Shown here: positions 1 to 64,000 of the stretch, in pieces
Position numbering within the stretch: position 1 is the first letter of the stretch
How the letters are laid out: each line of letters starts with the position of its first letter
Assembly (NCBI GenBank): GCA_964016885.1
Contig: OZ024757.1
Coordinates: 16,926,001 to 16,990,000, forward strand
Direction: 5' to 3'
Length of the DNA: 64,000 nt
Origin: Eledone cirrhosa
Lineage: Eukaryota
Made by a program: the position numbers and the translations under genes
The notes under the pieces: generated by a model
Seen by the model: the letters and a program-made list of their open reading frames with translations, nothing else
The model's database searches: none
What the model was told of the DNA's origin: nothing

Positions 1-3000
1 TATATGTACTAAACAAGGATTTTCACTCTCTACCGTGGGATTGACGAGGGTTGAGCTGACCCTAGGACACTACAATCAAACCATACCTTAAAGCCGTTAC
101 TTACACCCTTTAACCTTGCACTGTCTAGGGTTTAGCCTATAGGATTTATATGTACTAAATAAGGATTTTCACTCTCTACCGTGGGATTGACGAGGGTTGA
201 GCTGACCCTAGGACACTACAATCAAACCATACCTTAAAGCCGTTACTTACACCCTTTAACCTTGCACTGTCTAGGGTTTAGCCTATAGGATTTATATGTA
301 CTAAACAAGGATTTTCACTCTCTACCGTGGGATTGACGAGGGTTGAGCTGACCCTAGGACACTACAATCAAACCATACCTTAAAGCCGTTACTTACACCC
401 TCTAACCTTGCACTGTCTAGGGTTTAGCCTATAGGATTTATATGTACTAAACAAGGATTTTCACTCTCTACCGTGGGATTGACGAGGGTTGAGCTGACCC
501 TAGGACACTACAATCACCATACCTTAAAGCCGTTACTTACACCCTTTAACCTTGCACTGTCTAGGGTTTAGCCTATAGGATTTATATGTACTAAACAAGG
601 ATTTTCACTCTCTACCGTGGGATTGACGAGGGTTGAGCTGACCCTAGGACACTACAATCAAACCATACCTTAAAGCCGTTACTTACACCCTTTAACCTTG
701 CACTGTCTAGGGTTTAGCCTATAGTATTTATATGTACTAAACAAGGATTTTCACTCTCTACCGTGGGATTGACGAGGGTTGAGCTGACCCTAGGACACTA
801 CAATCAAACCATACCTTAAAGCCGTTACTTACACCCTTTAACCTTGCACTGTCTAGGGTTTAGCCTATAGTATTTATATGTACTAAACAAGGATTTTCAC
901 TCTCTACCGTGGGATTGACGAGGGTTGAGCTGACCCTAGGACACTACAATCACCATACCTTAAAGCCGTCACTTACACCCTTTAACCTTGCACTGTCTAG
1001 GGTTTAGCCTATAGGATTTATATGTACTAAACATGGTTTTTCACTCTCTACTCTGGGATTGACGAGGGTTTAGCTGGCCCTATGAAACTACGAGCAAACC
1101 ATACCTTAAAGCCGTCACTTACACCCTCTATCCTTGCACTGTCTAGGGTTTAGCCTATAGGATTTATATGTACTAAACAAGGATTTTCACTCCATACCCT
1201 GGGATTGACGAGGTGGCCTATGGGATTTATATGTACTAAACATGGATTTTCACTCTCTACCGTGGGATTGACGAGGGTTGAGCTGACCCTAGGACACTAC
1301 AATCAAACCATACCTTAAAGCCGTTACTTACACCCTTTAACCTTGCACTGTCTAGGGTTTAGCCTATAGGATTTATATGTACTAAACAAGGATTTTCACT
1401 CCATACCCTGGGATTGACGAGGTGGCCTATGGGATTTATATGTACTAAACATGGATTTTCACTCTCTACCGTGGGATTGACGAGGGTTGAGCTGACCCTA
1501 GGACACTACAATCAAACCATACCTTAAAGCCGTTACTTACACCCTCTAACCTAGCACTGTCTAGGGTTTAGCCTATAGGATTGATATGTACTAAACAAGG
1601 ATTTTCACTCCATACCGTGGGATTGACGAGGGTTGAGCTGACCCTAGGACACTACAATCAAACCATACCTTAAAGCCGTTACTTACACCCTCTAACCTTG
1701 CACTGTCTAGGGTTTAGCCTATAGGATTGATATGTACTAAACATGGATTTTCACTCTCTACCGTGGGATTGACGAGGGTTGAGCTGACCCTAGGACACTA
1801 CAATCAAACCATACCTTAAAGCCGTTACTTACACACTTTAACCTTGCACTGTCTAGGGTTTAGCCTATAGGATTTATATGTACTAAACAAGGATTTTCAC
1901 TCTCTACCGTGGGATTGACGAGGGTTGAGCTGACCCTAGGACACTACAATCAAACCATACCTTAAAGCCGTTACTTACACCCTTTAACCTTGCACTGTCT
2001 AGGGTTTAGGCTATAGGATTTATATGTACTAAATAAGGATTTTCACTCTCTACCGTGGGATTGACGAGGGTTGAGCTGACCCTAGGACACTACAATCAAA
2101 CCATACCTTAAAGCCGTTACTTACACCCTTTAACCTTGCACTGTCTAGGGTTTAGCCTATAGGATTTATATGTACTAAACAAGGATTTTCACTCTCTACC
2201 GTGGGATTGACGAGGGTTGAGCTGACCCTAGGACACTACAATCAAACCATACCTTAAAGCCGTTACTTACACCCTCTAACCTTGCACTGTCTAGGGTTTA
2301 GCCTATAGGATTGATATGTACTAAACAAGGATTTTCACTCCATACCCTGGGATTGACGAGGTGGCCTATGGGATTTATATGTACTAAACATGGATTTTCA
2401 CTCTCTACCGTGAGATTGACGAGGGTTGAGCTGACCCTAGCACACTACAATCAAACCATACCTTAAAGACGTTACTTACACCCTTTAACCTTGCACTGTC
2501 TAGGGTTTAGCCTATAGGATTTTTATGTACAAAACAAGGATTTTCACTCCATACCCTGGGATTGACGAGGTGGCCTATGGGATTTATATGTACTAAACAT
2601 GGATTCTCACTCTCTACTGTGGGATTGATGAGGGTTGAGCTGACCCTAGGACACTACAATCAAACCATACCTTAAAGCCGTTACTTACACCCTCTAACCT
2701 TGCACTGTCTAGGGTTTAGCCTATAGGATTTATATGTACTAAACATGGTTTTTCACTCTCTACTCTGGGATTGACGAGGGTTTAGCTGGCCCTATGAAAC
2801 TACGAGCAAACCATACCTTAAAGCCGTCACTTACACCCTCTATCCTTGCACTGTCTAGGGTTTAGCCTATAGGATTTATATGTACTAAACATGGATTTTC
2901 ACTCTCTACCGTGGGATTGACGAGGGTTGAGCTGACCCTAGGACACTACAATCAAACCATACCTTAAAGCCGTTACTTACACCCTTTAACCTTGCACTGT

Positions 3001-6000
3001 CTAGGGTTTAGCCTATAGGATTTATATGTACTAAACAAGGATTTTCACTCCATACCCTGGGATTGACGAGGTGGCCTATGGGATTTATATGTACTAAACA
3101 TGGTTTTTCACTCTCTACCGTGGGATTGACGAGGGTTGAGCTGGCCCTAGGAAACTACGACCAAACCATACCTTAAAGCCGTTACTTACACCCTCTAACC
3201 TTGCACTGTCTAGGGTTTAGCCTATAGGATTTATATGTACTAAACAAGGATTTTCACTCCATACCCTGGGATTGACGAGGGTTGAGCTGACCCTAGGACA
3301 CTACAATCAAACCATACCTTAAAGCCGTTACTTACACCCTCTAACCTTGCACTGTCTAGGGTTTAGCCTATAGGATTGATATGTACTAAACAAGGATTTT
3401 CACTCCATACCGTGGGATTGACGAGGGTTGAGCTGACCCTAGGACACTACAATCAAACCATACCTTAAAGCCGTTACTTACACCCTTTAACCTTGCACTG
3501 TCTAGGGTTTAGGCTATAGGATTTATATGTACTAAATAAGGATTTTCACTCTCTACCGTGGGATTGACGAGGGTTGAGCTGACCCTAGGACACTACAATC
3601 AAACCATACCTTAAAGCCGTTACTTACACCCTTTAACCTTGCACTGTCTAGGGTTTAGCCTATAGGATTTATATGTACTAAACAAGGATTTTCACTCTCT
3701 ACCGTGGGATTGACGAGGGTTGAGCTGACCCTAGGACACTACAATCAAACCATACCTTAAAGCCGTTACTTACACCCTTTAACCTTGCACTGTCTAGGGT
3801 TTAGCCTATAGGATTTATATGTACTAAACAAGGATTTTCACTCTCTACCGTGGGATTGACGAGGGTTGAGCTGACCCTAGGACACTACAATCACCATACC
3901 TTAAAGCCGTTACTTACACCCTTTAACCTTGCACTGTCTAGGGTTTAGCCTATAGGATTTATATGTACTAAACAAGGATTTTCACTCTCTACCGTGGGAT
4001 TGACGAGGGTTGAGCTGACCCTAGGACACTACAATCACCATACCTTAAAGCCGTTACTTACACCCTTTAACCTTGCACTGTCTAGGGTTTAGCCTATAGG
4101 ATTTATATGTACTAAACAAGGATTTTCACTCTCTACCGTGGGATTGACGAGGGTTGAGCTGACCCTAGGACACTACAATCAAACCATACCTTAAAGCCGT
4201 TACTTACACCCTTTAACCTTGCACTGTCTAGGGTTTAGCCTATAGGATTTATATGTACTAAACAAGGATTTTCACTCTCTACCGTGGGATTGACGAGGGT
4301 TGAGATGACCCCAGGACACTACAATCAAACCATACCTTAAAGCCGTTACTTACACCCTTTAACCTTGCACTGTCTAGGGTTTAGCCTATAGGATTTATAT
4401 GTACTAAACAAGGATTTTCACTCTCTACCGTGGGATTGACGAGGGTTGAGCTGACCCTAGGACACTACAATCAAACCATACCTTAAAGCCGTTACTTACA
4501 CCCTTTAACCTTGCACTGTCTAGGGTTTAGCCTATAGGATTTATATGTACTAAACAAGGATTTTCACTCTCTACCGTGGGATTGACGAGGGTTGAGATGA
4601 CCCCAGGACACTACAATCAAACCATACCTTAAAGCCGTTACTTACACCCTTTAACCTTGCACTGTCTAGGGTTTAGCCTATAGGATTTATATGTACTAAA
4701 CAAGGATTTTCACTCTCTACCGTGGGATTGACGAGGGTTGAGCTGACCCTAGGACACTACAATCAAACCATACCTTAAAGCCGTTACTTACACCCTTTAA
4801 CCTTGCACTGTCTAGGGTTTAGCCTATAGGATTTATATGTACTAAATAAGGATTTTCACTCTCTACCGTGGGATTGACGAGGGTTTAGCTGACCCTAGGA
4901 CACTACAATCAAACCATACCTTAAAGCCGTTACTTACACCCTTTAACCTTGCACTGTCTAGGGTTTAGCCTATAGGATTTATATGTACTAAACAAGGATT
5001 TTCACTCTCTACCGTGGGATTGACGAGGGTTGAGATGACCCCAGGACACTACAAGCAAACCATACCTTAAAGGCGTCACTTACACCCTCTAACCTTGCAC
5101 TGTCTAGGGTTTAGCCTATAGTATTTATATGTACTAAACATGGTTTTTCACTCTCTACTCTGGGATTGACGAGGGTTTAGCTGGCCCTATGAAACTACGA
5201 GCAAACCATACCTTAAAGCCGTCACTTACACCCTCTATCCTTGCACTGTCTAGGGTTTAGCCTATAGGATTTATATGTACTAAACATGGATTTTCACTCT
5301 CTACCGTGGGATTGACGAGGGTTGAGCTGACCCTAGGACACTACAATCAAACCATACCTTAAAGCCGTTACTTACACCCTTTAACCTTGCACTGTCTAGG
5401 GTTTAGCCTATAGGATTTATATGTACTAAACAAGGATTTTCACTCTCTACCGTGGGATTGACGAGGGTTGAGCTGACCCTAGGACACTACAATCAAACCA
5501 TACCTTAAAGCCGTTACTTACACCCTTTAACCTTGCACTGTCTAGGGTTTAGCCTATAGGATTTATATGTACTAAACAAGGATTTTCACTCTCTACCGTG
5601 GGATTGACGAGGGTTGAGCTGACCCTAGGACACTACAATCAAACCATACCTTAAAGCCGTTACTTACACCCTTTAACCTTGCACTGTCTAGGGTTTAGCC
5701 TATAGGATTTATATGTACTAAACAAGGATTTTCACTCTCTACCGTGGGATTGACGAGGGTTGAGCTGACCCTAGGACACTACAATCAAACCATACCTTAA
5801 AGCCGTCACTTACACCCTCTAACCTTGCACTGTCTAGGGTTTAGCCTATAGGATTTATATGTCTTAAACATGGTTTTTCACTCTCTACCCTGGGATTGAC
5901 GAGGGTTTAGCTGGCCCTAGGAAACTACGACCAAACCATACCTTAAAGCCGTTACTTACACCCTCTAACCTTGCACTGTCTAGGGTTTAGCCTATAGGAT

Positions 6001-9000
6001 TTATATGTACTAAACAAGGATTTTCACTCCATACCCTGGGATTGACGAGGGTTGAGCTGGCCCTAGGACACTACAATCAAACCATACCTTAAAGCCGTCA
6101 CTTACACCCTCTAACCTTGCACTGTCTAGGGTTTAGCCTATAGGATTTATATGTATTAAACATGGTTTTTCACTCTCTACCCTGGGATTGACGAGGGTTT
6201 AGCTGGCCCTAGGAAACTACGACCAAACCATACCTTAAAGCCGTCACTTACACCCTCTAACCTTGCACTGTCTAGGGTTTAGCCTATAGGATTTATATGT
6301 ACTAAACAAGGATTTTCACTCTCTACCGTGGGATTGACGAGGGTTGAGCTGACCCTAGGACACTACAATCAAACCATACCTTAAAGCCGTTACTTACACC
6401 CTTTAACCTTGCACTGTCTAGGGTTTAGCCTATAGGATTTATATGTACTAAATAAGGATTTTCACTCTCTACCGTGGGATTGACGAGGGTTGAGCTGACC
6501 CTAGGACACTACAATCAAACCATACCTTAAAGCCGTTACTTACACCCTTTAACCTTGCACTGTCTAGGGTTTAGCCTATAGGATTTATATGTACTAAACA
6601 AGGATTTTCACTCTCTACCGTGGGATTGACGAGGGTTGAGCTGACCCTAGGACACTACAATCAAACCATACCTTAAAGCCGTTACTTACACCCTCTAACC
6701 TTGCACTGTCTAGGGTTTAGCCTATAGGATTTATATGTACTAAACAAGGATTTTCACTCTCTACCGTGGGATTGACGAGGGTTGAGCTGACCCTAGGACA
6801 CTACAATCACCATACCTTAAAGCCGTTACTTACACCCTTTAACCTTGCACTGTCTAGGGTTTAGCCTATAGGATTTATATGTACTAAACAAGGATTTTCA
6901 CTCTCTACCGTGGGATTGACGAGGGTTGAGCTGACCCTAGGACACTACAATCAAACCATACCTTAAAGCCGTTACTTACACCCTTTAACCTTGCACTGTC
7001 TAGGGTTTAGCCTATAGTATTTATATGTACTAAACAAGGATTTTCACTCTCTACCGTGGGATTGACGAGGGTTGAGCTGACCCTAGGACACTACAATCAA
7101 ACCATACCTTAAAGCCGTTACTTACACCCTTTAACCTTGCACTGTCTAGGGTTTAGCCTATAGTATTTATATGTACTAAACAAGGATTTTCACTCTCTAC
7201 CGTGGGATTGACGAGGGTTGAGCTGACCCTAGGACACTACAATCACCATACCTTAAAGCCGTCACTTACACCCTTTAACCTTGCACTGTCTAGGGTTTAG
7301 CCTATAGGATTTATATGTACTAAACATGGTTTTTCACTCTCTACTCTGGGATTGACGAGGGTTTAGCTGGCCCTATGAAACTACGAGCAAACCATACCTT
7401 AAAGCCGTCACTTACACCCTCTATCCTTGCACTGTCTAGGGTTTAGCCTATAGGATTTATATGTACTAAACAAGGATTTTCACTCCATACCCTGGGATTG
7501 ACGAGGTGGCCTATGGGATTTATATGTACTAAACATGGATTTTCACTCTCTACCGTGGGATTGACGAGGGTTGAGCTGACCCTAGGACACTACAATCAAA
7601 CCATACCTTAAAGCCGTTACTTACACCCTTTAACCTTGCACTGTCTAGGGTTTAGCCTATAGGATTTATATGTACTAAACAAGGATTTTCACTCCATACC
7701 CTGGGATTGACGAGGTGGCCTATGGGATTTATATGTACTAAACATGGATTTTCACTCTCTACCGTGGGATTGACGAGGGTTGAGCTGACCCTAGGACACT
7801 ACAATCAAACCATACCTTAAAGCCGTTACTTACACCCTCTAACCTAGCACTGTCTAGGGTTTAGCCTATAGGATTGATATGTACTAAACAAGGATTTTCA
7901 CTCCATACCGTGGGATTGACGAGGGTTGAGCTGACCCTAGGACACTACAATCAAACCATACCTTAAAGCCGTTACTTACACCCTCTAACCTTGCACTGTC
8001 TAGGGTTTAGCCTATAGGATTGATATGTACTAAACATGGATTTTCACTCTCTACCGTGGGATTGACGAGGGTTGAGCTGACCCTAGGACACTACAATCAA
8101 ACCATACCTTAAAGCCGTTACTTACACCCTTTAACCTTGCACTGTCTAGGGTTTAGCCTATAGGATTTATATGTACTAAACAAGGATTTTCACTCTCTAC
8201 CGTGGGATTGACGAGGGTTCAGCTGACCCTAGGACACTACAATCAAACCATACCTTAAAGCCGTTACTTACACCCTTTAACCTTGCACTGTCTAGGGTTT
8301 AGCCTATAGGATTTATATGTACTAAACAAGGATTTTCACTCTCTACCGTGGGATTGACGAGGGTTCAGCTGACCCTAGGACACTACAATCAAACCATACC
8401 TTAAAGCCGTTACTTACACCCTTTAACCTTGCACTGTCTAGGGTTTAGCCTATAGGATTTATATGTACTAAACAAGGATTTTCACTCTCTACCGTGGGAT
8501 TGACGAGGGTTCAGCTGACCCTAGGACACTACAATCAAACCATACCTTAAAGCCGTTACTTACACCCTTTAACCTTGCACTGTCTAGGGTTTAGCCTATA
8601 GGATTTATATGTACTAAACAAGGATTTTCACTCTCTACCGTGGGATTGACGAGGGTTCAGCTGACCCTAGGACACTACAATCAAACCATACCTTAAAGCC
8701 GTTACTTACACCCTTTAACCTTGCACTGTCTAGGGTTTAGCCTATAGGATTTATATGTACTAAACAAGGATTTTCACTCTCTACCGTGGGATTGACGAGG
8801 GTTCAGCTGACCCTAGGACACTACAATCAAACCATACCTTAAAGCCGTTACTTACACCCTTTAACCTTGCACTGTCTAGGGTTTAGCCTATAGGATTTAT
8901 ATGTACTAAACAAGGATTTTCACTCTCTACCGTGGGATTGACGAGGGTTCAGCTGACCCTAGGACACTACAATCAAACCATACCTTAAAGCCGTTACTTA

Positions 9001-12000
9001 CACCCTTTAACCTTGCACTGTCTAGGGTTTAGCCTATAGGATTTATATGTACTAAACAAGGATTTTCACTCTCTACCGTGGGATTGACGAGGGTTCAGCT
9101 GACCCTAGGACACTACAATCAAACCATACCTTAAAGCCGTTACTTACACCCTTTAACCTTGCACTGTCTAGGGTTTAGCCTATAGGATTTATATGTACTA
9201 AACAAGGATTTTCACTCTCTACCGTGGGATTGACGAGGGTTCAGCTGACCCTAGGACACTACAATCAAACCATACCTTAAAGCCGTTACTTACACCCTTT
9301 AACCTTGCACTGTCTAGGGTTTAGCCTATAGGATTTATATGTACTAAACAAGGATTTTCACTCTCTACCGTGGGATTGACGAGGGTTCAGCTGACCCTAG
9401 GACACTACAATCAAACCATACCTTAAAGCCGTTACTTACACCCTTTAACCTTGCACTGTCTAGGGTTTAGCCTATAGGATTTATATGTACTAAACAAGGA
9501 TTTTCACTCTCTACCGTGGGATTGACGAGGGTTCAGCTGACCCTAGGACACTACAATCAAACCATACCTTAAAGCCGTTACTTACACCCTTTAACCTTGC
9601 ACTGTCTAGGGTTTAGCCTATAGGATTTATATGTACTAAACAAGGATTTTCACTCTCTACCGTGGGATTGACGAGGGTTCAGCTGACCCTAGGACACTAC
9701 AATCAAACCATACCTTAAAGCCGTTACTTACACCCTTTAACCTTGCACTGTCTAGGGTTTAGCCTATAGGATTTATATGTACTAAACAAGGATTTTCACT
9801 CTCTACCGTGGGATTGACGAGGGTTGAGCTGACCCTAGGACACTACAATCAAACCATACCTTAAAGCCGTTACTTACACCCTTTAACCTTGCACTGTCTA
9901 GGGTTTAGCCTATAGGATTTATATGTACTAAACAAGGATTTTCACTCTCTACCGTGGGATTGACGAGGGTTCAGCTGACCCTAGGACACTACAATCAAAC
10001 CATACCTTAAAGCCGTTACTTACACCCTTTAACCTTGCACTGTCTAGGGTTTAGCCTATAGGATTTATATGTACTAAACAAGGATTTTCACTCTCTACCG
10101 TGGGATTGACGAGGGTTGAGCTGACCCTAGGACACTACAATCAAACCATACCTTAAAGCCGTTACTTACACCCTTTAACCTTGCACTGTCTAGGGTTTAG
10201 CCTATAGGATTTATATGTACTAAACAAGGATTTTCACTCTCTACCGTGGGATTGACGAGGGTTCAGCTGACCCTAGGACACTACAATCAAACCATACCTT
10301 AACGCCGTTACTTACACCCTTTAACCTTGCACTGTCTAGGGTTTAGCCTATAGGATTTATATGTACTAAACAAGGATTTTCACTCTCTACCGTGGGATTG
10401 ACGAGGGTTGAGCTGACCCTAGGACACTACAATCAAACCATACCTTAAAGCCGTTACTTACACCCTTTAACCTTGCACTGTCTAGGGTTTAGCCTATAGG
10501 ATTTATATGTACTAAACAAGGATTTTCACTCTACCGTGGGATTGACGAGGGTTGAGCTGACCCTAGGACACTACAATCAAACCATACCTTAAAGCCGTTA
10601 CTTACACCCTCTAACCTTGCACTGTCTAGGGTTTAGCCTATAGGATTTATATGTACTAAACAAGGATTTTCACTCCATAACCTGGGTTTGACGAGGGTTG
10701 AGCTGACCCTAGGACACTACAATCAAACCATACCTTAAAGCCGTCACTTACACCCTCTAACCTTGCACTGTCTAGGGTTTAGCCTATGGGATTTATATGT
10801 ACTAAACATGGATTTTCACTCTCTACCGTGGGATTGACGAGGGTTGAGCTGACCCTAGGACACTACAATCAAACCATACCTTAAAGCCGTCACTTACACC
10901 CTCTAACCTTGCACTGTCTAGGGTTTAGCCTATAGGATTTATATGTCTTAAACATGGTTTTTCACTCTCTACCCTGGGATTGACGAGGGTTTAGCTGGCC
11001 CTAGGAAACTACGACCAAACCATACCTTAAAGCCGTTACTTACACCCTCTAACCTTGCACTGTCTAGGGTTTAGCCTATAGGATTTATATGTACTAAACA
11101 AGGATTTTCACTCCATACCCTGGGATTGACGAGGGTTGAGCTGGCCCTAGGACACTACAATCAAACCATACCTTAAAGCCGTCACTTACACCCTCTAACC
11201 TTGCACTGTCTAGGGTTTAGCCTATAGGATTTATATGTATTAAACATGGTTTTTCACTCTCTACCCTGGGATTGACGAGGGTTTAGCTGGCCCTAGGAAA
11301 CTACGACCAAACCATACCTTAAAGCCGTCACTTACACCCTCTAACCTTGCACTGTCTAGGGTTTAGCCTATAGGATTTATATGTACTAAACAAGGATTTT
11401 CACTCTCTACCGTGGGATTGACGAGGGTTGAGCTGACCCTAGGACACTACAATCAAACCATACCTTAAAGCCGTTACTTACACCCTTTAACCTTGCACTG
11501 TCTAGGGTTTAGCCTATAGGATTTATATGTACTAAACATGGATTTTCACTCTCTACCGTGGGATTGACGAGGGTTGAGCTGGCCCTAGGACACTACAATC
11601 AAACCATACCTTCAAGCCGTTACTTTCGCCCTCTAACCTTGCGCTGTCTAGGGTTTAGCCTATAGGATTTATATGTACTAAACAAGGATTTTCACTCCAT
11701 ACCCTGGGATTAACGAGGGTTTAGCTGGCCCTAGGACACTACAATCAAACCATAGCTTAAAGCCATTACTTTCGCCCTCTAACTTTGTACTCTCTAGGGT
11801 TTGGCCTATGGGATTTATATGCATGGTTTTTCAATATCTACCCTGGGATTGATGAGGGTTTAGCTGGCCCTGGGAGACTACAAGCAAACCATACCTTAAA
11901 GCCGTTACTTACACCCTCTACCCTTGCACTGTCTAGGGTTTAGCCTATAGGATTTATATGTACTAAACAAGGATTTTCACTCCACACCCTGGGATTGACA

Positions 12001-12790
12001 AGGGTTTAGCTGGCCCTAGGACACTACAATCAAACCATAGCTTAAAGCCATTACTTTCGCCCTCTAACTTTGTACTCTCTAGGGTTTGGCCTATGGGATT
12101 TATATGTATTAAACATGGTATTTCACTCTCTACCCTGGGATTGACGAGGGGTTAGCTGGCCCTTGGAGACTACAAGCAAACCATACCTTAAAGTCGTCAC
12201 TTACACCCTCTAACCTTGCACTGTCTATGGTTTAGCCTATAGGATTTATATGTACTAAACATGGTTTTTCACTCTCTACCCTGAGATTGACGAGGGTTTA
12301 GTTGCCCCTAGGAGACTACAAGCAAACCATACTTTCGCCCTCTAACTTTGTACTCTCTCGGGTTTGGCCTATGGGATTTATATGCATGGTTTTTCAATAT
12401 CTACCCTGGGATTGACGAGGGTTTAGCTGGCCCTAGGAGACTACAAGCAAACCATACCTTAAAGCCGTTACTTTCGCCCTCTAACTTTGTACTGTCTAGG
12501 GTTTAGCCTATAGGATTTATATGTACTAAACATGGTTTTCAATATCTACCCTGGGATTGACGAGGGTCTAGCTGGCCCTAGGAAACTACAAGCAAACTAT
12601 ACCTGAAAGCCGTCACTTACACCCTCTAACCTTGCACTGTCTAGGGTTTAGCCTATAGGATTTATATGTACTAAACATGGTTTTCAATATCTACCCTGGG
12701 ATTGACGAGGGTTTAGCTGGCCCTAGGAGACTACAAGCAAACCATACCCTAAAGCCGTTAGTTTTGCCCTCTAACCTTGCACTGTCTAGG
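1..12790. repeat. Satellite DNA array, 146-bp monomer, roughly 90 copies, truncated by the window start
   Basis: TATATGTACTAAACAAGG recurs at 1, 147, 293 and onward. Monomers are near-identical in the interior and increasingly diverged from ~11500 to the end at ...ACTGTCTAGG (12790). Confidence 0.98.
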
Positions 12791-13249
12791 CTTGCACCAA
12801 AGGATCAACAATTTCAATGGACACCAAACAACACATATATATGAGTAAAGCATGGTGCAAGCAGACTTGCTTCATAGCGTGGAGGACCTGTCTGACGCAT
12901 GGGAAATAAGATCTTTGAAATTTATTAGTAAGTAGAAGAAAATGAAAATGTTAACAAATGTGAATAACACATAAAGAATATTTTTATTTGTGATGGCCAG
13001 GTACACTGGTTATCAACAACACCTAGATGGTGGCATGCTGAACTCAGTGTATAATACATAAACAGTTAATCAAATTTGTATTATCATTAGTGTTCTATGT
13101 TCGTGATGACCAGGTACACTGGTTCTCAACACCTAGATGGTGGCATGCTAAACTTAGTGAGACACTAGGAGAGGAGATAAGCACTGTTATACATTTCTAA
13201 GGTTCACTGAAATGTCATGATGGAGACACAGTAAAACATATAGAATAGC

Positions 13250-14175
13250 ACCCTAACAGCTGGGTGCACCAGCTATGGGAAATTTGTGTCCAGGGAAAGG
13301 TTGTTGGTGATGACCAGTGGTGCCTCTGTGTCCTATTTCAAGACGTTTGTCTTCCCAAGGGATGGTCGTTTCAAAATCCCTGCAGGCCTGGGAGAAGTGG
13401 TCCATCGGTATTTGGAGTTCCTGCTGGCCTGCATAATCGGCAAACAGCATATTTCTAATGAGGGTTTTTTTTGTACCTTTGACCTTGCTTTGAGGCAGGC
13501 AAAGTTGAACAGCCCTTCTCTGCTCTGTTATTCAGGAAGATCCCCTCTGTGTGGTGATAAATGCATGCTTCAAGAGCAGAGCAAAAACGATCCCAAAGAG
13601 TGTGAGCGCAAGGACGCAGCCTTGTTTTACGCCGCTTGGAATGCTGAATGGGTACAAGGTGCCCCCATTAAACTGCACTGTCCCTCTCATATGGATTGGA
13701 AAGATTCAATCATGCTCTGTAGTTCCAGTGGGCAGCAAATCTTTTGGGAGGATCTTGAAAAGGCTGTCTCTACTGACCAGGTCAAACGCTTTGGTGATGT
13801 CAATAAAAGCAACATACAGGGTTCTGTTCCCTGCAATTCTCCTGGAGTTGGCAGAGAGAGAAGACATGCCTACTGTTGATCGCTTTGTCAGCTCCTGCAG
13901 GTGGATCAAGATAACCCATGCGAATACCTTGCCGATGACACTGAGGAGGTAGATGCCCCTGTAGTTGTTGCAGTTGCTTCTTTTCCCCTTGTTTTCATAG
14001 AGGGTGATGATCTTGGCATCCTTCTTGCAAGCACTGGCGGGGGACTTGATGCAGTGGCCACAGTAGGGTAGTCCTGCATTGCTTGATCAGGTCGGAGGGG
14101 GGGGGGACTATCATCACCTGGGGCTTGCCCAAGGCCAAGCTGTTAATGGCCTTGTTGAGCTCTCCCAAAGGTGTG
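13250..14175 (-). mobile_element. Decayed RTE-clade LINE reverse transcriptase fragment
   Basis: Minus-strand translation across frameshifts gives DAKIITL...NCNNYRGIYLLSVIGKVFA and LYVAFIDITKAFDLVSRDSLFKILPK, typical non-LTR RT motifs. Confidence 0.9.
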
Positions 14176-15611
14176 ACATGAAGAATTTGATTTATATATC
14201 TGGTCAACTTATCAAGGATTGTGAATATGCATGTATATATATATATATATATCATCATCATGATGTGTGTTACATTGGTACCACAAAACATCCAGCCAAC
14301 TCTGTAAGTGGTCGTGCAGGTGTCACGACAAAAAGCACCTAGCCCACACTGTAAAGTGGTCACGTAAAAGACATGGTAAAAACCACCCAGCACACACTGT
14401 AAATGTGGTTGGCGCTAGCAAGGGTATCCAGCCAAAGACTGTCCTGTATGAGTGAGACATGGTCACCTGACCCAACTTTCCTCTAAATGGGACAAACCCA
14501 TGCTAGCGTGTAAGAGGCACGTTAAACGATGATAATATTTGCCTTTCATCCATTTGAGGTCGATCAAAAAAAGTACCAGTTAAGTACTGGGGTCGATTCT
14601 TCCTCTAGAAGAAATCTGTTGCTTTATTTAGACTGGGAGGTGATAGGCTCCACCAGATATTCAAATGCCCTACAAATGCTGTATGTCAATGACACCTCTA
14701 GAACTGCCTCAGGAGTTATAGAACAAGGGTTGGGCAACTTGTCACAGAGCTAATGACATTTTCACATGCACCATTGTTGTCTTTGACACAACAGAAGGGT
14801 CCTTGCGACCAATTTCTTTGGTAGGTTTTATACAGCTAAATGATTTTCAATATCACCAGCCACTTTACAATACTAGGGAGGTTGTCCAGTCCTTTACAAA
14901 AATGAAGAATTCTCTCCTCAACCATATTTATGGCAGGATTTCTACAACTGGATGCCCTTCCTATAACCAACCACTTTACAGGTTGAACTGGGTGCTTTTG
15001 TTCATGAAACACAACTTAAGAGCTTTCTCTACCGTAATGATGGAGGTAAGAAGGATTATAGGTATATATAGACAACCATAGGTTTACAGACATTCAAGTC
15101 AAGTAATTAGAATCCTATAACATTGATGAGAACTGTAGGCCCCTAGCTTCATCTGTAGCTGGAGCAATGTATCAGTTATTCCATGATCTGGAAAACAATT
15201 TCTTTCACGTGTATAATAACATGAGAGTTAGGACTGGTTGTCCATGAGCACTACTATATGCTGAAATGAAAGAAGAAATTGTAGACAGAAGCAAAATCTG
15301 GAATCAAAGGCCTGCAAAATAATCCTATCAAAGACTACATTTTAGTAAGTATGAAAGAAGATGAGATACTGCTACTATACATTTAGGCTGTGAACACCCA
15401 ACAGTTGTGGTGAGATCACAAGGAGGATACATTTTATATGTGGTAAATACAGAGGAGTAGTCAGCAGTAAGGGTACTCAAGAGTTGGACTACCAAATGTT
15501 CAGAAGGCTCACTGGAAGTAGTAAAAAGCTTTGGCTATCTATGGCTGGATACCCTTCCTATCACCAACCACTTTACAGTGTGTACTGAGTGCATTTAACT
15601 TGTAGATCACC

Positions 15612-18234
15612 TACACTGGGGAGGTTGTCATCTCCTTGACACAACTGAAGGGTCTTCCCACCCCTTTGTTTGGTAAGATCTCTACAGATAAATGTCCTCC
15701 ATATCACCAACACTAGGGGGGTTGTCATGTCCTTGACACAACTGAAGGGTCTTCCCACCCCTTTGTTTGGTAAGATCTCTACAGATAAATGTCCTCCATA
15801 TCACCAACACTAGGGGGGTTGTCATGTCCTTGACACAACTGAAGGGTCTTCCCACCCCTTTGTTTGGTAAGATCTCTACAGATAAATGTCCTCCATATCA
15901 CCAACACTAGGGGGGCTGTCATGTCCTTGACACAACTGAAGGGTCTTCCCACCCCTTTGTTTGGTAAGATCTCTACAGCTAAAATTCCTCCATATCACCA
16001 ACACTAGGGGGGCTGTCATGTCCTTGACACAACTGAAGGGTCTTCCCACCCCTTTGTTTGGTAAGATCTCTACAGCTAAATGTCCTCCATATCACCAACA
16101 CTGGGGGGGTTGTCATGTCCTTGACACAACTGAAGGGTCTTCCCACTCCTTTGTTTGGTAAGATCTCTACAGCTAAATGTCCTCCATATCACCAACACTA
16201 GGGGGGTTGTCATGTCCTTGACACAACTGAAGGGTCTTCCCACCCCTTTGTTAGGTAAGATCTCTACAGCTAAATGTCCTCCATATCACCAACACTAGGG
16301 GGTTTGTCATGTCCTTGACACAAGTGAAGGGTCTTCCCACCCCTTTGTTTGGTAAGATCTCTACAGCTAAATGTCCTCCATATCACCAACACTGGGGGGG
16401 TTGTCATCTCCTTGACACAACTGAAGGGTCTTCCCACCCCTTTGTTTGGTAAGATCTCTACAGCTAAATGTCCTCCATATCACCAACACTAGGGGGGTTG
16501 TCATGTCCTTGACACAAGTGAAGCGTCTTCCCACCCCTTTGTTTGGTAAGATCTCTACAGCTAAATGTCCTCCATATCACCAACACTAGGGGGGTTGTCA
16601 TGTCCTTGACACAAGTGAAGGGTCTTCCCACCCCTTTGTTTGGTAAGATCTCTACAGCTAAATGTCCTCCATATCACCAACACTAGGGGGGTTGTCATGT
16701 CCTTGACACAAGTGAAGGGTCTTCCCACCCCTTTGTTTGGTAAGATCTCTACAGCTAAATATCCTCCATATCACCAACACTAGGGGGGTTGTCATGTCCT
16801 TGACACAAGTGAAGCGTCTTCCCACCCCTTTGTTTGGTAAGATTCTACAGCTAAATGTCCTCCATATCACCAACACTAGGGAGGTTGTCATGTCCTTGAC
16901 AAAAGTGAAGGGTCTTCCCACCCCTTTGTTTGGTAAGATCTCTACAGCTAAATGTCCTCCATATCACCAACACTAGGGGGGGTTGTCATGTCCTTGATAC
17001 AACTGAAGGGTCTTCCCACCCCTTTGTTTTGTAAGATCTCTACAGCTAAATGTCCTCCATATCACCAACACTAGGGGGGTTGTCATGTCCTTGACACAAC
17101 TGAAGGGTCTTCGTACCCCTTTGTTTGGCAAGATCTCTAGAGCTAAATGTCCTCCATATCACCAACACTAGGGGGGTTGTCATGTCCTTGACACAACTGA
17201 AGGGTCTTCCCACCCCTTTGTTAGGTAAGATCTCTACAGCTAAATGTCCTCCATATCACCAACACTAGGGGGGTTGTCATGTCCTTGACACAACTGAAGG
17301 GTCTTCCTACCCCTTTGTTAGGTAAGATCTCTACAGCTAAATGTCCTCCATATCACCAACACTAGGGGGGGTTGTCATGTCCTTGACACAAGTGAAGGGT
17401 CTTCCCACCCCTTTGTTTGGTAAGATCTCTACAGCTAAATGTCCTCCATATCACCAACACTAGGGGGGTAGTCATGTCCTTGACACAACTGAAGGGTCTT
17501 CCCACCCCTTTGTTTGGTAAGATCTCTACAGCTAAATGTCCTCCATATCACCAACACTAGGGGGGTTGTCATGTCCTTGACACAACTGAAGGGTCTTCCC
17601 ACCCCTTTGTTTGGTAAGATCTCTACAGCTAAATGTCCTCCATATCACCAACACTAGGGGGGTTGTCATGTCCTTGAGACAACTGAAGGGTCTTCCCACC
17701 CCTTTGTTTGGTAAGATCTCTACAGCTAAATGTCCTCCATATCACCAACACTAGGGGGGTTGTCATGTCCTTGACACAACTGAAGGGTCTTCCCACCCCT
17801 TTGTTTGGTAAGATCTCTACAGCTAAATGTCCTCCATATCACCTACACTGGGGGGGTTGTCATCTCCTTGACACAACTGAAGGGTCTTCCCACCCCTTTG
17901 TTTGGTAAGATCTCTACAGCTAAATGTCCTCCATATCACCAACACTAGGGGGGTTGTCATGTCCTTGACACAACTGAAGGGTCTTCCCACCCCTTTGTTT
18001 GGTAAGATCTCTACAGCTAAATGTCCTCCATATCACCAACACTAGGGGGGTTGTCATGTCCTTGACACAAGTGAAGGGTCTTCCCACCCCTTTGTTAGGT
18101 AAGATCTCTTCAGCTAAATGTCCTCCATATCACCAACACTAGGGGGGTTGTCATGTCCTTGAGACAACTGAAGGGTCTTCCCACCCCTTTGTTTGGTAAG
18201 ATCTCTACAGCTAAATGTCCTCCATATCACCAAC
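15612..18234. repeat. 97-bp minisatellite, ~27 copies
   Basis: CACTAGGGGGGTTGTCATGTCCTTGACACAACTGAAGGG... recurs at 15711, 15808, 15905 and onward. Confidence 0.97.
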
Positions 18235-19214
18235 CAATTTAATGATACACAGACAGAAAAAGATTTCCAAACCAAACTTACACATTAGAGGGAATGACCA
18301 ACAAACGTTATTTTCCCTTTTTTGGGGACATTTAACAATCCAACATAGAATGAAGAACATGTTAAATTGAAACATCAACATCATCGTTCTCACCATCATT
18401 GTCATCTATTGTTTTAATAAATGTAGACATCATCATCATCATCATTTTATATTTTGGGGTAGTTTACCAATCCACCATAAATTGACAGGTTAAACATCAT
18501 CTTCATAGTCATCACGGCTGGATTAACTCACATCAGCAGTGGACATATTTGGATGTCATCATACTAAAACATCTGTTGAAGCATATCAGATCTGAAAAGA
18601 GAGAGAGAGGGTATGAGTTAGATGTGACAAAAGCGAGGTAGGAGATAGATGTCGAGAAAGAGAGGGCATGAGATGGACAAAGAGAGAGAGAGAGGGGGGG
18701 GAGAGTTTTGGACAGAGAGAGTGAAGAGATATGTAGTTGGACATAGAGGGAGAGAGAGTTGGACATAGAGGGAATTAAAGAAGCTTTAAACACCAACAGA
18801 GAGGCCACAATAAATCAGGAATATATGGCAGAGTAGCTTCTATGACTGTTTTACACATTTAAGGAAGAATGTATTGTTTGTTTTGCATTTGTAAAGGTAA
18901 CCTGAAATATGTTGAAATAAACTGGGTAAAAAACATTACATTGTTTTGTTTGATTTGTCATCCTTTAACCTTTCTATATTTCTACTGCATTGTACTGGCT
19001 TTCTGAGTCCTCACCAGTCAATTATTGCATATCTCACAATTCTTCTGATTAAATATAATATAGATATAAAATATGATGCATAACACTGTGGGTCACAGGG
19101 CACATGATATTGGGTTACCTGCACAGAATAGCATTGTATCTGCCTGACTGAACTGGCTTCAAGAAAAGAGGCTTAAGGGGGGGGGGGGGGGGGCTAGTTC
19201 TGATACAAGACACA

Positions 19215-20190
19215 TTGAGACTAGTGTTACGATCAACCAGTCTGTTGTGTTTAACATCCACCACTAGGCCAAAATGGTGTAGGAAATCTGCTCATAGAAT
19301 CAAGATTGGTAATTTGATGATGACAAACACCTACTGGGAAGCTCGGTGGAGCCCTAGATCAAGAGTAAGTGACTTTTCTCTGAATATAGAGATTGAAGAG
19401 TGGTTAACTGCCTGAAGAACTGTTGTCTGGCATCATGGTAGAACACTAATCTCTGCCCATGTATCTACAAGACAACGAATACCAGGTGACTAGGTTTCAA
19501 AGAGCCAGGTGTCGTAGCAACATTGTTTCCTGGAACATAACTGGACTCCCTCTGAAATGAACAGAGTAACAAGCATCTATGGGCCTTTCTGGGATTGGCT
19601 GTCCAGGTAAGACTCTGATGGAAAGCTTACTGTGCTCAACACTGTGTTGCACTCCTCTAACCAAGCTTCAAGAGATTGTCACCTCTGAAACAAAGATGAA
19701 GGAGAAGTAAAGGAGCTTAGTGGTGGTCTGCTGTATGTTTCCTGAGCCACAAAAGACAATGGTGCTGCTACCTCCATGATTATGTTAGCCAAACCTACCA
19801 ACTCATCAATGGCAGTGCTTTACGAAATGCCACATGTGGCTGGCAGTAGCCTCTGTAAAAGAGTTGCTTCACAATGTCCAAATACAAGGTATTTTCACCC
19901 CAACAGTTGTTTTAATCGTCTTAAAAACTGTAACAACTTTCAGTCACCCAATTCCTAGGTATTGAGCAGCTGTTGCTGTTCAGAGACCAACGTCCACTTA
20001 ATGGATTCCAACCACAATGTTGCATATGAAAATATGCCTGGTGGTACAGATAGCAGATCATGGATCTCCTGCAGAAACTCAGGGGAAAGCACCCCTACCA
20101 CATGCCTTGTCAGATGAAATGTGGTGTGTGTCGAATTGGACCTCAATTCAACGGAACAAAATAGTTGGATCATGAGGCAAATATGTCTGA
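19215..20190 (-). mobile_element. Decayed Ty3/gypsy LTR retrotransposon gag-protease remnant
   Basis: Minus strand with in-frame stops: gag-like HVVGVLSPEFLQEIHDLL...QQLLNT*ELGD*KLLQFLRRLKQLLG, then retropepsin-like LVDTWAEISVLP (decayed DTG motif, ~19437-19472) and LQAVNHSSI...LTLDLGL...ADFLHHFGLVVDVK. Confidence 0.85.
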
Positions 20191-20639
20191 AGGGATAAAA
20201 AAAAAAACATGACATGTATAACAATATATAGCTTTACTTCACCTCATAGAAGGAAAATATGATTGCTTAAAATCATAAATACAATCAATGATTATAGTGT
20301 TCAATAAAGCCTCTGTGTTGTGCGAGCAGTCACTTCTATTTACGTTGGAATGTTTCCCTTAAAAAGTGACAAGTTGAAGTGAGATAACAGTCCAAGTAGT
20401 AGTATTTTGTTATGTCAGAAAATGTTCTTAGGACCAAACAACAGCTTATTTACATTAGAAAGGTCCTCTTATGGAACAAGTGACACTGTGAGTCTTCCAC
20501 AAGGGAAAGTTATCTAAATTGATGTCTCCGAGGACATAGTTCAATCCCTTGGTGGTTTAGACAATCATAAAATATGGTGAGGAAAAATTTCTTACACTAC
20601 ACTGGCATATTTACATCTTCAAAAAGATACCTCACATTC

Positions 20640-21230
20640 ATTTACTCTTGGTAAACATAGCCTTGGCCAGGAGTCATTGATGTCAACAGACGGTGTCCAA
20701 AATTTACTGGGTGTGTTGACCCTCAACCGTAACATCCTCTTAGTGGTGACCAAATTACTGCCTGGCTTCCAATATATCTCCAGCTCCAAAGTCAGTAAGA
20801 GGCCCTTTCTATTGCCTCCCCCATCCTGCAAACTTCTTCCTGTTATTCCAATAACAGTGAGCATTCTCCATACCGAGTGAGCCAGGAATATGTGACAGCC
20901 CACCTCAACAGGAAATAGCCATGCCTGCCAACCTTTCTCCATACACTTCTTTATACTTGACACTCAGAGGCGTTGCCACACTCGTCTTCCCATGGGACTG
21001 ACTTCAATTAGGATTATCTTTTTCCCCCTTTCAGAACCAAAGTAATATATCTGGTCTCAGATATATTACTTTGAAAACCCCCGGGCGGGGCATGGAACCT
21101 ACCTCCCAGGTCAACCCTTATATCCCATGTTTGGGCCATTTGTAGTAGGCCACATGTTGTTCTAACTGTGGTAGATAGTTTTTCTTCCTCTTTCATAAAC
21201 CTGACTGTTGGTTCCCTCTGTTGATGTACA
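20640..21230 (-). mobile_element. 3' fragment of an R2/Hero-type non-LTR retrotransposon (restriction-like endonuclease region)
   Basis: Minus-strand peptides WDIRVDLG, VPWEDEC and KKCMEKGWQAWLFPVEVGC..F.AHSVW resemble the C-terminal REL endonuclease region of Hero-like elements; frameshifted. Confidence 0.8.
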
Positions 21231-21566
21231 TATGTATACATGTATATATATAATGGCAGTAACACTAAGACAGCGTCGTTAAGCATAATTGGGGAGTATC
21301 CATCTATCTAAGGCGGGTAAAATTCCCGAGATCCATGGACGAGTTCTCTACAGCGGTCTCTGTCCCTCATTATCGCTGCCATGTCCTGCGTCTCCAACAG
21401 ACCAGTGTCTGTCCTTAGGGCATCAACATACGTGGGGAAATACTATGTTTATATACAATAAACAGATGAAAGCTTCGCAATCAAAGAAAAGTATTTTTTC
21501 GTTAAGAAAAAAGTTATTTTGTTTTATGAACACTCCACAGATATATCATATAATTATGAATGACAG

Positions 21567-21700
21567 TTACTACAATGGAGCCATACCAGTAATGTACGTT
21601 TCGTTGGCCTGGAGGACCAACTTTTTCAATCTATGTTGGTGGAAAGGAACCGTTTTCAGGTGAAGAAACGTCCGTTCCTGGTATGGCTCCGTTGTAGTAA
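21567..21700. mobile_element. Small foldback/MITE-like element with ~36-bp imperfect inverted arms
   Basis: TTACTACAATGGAGCCATACCAGTAATGTACGTTTC (21567-21602) is nearly the reverse complement of GAAACGTCCGTTCCTGGTATGGCTCCGTTGTAGTAA (21665-21700). Confidence 0.7.
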
Positions 21701-21782
21701 TTGGGCATAAGAATTATATTAAAACTTGCCATACGGACTTGCGTTGCTCTATACCTCGGATATTTCTACCCAGTTGTTATCA

Positions 21783-21820
<38 letters not shown>

Positions 21821-22189
21821 ATGTATCAATAGCGTCAGAATAAACACAATATAAGTTGATGGCCGTAGGCTAACCTCCAATATCGTAGAACTATACCAAA
21901 TGATTTATCTATCACCCAAACCATCTATTCGGAGTTGTATAACGATGTAAACAACATCAATGTGATACAGCCTCTTAGGAGACAAGCTAACGTACGTAAG
22001 TGTGAATATATTTTACTACTTCTCTGATTAGATAATTTATTAATATATATATTATTCTTTCATTGAGATATTTACGTATTTTTATAAGTTTTATTCACAG
22101 TTGTATAAATAACATTACAAATATGCTTTAAATAAATACATAAATAACATTTCAAATGCGTAAATAACATAAATTGTTCGCAATTCGTT

Positions 22190-25100
22190 CATTAAAACAC
22201 CTGAGAAAACTTCTATGATATACAACCTCGCAGGAGGCCAGGTATACGCGGATAGGTGTGAAATATAACAATAATGACAGGATAGGATTGGGGTCTCTAT
22301 CATTAAAACATCCGAGAAACCAGCATATGTGTGAATCGTAACAACTCGACAGGACTGGAACCCTTATCATTAGCACTTTCAATACCAAGTTACCTATATT
22401 TCTACGACACAAAACGGTTTATATTTATCTAAAAAACCTTCCTTAATAATTTTAAGACACACTCTTTCTTAACACCAGTTTAATAATAATTAGTTATGTT
22501 ATTAAATATTTCCAGGTTCTTTATTGTTTTTTTTAAATGTATTTGAAAATCATAGACAATGTCTTTCGTTAAAATTATAGTAACGAAAGGACTCAAGCAC
22601 TCGAGATGCTATTTCGGAAGAGACCAGCTATACCTACAGTGAAATACAACCTCGTAGAAAGCCAGCTAAACCTGCCTGGGTAATAAAGGAAACAACAACA
22701 CGATATGACAGGACTGGAGCTCCGCTGGTTAAAACAACCGAGAAATCTCCTGTAATATACCACCTTGTTCGAGGCAAAGTTGACCTCAACAGAATTCGAA
22801 TTTATACAATAATATCAACGATAACTATAATGACATTAAAACATAATACACATCTCTTCAATAAAAGACTACCATTCTTAGTCTGATACACACGTGTAAC
22901 ACTTTAGGCAAAATAAGGAAGATAACTCAGTGATGTGTTGGCCCTACATACGTGTTAACTGTAACAAAATGATAATGCTGGGCCCCTGAACAGTAAAACA
23001 CCTGAGAAAACTTCTATAAGATATAACCTCGAAGGAGGCCATATGTTCATAGGTGTGAAATATAACAATAACGATGACACGACTGGTATCTACCATTAAA
23101 ACACCGTAGAAAACCTATGCGACACAACTTCGTACGAGGCCAACTAAACCAATGTAGGTGTAAAATATAACAATAAAAATGTGATAGGACTGGCTCTCTA
23201 TATTTAAAACACCTGAGAAAACTTCTGAGATACAACCTCGCAGGAGGACAGCTAAACGTGCATAGGTTTGAAATATAACAATACCGATATGACACGACTG
23301 GTGTCTACCATTAAAACACCGTAGAAAACCTATATGAGACTAATTAAACCAATGTAGGTGTAAAATATAACAATAAAAATGTGATAGGACTGGCTCTATA
23401 ATTAAAACACCTGAGAAAACTTCTGAGATACAAGCTCGCAGGAGGACAGCTAAACGTGCATAAGTTTGAAATATAACAATACCGATATGACACGACTGGT
23501 GTCTACCATTAAAACACCGTAGAAAACCTATATGAGACACAACCTCGTATAAAGCCAACTAAACCAATGTAGGTGTAAAATATAACAATAAAAATGTGAT
23601 AGGACTGGCTCTATAATTAAAACACCTGAGAAAACTTCTGAGATACAACCTCGCAGGAGGACAGCTAAACGTGCATAAGTTTGAAATATAACAATACCGA
23701 TATGACACGACTGGTGTCTACCATTAAAACACCGTAGAAAACCTATATGAGACACAACCTCGTATAAAGCCAACTAAACCAATGTAGGTGTAAAATATAA
23801 CAATAAAAATGTGATAGGACTGGCTCTATAATTAAAACACCTGAGAAAACTTCTGAGATACAACCTCGCAGGAGGACAGCGAAACGTGCATAGATATGAA
23901 ATATAATTGTTTCTACTATTGGCACAAGGCCAGAAAATTACCCAGTACATTACTGGTACTTTATTTTATCGACCCCGTAAGGATGAAAGGCAAAGTTAAC
24001 CTCGGCGGGATTTGAACTCAGAATGGCAAGGGCCGTAACTCTATGCGTCAAAGCATGGCGTCCGAACCTCTACCGATACTGCCAATCCACCGCATAGATA
24101 TGAAATATAATAATGACGGGATAGGCGGGGGTCTCTATCATTAAAACACTCTAGAAACCTCACATAAGGCCAGTTAAACCAGCATGTGTGTGAAACGTAG
24201 CAACTTGACAGGACTGGAACCCTTCTTAACAGTTTTAATACCAAATTGCCTATATTTCTACGATACAAAACGGTTTATATTTATCTAAAAACCTTCCTTC
24301 ATAATTTTATGACACACCTTTTCTTAACACCAGTTTTATGATAATTATAATAACATAACTAATTATAATTAGTTATGTTATTAAATATTTCCAGGTTCTT
24401 TATTGTTTTTTTTAAATGTATTTGAAAATCATAGACAATGTCTTTCGTTAAAATTATAGTAACGAAAGGGCTCAAGCACGCGAGAACCATCCTATCTAAT
24501 GCTATTTCAGAGGAGACGAGCTATACCTACAGCTGTAACAAGACGTGGGTGAGGCAGTTAAACCTACATAGGTGTGAGCTCTAACAATAACATGATAGGA
24601 CTGGAGCCCCTATTATTAAAACAACCGAGAAACCTCCTGTGAAATACAAACTCGTAGAAAGCCAGCTAAACCTGCCTGGGTAATAAAGGAAACAACAACA
24701 CAATGTGACAGGACTGGAGCTCCGCTGGTTAAAACAACCGAGAAACCTCCTGTAATATACCACCTTGTTCGAGGCAAAGTTGACCTCAACAGAATTCGAA
24801 TTTATACAATAATATCAACGATAACTATGACATTAAAACATAATACACATCTCTTCAATAAAAGACTACCATTCTTAGTCTGATACACACGTGTAACACT
24901 TTAGGCAAAATAAGGAAGATAACTCAGTGATGTGTTGGCCCTACATACGTGTTAACTGTAACAAAATGATAATGCTGGGCCCCTGAACAGTAAAACACCT
25001 GAGAAAACTTCTATAAGATATAACCTCGAAGGAGGCCATATGTTCATAGGTGTGAAACATAACAATAACGATGACACGACTGGTGTCTACCATTAAAACA

Positions 25101-26515
25101 CCGTAGAAAACCTATGAGACAACCTCGTATGAGGCTAACTAAACCAATGTAGGTGTAAAATATAATAAAAATGTGATAGGACTGGCTCTATAATTAAAAC
25201 ACCTGAGAAAACTTCTGAGATACAAGCTCGCAGGAGGACAGCTAAACGTGCATATGTTTGAAATATAACAATAACGATATGACACGACTGGTGTCTACCA
25301 TTAAAACACCGTAGAAAACCTATATGAGACTAATTAAACCAATGTAGGTGTAAAATATAACAATAAAAATGTGATAGGACTGGCTCTATAATTAAAACAC
25401 CTGAGAAAACTTCTGAGATACAAGCTCGCAGGAGGACAGCTAAACGTGCATATGTTTGAAATATAACAATAACGATATGACACGACTGGTGTCTACCATT
25501 AAAACACCGTAGAAAACCTATGAGACACAACCTCGTATAAAGCCAACTAAACCAATGTAGGTGTAGAATATAACAATAAAAATGTGATAGGACTGGCTCT
25601 CTATAATTAAAACACCTGAGAAAACTTCTGAGATACAACCTCGCAGGAGGACAGCTAAACGTGCATAGATGTGAAATATAATAATGACGGGATAGGCGGG
25701 GGTCTCTATCATTAAAACACTCTAGAAACCTCACATAAGGCCAGTTAAACCAGCATGTGTGTGAAACGTAGCAACTTGACAGGACTGGAACCCTCATTAA
25801 CAGTTTTAATACCAAATTGCCTATATTTCTACGATACAAAACGGTTTATATTTATCTAAAAACCTTCCTTCATAATTTTATGACACACCTTTTCTTAACA
25901 CCAGTTTTATGATAATTATAATAACATAACTAATTATAATTAGTTATGTTATTAAATATTTCCAGGTTCTTTATTGTTTTTTTTTAAATGTATTTGAAAA
26001 TCATAGACAATGTCTTTCGTTAAAATTATAGTAACGAAAGGGCTCAAGCACGCGAGAACCATCCTATCTAATGCTATTTCGGAGGAGACGAGCTATACCT
26101 ACAGCTGTAACAAGACGTGGGTGAGGCAGTTAAACCTACATAGGTGTGAGCTCTAACAATAACATGATAGGACTGGAGCCCCTATTATTAAAACAACCGA
26201 GAAACCTCCTGTGAAATACAAACTCGTAGAAAGCCAGCTAAACCTGCCTGGGTAATAAAGGAAACAACAACACAATGTGACAGGACTGGAGCTCCGCTGG
26301 TTAAAACAACCGAGAAACCTCCTGTAATATACCACCTTGTTCGAGGCAAAGTTGACCTCAACAGAATTCGAATTCTTACAATAATAATATCAACGATAAC
26401 AATAACGACATTAAAACATAATACACACCTCTTCAATAAAAGGTCACCATTCTTAGTCTGATACACACGTGCAGCGCTATTGGAAAAAATAAGGGAGATA
26501 ACTCAGTGATGTGTT
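22190..26515. repeat. Nested tandem duplication: about three copies of a ~1.6-1.9 kb unit with internal ~215-bp and ~107-bp subrepeats
   Basis: The same 60-aa spurious ORF occurs at 24581 and 26153 (offset 1572). The block AAAACGGTTTATATTTATCTAAAAA occurs at ~22410, ~24267 and ~25838. AAAACACCTGAGAAAACTTCTGAGATAC recurs at ~215-bp spacing in 23200-23880. Confidence 0.92.
23908..24093 (-). mobile_element. SINE family B (~185 bp, tRNA-like head), full length with target-site duplication
   Basis: Reverse complement of the copies at 32499 and 33615. Flanked by the direct repeat GCATAGATATGAAATATAAT (23888-23907 and 24092-24111). Confidence 0.9.
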
Positions 26516-26832
26516 GGATATCCGTCGGGAGCGCGATGAGTGCGCGACATTAACGTGTAAGTGGCTGAACATTTCACATACATGCGCACCCATAATGTAA
26601 TTCTCAGAGAGATTCAGTGTAACACAAACTGCGACAAAGCTAGTTCTTTGAATTACAGATACAATCCATCTTGTATAATCATGTTAGTGGCTGAGTATTC
26701 CACACACACACATCTGTATCATAGACTATGGTTGTCCCTTTGAATTATAGATAGTCACTCATATATTATAGTGTAAGTGGTTGAGTATACCTCAAACCAG
26801 TGTACCCTTAAAGAAAAATTATGACATACAAT

Positions 26833-27175
26833 GAGGCACATGGCTTAGTGGTTAGAGCATTGGCCTTGCAATCAAAAGGTTGTGAGTTCAATTCTCAGAC
26901 CAGGTGATGTGTTGTTTCCTTGAGCAAGACACTTTATTTTTCATTGCTCCAGTTTACTCAGCTGTAGAAATGAGATGATAGGGACTGGCGTCCCTATCAT
27001 TCCACTGCAAAGTGGTCGTGGAGGTGCCACGGCAAAAAAGCACCCAGCACTCACTGTAAATGAGGTTGGTGTTAGGAAGGGCATCCAGCTGTAGAAATCA
27101 AGCCAGAATCAGTTCCCGTCCCACCCTTGCAAGCAGAGAAAAGTGGACGTAAAAAATGAAATGATGATGATGAAT
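26833..27175 (+). mobile_element. SINE family A (~340 bp, tRNA-derived head, CORE-like body, (ATG)n tail)
   Basis: A-box TGGCTTAGTGG, B-box-like GAGTTCAATTC, body CCTTGAGCAAGACACTT, tail GGACGTAAAA(ATG)n; six further near-identical copies in this window. Confidence 0.92.
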
Positions 27176-27670
27176 GAGGAAACTACAAGAGAAGTTCCTA
27201 GTGAAGAATAAGCGGCTGTATTTAGCTTTGGTTGATCTAGGAAAGGCCTTTGACAGAGAAGCAGAAGTCTTTTTATCTGGTAGTCCTAGCAGTGGAGGAT
27301 GGTGCTCTGGAAGCATAATAGCTAGAATAAGGATAGGAGGGAAAGTTTAGAGATCTACTCCCAAAGTTGACAACAAAAGGATGATGCCTGTGTGATTCTG
27401 CATGGTAGTGAAACATGGACAGTGACTGTAGAGGACATGTGTAGGCTGGAGAGAAGTGAAGCAACCATGCTTTGTTGGATGTGCAATGTAAATGTGAGAG
27501 AAAGGTAGAGCTTGAATGAACTGAAGGGGAAACAAGGTTGCTGTGCAAGAAAAGAAACTGCATTGGTATGGACGGTGATTACTGGGTGAAGAAGTGCCGG
27601 GAAGCCACAGTAGAGGTAAACCAACAAAAACCTGGGAAGAGGTGTGAGAGCTGACCTCAAATCATTAAAA
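27175..27670 (+). mobile_element. Decayed RTE-like LINE fragments
   Basis: RKLQEKFLVKNKRLYLALVDLGKAFDR, followed by LHGSETWTVTVEDMCRLERSEATMLCWMCNV. Confidence 0.75.
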
Positions 27671-27819
27671 CTCAGAGATGTGAAGAAACACAGTAATTCC
27701 AGTCTTGGAAATTGTTTTATACAAAACATATTTATATTGTTATATTGCCAGAAATGTATAGTTAAACACACTCACTGTTTGGTTTTTGCTTCAATATATT
27801 TTATATTTTTATAATTCAG

Positions 27820-28945
27820 CTGGCAATCAATGTTATGGTTTCTCAAAGAGTTCTTTCATCACACACCTGTGACATCATCAGTGATATTAATGTTTCCTCC
27901 CATTGTATTGCTGTAGCGTTTTCTTATTCTATTTTATTTATTTATTGTTGTCAGTTTGCATGTGTGTTTGTGTCTGAGTGTTTGTATTCTATCTTTGGTC
28001 ACTAGTATATGTTTGTGTGGATGTTATTGTACCTGTTTATATTTATATTTATCTTAGATCACTATTGTGTGTTTGTGTATGGTTGTTATTATTCCATTCA
28101 TGTTTTCTGTTCAGCTTTGGTTTTCTAAATTCTATTTCAGTTGCTTCTCTAATTTGACTACTTATTGAGTCATTTCTATGTTTAAATATTATTTTAATTC
28201 CTATGTTGTCTACATTACCATCATGTCTTAATATGGCATGTTCATATAGTACCGAACAGTCTTTTTGTCCTTTTAGTTCACCCTAGTGTTCATCTATTCT
28301 CTCTCCTATGTATGTCGCCATGTTTCAGCAGGCACCTTCTGTGCATCTTATGCTGTGAACTACATTTCTAGTTTTACAATTTATTTGTGGATTTATTCTA
28401 CATATAACATATTTCTTATAAGTACAGTGGGTTATCTTAAAGGGGTTAAGTTTTACTGATCAGGGATTTTATGGTACTTCCTGGTTTTTCTACCACTTTA
28501 ATCTTTAAATGTGTCTTTCTTAGGGCCTTTCTAAATTGGTCAGTTACTTCACCTCAACGAATATGACACTCTGGTATCTCTGGTTATCATACCATGAAGT
28601 GTCTTTCCCTATGTTATTCCATGATTTACTTCTGTACAATGGGCAAATCCCTTTCATGTCCATCTCTATGAGGGTCTTATATTTCTCCATGGCTCCTGTG
28701 TACAACCTGATTCTGTCTTTTTGGCTGTAGCCAGAGAACTGCATGCAATTAATGAAGTTTTGGACGTGTCTCTCCAGTGCAGTTGGATTGCACGTGCAGG
28801 ACACAAATTTCATCACTCTTAACAAGTCTGCGATCAGGATATTAAACTTAGCACTATTGGACATCGCTGAGTTTTTATGTATTAGCTATTTGGAGGCCAT
28901 GGGTTTAGCATAATGTGAGTGGAGGATTTGGGTTTTCTCATTTAT
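27820..28945 (-). mobile_element. Penelope-like element remnant (RT thumb, GIY-YIG endonuclease, 3' pseudo-LTR)
   Basis: Minus strand: HYAKPMASK*LIHKNSAMSNSAKFNILIADLLRVM...MQFSGYSQKDR...PLYRSKSW, then KIKVVEKPGSTIKSLI, NCKTRNVVHSIRC and TYIGE; a hammerhead-like motif follows downstream at 27841-27886. Confidence 0.85.
27841..27886 (-). ncRNA. Minimal type I hammerhead ribozyme motif (decayed) in the Penelope-like pseudo-LTR
   Basis: Minus strand reads TATCA-CTGATGA-T-GTCACA-GGTG-TGTGAT-GAAA-GAAC-TC-TTTGAGA: both core boxes and a 6-bp stem II are present; stem I is imperfect. Confidence 0.65.
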
Positions 28946-29668
28946 AGTATGTCAATAATAGTTGCCATAATAATAATAATTGCAATAATAGTTGCCATAA
29001 TAGATTGGGTTTTTCTCTGATTAGAAATAATTAGTTGAGTATAACAATTTGTCTCTTCTGCCAGAGCTTCGAAGAAAGTCTGTGGCAAAAACAAAAAGAC
29101 ATGATCCAGTGGCTGAGCATTTGGAGATAGAGTGTGTTATGGAACAGTTTTTTCAATGAAATCAGAAATATGTATTGGTGTTCTTTGGCCATGTCACTGT
29201 AATATTTTCTAAGGTGTCTGGGAGATCTTCTTCACATTCAATATCAAAATAACAATCATTGTTGGATGACAATTCAGAAATATATATGTCCGATTCATTT
29301 TGAAATAAATCAGTTATTTTTTTCTTCATAAGTAAAACCTTCAGTCAGTAATTGCTACTTTCAGAAGCCATATTGATAAACACAAAAAAAATCAGTTTTA
29401 CTTCTAACATTAAAACAACGCATGGTGTCACAAGTTTCACTATATTTAATATTGTATATTCACAGTAAAGTCTTTATCTCATATAATCTCGAAACTACGA
29501 GATTTTGATGACATCATTGTTTATTTTCAGAACAATATCTTAAAGTCAGTATGAGCAGCCAGTTTGAACAGAAAGAGGGGAGAGAATTTTGGCTGAATAT
29601 GGCTGGTTTAAATAAATTTGTAGTAAAGTGACTTTTGTTTAAAACAATGATTTAGCACAGATATAAAT

Positions 29669-30856
29669 TCATGGTCTTTCTTCTATATGAATATGCTTGT
29701 GTCTAGTTACACTATATGAGTAAGAGAATGACTTACCACAGATATCACAGGAATATGGTTTCTCTCCTATATGAATACGTTTGTGTCTAATTAAGTCACC
29801 ATTGCGAGAGCATATTTTACCACAGATATCACAGGAATGTAGCTTCTCTGCTGTATGAATATGTTTGTGTCTAGATAAAGCATTTTGATGAGAGAATGAT
29901 TTACTACAAATATCACAGGTATATGGCTTCTCTCCTGTATGAATGTTTTTGTGGCAATTTAGGGTATATTTTTTAGAGAACGATTTACCACATATATCAC
30001 AATGATATGGTTTTTCTCCTGTATGAGTACGTTTATGAGTAGTTAAGTCACTACTGCCAGTGAATGATTTACCACAAATATCACAGTGATATGGCCTCTC
30101 ACCTGTATGAATACGTTTGTGTTTAATCAAATGACTACTTACAGAAAATGATCTATCACAGATATCACATTGATATGGCTTCTCACCTGTATGACTACGT
30201 ATGTGTATAATCAAGAGACTATGGAGAGGGAATGATTTACCACAAATATCACAGAGATATGGTTTCTCTCTTGTGTGAATATGTTTATGTCTAATTACAT
30301 CACTAACAGAGAATAATTTACCACAGATATCACAATATGACTTCTCTTCTGTATGAATAATTTTGTGTCTCGTGAAATAACTTCTTGACGAGAATGATTT
30401 ACCACAGATATCACAGTGATACGGCTTCTCTCCAGTATGAACACGTTTGTGTCTATTCAAGTGACTACTTTCAGTGAATGATTTACCACAGATAGCACAG
30501 TGGTGTGGTTTCTCTCCTGTATGAATACGTCTGTGTTTAGTTAAGTCACTGCTTGCAGGGAATGACCTACCACAGATATTACACTGGTATGGCTTCTCTC
30601 CTGTATGAGTACGTTTGTGAGTAATTAGGTGATGTTTCTGAGAGAATGATTTACCACAAATAATACAGAAATATGGCTTCTCTCCTGTGTGAGTACGTAT
30701 ATGAGAAGTTAAGTTGCTAGACTGTGAGAATGATTTACCACAGATATCACAGTCATATGATGTTTTTCTTATCTCTTTCAGCTTCTCATCAGGGAAATCA
30801 ATGTTTTGTGGCTCTGTTTTACATTCAACTTTGTCCTTACTGAATTCAGTCTCCAT
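29669..30856 (-). CDS. C2H2 zinc-finger protein, 395 aa, 13 tandem fingers, single coding exon
   Basis: Uninterrupted ORF with 13 CxxC...HxxxH units, mostly joined by TGEKP-type linkers; short N-terminal leader with no recognisable effector domain. Confidence 0.95.
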   Translation of the reverse strand: METEFSKDKVECKTEPQNIDFPDEKLKEIRKTSYDCDICGKSFSQSSNLTSHIRTHTGEKPYFCIICGKSFSQKHHLITHKRTHTGEKPYQCNICGRSFPASSDLTKHRRIHTGEKPHHCAICGKSFTESSHLNRHKRVHTGEKPYHCDICGKSFSSRSYFTRHKIIHTEEKSYCDICGKLFSVSDVIRHKHIHTREKPYLCDICGKSFPLHSLLIIHIRSHTGEKPYQCDICDRSFSVSSHLIKHKRIHTGERPYHCDICGKSFTGSSDLTTHKRTHTGEKPYHCDICGKSFSKKYTLNCHKNIHTGEKPYTCDICSKSFSHQNALSRHKHIHTAEKLHSCDICGKICSRNGDLIRHKRIHIGEKPYSCDICGKSFSYSYSVTRHKHIHIEERP

Positions 30857-30990
30857 ATTGTTTTCTCTTCAATTCAAGTTTTATTCCTAACAAAATATAG
30901 CTTCTGCTATATTTCCATCAACTGTCATCTTCGTTGATATCTGAAGATATGAGTCCAAGTTGTGAAGTAAAAGAATTTTGTTAATAATCT

Positions 30991-32097
30991 CAGTTCAGAT
31001 GAAATATTTCACAGTAATTCCACCATAGATTTATATAAGTTGAGATGGAATATTTCACAGTAATACCATCATAGATTTATATAAGTTGAGATGGAATATT
31101 TCACAGTAATACCACCATAGATTTATATAACTTGAGATGGAATATTTCACAGTAATACCACCATAGATTTATATAAGTTCAGAAGGAATATTTCACAGTA
31201 ATACTGCCATAGATTTATATAAGTTCAGAAGGAATATTTCACAGTAATACTGCCATAGATTTATATAAGTTGAGATGGAATATTTCACAGTAATACCACC
31301 ATAGATTTATATAAGTTGAGATGGAATATTTCACAGTAATACCACCATAGATTTATATAAGTTCAGAAGGAATATTTCACAGTAATACTGCCATAGATTT
31401 ATATAAGTTCAGAAGGAATATTTCACAGTAATACTGCCATAGATTTATATAAGTTGAGATGGAATATTTCACAGTAATACTGCCATAGATTTATATAAGT
31501 TGAGATGGAATATTTCACAGTAATACTGCCATAGATTTATATAAGTTCAGAAGGAATATTTCAGAGTAATACCACCATAGATTTATATAAGTTCAGAAGG
31601 AATATTTCACAGTAATACTGCCTATAGATTTATATAAGTTGAGATGGAATATTTCACAGTAATACTGCCATAGATTTATATAAGTTGAGATGGAATATTT
31701 CACAGTAATACCATCATAGATTTATATAAGTTCAGAAGGAATATTTCACAGTAATACCACCATAGATTTATATAAGTTGAGATGGAATATTTCACAGTAA
31801 TACCATCATAGATTTATATAAGTTGAGATGGAATATTTCACAGTAATACTGCCATAGATTTATATAAGTTGAGATGGAATATTTCACAGTAATACCATCA
31901 TAGATTTATATAAGTTGAGATGGAATATTTCACAGTAATACTGCCATAGATTTATATAAGTTGAGATGGAATATTTCACAGTAATACTGCCATAGATTTA
32001 TATAAGTTGAGATGGAATATTTCACAGTAATACCATCATAGATTTATATAAGTTCAGAAGGAATATTTCACAGTAATACTGCCATAGATTTATATAA
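30991..32097. repeat. 46-bp minisatellite, ~24 copies, just upstream of the ZNF start codon
   Basis: ATAGATTTATATAAGTTGAGATGGAATATTTCACAGTAATACCACC recurs at 31025, 31071 and onward. Confidence 0.97.
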
Positions 32098-32254
32098 ACA
32101 ATGTTATATCTGTTCTAAATAACATTTTCATTTCCTGCCAAAGTCATTTCATATTCTGAAATAAAAGAGAAATAGAGAAAAATATGTGTGAAATCATCAT
32201 GTTTACAGGCTACAGCTACATCTTAAGATTGTGTAACATTATATATATGTTAAA

Positions 32255-32440
32255 CAGTGGATTGGCAGTATCGGTAGAACGTCAGACACCATGCTTTGCA
32301 GTATAGAGTTATGGCCCTTCACGTTCTGAGTACAAATCCCACCGAGGTTAACTTTGCCTTTCATCCTTAACGGGTCAATAAAATAAAGCACCAGTAATGT
32401 ACTGGGATAATTGCTGGCCTTGTGCCAAAAGTAGAAACAA
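32255..32440 (+). mobile_element. SINE family B copy
   Basis: GTGGATTGGCAGTATCGGTAGA...GAGGTTAACTTTGCCTTTCATCC...GGCCTTGTGCCAAAAGTAGAAACAA. Confidence 0.88.
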
Positions 32441-32498
32441 TTGTATATATATTAAACTACAGCTACACCATCAGATTGTGTAACATTGTGTTAAACTA

Positions 32499-32681
32499 CG
32501 GTGGATTGGCAGTATCAGTAGAGGGTCGGACGCCATGCTTTCCAGCATAGTTACGTCCCTTTACGATCCGAGTTCAAATCCCGCCGAGGTTGACTTTGCC
32601 TTTCATCCTTACGGGGTCGATAAAATAAAGTACCAGTAATGCACTGGGTAATTGCTGGCCTTGTGCCTAAAGTAGAAACAA
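32499..32681 (+). mobile_element. SINE family B copy
   Basis: Same consensus, with B-box-like GAGTTCAAATCC; flanked by TGTGTTAAACTACGG on both sides. Confidence 0.9.
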
Positions 32682-33614
32682 TTATGTGTTAAACTACGGC
32701 TACACCTTAAAGTTGTGTAACATTATATGTGTTAAACTACAGCTACACCTTAAAGTTGTGTAACATTGTGTTAAACTACAGCTACACCATCAGATTGTGT
32801 AACATTATATATGTGTTAAACTACAGCTACACCATCAGATTGTGTAACATTATATATGTGTTAAACTACAGCTACACCATCAGATTGTGTAACATTATAT
32901 GTGTTAAACTACAGCTACACCTTAAAGTTGTGTAACATTATATATGTGTTAAACTACAGCTACACCATCAGATTGTGTAACATTATATGTGTTAAACTAC
33001 AGCTACACCATCAGATTGTGTAACATTATGTATGTGTTAAACTACAGCTACACCATCATATTGTGTAACATTATATATGTGTTAAACTACAGCTACACCA
33101 TCAGATTGTGTAACATTATATATGTGTTAAACTACAGCTACACCTTAAAGTTGTGCAACGTTATATATGTGTTAAACTACAGCTACACCATCAGATTGTG
33201 TAACATTATATATGTGTTAAACTACAGCTACACCATCAGATTGTGTAACATTATATATGTGTTAAATTACAGCTACACCATCAGATTGTGTAACATTATA
33301 TGTTAAACTACAGCTACACCATCAGATTGTGTAACATTATATGTGTTAAACTACAGCTACACCTTAAAGTTGTGTAACATTATATATGTGTTAAACTACA
33401 GCTACACCATCAGATTGTGTAACATTATATATGTGTTAAACTACAGCTACACCTTAAAGTTGTGCAACATTACATATCAATAAAGGTATATATGAAAGCA
33501 TATGTGATTTGTTTATGTATAATATAATTCTCGCTCTGTTATAAGCTATCTCAGTAGATCTGGTTAAAGTACAGCAATATGTTCAGATTGTGTAACAATA
33601 TATGTTAAACTATT

Positions 33615-33798
33615 GCGGTGGATTGGCAGTATCGGTAGAGGGTCGGACGCCATGCTTTCCAGCATAGTTACGTCCCTTTACGATCTGAGTTCAAATCCCG
33701 CCGAGGTTGACTTTGCCTTTCATCCTTACGGGGTCGATAAAATAAAGTACCAGTAATGCACTGGGTAATTGCTGGCCTTGTGCCTAAAGTAGAAACAA
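33615..33798 (+). mobile_element. SINE family B copy
   Basis: Nearly identical to the 32499 copy; flanked by AATATATGTTAAACTAT on both sides. Confidence 0.9.
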
Positions 33799-35522
33799 AT
33801 ATATGTTAAACTATACAAATGTATATAGACTACACCAGCAGTAGGTAAGTCACATTTTCATTTTACATACAATCTGCCAAGCAAAGGGTTGGGATGACCC
33901 TCCAGTTGTTTCAAAGACATGACAACCTCCCTAATGTTGGTGATCGACAAGATAAATGCACACAATATATGCTGTAAAGTGATCGGAAGGGTGTCCAGCC
34001 ATAGAAACTTACCAAATAAAGGGTTAAGAGGACCCTTCACTCGTTTCAAGGACATGACAACCTCCTTAATGGCGATTTACATGATGAATGCACCCAGTAC
34101 ATGCTAAAAAGTGGTTGGTGATAGGAAGGGTATCTAGTTGTAGAAAGCTTGCCAAACTTCAGTTGTGTCAAAGACATAACAACCAGTTGTGCTGGTGCCA
34201 CAATAAAATGCACTTGGTAGAATGTAGAGCCATATGTAAGGAAGATCTGAACCCTGGGCCTGTCAGTAGCTACGCTTCTGTCGGTGAAGACCTGCCCAAC
34301 CCTTGCTAGCAGGGAAAGAAGAGGTTAAATGGTGGTGATAATACATTCACTGTGTACCATGTATTTTAAATTGAACAACATGGTCCTTCTTAGGAATGAT
34401 GTACAGCTAGGGCTACATCATCTAATGTGAACCTCCCTTTTTCTGACGTTACTGTGTAAAGGAGGGAAAATTTAGTTACTATTATTTTTAGCCCTAACTT
34501 AGCAAGACTTACATTAAAGCAGCTTGTTTTATAGGTAAATATTTACTATTACACTCTTCTTTCTTCTTCATCATATTATTCTGGGCAGAGTCGTGAGGGG
34601 AGGGGGCGGAGTCCTCAAACACGCTTTTCGTCCTGTAAGAAACAACTGTCTCTAATTGATCCGGGTAGATTCCCAAAAGAGACCAACCGATCTCATGGAT
34701 GTTATCCAACAATCTTGCTCGTGGTTTTCTTCTGGTTCTCCTGTCGGTCGGGTTTGCCCGTAAAATCTGTCTAACGATTCTTTCCTTAGAAATTCTAACT
34801 ACATGTCCGTAGTAACGGCGATGTGATCTCTCAATTCGGAGAAACAGCGACTGAAGTTTTTGTCGGTAAATGTTTCATAACACGAATATGGACTTTAAAC
34901 CCGTTATAATCTATTAGTTTTTTTTTTTTAAATGATTTCCCCATAACACGACTCTCATCGATTGATTCCATCTCAGTCCTGACTGAACAAGAAGTACACG
35001 GAATAGGTAAATATTTTATTATTACACAAATAAGGCTTTCAAAATAGTCATAAATTATTTGTTTCAGTTGTTCCCCAGTCAGGAACTCCATAACACATAT
35101 CTCAAAGACGAGTGGCATAATAAGAATTTACTGTTTTATCAAACAAGAAAATTATATTAACAAAGAAAAGACAGTTAGGTGAATAAAATATTACATTAAT
35201 AAAACAAATACCTCGTTTTAAATCTGCTTCAGTAATTAGTGTTGAATTGGTAGCAATCGCCTCAGTCTTTCTTTATTATTATTCATAAACTATCGGTGAA
35301 CGTAGTGATGTAGCTAAGTATTCTTTGCTAGTAGAATATGGTAGACGGTAACAGCACAGAAATCTGTTGCACGTATAATTAGTTAATTAATAAACTTAAA
35401 TAACATTTAATGTTTAATAATTGTTTCTACGTTAGGCACAAGGCCAGCAAATATTCAGTGCATTACTGGTACTTTATTTTATCGACCCCGTAATGAATGG
35501 AAAGAAATCTATAGCTACACTA

Positions 35523-35550
35523 CCGGAAGTGGTTGCTTAGATCACGTGAC
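35523..35550. promoter_or_regulatory. Candidate ZNF promoter: ETS motif plus extended E-box
   Basis: CCGGAAGTG (35523-35531) and GATCACGTGAC (35540-35550) lie 8 bp apart in a locally CpG-richer, repeat-poor region, ~310 bp upstream of a minus-strand donor-like site GAG|GTATTT at 35212/35211. Confidence 0.55.
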
Positions 35551-36039
35551 CAACGTTACGGTGTAAATATATAAAAATTAACTTTTAAAAAATGTAATAC
35601 GTATGTATTTATATATATTTACATTGATATATTTGACAATGTGAGACTCCTGAAAGGAGAAAATTACTGTAATAACAGTCAATCGGTACAAATAATAGCT
35701 GAGAGATAAATCGGGTAAAATACAAGAAATTGGGCAGATGTAAAAGGTGAAAACGTTTTGTTAATCTGTTTGTTTACAGTTAAATCTGGCTTTCTTGATT
35801 TGAAGGAAAGTTGGCTGTTATTTCAAGCAAATTGACCGAAAACGTAGAGAGAATTTGTTGGTGTTTACGTTCATCAACAAACCAGGCCTGACTGACACCA
35901 AGACAAGACGACCTGTCATGTGTATGATCAATGACATTCCAACTGTGACTATTCTATGTTTATATGAGTATATGACATGTTCGAATGTGTTTGAAGTGAA
36001 AACTGAGATAGATATCAGGCGTTAGTTCGACACCTTAAT

Positions 36040-36402
36040 GAAAGGCTCTTCTTGAGATCAATACATATCGGACTGTGGAAGAAATTCTCAGACATTCACT
36101 TAACTCACTAGATAACATGAAAGTCCTGCGGAGAGCCGAGTCGTGGACGCTGCGGAGGGTGATCACGGAACGCTGGTGCCGCCTGACTGGCCATATTCTG
36201 CGCCTGCCAAACGAAAAACACTCGAAAACGGCGATGAACTGGACTCCACTTGGGTTGCCCCAGGATCACTTGGCGACAAACGTTCCAAAAATGACCTGTT
36301 GGCAGTCAACATCACTTGGCACGGACGCGAAAATGCCGTCGCTGATCGTGATCGTTGGCGACTACTTACTGCTCGAGGCGCAGAAAAACCTAAGACTAAG
36401 AC
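36040..36402 (+). mobile_element. 3' end of an RTE-like LINE
   Basis: VLRRA...RLTGHILRLPNEKHSKTAMNWTP and AVADRDRWRLL, ending in a short tandem tail CTAAGACTAAGACT. Confidence 0.75.
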
Positions 36403-37579
36403 TCAATAACATGATACATTTTTTATATAAGATAGGTTCTATTTGTCTACAGACTGAACACAATATTAAAGTGTCCTTCATTGTTTTAAAACGTGACCAA
36501 AGGGAAATATTTGGCTGCTATTTCTAGAAGGTCCTAACGCCACAAATATGTCAACTAATTTTATTTTTACTTTAATAAATAATATATTTTCTCGAACATC
36601 TTTCTTATTTTGTGCAGTTATTACTATTGATAGTGGTTGTTTCAGACCCCTGCCTTGCCTGACCCCGACAGATTTATGTTTTAAGATTGTTACCACTATG
36701 AACAACGAAAAAGTTAGTCGGGTTAATGATTCGAGGGAGAATCTGGGTCCTATTTCTAGCAGGGTGAACGACTGAGCACGCACATTATATATATATATAT
36801 AATACTATGGGGAGGGAGTCATAGGTCTGAAGCAAAGTGTAGTAGCTATGCCTCCGAGGCCGGAGGATGTCCGAGGAGTAGAAACAATGGTATTAGAGGT
36901 AGGTGGGCGATTATATCTGTGGACCAGAGACTGGAGAGTGTCTATGAATGGTTTTTATCTGAATGTACTCTTGGAAGCTAATGTGAGCACTGTCCCAAAT
37001 GTGGAAGGTTTGAAGTAATATCTAGCCGTAAAAAGAACGGCCAATAATTGATAGATATGCAGTCCTAGCTATGTTAACAATGTATATAACAAACATATTT
37101 ACAAATGTGTCTATAATTTTAACAAACCAATACAGTTATACATAGTTAATATAAAAGATATAACTTTACCTTTCACAAAGACTTTTCTTTCTGGAACTAC
37201 CGGTGTTACATGAATTATATCCCCGTTGTAACATATTACATCCCTGTAACTTTGAATTGTGTTCACATTACCGGCAGGTTACGATAAAATACAATTCAAA
37301 TTACACACCTGGGGGCAGCTTCAATGTGATTTCATCTTACAACCTATAATTTCAGATTACCCCTCAAATCATTGAATAAAATATAAAACTATTCTACTAT
37401 GCTCAAACGAAACTGACGATGTTTATCTCAATGCCTATAGTTTCTGTGAATATATTGTCTACATGCATTAAATATATATATAATTTCTAATATACAGTGT
37501 ACTGAATATAAATATTTATCATTAAATTATATATAAACAGAGTGACGGAGATACATATACTGTACATACACAAACATAT

Positions 37580-37990
37580 ATCATCACCGTTAGCATGGGG
37601 TAGACAAGTTGCCTTGTTGTGCCATAGGCCAGGTCAGGTGACCATGCCTTGCTCATAGTGTCTCTTGGTTTCTACAGCTGAATGCTCTTCCTAACGCCAA
37701 CTACATTTACACTGTAGACTGGGTGCTTTTTGTTGTGACACATACACGACCAATTTCCAGTGTAAACTTTGGTCGTAAAGGTGTGTAGGGAGGTGGGTAT
37801 ATAAGTGCGTGAGGAGCGGAGTGTCATAGCCTTTCAGCGGTGCAAGGTCAGCATTTATCACCTCATTCAAAGTCTTCTTACTCCATAGCTTCCTACACCT
37901 TCCTATACAGCTGTCATCCTTCATACTCATCCCATGTCCATACCAACGCAATCTCCTCTCCTGCACACCGTATCTGATTCTTCTTATACC
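37580..37990 (-). mobile_element. RTE-like LINE 3' fragment with tail
   Basis: QERRLRWYGHGMSMKDDSCI...KKTLNEVINADL, followed by tail sequence shared with SINE-A (GTTAGGAAGAGCATTCAGCTGTAGAAA). Confidence 0.7.
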
Positions 37991-38096
37991 TAATTACTGT
38001 TTGTTTATGCTTTGCCATTACACAATCTGCCTTTCATTTTTAGGGAAAAGCCTTTTATAGCTAGCAGAGGTATTATCTCCCTGAACCCACAGTTTG

Positions 38097-38426
38097 CATC
38101 ATCATCATCATTTTACGTCCGCTTTTCCCTGCTTGCAAGGGTGGGACGGGAACTGATTCTGGCTTGATTTCTACAGCTGGATGCCCTTCCTAACACCAAC
38201 CTCATTTACAGTGAGTGCTGGGTGCTTTTTTGCCGTGGCACCTCCACGACCACTTTGCAGTGGAATGATAAGGACCCCATTCCCTATCATCTCATTTCTA
38301 CAGCTGAGTAAAGTGGAGCAATGTGAAATAAAGTGTCTTGCCCAAGGAAACAACACATTACCTGGTCTGAGAATTGAACTCACAACCTTTCGATTGCAAG
38401 GACAATGCTCTAACCACTAAGCCATG
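38097..38426 (-). mobile_element. SINE family A copy
   Basis: Reverse complement of the 26833 copy, with (CAT)n tail on the left. Confidence 0.92.
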
Positions 38427-38936
38427 CATATATATATATATATATTTATATATAAATCTATTTGTATATAGACAGGGACCCCTCTATATAATTGCCAAAT
38501 TATTTTACTGAACCCAATCTCATAAGGTATTGTGAAGGTACACAGTTTTGTGGTTAGGGTGATACCTTTCAGATCAGCTACCACCTTACAGAGTGTGCTG
38601 TGCTTTACCATTGAACCAAAACTAAGTTTACAGGGTTTACAGGGTGCATTATCACTAGAGCTTCTCACATGCTAGGCCAGACTGGAGAGTCCTCCCCAAT
38701 CTTGAGTTGGCTCTGACTCTCTGGTCACTCACCATATTTACTTTTCATGCTGCAGTGCTACAACTTATGAGTGTTTAGCATTATGGCATATCACTGATCA
38801 GCTCAGACTTTCTTGTCATCTACTTCATTAGGTAGTTCTCTCGCTCTGATCGATTGACAAGATCCCAGACCTCATTCGCTTGCCGAGTGGGGTGGACCTC
38901 GTCAAATCAGACCGAGGAAAGTGTTTCCATTGCTGA

Positions 38937-39098
38937 TGAATCACTTGTACATGCCTGCACCTGTGTCACAAATGAATCACCTGTACACGCCTGCACCTGT
39001 GTCATAAAGGGATCACCTGTACATGCCTGCCCCTGTCGTAAATGAAACAATTGTACATGCCAGCACCTGTCATAAATGAATCACCTGTACAAGCCTGA
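38937..39098. repeat. ~30-bp tandem repeat, 5-6 copies
   Basis: TGAATCACCTGTACATGCCTGCACCTGTCATAAA variants. Confidence 0.8.
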
Positions 39099-41246
39099 CC
39101 CCCCCCCCCCCCCCCCATAAAGGAATCAACAACAACAAAACACTTTTTATTGGAGAGAAAAAAAAAATGTTTTTTTTTTTATTGTAGAAGGGGAAAAAAA
39201 AAACTGGTAACGAACCCAAAATAAAAGATGAAATTATTTTCTGTATGGCAGACATGTCAAATATTGGATTGTTTCAGTTGGTAGAGCAACACAGTGGTTG
39301 CACTTAATTACACATATACAGTCATATAAATATACGGTGGTGTTGGTGGTAGGGCTTGCACGAGCCCCTAGCCAGCTACTGAGCTTTACAACGTTTTTTT
39401 TTTTTTTTAATTTGTACATTTGAAGTTTCGAACGAAAAAGATGAGTGATGGAGGCGAGTGGGGGGAGGGGACATCTCTTTTTTTTATTTTAAGAAATATT
39501 TTTTTTAAATTCCATTTATAGAAATTTTTTTTTTTTATATCGTTCTATTGCCTGAGGAAGAAAGAGAGTAGAGAAAGATGTCAGGATGGTATTTGGTGTT
39601 GACTGAGAAAGAGGGAGAGGTATACAGATAGTTGGGAGATCGTGACCTAGAGAAGGGGCAGTGTGATGTAGTGGTGGTATTTGGTGTGGAATGGAAAAAT
39701 GAAATTTACAGTTTACACCTAGACAGGTTAGCTAGCCCCATATGAGGTTATATCCTATAGAATGTTTCTTGGGAGTTTCAAATAGAGGGGTCCCTGTCAT
39801 ATCATGTTGTTGTTACAGCTCACACCTATACATCTTAGCTGGCCTCATATGAAGCTGTATCTTATGGGTTTCTTGGGAGTTTTAATGAACGGAGCCCCAG
39901 TGCTATCATTTTGTGACAGCTCACACCTAAACAAGTCTAGTTAGCTCCGTATGAGGTTGTGTCCCATAAGGGACATTTTGGATGTTTTAATGATAGGGGC
40001 CCCAATTGTATCGTGTTGCTGTTGTTACAGCTCACACCTATACAGGTTTAGCTGAACTTCTATGAGGTTGCATCTCATAGGTTTCTCTGCTGTTTTAATG
40101 ATAGAGGCTCCAGTCCCATGATGAAAAGCAACAAGAAATGAAGTGTCTTGCTCAAGAACACAATCTGCCAACTGGTCCAGGAATCAAACCCACAACCTTA
40201 TGATTGTGAGTGCAACATTAACCACTAGGTTACACACCTTCACATATATTTAGTGCTGACTGAGAGGGACAATACAGGGTCACATTACATAGAGTTCCAG
40301 CTCTACATTGCCTTCCATGTTTCTACCAATGTGACCCCAGGACCCATAAGAACAAATCCTGAGGCCAAAAGTGGGAGGGACGGGGATGGCCTCATCAAGG
40401 TCACCACAGCCCAATGACTGTAACCTTGTTGGGGAACTATACCAGTGACCCTCAAGGACAGGAGTTTTATGCTTATGTGACCCCATATCAAACCAGTTTC
40501 ATAGGTGCACATAAACATGAAACTCCTGGCCTTCCAGCCACTGGTATAGCTTCACCATCACCAACATGACTATTATCATCACCATCACAAACATGACTAT
40601 CATCATCACCACCACCATCATCACTATCATCATCACCACCACCATCATCATCATCATCCCAGTTTTCCATGATTGCATAGGTTAGCTCCACAGCTATAAT
40701 ATAATTATACATCAATCCCCCCAAGTATATATATATATATATACACACGTGTGTTGTGTGTGTCTGAGTACCATGTAAACATAGAGAGACACTGCAGAGT
40801 AACAAACAGGCCACTGACTTAATAAAACTATTAACGTCTAATATGGCAATATAGAGTAATCTTTCTCATTCATGACTGCAAATATTAAGCAGCTATACAC
40901 TTATGTTGTATATATATATATCTATAGGATATACAATATGTGTATAACATATATACACACACGCACACACACACACACATACATACATATATGTATGAGG
41001 GAGAGAGAGATAGATGGGGCCAGGGACAACTTCCTGTATGTCCTATCCACATCCTTTATTCTGAGCAAAACAAACATTTGTTTATGGGGTCGGGGGTAGG
41101 GGTAGGAGATGAAACAATAAAAAAATGTTTCTTTGATTAAAGCAAAATTTTTGTAGACAAAAACAAAGAATTTTTGTCAACGAATTGGTGGGGAAAGTGG
41201 AGGAAGGAGTTCACAAAGTCACCATCGTCATTATATAAAGCATTAA

Positions 41247-41454
41247 CCCTTTAACATTTAAACCGGCCATATCAACCCAGAATTCTCTCACATCTTTCTG
41301 TTCAAACCAACTGGAATTGGCCGCTCATACTGATGTTAAGGTATTGTTCTCAAAATAAATAATATAAAAATTTCATAGATTTAATATTATATGAGATAAA
41401 GCCTTTACCATGAAAATATAATAGTATATATAGAGTAATGTAAATGCTAAAGGG
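41247..41454. mobile_element. piggyBac-type MITE with TTAA target duplication
   Basis: TTAA|CCCTTTAACATTTA...TAAATGCTAAAGGG|TTAA; related copies at 46903-47111 (inverted) and ~29435-29611 (partial). Confidence 0.78.
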
Positions 41455-42044
41455 TTAAGCCCACTTGCAACCATCTTGGTTTTATGACTAAAAACAATTC
41501 TTGTTTCGAAGTGTTATATAACCCCACCAGCCCACCCCCATGAATAATTTTACCTAAGAAACATTGGATATATTTATAATTTAATCCCCTTTCGATATCA
41601 AATGGACTGAAACAGTTCCTGATTCTATTCAGCTAAAAGACTTTCATCATAATTTTATGTTAGATCCTTTGTTAAGTTATGTTCCAAGCATAATAATTCT
41701 TTCTAACATTGACACAAGACCATCAATTTGAGGAAAGAGGAAATATTGATCATATCAAACCAGTTACATTTGGTGTCCTACTTAAATTTTATCAATAAAG
41801 GTAAGTTATCTGTGATTATTGAACATAATTCCAGTCTCTAATTAATAAATAATGGTTATTTATCTAATTAATTAATTAATCTAAAAACGATTTGATAATT
41901 ATTAACTTCCTTGGAACGGTTTTACATCAAATTGTGGTGGGGGTGGGGTTCTCTGAAAATGTTTTGTTGACAAGTGACACACGCCCACTAAAGCCAGTTC
42001 TGCCTGAAGACATGCCCACTAGTCAGCTCTGCCTGACAAAACAT

Positions 42045-42305
42045 TCCCATTATAATCAGCTCTGCCTGATAAACACGGCCACTACAGCCAGCTGACAGAT
42101 AGACACACCCACTGTGGCCAGTGCTGTCCGGCAGACACGCCCACTGTAGCCAGTGCTGTCTGGCAGACACGCCCACTGTAGCCAGTGCTGTCTGGCAGAT
42201 ACGCCCACTGTGGCCAGTGCTGTCTGACAGGCACGCCCACTACAGCCAGTTCTACCTGAGAGATACAGCCAATTAGAAAGACCACACAGACACCCACTAC
42301 AGCCA
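42045..42305. repeat. 32-bp tandem repeat downstream of the EHMT stop codon (probable 3' UTR)
   Basis: GGCAGACACGCCCACTGTAGCCAGTGCTGTCT repeated four times, with diverged flanking units. Confidence 0.85.
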
Positions 42306-42710
42306 AATAGAAGGAGATTTGACAGCATAGACAGACACACAGACATATGAAGTGAATAGAAATATGAAATATATACTTTAAAATCTTCCCAGCCTTAATG
42401 TCTCAAATAGTGTTAGTGGGTTGTTATATACACCTCAACACATTTATACACATGTGTGTATGTATATATATGTATATATATATATATATATATACATATG
42501 TATATACATGTGTCTATATATATATACACAATTGTCTAAATATATATATATATATATATATAAACATGCATACAGATATATTGGTAACAATGATCACAGT
42601 TGTAATGGTAGCTGTAGTGGTAGTATTCATGGCTGTAGTAGTAGTAGTAACAGTTGTGGTGGTGGTAGTAGTAGTAATATCAGTTAAAAAGATGATTGAA
42701 AGTAAAATAA

Positions 42711-42777
<67 letters not shown>

Positions 42778-43119
42778 AACATAGTAACACATATATACAT
42801 CTGACAGTTGGCTCAACTGTCTATATGTATGTATGCAATATATTTAGACACACACACCACACACGTGTGTACCTAACCCCTCCCCCCCCCCCCTCACACC
42901 TCCAACTCCTACATAGTTTTCTCAATAAGCAATCCAACAGTGAAAGATGCGTGACACTACTGCCCCAGGCAATAGAGAGGAACACCCACCAAAAATTACT
43001 ACAGAGCTCACTTTGTATTCAAACAAATCTTATCAAGGTTGACTTTTGGCATTATCCCTTTAATTAAATTTCAATTGTTTTAGATTTTTGTGTCATTATT
43101 GGTCAACAAAAAGATTTTC

Positions 43120-43442
43120 ACTAACAACCATCATCATTATCATCACCATCATCTTAATCATCATCACTATTATCATCATAATCATCACTGTCATCATTGT
43201 CATCACACTTTACATCATTGTCGTCATCATCACCATCATCATCGTCGTCATCATCATCTTCATCATCGTGATCATCATCATCATCAACCATCAACATCAT
43301 TGTTGTCATCACCATTACCTGTCCACAAATCTGTCTGACCGGTCAACTAAGCTTCTCCTTCTTCTTCTTCATCACCATCATCATCATCATCATTATTATC
43401 ATCATCATCATCATCATCATCATCACATCATCATCATGTTCA
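43120..43442. repeat. Degenerate (CAT)n/(ATG)n microsatellite directly after the EHMT stop codon
   Basis: Visible trinucleotide tract; source of the poly-His and poly-Ile ORFs. Confidence 0.9.
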
Positions 43443-43599
43443 TCATAACTGCTGTGGAGTATCATCTTCACCATGTCGTAGGCGGTACTCCTCTAATGTC
43501 TGTCGGATGGTGTCGGCTGAGTACTTACATTTAGGTGAGCCACAAGCACATGTAAACTGTTTCCACTTGATAACCCAGAATTTCTCACCATAATCAAAT
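43443..43599 (-). CDS. EHMT1: EHMT (G9a/GLP) last coding exon: end of SET and post-SET
   Basis: ttcag| then [51 protein letters not shown]; post-SET CxCxxxxC present; phase matches the previous exon. Confidence 0.95.
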
Positions 43600-44109
43600 C
43601 TGAAACAATAAACATTCAGTAATATAGTAACAGTGTGTACATGTATGTTTATATATATACTAGCGTGTGTAGTGTGTATATTGATATTATACGCAGGTAT
43701 ATATACATGTAGATATCATACATCAAATAAAATCGTAATTGACAATATACAATACATAGAAATTGAACGAAGACTGTGTTACACTGTCTTATGTAATAAG
43801 TAACGGAATCCATGATACATTAACAAATACGATATTATATATAAACTACATTGGGAGAAAATTAGTATGTATATTTAAGCGATGGCCAACCAGAAGTGTT
43901 GACATTTCAGAAATTTTAAAGAAGTGAATCTTTACATAAACAAAATATATTTAATCAACAGCCACGAAATTTAGTAGATAAATATTCATTCATTATTTAT
44001 TCAAAGTAATTCAACTTATTTTACTAATGGGATAAAAAATTATAAACCATACGCAGTCCTGCGCTCCTAGCTTTATTATAGTTTAGATATGTGCATGTAT
44101 GTTTATATA

Positions 44110-44300
44110 TATGTATGATGTGTATGAAGGATGACAGCTGCATAAAAAGGTGCAGAGCACTAGAAGTCGTGGGGAGACCCAAGAAGACCTGGGATGAGGT
44201 GATAAAGGCCGACCATACCCAATTGCACCTCTCAAGGGCAATGACACATGACCGTGACTTCTGGCGTCACGCAGTAATACAGAAGACCCGACCTCCCACA
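44110..44300 (+). mobile_element. RTE-like LINE 3' fragment
   Basis: MKDDSCIKRCRALEVVGRPKKTWDEVIKAD...DRDFWRHAV; homologous to the fragment at 37580-37990. Confidence 0.7.
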
Positions 44301-44424
44301 GGAACAAGCCGAAGCTAAAGCATATCTTTTTCCATTTCTTAGTGGGTTCTAAACCCAACTATCAGGCTAAAATTTCTTTCGTAAAAAATAAGGCGAAAGC
44401 TTCTATTTTCTATTTTATATATAT

Positions 44425-44473
<49 letters not shown>

Positions 44474-44584
44474 CAGTAAAAGTTGTTTTGGTAAAAAAAC
44501 AGGAGTAAGCTCTCTACATTTGTAGTGTGTAGTTACAATGGAGATTCAGTATAAGAATAATATTAAGAAAGATGCTGATATTAC

Positions 44585-44927
44585 ATCATTTCATCATTCA
44601 TCATCATTTCATTTTACGTCCGCTTTTCCCTGCTTGCAAGGGTGGGACGGGAACTGATTCTGGCTTGATTTCTACAGCTGGATGCCCTTCCTAACACCAA
44701 CCTCATTTACAGTGAGTGCTATTTTGTTGTGGCACCTCCACGACCACTTTGCAGTGGAATGATATGGACCCCAGTCCCTATCATCTCATTTCTACAGCTG
44801 AGTAAACTGGAGCAATGTGAAATAAAGTGTCTTGCTCAAGGAAACAACACATCACCCGGTCTGACAATTGAAATCACAACCTTTCGATTGCAAAGCCAAT
44901 GCTCTAACCACTAAGCCATGTGCCTCC
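44585..44927 (-). mobile_element. SINE family A copy
   Basis: Reverse complement of the family consensus, with a small internal deletion. Confidence 0.92.
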
Positions 44928-44934
44928 ATTTATT

Positions 44935-45124
44935 CATTATAATTATTTCAATGGTTCCCTTATGCAATCCAAAATGTAATATATGCATTTGTTGTTGGTA
45001 TGGGAACGATATTTTCAAGTGAAAATCCAATTATGTGATATGCTGCAGGCAAAAACAAACATGTCCCTCTTCTTGTGTGCCGTGCCTGACATTGCCTAAG
45101 GGAACCGTTGAAATAATTATAATG
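44935..45124. mobile_element. MITE-like element with 34-bp terminal inverted repeats
   Basis: CATTATAATTATTTCAATGGTTCCCTTATGCAAT (44935-44968) versus ATTGCCTAAGGGAACCGTTGAAATAATTATAATG (45091-45124), 2 mismatches. Confidence 0.75.
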
Positions 45125-45868
45125 TATTAACAATTTATGTAATATCAGCATCTTTTTAAATATTATTCTTATATATATATATATAACCAAATTAAACATC
45201 ATCATCATCAGCATCGTTTAACGTCCATCTTCCACACTTGCATGGGTTTGGACGGACATATATGTTTATATACAGAGAGAAAGAGCCATATATCGTAAAA
45301 GAAACATGGTATATTGTATATATACCAAATACATATTCTATAGAAGAATATGTACACAGATGGAATCGTAAGTGAAACCTTATAGCGCTATTTCATACCT
45401 GGAGAGTATGGTTAAAAATCGATCTATATAACCAATCATTGAAAAAAAAAAAAAAATTCAATCAATATATTCGATCATCGAGGACAAACTATTGATTATG
45501 ATTAAACCACATGAGACTCAATACTCACCAGAGGTTTAGTCTCACTATTCTAAGGAAAATATAGAATGAGGATGGTAAATAAATCAATATGCACAGCTAA
45601 AGCTAAGTCCAACTCGACCGCCATGCTGAGAAGCACATGGTCAAATGACGTTAAGCCTCTGGTGAATAGATATCCACAAGGTAGACGATAATACCGTTAA
45701 GAAAAGGATCGGTGATTAAGCCACCAAGCTCAACAAGTAAAGAGGAGAGGTTTGGAGCCATTAAATACCAATGATGAATCAAAACATATCAAATATGTTT
45801 TATATATATATGTGTGAAGAACAACAAAATCTATCTATATATATATATGTGTGTGTGTGTATACGTAC

Positions 45869-46044
45869 CCCATTTCTTCTCCGGCTTTGATATCCCGGGA
45901 TGCAAAGAAACATATACGTGGAAATCTGATATCTTGGTGATCAACAAACACTTTTACTGGGATCACATTCGGTTCACATAGATGATTGATAAAACGGCTG
46001 ATGTTACCATAGCGACGGGCATCGATACAATATGTCTCACCATC
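45869..46044 (-). CDS. EHMT1: EHMT exon, SET catalytic core
   Basis: [59 protein letters not shown]; [10 protein letters not shown] is the G9a/GLP form of the SET motif; AG/GT boundaries. Confidence 0.97.
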
Positions 46045-46129
46045 CTGTAGAGAGAGAGAGAAAGAGAGTGAGGTTATGGTATGACTAATGGTAAACAATT
46101 CTGGTTTATCCAGTTAAGACATTTAAATA

Positions 46130-46313
46130 CAAGGGTCGGCTGAAAAGTTCATAGGCTGACTATGAAGCTGTGAAATCTTGTATGCATTAATTTCAACTCT
46201 TTTCATTAATAACTGCATTGTTTCTTTCCAGGGACTGTGTTGAAAAACGAACTTCATTTTGTCATTCTATGAGAGAATCTTGGTCAGCCTATGAACCTTT
46301 CAGCTGACCCTCA
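46130..46313. mobile_element. Mariner-type MITE, ~31-bp TIRs, TA target duplication
   Basis: TA|CAAGGGTCGGCTGAAAAGTTCATAGGCTGAC...GTCAGCCTATGAACCTTTCAGCTGACCCTCA|TA. Confidence 0.85.
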
Positions 46314-46902
46314 TATACTAAATTCAATGTTGTAAAACTGTCAGGTTGTCTTCATATAAGGGCCTATGCAGCTGTATAGTGGGCTAGAGATATCATCATT
46401 TAACGTCCGTTGTCCTTCACAACAAGAGTTGCCACAGTGCAAGTCAGTATTTAATCGGAGCTACTGACCTCTCGTGAGCCAGGGGCTACATCTCATATAC
46501 ATTCTCACAATTTACAGAGTGCACTGGGAGCATTTCATGTCCCCCCCCCCCCCCAAGCACTGAGGCGATTGTCATATCTTAAGAATCCTATTGACCTTTT
46601 AACAACCACTTGACAGAGTGCACTGCGTGCATTTCATCATGTCCCAAGCACTAGGGAGGTTGTCATGCTTTAAACCCAACTGAAAAGTCCTCTCGACTAC
46701 TTATTTGACAAGTTTTTTTTATGGCTGGATACCATTCCTATTATTAAACACTTTACAGAGGCTACTTGCTACATTTTATTGTGGCACTAGCACTAGGGAG
46801 ATTGTCATGTTTTTGACAACTGAAGAATCCTGAAGATATGAGGTTACATTTCCATCATATATCACATAAATATAAGTTGAAGTTTGCCACAAAATATTTG
46901 AA

Positions 46903-47111
46903 CCCTTTAGCATTTACATTACTCTATATATACTATTGTATTTTTGTAGTAAAGGCTTTATTTTAGATAATAGTGAATCTACGAGATTTTGATGCTCTTT
47001 ATTTTGAGAACCAATACTTTAACATCAGTATGAGTGGCCAGTTACAGCCAGTTTGAACAGAAAGAGGTGAGAGAATTCTGGCCGGATATGGCCAGTTTAA
47101 ATGCTAAATGG
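46903..47111. mobile_element. piggyBac-type MITE (inverted paralog of 41247-41454)
   Basis: TGAA|CCCTTTAGCATTTAC...TAAATGCTAAATGG|TTAA. Confidence 0.72.
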
Positions 47112-47432
47112 TTAAGCAGGTGGAGAACTTCAAGTATTTCAAGGCCATGTTCACGAGTGATGTAAAGCAGGAGGCTGAATTAAGTGCAAGAAATATAGGA
47201 GCTGGTACAGTAATGACCCAGCTTCAGCATTCGGTAATTAGTATGCATGACAGCCATTACCTAGAGTCATGAATCTTGGGAAATGACCGAAAGAATATGA
47301 GTGCGAATACAAGCGGCCAAAATGGGGTTCTTTCAAAGTGTTTTTGGAGTAATGTTATTCGATAAAATTCGTAGCTCGGAGACCAGAGAGTCTCCAGATA
47401 GAGCTGCTACTTCTCCGAATTGAGAGATCAGT
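47112..47432 (+). mobile_element. RTE LINE internal fragment
   Basis: KQVENFKYFKAMFTSD...HESWEMTERI*VRIQAAKMGFFQSV...DKIRSSETRE. Confidence 0.72.
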
Positions 47433-47674
47433 TGGGCACTTTCTCTGCGTACACAATTTTCCTTGTTGTTTGTTGTTCACGTCTTATGAATATAACAAAA
47501 TGTTAATTCCAGTGTTTCCGGAATGAAATACCAATTAATAAATAATATATAAATGTGGCGGGAGTTTTTATTCTTCTTCTATAACCCTAGCAGTGTGATC
47601 GGGGAAAATCACTTTCCCACAATATAAAACACATTCGCTTTCCACTTATGTACATATTGGTTAAATATCACAAT

Positions 47675-48018
47675 GGAGGCACATGGTTTAGTGGTTAGAG
47701 CATTGGCCTTGCAATCGAAAGGTTGTGAGTTCAATTCTCAGACAGGGTGATGTGTTGTTTCCTTGAGCAAGACACTTTATTTCACATTGCTCCAGTTTAC
47801 TCAGCTGTAGAAATGAGATGATAGGGACTGGGGTCCCTATCATTCCACTGCAAAGTGGTCGTGGAGGTGCCACGGCAAAAAAGCACCCAGCACTCACTGT
47901 AAATGAGGTTGGTGTTAGGAAGGGCATCCAGCTGTAGAAATCAAGCCAGAATCAGTTCCCGTCCCACCCCTGCAAGCAGGGAAAAAGCGGACGTAAAATG
48001 AAATGATGATGATGATGA
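47675..48018 (+). mobile_element. SINE family A copy with target-site duplication
   Basis: Full-length consensus flanked by ATCACAAT on both sides. Confidence 0.93.
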
Positions 48019-48129
48019 TCACAATTATATACAACCAATACGAATCATCATCATTCATGCTTCTACTACGGTAAGAAGTTCAAATCACAATCACTACACA
48101 CAAAAGTCTTCGCTACATGTGTGCCTTAC

Positions 48130-48208
48130 CTTATTATCCAGATCAAAAAGATAAGAGTCATCTTCTCTACGATCAGCTTCTGAATCTGAGATCAACTCTC
48201 CAATGTAC
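48130..48208 (-). CDS. EHMT1: EHMT exon, SET
   Basis: [26 protein letters not shown]; acag| and |gtaagg; 79 nt, phase-consistent. Confidence 0.96.
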
Positions 48209-48214
48209 CTGTAA

Positions 48215-48843
48215 TAGAGAGAGAGAGGAGTGTAGTGGTGAGAGAGGGAGAGAGAAGTGTGGTGTGAGACAGAGAGAGGGGTGGTGTGGTGTGAGAGAGA
48301 GAGAAGGGTGGTGTGGTAGAGAGAAGTGTGGTGTGAGAGAGAGAGAAGGGTGGTGTGGTAGAGAGAGAGAGAGGTGTGGTAGAGAGAGCGGAGTGTAGTG
48401 GTGTGGTGTAGTAGAGAGAGAGGAGTGGTGTGGTGTAGTAGAGAGAGAGAGAGGTGTGGTGTAGAGGAGAGAGAGGAGTGTAGTGGTGTGGTGTAGTAGA
48501 GAGAGAGGAGTGGTGTGGTGTAGTAGAGAGAGAGAGAGGTGTGGTGTGGTAGAGAGAGAGGAGTGTAGTGGTGTGGTGTAGTAGAGAGAGAGGAGTGTAG
48601 TGATGTGGTGTGATAGAGAGAGTAGTGTGACTAGACAGACTGTAGTGTGACTGTAGAGAAACTGGAGTGTGACTGTAGAGAGACTGGAGTGTGACTGTAG
48701 AGAAACTGGAGTGTGACTGTAGAGAAACTGGAGTGTGACTGTAGAGAGACTGGAGTATGACTGTTGAGAGACTGGAGTGTGACTGTAGAGAGACTGGAGT
48801 GTGACTGTAGAGAAACTGGAGTGTGACTGTATGTAGAGAGAGA
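48215..48843. repeat. Intronic GA/GT-rich simple repeats and a 22-bp minisatellite
   Basis: GTGGTGTGGTGTAGTAGAGAGAGA-type units, then AGAGAAACTGGAGTGTGACTGT about 8 times. Confidence 0.9.
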
Positions 48844-48865
48844 GACGTAAGAACCAATAACTTAC

Positions 48866-48952
48866 TCGCAAATGAAGACACCCTGAGGGATGTCACGTAA
48901 AGTCTTCACACCCCAACCTCTTCCTTTAGTTTTAAATAGTTGCAGACGACAC
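48866..48952 (-). CDS. EHMT1: EHMT exon, start of SET
   Basis: [29 protein letters not shown]; ccag| and |gtaagt; 87 nt. Confidence 0.96.
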
Positions 48953-49175
48953 CTGGAAAATAGACCAACGCATATTACTGGTATTGAGAGAGACAGCCAG
49001 GGAGAGGATCAAGTAGAGAAAGAAACAGTAAAAGACAATGAGGGAGAGAGAGAGAATGATAAGAGAAATCATAGACAGGAGTGATTGAGAGAAAGGAGGG
49101 GTAAGGAGAACTGTAGGGTGAAAGTGATTATAGGAGTTAGTAGACTTACACTGTGTAAAGTAAGTGATTAGATAG

Positions 49176-50322
49176 GGAGTTGTGACTTCAACTGTGACTA
49201 TAACGAAGTTGTGACTTCAACTGTGACTATAAAGGAGTTGTGACTTCAACTGTGACTATAAAGGAGTTGTGACTTCAACTGTGATTATAAAGGAGTTGTG
49301 ACTTCAACTGTGACTATAACGAAGCTGTGACTTCAACTGTGATTATAAAGGAGTTGTGACTTCAACTGTGACTATAACGAAGTTGTGACTTCAACTATGA
49401 TTATAACGAAGTTGTGACTTCAACTGTGATTATAAAGGAGTTGTGACTTCAACTGTGATTATAAAGGAGTTGTGACTTCAACTGTGATTATAAAGGAGTT
49501 GTGACTTCAACTGTGATTATAAAGGAGTTGTGACTTCAACTGTGACTATAACGAAGTTGTGACTTCAACTGTGACTATAAAGGAGTTGTGACTTCAACTG
49601 TGATTATAAAGGAGTTGTGACTTCAACTGTGACTATAACGAAGCTGTGACTTCAACTGTGATTATAAAGGAGTTGTGACTTCAACTGTGACTATAACGAA
49701 GTTGTGACTTCAACTATGATTATAACGAAGTTGTGACTTCAACTGTGATTATAAAGGAGTTGTGACTTCAACTGTGATTATAAAGGAGTTGTGACTTCAA
49801 CTGTGATTATAAAGGAGTTGTGACTTCAACTGTGACTATAACGAAGCTGTGACTTCAACTGTGATTATAAAGGAGTTGTGACTTCAACTGTGACTATAAC
49901 GAAGCTGTGACTTCAACTGTGATTATAAAGGAGTTGTGACTTCAACTGTGACTATAACGAAGTTGTGACTTCAACTGTGATTATAAAGGAGTTGTGACTT
50001 CAACTGTGACTATAACGAAGTTGTGACTTCAACTGTGATTATAAAGGAGTTGTGACTTCAACTGTGACTATAAAGGAGTTGTGACTTCAACTGTGACTAT
50101 AACGAAGTTGTGACTTCAACTGTGATTATAAAGGAGTTGTGACTTCAACTGTGACTATAACGAAGCTGTGACTTCAACTGTGATTATAAAGGAGTTGTGA
50201 CTTCAACTGTGATTATAACGAAGCTGTGACTTCAACTGTGACTATAACGAAGCTGTGACTTCAACTGTGATTATAAAGGAGTTGTGACTTCAACTGTGAC
50301 TATAACGAAGCTGTGACTATAA
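49176..50322. repeat. 29-bp minisatellite, ~39 copies
   Basis: GGAGTTGTGACTTCAACTGTGACTATAAA variants; period 29 (49182, 49211 and onward). Confidence 0.96.
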
Positions 50323-50338
50323 AAAAGTTGTTACTTAC

Positions 50339-50454
50339 ACAATGCCATTTTGTACGACCCTGTTGTTACATGTGGTCCAACATCGGCAGTTTCTATTGCA
50401 CTCAAATATATAGGGTGGTTCAAGTTGGTTAAACTCTTGGACAAGACGACCCAT
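50339..50454 (-). CDS. EHMT1: EHMT exon, pre-SET
   Basis: [39 protein letters not shown]; ttcag| and |gtaagt; 116 nt. Confidence 0.96.
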
Positions 50455-50761
50455 CTGAAATAGAACACAAAATATTGATTGGTGGCATCCTCTAATGATG
50501 TAGCAGGAAAATATCTAAAAATAGCTTTGTCAATTCTAATGTTTACAGATCATTGTGAAAATGTGTGTGTCATCATCATCACCACCGTTTAGCGTCCATT
50601 TTTCCAAGTTTGCATGGGTTAGACAGGTCATCCACTCGGGGAGGCAAGTCTGGCCAGAGTTGGCCACACTGTACTTTGCCCCAACGAGAACTGTAAATTT
50701 GGCTGGGTATTTTACAGCTGGATGCCCTTCCTAACACCAACCACAATTACAGTGTGGAGTA

Positions 50762-51107
50762 TTCATTCATTTCATTTCATTTCATTTTACGTCCGCTTTT
50801 TCCCTGCTTGCAAGGGTGGGACGGGAACTGATTCTGGCTTGATTTCTACAGCTGGATGCCCTTCCTAACACCAACCTCATTTACAGTGAGTGCTGGGTGC
50901 TTTTTTGCCGTGGCGCCTACACGTCCACTTTGCAGTGGAATTATAGGGACCCCAGTCCCTATCATCTCATTTCTACAGCTGAGTAAACTGGAGCAATGTG
51001 AAATAAAGTGTCTTGCTCAAGGAAACAACACATCACCCGGTCTGAGAATTGAACTCACAACCTTTCGATTGCAAGGCCAATGCTCTAACCACTAAGCCAT
51101 GTGCCTC
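50762..51107 (-). mobile_element. SINE family A copy
   Basis: Reverse complement of the family consensus. Confidence 0.92.
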
Positions 51108-52066
51108 ATGTATATATATATATGACATGTATATATATATATGACATGCTTTATAGCTGTGTGCTCTCCCTCACGCCACTAACCCTTTTAGTTACCTCTT
51201 ACAACACACCAAGATATGGTGTATCTATTCTAAAACAAGGTTACACATGGCAATATACATATGTATATCCACACATATATATTTACAAGAAACATATATC
51301 ATCCTCATCATCGTTTTTACGTCCATTTTCCAACGTTTGTATAGGTTACACGGGTCTTTTGCAGCACAGCATCTCTCCACGTTCACATACACATAAAACA
51401 ATTGCTTATGATTTATGAAGAAAAAATTTTGACGTTGGTGCTACCACCACCCTCTCTCTCACTCCTACCATTCACATTCCAGCATGACAGACGTTTTACA
51501 CGAAATATGCAACAGCTTTAATATAGTAATAATACTAGTTTCTTCATTAACCATAAAATGTTCACATGGAGAAAACATTAAGGACAAAACATTGGGTGTG
51601 TGGAGGGGAGTGTAAACAGTAGAGATAACTAAAACAAGAAGAAAGGTAACAATAAAATTATAACAAAGAAAATAATGGTTTCAGATTTAGGAACAAGGCC
51701 AGCAATTTTTGGGGGGAGAGGAAAGTCAATTAAATCGACCCCAGTGTGTTACAGGTACTTTATTTTATTTACTCTGTAAGGATCAAAGGCAAATCTAACC
51801 TCACCGGAATTTGAACTCAGAATATAAAGGGACACAACTCTATGCTGTAAAGCATGGTTTCCGACACTAACAATACTACCAATCCACTAATAAAAAATGT
51901 TTCTGATTTAGGCACCATGCCAACCATTTTTTAGGGGAGGGGAACTTACTGGTACTTTATTTTATCGACTCCGAAAGGATGAAAAGGCCATAACTCTATG
52001 CCGTTAAGCAGGGTGTCCGACGCTCTACCAATTCTGCAAATCAATAATAACAACAATAATTCTTAC

Positions 52067-52144
52067 CTGATCGTACCAACATTGGACACTATTTCTGCTA
52101 CACACACATAACATTGAAGAACAACTATCTTGGCAGTTACAACT
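52067..52144 (-). CDS. EHMT1: EHMT exon, pre-SET cysteine cluster
   Basis: SCNCQDSCSSMLCVCSRNSVQCWYDQ; ttcag| and |gtaaga; 78 nt. Confidence 0.95.
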
Positions 52145-52179
52145 CTGAAGAAAGGAAAACAGCAAATATTTAAATAATG

Positions 52180-52199
52180 TATATATATATACACTCACT

Positions 52200-52269
<70 letters not shown>

Positions 52270-52348
52270 TACACACAAACACATATATATACACACACAT
52301 ATATACATACACACACATATATATACACACACACACATATATATACAT

Positions 52349-52379
<31 letters not shown>

Positions 52380-52656
52380 CACACACACATACATACATAT
52401 TCAGACATACATATATATATATATACACACACAAACATATATATATACACACATATATATACACACATATATACATACACACACACACACACACATATAT
52501 ATACACACACACATATATATACACACACACATATATATATACACACACACACACATATATATACACACACACACACATATATATATACACACACACACAC
52601 ATATATATATACACACATCCACACACATATATATATATATATATATACATACATAC
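52180..52656. repeat. Compound (TA)n/(CA)n microsatellite
   Basis: Directly visible; source of the Y/I/H/T and C/V/Y ORFs. Confidence 0.95.
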
Positions 52657-52787
52657 AATTAAACAAATAATTAAACACGTTTACATATGTACCTACACAC
52701 ACACACATACACATATATACATACATACAAAAACAAATACTTAAGCACATACATTTACATAGGTACTTACACATGCCCAAATATGTA

Positions 52788-53706
52788 CGAGGTGTGTCAG
52801 AAAAGTTCCAGGACTGATGTCACAAAAGATTTATTTCAAACCCAAACTTCACACTAAGAGTTTTCTCCTTCAAAGTAATCCCCCTGGAGTATGTAACTGT
52901 AATCTTAGCTCTCTGCAGCGATCAAACTTTTTTCTTCATAATTTTATATACATGTCCTGTTTCAGGTTGTCAAGCAATGAGCACAGAGCAACGAACAAAC
53001 TTGAAGCTTCTGGTATGGTTGGGGAAAACTCCGTCAGAAGCACTGGGATTGCTGCAGCAAGTGTATGGAGATGTGACGATGTCATGCTCACGTGTTTTTG
53101 AGAGGTGCAAGAGGTTTAAAGAAGGACGCGAGGACGTGGTAGATGACCCCAGAAGCGGAAGGCCCTCAACAACCAGGACTGAGGTCAACGTTGAGCACGT
53201 CATGCAGATGGTGCGTAGCGATCGTCGGCTGACTGTTCGACTGATGGTAAGTAAATGAGCTGGGTATGACTCGGGACAGCGTCTGGAAGATTCTCACTGA
53301 AGATTTGGACATGCGGAAAGTCTGCGCGAAGATGGTGCCAAAACTGTTGAACGATGACCAGAAGGGTCTTCGCATGCAAGTGTGCCAGGACATCCTCGAG
53401 CGTCTTGAAACCGAACCAGACTTGCTAGGGACAGTCATCACCGGTGATGAGTCATGGATCTTCGAGTACGACCCGGAGGGGACCCGTTTTGAAGACGTGG
53501 ACGACATCAATAAGGCTGTGACGACGGAACTGCGGAGGATCCCGGAAGATTCCTTCCAGGAGTGAAGGCAAGCATGGCAGAAAAGGATGGAAAAGTGCAT
53601 TAAACTCCAGGGGGATTACTTTGAAGGAGAAAACTCTTAGTGTGAAGTTTGGGTTTGAAATAAATCTTTTGTGACATCAGTCCTGGAACTTTTCTGACAC
53701 ACCTCG
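52788..53706 (+). mobile_element. Internally deleted mariner transposon with 103-bp perfect TIRs and TA target duplication
   Basis: TIRs at 52788-52890 and 53604-53706. Transposase remnant MSTEQRTNLK...DDPRSGRPST...RKVCAKMVPKLL...VITGDESWIFEYDPE joined directly to GTRFEDVDDI...GDYFEGENS*; two in-frame stops. Confidence 0.96.
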
Positions 53707-54163
53707 TATACACAAAAAAACAGTTAAACACATACATACAATAAAACAAATATTCAAACACACACACACACACATACATACATACATACATGCAACCAAA
53801 CAGAAATGACCATAATAATAGTTGAGGAAATTGGGTAAAGTACCTCTGGAAATGGAAAAAAAGATTAAGAGTGGAAGGAGGGATTGAGAAGAGGGGGGAT
53901 TTAAAGGAAAGGAGCAGAGAGATTAATAAAAAGGGGAGGAGAGGATTAATAAAAAGGGGAGGAGGGATTAATAAAAAAAAGGAGAGGAGAGATTAAGAAA
54001 AAAGGGGAGGGAAGTAACAAGAGGAGAGATTAAGAAAAGGGGGAGGGAAGTAATAAGTAGGGAGAGGAGAGTGACGAGGAGGAGAAGAAGAGATTTTTAA
54101 AAAGGGGAGGAAGAGATTAAGAAAAAAAATGGAAGGAGAGATTAAAAGGAATAAGGAACTCAC

Positions 54164-54308
54164 CTGCAAACTAGAAATAACCCTGTTTATGTTAAGAGGA
54201 GTGGTTTCTACACTCTGTGTGACATATTGGAAATCTAGAGGGGGTCCTTCATCATCAATGCTATTGATACTGTTAATAGGGAAGTTTTCACGGCCAAACG
54301 AGATATCC
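54164..54308 (-). CDS. EHMT1: EHMT exon, start of pre-SET
   Basis: DISFGRENFPINSINSIDDEGPPLDFQYVTQSVETTPLNINRVISSLQ; poly-T-cag| and |gtgagt; 145 nt. Confidence 0.95.
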
Positions 54309-54688
54309 CTGAAAAAAAAAAAAAAAAAAAATCATTAAAAGTTTGTTAATTACAACACTTTAACAGTGATCGGAGACTAAACCAGCTTCCCCCCCATCAG
54401 ACCCTAGTCTGGTGAGGAGGGAGAGTGGAGCCCCAGCAACAGAAAAGCTGTTAAAAGAGCAAATGAACTCCTCAGAATCAATAACCATCCATCCCAACTA
54501 TGGGTTAAATAGACTCACCAACCCACAATTGGCCAATTAACCTTGTGATGGACTGGCGTCCTGTCCTGGGGGATGTCTTGTACTCTCAAGTCACTTAACG
54601 CCATGGAAACCAGGATAAGCACAGGCCTGATGAGTCTCTGGGCTTGAGACAGACTTTAGATATGTTTAGTTAACTCTACTAAAATAAT

Positions 54689-54876
54689 TGTTTCTACTTT
54701 TGGCACAAGGCCAGCAATTATCCCAGTGTATTACTGGTACTTTATTTTATCGACCCCCATAAGGATGAAAGGCAAAGTTAACCTCAGCGGGATTTGAACT
54801 CGGACCATAAAGGGCCGTAACTCTATGCTTCAAAGCATGGCGTCCGACCCTCTACCGATACTGCCAATCCACCGCC
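54689..54876 (-). mobile_element. SINE family B copy with 15-bp target-site duplication
   Basis: CTCTACTAAAATAAT at 54674-54688 and 54877-54891. Confidence 0.92.
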
Positions 54877-55589
54877 CTCTACTAAAATAATGACTTCTGG
54901 TTTAGACATAAGGCCCCACAATCTGTAAGTCGATTATATTTACACCAGTATATGACTGGTACTTTATTTTATTAACCCTGGAAGGATGAGACAAAACTGG
55001 CCTCAAAATGTAAAGAACCATAACTAAATGCCACAAAGCATTTTGTCCGATGCTCTAACAACTCTGTCAACCCATTACCTTCAACTGAAAATTACAGCTA
55101 AAACCTATGTTGGTTTAGCTAGCTACCCATGAGGTTGTATCTCATAGGAGGTTACCTGGGTGTTTTAATGTTAGGGGTGCCAGTCCTATCATGAAAAAGT
55201 AAGTAAAACAAAGTATTTGGCTCAAGAGCAAAACACACATTTGCAATATTACAACTATTAACAGTTCATATGTTCGGCTGACTAGCAAAATACAACACTA
55301 CATCCATAATACTACATTTATTTAACATAACCTTACAATTGAAAAATGATCCCTAGTTTTGTCTTTCATTCACAGCTGGAATATCTTTGATCATAGGTCT
55401 ATCTACTGTACTAGGACAGACTTAGGGTTAAACAACAAAGGACACATTAAATAATGTAGTCCTAGATATACCAGGTCTGATAATTACAAGATGGGACGGT
55501 CACAGCTGGAACAACATTGATCATAAGTTTGTCTACTGTACCAGGACAGTCCTAGGGTTAAACAACAGCAACAAAAGAAGGTATTTTAC

Positions 55590-55696
55590 CTGTGGACAAG
55601 TTTTTCAGTTCTTTCCAGCCTCTTGGATGCAAACTCTCTCAGTTCTTTATTTACTTTCAGTGCCATCCACACATTACTTTTCTGGTCTAAACAACA
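55590..55696 (-). CDS. EHMT1: EHMT exon, ankyrin to pre-SET linker
   Basis: CCLDQKSNVWMALKVNKELREFASKRLERTEKLVHR; acag| and |gtaaaa; 107 nt, phase-consistent. Confidence 0.9.
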
Positions 55697-55762
55697 CTGT
55701 AAACAACAATATGTCAATAAAACTATAGCAACAACATGGGAAAACATGAAAACAATAATAAC

Positions 55763-55913
55763 TATTTCTACTTTTTTGGCACAAGGCCAGCAATTACCCA
55801 GTATAATTACTGGTACTTTATTTTATCAACCCCGTAAAGATGAAAGGCAAAGTTAACCTCGGCGGGATTTGAACTCAGAATGGCAAGGGCCGTAACTCAA
55901 TGCGTCAAAGCAT
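55763..55913 (-). mobile_element. 5'-truncated SINE family B copy
   Basis: 3' ~150 bp of the consensus, flanked by CATGAAAACAA(T/C)AATAAC direct repeats. Confidence 0.85.
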
Positions 55914-56524
55914 GAAAACAACAATAACCAACATATGTGAAAACATGCATAACTGTCAATAACATGTGAAAACAACAAGAACAGTAATAATGTGAAAACA
56001 ACAACAGTAACAAGGTGAAAACACTCTGTAAGGTGGCAGATGATAGGAAGTGCATCCAGACATAGAAAAGCTGCCAAACAAAGGGTTGGGACGACTCGTC
56101 AGTGGTGTCAAAACATGACAACCTCACTAGTGTTGATGTCATGATAAAATACACTCAGTGGCACACAAGATCATATGTGAATTGCAGGCTGCCAGCTCAT
56201 CTGGATGTTCGGTAAGGGACAGGAACATATGTAAGCGAGGTGCTAACTGCCAGCCCATCTGAATATTTGGTAAGGATACAGGAACATATGTAAGCGAGGT
56301 GCTAGCTGCCAGCCCATCTGGATATTTGGTAAGGGTACAGGAACACATGGAGTCAGTACCTATGTTTTGAATACCAATCTGGTTTGGTAATGATGAAAAT
56401 GATGGTCATTTTAACTAAGGTGGAGAGATATTTAATTTTCAAAACTCTGAAACTGTTTTCAGGTGTCTATGTTATGTTGGTGGTGTAGCAATAGGAAAGA
56501 AGTGGTAGAATGGAGTTTACTTAC

Positions 56525-56588
56525 ATCAGATGGTACTTGGTTGATGTTATTGAGAGCATCGACATCAGCACCACGCAGAAGACACAGT
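56525..56588 (-). CDS. EHMT1: EHMT exon, ankyrin repeat
   Basis: LCLLRGADVDALNNINQVPSD; ccag| and |gtaagt; 64 nt, phase-consistent. Confidence 0.9.
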
Positions 56589-56658
56589 CTGGTGAATAAT
56601 AAAACAACACCAATTTACAATTACATCACACATTGAGGATATTATATATATTTATATA

Positions 56659-56711
<53 letters not shown>

Positions 56712-56796
56712 AAAAGGTAAACAGAAATAACAACACAATCAGTACAGTATATGGAAGGTATATATTAGGTTAACGCTTGATATCACAGGAAGAGGG

Positions 56797-56832
56797 TCTT
56801 AACGTTTCGGACGCTAGTCCTTCATCAGAAGA
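56797..56832 (-). ncRNA. Minimal type I hammerhead ribozyme motif
   Basis: Minus strand TCTT-CTGATGA-A-GGAC-TAGC-GTCC-GAAA-CG-TT-AAGA: 4-bp stem I, both core boxes, 4-bp stem II, palindromic ACGT in place of stem III. Confidence 0.78.
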
Positions 56833-57116
56833 AAGAATGAGAAATAAAATAGATTGAGGGGACGGGAGGTATGGAATTGGAAAAAATGTCTTTAGATAAA
56901 AATAACAGGTCCATTCATGTTGACATCTCTTGCAAAATATATATATATATATATATCATCTAGAAATTGATTGACATATATATATATATTTAAAATAAAC
57001 ACATGAAACCATCACAGGGGATAATTTGTAAAGTGTGTAAACACACACAGCTAGGTAGGTAACTAATTAAAGTTTAACTAGATCTTCAAATATTACCTTT
57101 TAAGAAATGATTAATC

Positions 57117-57185
57117 CTCCTTGTATATATTTCACTAAAAATCCGTAAAATCACAGCAGTTAAATCTCAGATCATCAGCAAGGAG
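57117..57185 (-). ncRNA. Type I hammerhead motif in the left arm (sense to the EHMT pre-mRNA)
   Basis: Minus strand CTCCTTG-CTGATGA-[38 nt, imperfect stem II]-GAAA-TATA-TA-CAAGGAG; stem I extends to 9 bp. Confidence 0.72.
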
Positions 57186-57338
57186 GAAGAAATAACTGTC
57201 TGTGTTTACGCATCAAATACAAATCTGCAAGAGACCCGTCGCACGTGCTGCAATTCTAAAACTACTAACAACATGCTAGCGTCCTCCCATTGGCGTGAAT
57301 AGGGTAGTCGACAGCTATAAATAGCAGCCAAGTCCTTT

Positions 57339-57407
57339 CTCCTTGCTGATGATCTGAGATTTAACTGCTGTGATTTTACGGATTTTTAGTGAAATATATA
57401 CAAGGAG
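57339..57407 (+). ncRNA. Type I hammerhead motif in the right arm (antisense to EHMT)
   Basis: CTCCTTG (57339-45), CTGATGA (57346-52), GAAA (57391-94), TATA, TA, CAAGGAG (57401-07). Confidence 0.72.
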
Positions 57408-57895
57408 GATTAATCATTTCTTAAAAGGTAATATTTGAAGATCTAGTTAAACTTTAATTAGTTACTTACCTAGCTGTGTGTTTACACACTTTACAAATTA
57501 TCCCCTGTGATGGTTTCATGTGTTTATTTTAAATATATATATATATATCAATCAATTTCTAGATGATATAAAATGCTCGGATCTATTCATTGGAATCTTT
57601 GAGCTTATTCTACAGTGGATATGGCGCATGTCTCGGACATGACTCCTTTGATTTAATTTAATTAAATCTATTTCGGATATATATATATATATATATATTC
57701 ATGGAAATCTGGGACTTGACTCTTTCTTCCTCACTTTTTGTTGCTTTACCATCTTTGTTTGTTTACACTCTCGCTCGTTCCCCTTATTTACGTGTCCCAA
57801 CGACTTTCTTTAGCCGTTGCTCGCACCAACCGGAGGTATATGGTCTTTAAAGCGATGAAATACCAATGATGGTTGGAAGATCACTAACTTTATTC

Positions 57896-57983
<88 letters not shown>

Positions 57984-58075
57984 AATCCTGACTGCAGCAC
58001 CATATATATATATATATATATATATATAAGTTGCCTCGGTAGCACAGTAGGCAGCACATCAGGCTAATATATATA

Positions 58076-58590
58076 GACATGGTGATTGAAAAGTAACTCC
58101 CTATTGAATGCCGAAAAGTACTGCAAGATGAAATCTGGCCAGTTATCAGTACTTGGTAGAATATTGAACATTTGATTTTGCTATTGTTGTTTATGATTAA
58201 CTGAATGCCCACTTCCCTGGGGGTTGGATGGGTTGTCGTGGTCCGTATGAGTGGCCAGCCAGAAGACCTGACTTAACATCTTGCGTCTTTTTTTCTTTGG
58301 GGTTGGTTAAAGGAGCAAGTCTACTTTACCAAACCAACAACTTTGGAAGAACTTGAAGGGTGAATACGAACAGTTGTGTCTTCCATCCCACAAGAGTTCC
58401 TGGTGAAATCAGTCGATGCAGTTCCCGGGCAGCTTGAGAAGCTGGTGGCAAATGCTAGTGCCCAGATCGAATTTTAAATAAAACTCCATGCTACACGCTT
58501 TCTTCTCATATTCATTTCTTGTAAAAATTATAGTTAAGAAATAAATTATAAGAATTTTAAAATAGGGAGTTACTTTTCAATCACCCGGTG
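58076..58590 (+). mobile_element. Internally deleted Tc1/mariner-superfamily element (rosa/DD41D-like C-terminus)
   Basis: TIR GGTGATTGAAAAGTAACTCCCTATT (58081-58105 and 58561-58585), TA flanks, internal GCRGPYEWPARRPDLTSCVFFLWGWLKEQVYFTKPTTLEEL. Confidence 0.88.
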
Positions 58591-58686
58591 TATGTATATA
58601 TATATCAACAATGAATTTAAGAGCTGTACTCTATGAACAAACCTCTCCTGTATCTTAAGTGAAAGGGAAATAATTCTTATACTTAC

Positions 58687-58725
58687 ACAACACATTCATA
58701 ATTATCTTGTCTAACTGCTATATGT
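58687..58725 (-). CDS. EHMT1: EHMT 39-nt exon, ankyrin repeat
   Basis: HIAVRQDNYECVV; acag| and |gtaagt; completes the GDRPLHIA ankyrin motif begun in the preceding exon. Confidence 0.9.
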
Positions 58726-58821
58726 CTGTAATAAAGAAACAACATTTATTGAGAAAACTATTTAGAATGTAACACAAGTAATTACAAGTAGTTAGTAAAG
58801 ACACTTTAAAAATATTGAACT

Positions 58822-59161
58822 GGAGGCACATGGCTTAGTGGTTAGAGCATTGGCCTTGCAATCGAAAGGTTGTGAGTTCAATTCTCAGACCGGGTGATGT
58901 GTTGTTTCCTTGAGCAAGACACTTTATTTCACATTGCTCCAGTTTACTCAGCTTTAGAAATGAGATGATAGGGACTGGGGTCCATATCATTCCACTGCAA
59001 ATTGGTTGTGGAGGTGTCACGGCAAAAAAGCACCCAGCACTCACTGTAAATGAGATTGGTGTTAGGAAAGGCATCCAGCTGTAGAAATCAAGCCAGAATC
59101 AGTTCCCGTCCCACCCTTGCAAGCAGGGAAAAAGCGGACGTAAAATGAAATTATGAAATGA
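58822..59161 (+). mobile_element. SINE family A copy
   Basis: Full-length consensus with TGAACT on both flanks. Confidence 0.92.
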
Positions 59162-59276
59162 TGAACTATTTCATAAGCACGTCATGAGATTTATTATTGG
59201 TAACCACCGAACAGAAAGAGTTACAGTATTAAATCTTCAATAAACGACACAACTATCACTTTTTAATAACATTTAA

Positions 59277-59506
59277 CCCTTTCATGGCCATATTTCTAAT
59301 GAAATACACTTTATTTCAATTAATTAATGAAGAATTTTGAGGGATTATATACAATTGTTAATTATTTCATTACTAAAACAGTAACTTAATGTAAGGTTCT
59401 TATATAAACTATGTTAGAAGATTTTAATTTAAATTGAAACCTTTAAAATGGATAGTTTTATTTCATAGGACCAGAGCTAGTTTTGGCCAGGTTGGTAACT
59501 AAAGGG
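59277..59506. mobile_element. Second piggyBac-type MITE
   Basis: TTAA|CCCTTT...AAAGGG|TTAA around an AT-rich interior. Confidence 0.6.
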
Positions 59507-59614
59507 TTAAAGTAACTATTTCAAACTGTTTGGCTGCATCAAATTCTCAATTTATGGTCTCTCTGAAATTGATGTAGAGAGCATGATACCAGGAAATAAA
59601 AACCACGGAGCCAC

Positions 59615-60522
59615 CCTAGGTAGATAAAGAGAATAAACCCTAAAAGGATCTTAATATCAAACTTAGATAGACCTCAATGCAATGATAATGAACAGGGGTC
59701 TCTCCAAAATCTGTCAGGAGGGTATGCTATACATAGACAGAGAGGTCAAGGACACCTTAAGAGTAGACGGAGAGACAAGATGCTAAAATAGTCTCAGTGT
59801 AAATTATAGACAGACCTCAATACAGTGACATCAAAAGGGGCCTCTCTAAAACCTATCTGGAGGGTATAATACATAGACAGAGAAATGAAGGACACCTCAA
59901 TGGTAGATGGAGAGACTCGATCTTAAAGTGGTCTTAATGTCAATCAGACAGAACTCAATACAGTGACAACAAGTAGGAGTATTTTAAAAACCTATCTGGA
60001 GGGTGTGATACTGGAAAAGAGAAACCAAGTACACTCCGATGGCAGATGGAGAGACAAGATACTAAAATGGTCTCAATGTTAGCCATAGATAGAACTCAAT
60101 AGTGACAACAAACCATGAGGAGAGCTGTCTCTAAAGTCTGTCTGGAAGGTATGATACCTGGACAGAGAAGACAACGACACTCCTGTGGTAGATAGAGAGA
60201 CCAGATGCTATTATAGCCTCAATGTTATCCATAGACAGAATTCAGTACAACAAAAGGAGGAGTGCTGTCCCTAAAATCTGTCTGGAAGTGATGGTACTGG
60301 GAAAGAGAAACCCCTATAGTAGATGGAGAGACAGGATGTTATAATGGTTTCAATGTTATCCATAGACAGAACTCAATACAATGACATTATACAGGGGTCT
60401 CTTTAAAACCTGTCTGGAGGGCGTGTGGTACTGGGAAAGAGAAACCAAGGACACCTCAATGGTAAAGGGACAGAAAATATCTTAAAATGACTTCAATGTC
60501 AGACAGAACTCAATACAGTGAC
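59615..60522. repeat. Old, diverged ~140-bp tandem repeat, ~6 copies
   Basis: AGATGGAGAGAC...GACAGAACTCAATACAGTGACA...TCTGGAGGGT recurs at ~59765, 59904, 60044, 60189 and 60321. Confidence 0.8.
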
Positions 60523-60604
60523 AAGAGATAAATGGAAGAAATATATTGACATTTAGTACTCTGCTGTAAGGTGAAATGGAGATTAAAGAGATAATGGTAC
60601 TTAC

Positions 60605-60720
60605 AAGGGCCTATCTCCGTGTTCATTTGGAGATTCCAGTTCACAGCCATAGTCCAAAAATAATTCTGCAATCTCAACACTTCCAGAGAATGCAGCCCAA
60701 TGTAGCCCTGTGTTCTCTTC
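60605..60720 (-). CDS. EHMT1: EHMT exon, ankyrin repeat
   Basis: [39 protein letters not shown]; ccag| and |gtaagt; 116 nt. Confidence 0.96.
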
Positions 60721-60823
60721 CTGGGGAAGATAATAGAAAACAGCAATAATTGTCAGTAGGAGGAGCATACAACAACATGATGTATCAATATATATTGCAA
60801 CTATTGTTTAACACATTTCTGTG

Positions 60824-61790
60824 ATTTAACATATGATATAGCCACACCTACAAATATATTTAACATATGATATAGCCACACCTATAAATATATTTAACAT
60901 ATGATATAGCCACACCTACAAATATATTTAACATATGATATAGCCACACCTACAAATATATTTAACATATGATATAGCCACACCTACAAATATATTTAAC
61001 ATATGATATAGCCACACCTACAAATATATTTAACATATGATATAGCCACACCTACAAATATATTTAACATATGATATAGCCAGACCTACAAATATATTTA
61101 TCATATGATATAGTCACACCTACAAATATATTTAACATATGATATAGCCACACCTACAAATATATTTAACATGATATAGCCACACCTACAAATATATTTA
61201 ACATATGATATAGTCACACCTACAAATATATTTAACATATGATATAGCCACACCTACAAATATATTTAACATGATATAGCCACACCTACAAATATATTTA
61301 ACATATGATATAGCCACACCTACAAACATAGTTAACATATGATATAGCCACACCGAATATATTTAACATATGATATAGCCACACCTACAAACATATTTAA
61401 CATATGATATAGCCAAACCGAATATATTTAACATATGATATAGCCACACCTACAAATATATTTAACATGATATAGCCACACATACAAATATATTTAACAT
61501 ATGATATAGCCACACCTACAAATATATTTAACATATGATATAGCCACACATACAAATATATTTAACATATGATATAGCCACACCTACAAATATATTTAAC
61601 ATATGATATAGCCACACCAAATATATTTAACATGATATAACCAAACCTACAAATATATTTAACATATATAGCCACACCTACAAATATAGTTAACATATGA
61701 TTTAGCTACACCTACAAATATATTTAACATGATATAACTACACCTACAAATATATAATACAGCCACACTTAGAAATATATTTAACATATA
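60824..61790. repeat. 34-bp minisatellite, ~28 copies
   Basis: ATTTAACATATGATATAGCCACACCTACAAATAT; period 34 (60841, 60875 and onward). Confidence 0.96.
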
Positions 61791-62208
61791 CATATATGGC
61801 ATAATATAATTTTATGCTGTATACACAGAAGTATGTATTACATAGTTTCATGCTATATATATCATTATCATCACTATTTTTACATTGACTTTTCCATGCT
61901 TGGGTTACATGGTTGTCATGTGAGACAAGTCAGGTCACGCGACCGTATCTTGCTCACATGGAACTGTTTCTGGCTTGTTTTCTGCAGCTGGAAGCCCTTC
62001 CTAATGCCACACACAATTTTCTTTTCCTCTTGATATGCTCCACATTGTAAACGTGGTTGGTGTTAGGAAGGGCATCCAGCTGTAAAAATCTCAATCAAAA
62101 TACAGTTCCGTCTGAGCAAGGTATGGTGCTGCAAGCAGGTCAGACTTGTTTCATGACATGGACGGCCCGTCTAACCCATGAAAGCATGGAAAAATAGACA
62201 TTAAATGG

Positions 62209-62254
<46 letters not shown>

Positions 62255-62290
<36 letters not shown>

Positions 62291-62618
62291 TTCATTTTAC
62301 GTCCGCTTTTTCCCTGCTTGCAAGAGTGGGACAGGAACTGATTCTGGCTTGATTTCTACAGCTGGATGCCCTTCCTAACACCAACCTCATTTACAGTGAG
62401 TGCTGGGTGCTTTTTTGCCGCGGCACCTCCATGACCACTTTGCAGTGGAATGATAGGGACCCCAGTCCCTATCATCTCATTTCTACAGCTGAGTAAACTG
62501 GAGCAATGTGAAATAAAGTGTCTTGCTCAAGGACACAACACATCACCCGGTCTGAAAATTGAACTCACAACCTTTCGATTGTAAGGCCAATGCTCTAACC
62601 ACTAAGCCATGTGCCTCC
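62255..62618 (-). mobile_element. SINE family A copy with long (CAT)n tail
   Basis: Reverse complement of the family consensus, inserted in a (TA)n tract. Confidence 0.92.
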
Positions 62619-62863
62619 ATATATATATATATATACATACACACACATACATACATACATCTATAAGTGTGTATAACACAGTTTTATGGTGTATGTACAT
62701 ATCATCATTTTCTACGGCTGGATGCCCTTCCTAACACCAACCACATTTACAGTGTGGAACTGGGAGGTTTTTACCGTGTTACCTACACGGCCACATTACA
62801 GCGTGGACTGTGTGTTTTTTTGTCGTGACACCTACACGACCTCATTTGTTTCGGGCTGGATGT

Positions 62864-62904
<41 letters not shown>

Positions 62905-63227
62905 CGATCACTCTTCAACTCAGTACCACCATACACAATCTGGGGAGATGGTCATAATTGGACCTTGAAACCTTAGGTTGCGCTTTTTGTTCCATGTATG
63001 AACGTAAATAAATATCTATCTATCTCTCTACATTGAGCTAATACAATACCGTCAAAATATAACTCGGTGTGTGTGTGTTTATACACATGCACTCCGTGCT
63101 ATACTTACGTAAATAAATATATATATATGTGCACATACATACATCTACAAGTATGAGTGGTAACTGATGGAACCTCAAAACAGTCTGAAACAAATAAAGA
63201 AAAAAATAAATATCAAAACAAACTTAC

Positions 63228-63332
63228 GTTATCTTTCAATGTAGGGTCAGCCCCTCGCTGAATTAGGAACTTTGCACTTTCAACATTTCGGTGCTCAGCC
63301 GCCCAAATAATAGGGGTCCAACCCCCGTCATC
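63228..63332 (-). CDS. EHMT1: EHMT exon, ankyrin repeat (most 5' exon visible; the gene continues beyond the window)
   Basis: DDGGWTPIIWAAEHRNVESAKFLIQRGADPTLKDN; acag| and |gtaagt; 105 nt. The 12 exons sum to 1269 nt = 423 codons with no internal stop. Confidence 0.96.
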
Positions 63333-63466
63333 CTGTAACACAATAACAAAGACAAACAATTCATTAGAGATAGGACAAGATTACATTATATACTAGAGAT
63401 AGAATGAGATAGCTTAACAAAAGGTTTTTATGTCAAATTTATTACTGAGTCAGCATTATTAACCCT

Positions 63467-63581
63467 TTCTGAGTTCAAATCCCGCTGAGGTTAACTTTGC
63501 CTTTCATCCTTACGGGGTTGATAAAATAAAGTATCAGTAATGCACTGGGTAATTGCTGGCCTTGTGCCAAAAGTAGAAACA
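63467..63581 (+). mobile_element. 5'-truncated SINE family B copy with 15-bp target-site duplication
   Basis: ATTATTAACCCTTTC at 63455-63469 and 63582-63596. Confidence 0.88.
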
Positions 63582-64000
63582 ATTATTAACCCTTTCGTCT
63601 GAAGATTGCCACCCTACTTCTACCCTAATATGTCATCCACCTCGTGGTCCTGGCCAACAGGATGGAGAAAATATTGCCCTGGAGGATGATGAGGGAGAAG
63701 GCTAGTACACCCACTCCACCTTGTGAGGCGTGCACTAGTGGGCAGCCAACTGCTCTGATAGCAGTGAGCAGGAATGTGGTTCGAGGAACAAGATCGCCAG
63801 AAGTCTCCACTTCTACAGGCTTAACAACAAACCTATCTACTTTATATATTAAAGATAGAACAAGATTGCTACTTTATATACTAGAGATAGAACGGGATAA
63901 TACTTTATACATTAGAAATAAGACTACATAACTATTTTATATATTAGAGATAGAATGGGATAATACTTTATATATTAGAAATATAACTATATAACTACTT

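What the first reader, a model, noticed from the sequence alone, without database searches (positions are those of the whole stretch)
56953..57570. Hammerhead ribozyme motif on each arm of a ~230-bp inverted repeat inside an EHMT intron
Seen: each arm carries CTCCTTG-CTGATGA-(38 nt)-GAAA-TATA-TA-CAAGGAG, i.e. a 7-9 bp stem I, both catalytic boxes and a palindromic TATA tetraloop on a 1-bp stem III. Known: minimal type I hammerheads with palindromic stem III loops occur in Penelope-like pseudo-LTRs and are thought to cleave as dimers. Inference: in the minus-strand EHMT pre-mRNA the antisense arm (57570-57339) is transcribed first and the ribozyme arm (57185-56953) second, so a long hairpin could mask the ribozyme and also serve as an ADAR substrate in a lineage known for heavy A-to-I editing. 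Caveat: stem II is GU-rich and closes on U-U, so activity is uncertain.
Basis: partly seen in the sequence, partly recalled or inferred. Interest (0 to 1): 0.75.

Follow-up and report, generated by a model that had tools for sequence, protein, structure and literature searches.

The report
Damaged hammerhead retroelement copy in intron
This is one back-to-back insertion of an abundant small jumping element whose self-cutting RNA motif has lost a helix in this copy and is likely inactive here, although the element family as a whole keeps the motif intact in three differently wired versions of its catalytic core.

Summary
The inverted repeat, both hammerhead motifs and the intron position are real. 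They are one insertion of a non-coding repeat family (unit 530-556 nt; 1,514 hits to one core motif) with Penelope-type anatomy: head-to-head arms, (TA)n targets and two fixed 3' ends. The 'palindromic tetraloop on a 1-bp stem III' is damage: 533 genomic sites have a 9-bp stem III, 7 have this 18-nt deletion. The family ribozyme is well supported: its 3-8 core pair is U-A, C-G or G-C in 165 of 177 copies, with covarying stems and a co-evolving flank helix. I did not find a natural G3-C8 core in the papers read. In the host pre-mRNA this copy is predicted to be fully paired to its antisense arm, so it is likely inert. No RNA run was available; cleavage and editing are untested. The scan already found this two-armed anatomy and the U3-A8 swap in other families of this genome. 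Verdict: ordinary locus, moderately interesting family.

The parts
56937..56956 (.). (TA)n tract at the left insertion boundary
   Evidence: E1 ends in inverted pairs are mostly followed by ATATAT (34 of 44)
56955..57337 (-). Longer arm, sense to the host pre-mRNA; family coordinates -231 to +171 (cut site = +1); ends at fixed end E1
   Evidence: 98% identical to L007 apart from indels
57115..57187 (-). Type I hammerhead, C3-G8 core, U10.1-U11.1, 18 nt of stem III deleted; predicted cut between 57124 and 57123
   Evidence: P(A15.1-U16.1) 0.001 here against 0.86-0.90 in five long-form copies
57193..57210 (-). Core of the 5' flank that pairs with the ribozyme's long loop 2 (57144-57162); absent from the plus arm
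57190..57334 (-). 145-nt 'spacer': ordinary family sequence upstream of the ribozyme, present once because the other arm is truncated
57335..57339 (.). Head-to-head junction of two 5'-truncated copies, with about 4 nt of overlap
57339..57681 (+). Shorter-5' arm, antisense to the host pre-mRNA; family coordinates about -83 to +285; ends at fixed end E2
57339..57409 (+). Second copy of the hammerhead with the same 18-nt deletion; predicted cut after 57400
57568..57681 (+).
57678..57697 (.). (TA)n tract at the right insertion boundary
58687..58725 (-). Inferred host exon upstream of the intron (ankyrin region of an EHMT-type gene)
   Evidence: AG/GT boundaries and frame continuity; domain order
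56525..56588 (-). Inferred host exon downstream of the intron; its 3' boundary is uncertain

Best explanation
The stretch is one head-to-head insertion of a non-coding repeat family, likely copied from RNA by a Penelope-type reverse transcriptase, and its hammerhead is predicted to be inactive here because both arms lack 18 nt of stem III and the antisense arm would pair with the whole ribozyme. Shown: family membership, the anatomy, the deletion, and covariation of the family ribozyme. Inferred: a Penelope endonuclease nicks both strands of a (TA)n tract; the two DNA ends prime reverse transcription at two start sites 114 nt apart (E1, E2); the two truncated cDNAs join head to head. Inferred for the family: the intact ribozyme cleaves (monomer-type, long stem III), and a helix between its 5' flank and loop 2 mostly holds it off, so uncut longer-than-unit RNA can be copied. 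Inferred for the host: a passenger hairpin of about 236 bp that is spliced out, may be edited by ADAR, and has no shown regulatory role.
For: Family: 533 exact hits to the long stem III motif, 241 to the G3-C8 motif, 1,514 to a core motif; reversed-pattern controls 0, 0 and 2. Anatomy: 59 of 94 distinct loci have adjacent head-to-head arms and none printed tail-to-tail; 30 of 49 in a second sample fetched by other motifs (10 of the 49 overlap the first). Of 59 pairs, 43 had both ends classed: 40 E1+E2, 3 E2+E2, 0 E1+E1 (p about 1e-9); 16 were unclassed. 32 of 94 loci have an arm longer than one unit. This matches PLE structure in PMC8557442 (passages) and the two RT start sites in PMC11167929. 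Ribozyme: 3-8 pair U-A 84, C-G 48, G-C 33, other 12 of 177 (G-C copies fetched on purpose); positions 4, 5, 6, 9 kept in 171, 166, 173, 172 of 177. Two-sided changes in stem I (U-A 44, C-G 24) and stem II (C-G 47, U-A 16) among 77 distinct rows. Damage: short form at 7 sites in 6 loci, in both C-G and U-A subfamilies. The pre-mRNA fold is -444 kcal/mol with the core paired to the antisense arm at P about 1.
Against: No autonomous partner was found: 25 of 150 listed GIY-YIG loci were compared and none shared sequence with the family (best nhmmer E 0.39). The tail is 114 nt against 30-40 nt in described PLEs. Cleavage is untested. Rfam models do not match and RNAalifold returned no consensus fold on A1. 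In one search two of five measures did not beat the shuffles (480 and 497 of 500), and stem III shows no two-sided change. Compensatory changes are a few subfamily-level events, not independent counts. Equilibrium folding ignores co-transcriptional kinetics, proteins and editing. The short form resembles the dimer-active newt/axolotl type, so some activity is not excluded.
Confidence: 0.85

Rival explanations
1. The shortened ribozyme is a working dimer-type hammerhead: loss of the helix left a palindromic loop, and two transcripts pair through it and cut.
For: Core, stem I and a 6-bp stem II are intact. Axolotl HHR_Amex1 has a 1-bp helix III with a palindromic tetraloop and cleaves as a dimer (PMC7229834 passages).
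Against: The palindrome is all A-U, duplex -2.8 kcal/mol. The predicted dimer pairs elsewhere. Only one sense copy exists per pre-mRNA and it is masked. Short forms have not amplified (7 against 533 sites; the patterns differ in length, so the ratio is rough).
Confidence: 0.08
2. The hairpin has been co-opted by the host: the antisense arm masks the ribozyme and ADAR editing unmasks it or tunes EHMT splicing.
For: Geometry fits; 233 of 236 paired; the E1 end lies about 366 nt from the inferred 3' splice site.
Against: The copy is young (98% to paralogues). The layout is the family default. Longer inverted pairs of another repeat lie in the same gene region (I1-I4). No A>G scar: 1 and 2 A>G among 5 and 7 rare differences in the two arms. 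Unmasking would expose a ribozyme without stem III.
Confidence: 0.05
3. The element is a fold-back or MITE-type DNA transposon whose terminal inverted repeats happen to contain a hammerhead-like motif.
For: At this locus it looks like 236-bp terminal repeats around a 145-nt core with TA at both ends.
Against: Arm lengths and spacers differ at every locus, the two ends are different fixed sites, many loci have one arm only, and units occur in partial tandem.
Confidence: 0.02

Closest known systems
Metazoan non-LTR retrozymes (Cervera and de la Pena 2020, PMC7229834: passages and Discussion read; Li et al. 2026, 10.64898/2026.07.22.740005: parts 1-2 of 5 read)
   Same: Non-coding, low GC (33%), type I hammerhead in each unit, longer-than-unit copies, U-U at the base of helix II as in axolotl HHR_Amex2.
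   Different: Mostly truncated copies and inverted pairs; no array beyond about two units in the loci fetched. Stem III of 9-11 bp instead of 1-2 bp. Loop 2 of about 30 nt that pairs with the 5' flank, whereas most metazoan retrozyme circles are said to leave the ribozyme free. Circular RNA not tested.
Penelope-like elements and their pseudo-LTRs (Craig et al. 2021, PMC8557442 passages; Schostak et al. 2008, PMC2377424 abstract and passages; Frangieh et al. 2024, PMC11167929 parts 1-2 of 4)
   Same: Partial tandems, adjacent inverted 5'-truncated copy, tail at one end only, (TA)n targets, two 3' end sites.
   Different: No RT/GIY-YIG ORF; tail 114 nt instead of 30-40 nt; partner not identified.
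Minimal PLE hammerheads (Cervera and de la Pena 2014, PMC4209133 parts 1-2 of 4)
   Same: Opposite-strand pairs 100-700 bp apart and the U3-A8 variant were both reported there; this copy's short stem III looks like them.
   Different: The family has a long helix III (like the fungal and protist PLE ribozymes in that paper), lacks G10.1-C11.1, and includes a G3-C8 subfamily.
Hammerhead core variants and pseudoknotted hammerheads (Perreault et al. 2011, PMC3088659 passages and section 8)
   Same: U3-A8 and U10.1-U11.1 are described; a helix between stems I and II occurs in all three types.
   Different: The text read names no natural G3-C8 (its figures were not seen). The flank helix here is about 30 bp in full and takes in stem II and the GAAA box, so in full it would block, not dock.

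Membership tests
Type I hammerhead ribozyme | Core boxes in order, with A15.1-U16.1 and an NUH cut site | tested here: met
   family GAAA 121 of 127, AUA 120 of 127
Type I hammerhead ribozyme | Watson-Crick pair between core positions 3 and 8 | tested here: met
   165 of 177 copies, three versions
Type I hammerhead ribozyme | Three helices around the core | tested here: inconclusive
   Met in the family; in this copy helix III is one pair, P 0.001
Type I hammerhead ribozyme | Match to an Rfam hammerhead model | tested here: not met
Type I hammerhead ribozyme | Site-specific self-cleavage | not testable with these tools
   needs in vitro assay
Minimal dimer-type PLE hammerhead (PMC4209133) | Absent or 1-2 bp helix III with palindromic loop as a family trait | tested here: not met
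   533 long against 7 short sites; 9 bp in C-G and U-A copies, 11 bp in 21 of 27 G-C copies
Minimal dimer-type PLE hammerhead (PMC4209133) | G10.1-C11.1 pair | tested here: not met
   U-U in 167 of 177
Non-autonomous Penelope-type element | Partial tandem copies and adjacent inverted 5'-truncated copy | tested here: met
Non-autonomous Penelope-type element | Tail at one end only (two 3' end sites) | tested here: met
   40 of 43 classed pairs E1+E2; tail longer than described
Non-autonomous Penelope-type element | Insertion in AT-rich or (TA)n sites | tested here: met
   no genome-wide background computed
Non-autonomous Penelope-type element | Sequence shared with an autonomous RT + GIY-YIG partner | tested here: inconclusive
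   none among 25 GIY-YIG loci of 10,597 candidates
Non-LTR retrozyme | Tandem units each with a type I hammerhead | tested here: inconclusive
   Up to about two units; no long array seen; this locus has no tandem
Non-LTR retrozyme | Expression as linear and circular monomer RNA | not testable with these tools
   no RNA run to lay
MITE / fold-back DNA transposon | Identical termini and constant inverted repeats | tested here: not met

The most novel reading that the evidence does not exclude
The family carries an undescribed type I hammerhead design (U-U-closed short stem II, 9-11 bp stem III, a 30-nt loop 2 that co-evolves with the 5' flank as a switch) that stayed catalytic through three Watson-Crick versions of its core pair, including a natural G3-C8 form in at least 241 copies. 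That would be genomic evidence that self-cleavage is selected during the spread of Penelope-mobilised RNAs, although it was dispensable for insertion in vitro (PMC11167929).
Probability: 0.45. Interest if true: 0.62.

Novelty: new variant of a known kind. Interest (0 to 1): 0.4.

Why it matters
The locus itself is a likely dead passenger and says little about EHMT. The family matters modestly. What PLE hammerheads do is open: cleavage was not needed for insertion in vitro. A family that swapped its core pair at least twice without losing complementarity suggests that catalysis is selected, and it offers natural C-G, U-A and G-C variants in one scaffold for direct assay. The 40-of-43 rule for ends gives numbers to the known one-sided tail. 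The case also warns that a 'minimal palindromic hammerhead' read from one copy can be a deletion product.

Tried and rejected
1. Fixed 5' end of a linear template. In 119 loci all 12 arms that reached -580 stopped by -649 (p about 7e-6). An out-of-sample test broke it: same-strand motif pairs led to arms reaching -768 (L223), -850 (L230), -700 (L258) and two units (L229). Withdrawn; linear versus circular template stays open. The excess at +92 to +121 is probably an artefact of the anchor.
2. RNA evidence: no RNA holder listed. Three contig sets of one sample, of unrecorded kind, were laid; they show repeat depth only and mix paralogues.
3. Editing scars in the family: rare A>G 12.1 against T>C 8.7 per 1000 (p 0.0016), but C>T against G>A is skewed too (p 1e-4) and arms are not independent; no hyper-edited arm among 161. 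Inconclusive.
4. Autonomous partner: none. PLE protein fragments lie near some copies, but no link was shown.
5. RNAalifold on A1 gave no pairs.
6. One search used a pattern one base short and is uninformative. double-counted copies; its counts were replaced. Two of the 8 'short' rows are parsing errors. A few rows are shifted by one base.
7. Trees of flanking sequence group the three core types but are poorly resolved (10 changes, 4 starred branches), so the order of swaps is not given.
8. Scrambled (SGC) hammerhead: not this motif; the boxes are in type I order (PMC10085705 passages).
9. Two papers that bear on G3-C8 (Lunse et al. on PLE variants; Przybilski and Hammann on the core pair) were not held.

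Full report
Observation. The two arms align over 236 columns with 233 identities and one 2-nt gap. Each has a 9-bp stem I, CUGAUGA, 38 nt, GAAA, TATA and UA. Predicted cuts lie after 57400 on the plus strand and between 57124 and 57123 on the minus strand. Minus-strand exons match ankyrin, Pre-SET and SET profiles in that order, so the host is an EHMT-type gene. The element lies in an intron inferred as 58686-56589 from splice dinucleotides and frame. No Rfam hammerhead model matched.

It is one copy of a repeat family. A search of the own genome returned 100 matches from 40 scored candidates of 2,060. Exact motifs occur 533, 441, 984, 241, 315 and 1,514 times, with 0 to 2 control hits. The unit is 530-556 nt in the three copies used as references, 33% GC, and non-coding. 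The 145-nt spacer is simply family sequence upstream of the ribozyme. With the cut site as +1, the minus arm spans -231 to +171 and the plus arm -83 to +285, so the element ends near 57681.

The anatomy is Penelope-like. Among 94 distinct loci (107 fetched, overlaps merged), 59 have adjacent head-to-head arms, 32 have an arm longer than one unit, and arm ends fall at E1 (72), E2 (62), near E1 (9) or elsewhere (25). A second sample fetched by other motifs gave 30 of 49. Of the 59 pairs, 40 end E1+E2, 3 E2+E2, 0 E1+E1, and 16 could not be classed. Seventeen of 94 loci span the ribozyme on both arms, as here. Craig et al. (PMC8557442, passages) describe partial tandems, an adjacent inverted truncated copy, a one-sided tail and (TA)n targets. 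Frangieh et al. (PMC11167929, parts 1-2 of 4) tie the tail to two RT start sites. Cervera and de la Pena (PMC4209133, parts 1-2 of 4) already report opposite-strand hammerhead pairs 100-700 bp apart. GIY-YIG PLE domains are abundant in this genome, but none of 25 loci compared shared sequence with the family.

The short stem III is damage. The family has 18 more bases between two 9-nt direct repeats, forming a 9-bp helix. The long form occurs at 533 sites, the short form at 7 sites in 6 loci, two of them this locus. Short forms occur in different subfamilies. The closing A15.1-U16.1 pair has probability 0.001 here and 0.86-0.90 in five long copies. Both arms share the deletion, so it was probably in the RNA template or its source; conversion between arms is an alternative.

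The family ribozyme is well supported. In 177 distinct long-form copies the 3-8 pair is U-A in 84, C-G in 48, G-C in 33 and mismatched in 12; the G-C copies were fetched on purpose, so these are not genome frequencies. Positions 4, 5, 6 and 9 are kept in 171, 166, 173 and 172 copies, and position 7 varies freely. On 77 distinct rows, stem I and stem II each show a two-sided change; three of five measures beat all 500 shuffles and two did not. The G3-C8 subfamily also changes stem I pair 4 to U-A (26 of 27) and lengthens stem III to 11 bp (21 of 27). These are a few subfamily-level events. U3-A8 and the U-U closure are known (PMC3088659 section 8). I found no natural G3-C8 in searches, in the passages, or in the supplement text search; figures were not seen and two relevant papers were not held. 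G3-C8 is known as a partly active engineered rescue.

A flank helix co-evolves with loop 2. The 45 nt upstream of stem I pair with the long loop 2 and, in full, with stem II and the GAAA box. The hammerhead fold lies a median 6.9 kcal/mol (31 C-G copies) and 8.5 (38 U-A copies) above the best fold. Own flank-loop duplexes are -16 to -21 kcal/mol against -8 to -11 for shuffled loops. Swapping between the deepest subfamily and the C-G or G-C subfamilies gives only -9 to -12. I read this as an off-switch that leaves uncut template; partial pairing as a docking pseudoknot (PMC3088659 passages) is the rival.

At this locus. In the pre-mRNA the antisense arm is made first. The predicted fold is a -444 kcal/mol hairpin with the core paired at probability near 1. 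The loop palindrome gives only -2.8 kcal/mol as a duplex. The copy is young (98% to paralogues) and shows no A>G scar. Longer inverted pairs of another repeat lie in the same region. Editing of the hairpin is plausible but untested. I therefore call the ribozyme likely inert here and the hairpin a passenger.

One result fell. Arms seemed to stop at about -650, suggesting a linear template with a fixed start, but four loci fetched as a test went further. Whether the template is linear or circular is unresolved.

Earlier scan notes. I had the PLE reading. The notes report the same two-armed layout with two fixed ends, and U3-A8 swaps, in other families of this genome; a look-up by sequence found nothing like this family. 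They are unchecked and not counted as support.

Verdict. Observation confirmed, interpretation partly supported. The locus is ordinary; the family ribozyme is a new variant of a known kind. Interest 0.4.

Noticed in passing
window 56704-56930, motif 56797-56832 (-): A different, very high-copy repeat right beside the element carries a true minimal hammerhead (4-bp stem I, 4-bp stem II, palindromic stem III), also sense to the pre-mRNA and not masked by an antisense arm.
   Followed up: partly
window 57700-57895 (+): Piece of another high-copy repeat that resembles elements in L012 and L245 where GAAA precedes the CUGAUGA box; the box is decayed here. Possibly the scrambled-order motif of earlier notes.
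   Followed up: no
window 1 to about 12000: Tandem satellite of a 146-nt unit with 144- and 63-nt variants, about 90 copies.
   Followed up: no
window 26799-27154, 38111-38426, 44612-44960, 47662-48028, 50777-51109, 58807-59156, 62265-62633: Copies of a 330-370 nt repeat in both orientations, 94-98% complementary, with a weak tRNA match at 58831-58888; one copy lies in the intron just upstream.
   Followed up: no
window 52786-53708: 105-nt perfect inverted repeats around reading frames that look like a deleted mariner-type transposase (resemblance recalled).
   Followed up: no
window 57289-57324 (+): A CCAAT-like and a TATA-like motif 30 nt apart, kept in the family core and pointing antisense to the family ribozyme.
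   Followed up: no
L235: A copy with G3 and A8 (mismatch) and G-C-subfamily stem features; a possible intermediate or recombinant.
   Followed up: no
L026: One arm has the stem III deletion and the other does not, though both share a private change; the deletion can arise in one arm only.
   Followed up: partly
L018:588-659 (-): Unrelated hammerhead matching Rfam HH9 (37.7 bits, below its gathering score) next to a family copy.
   Followed up: no
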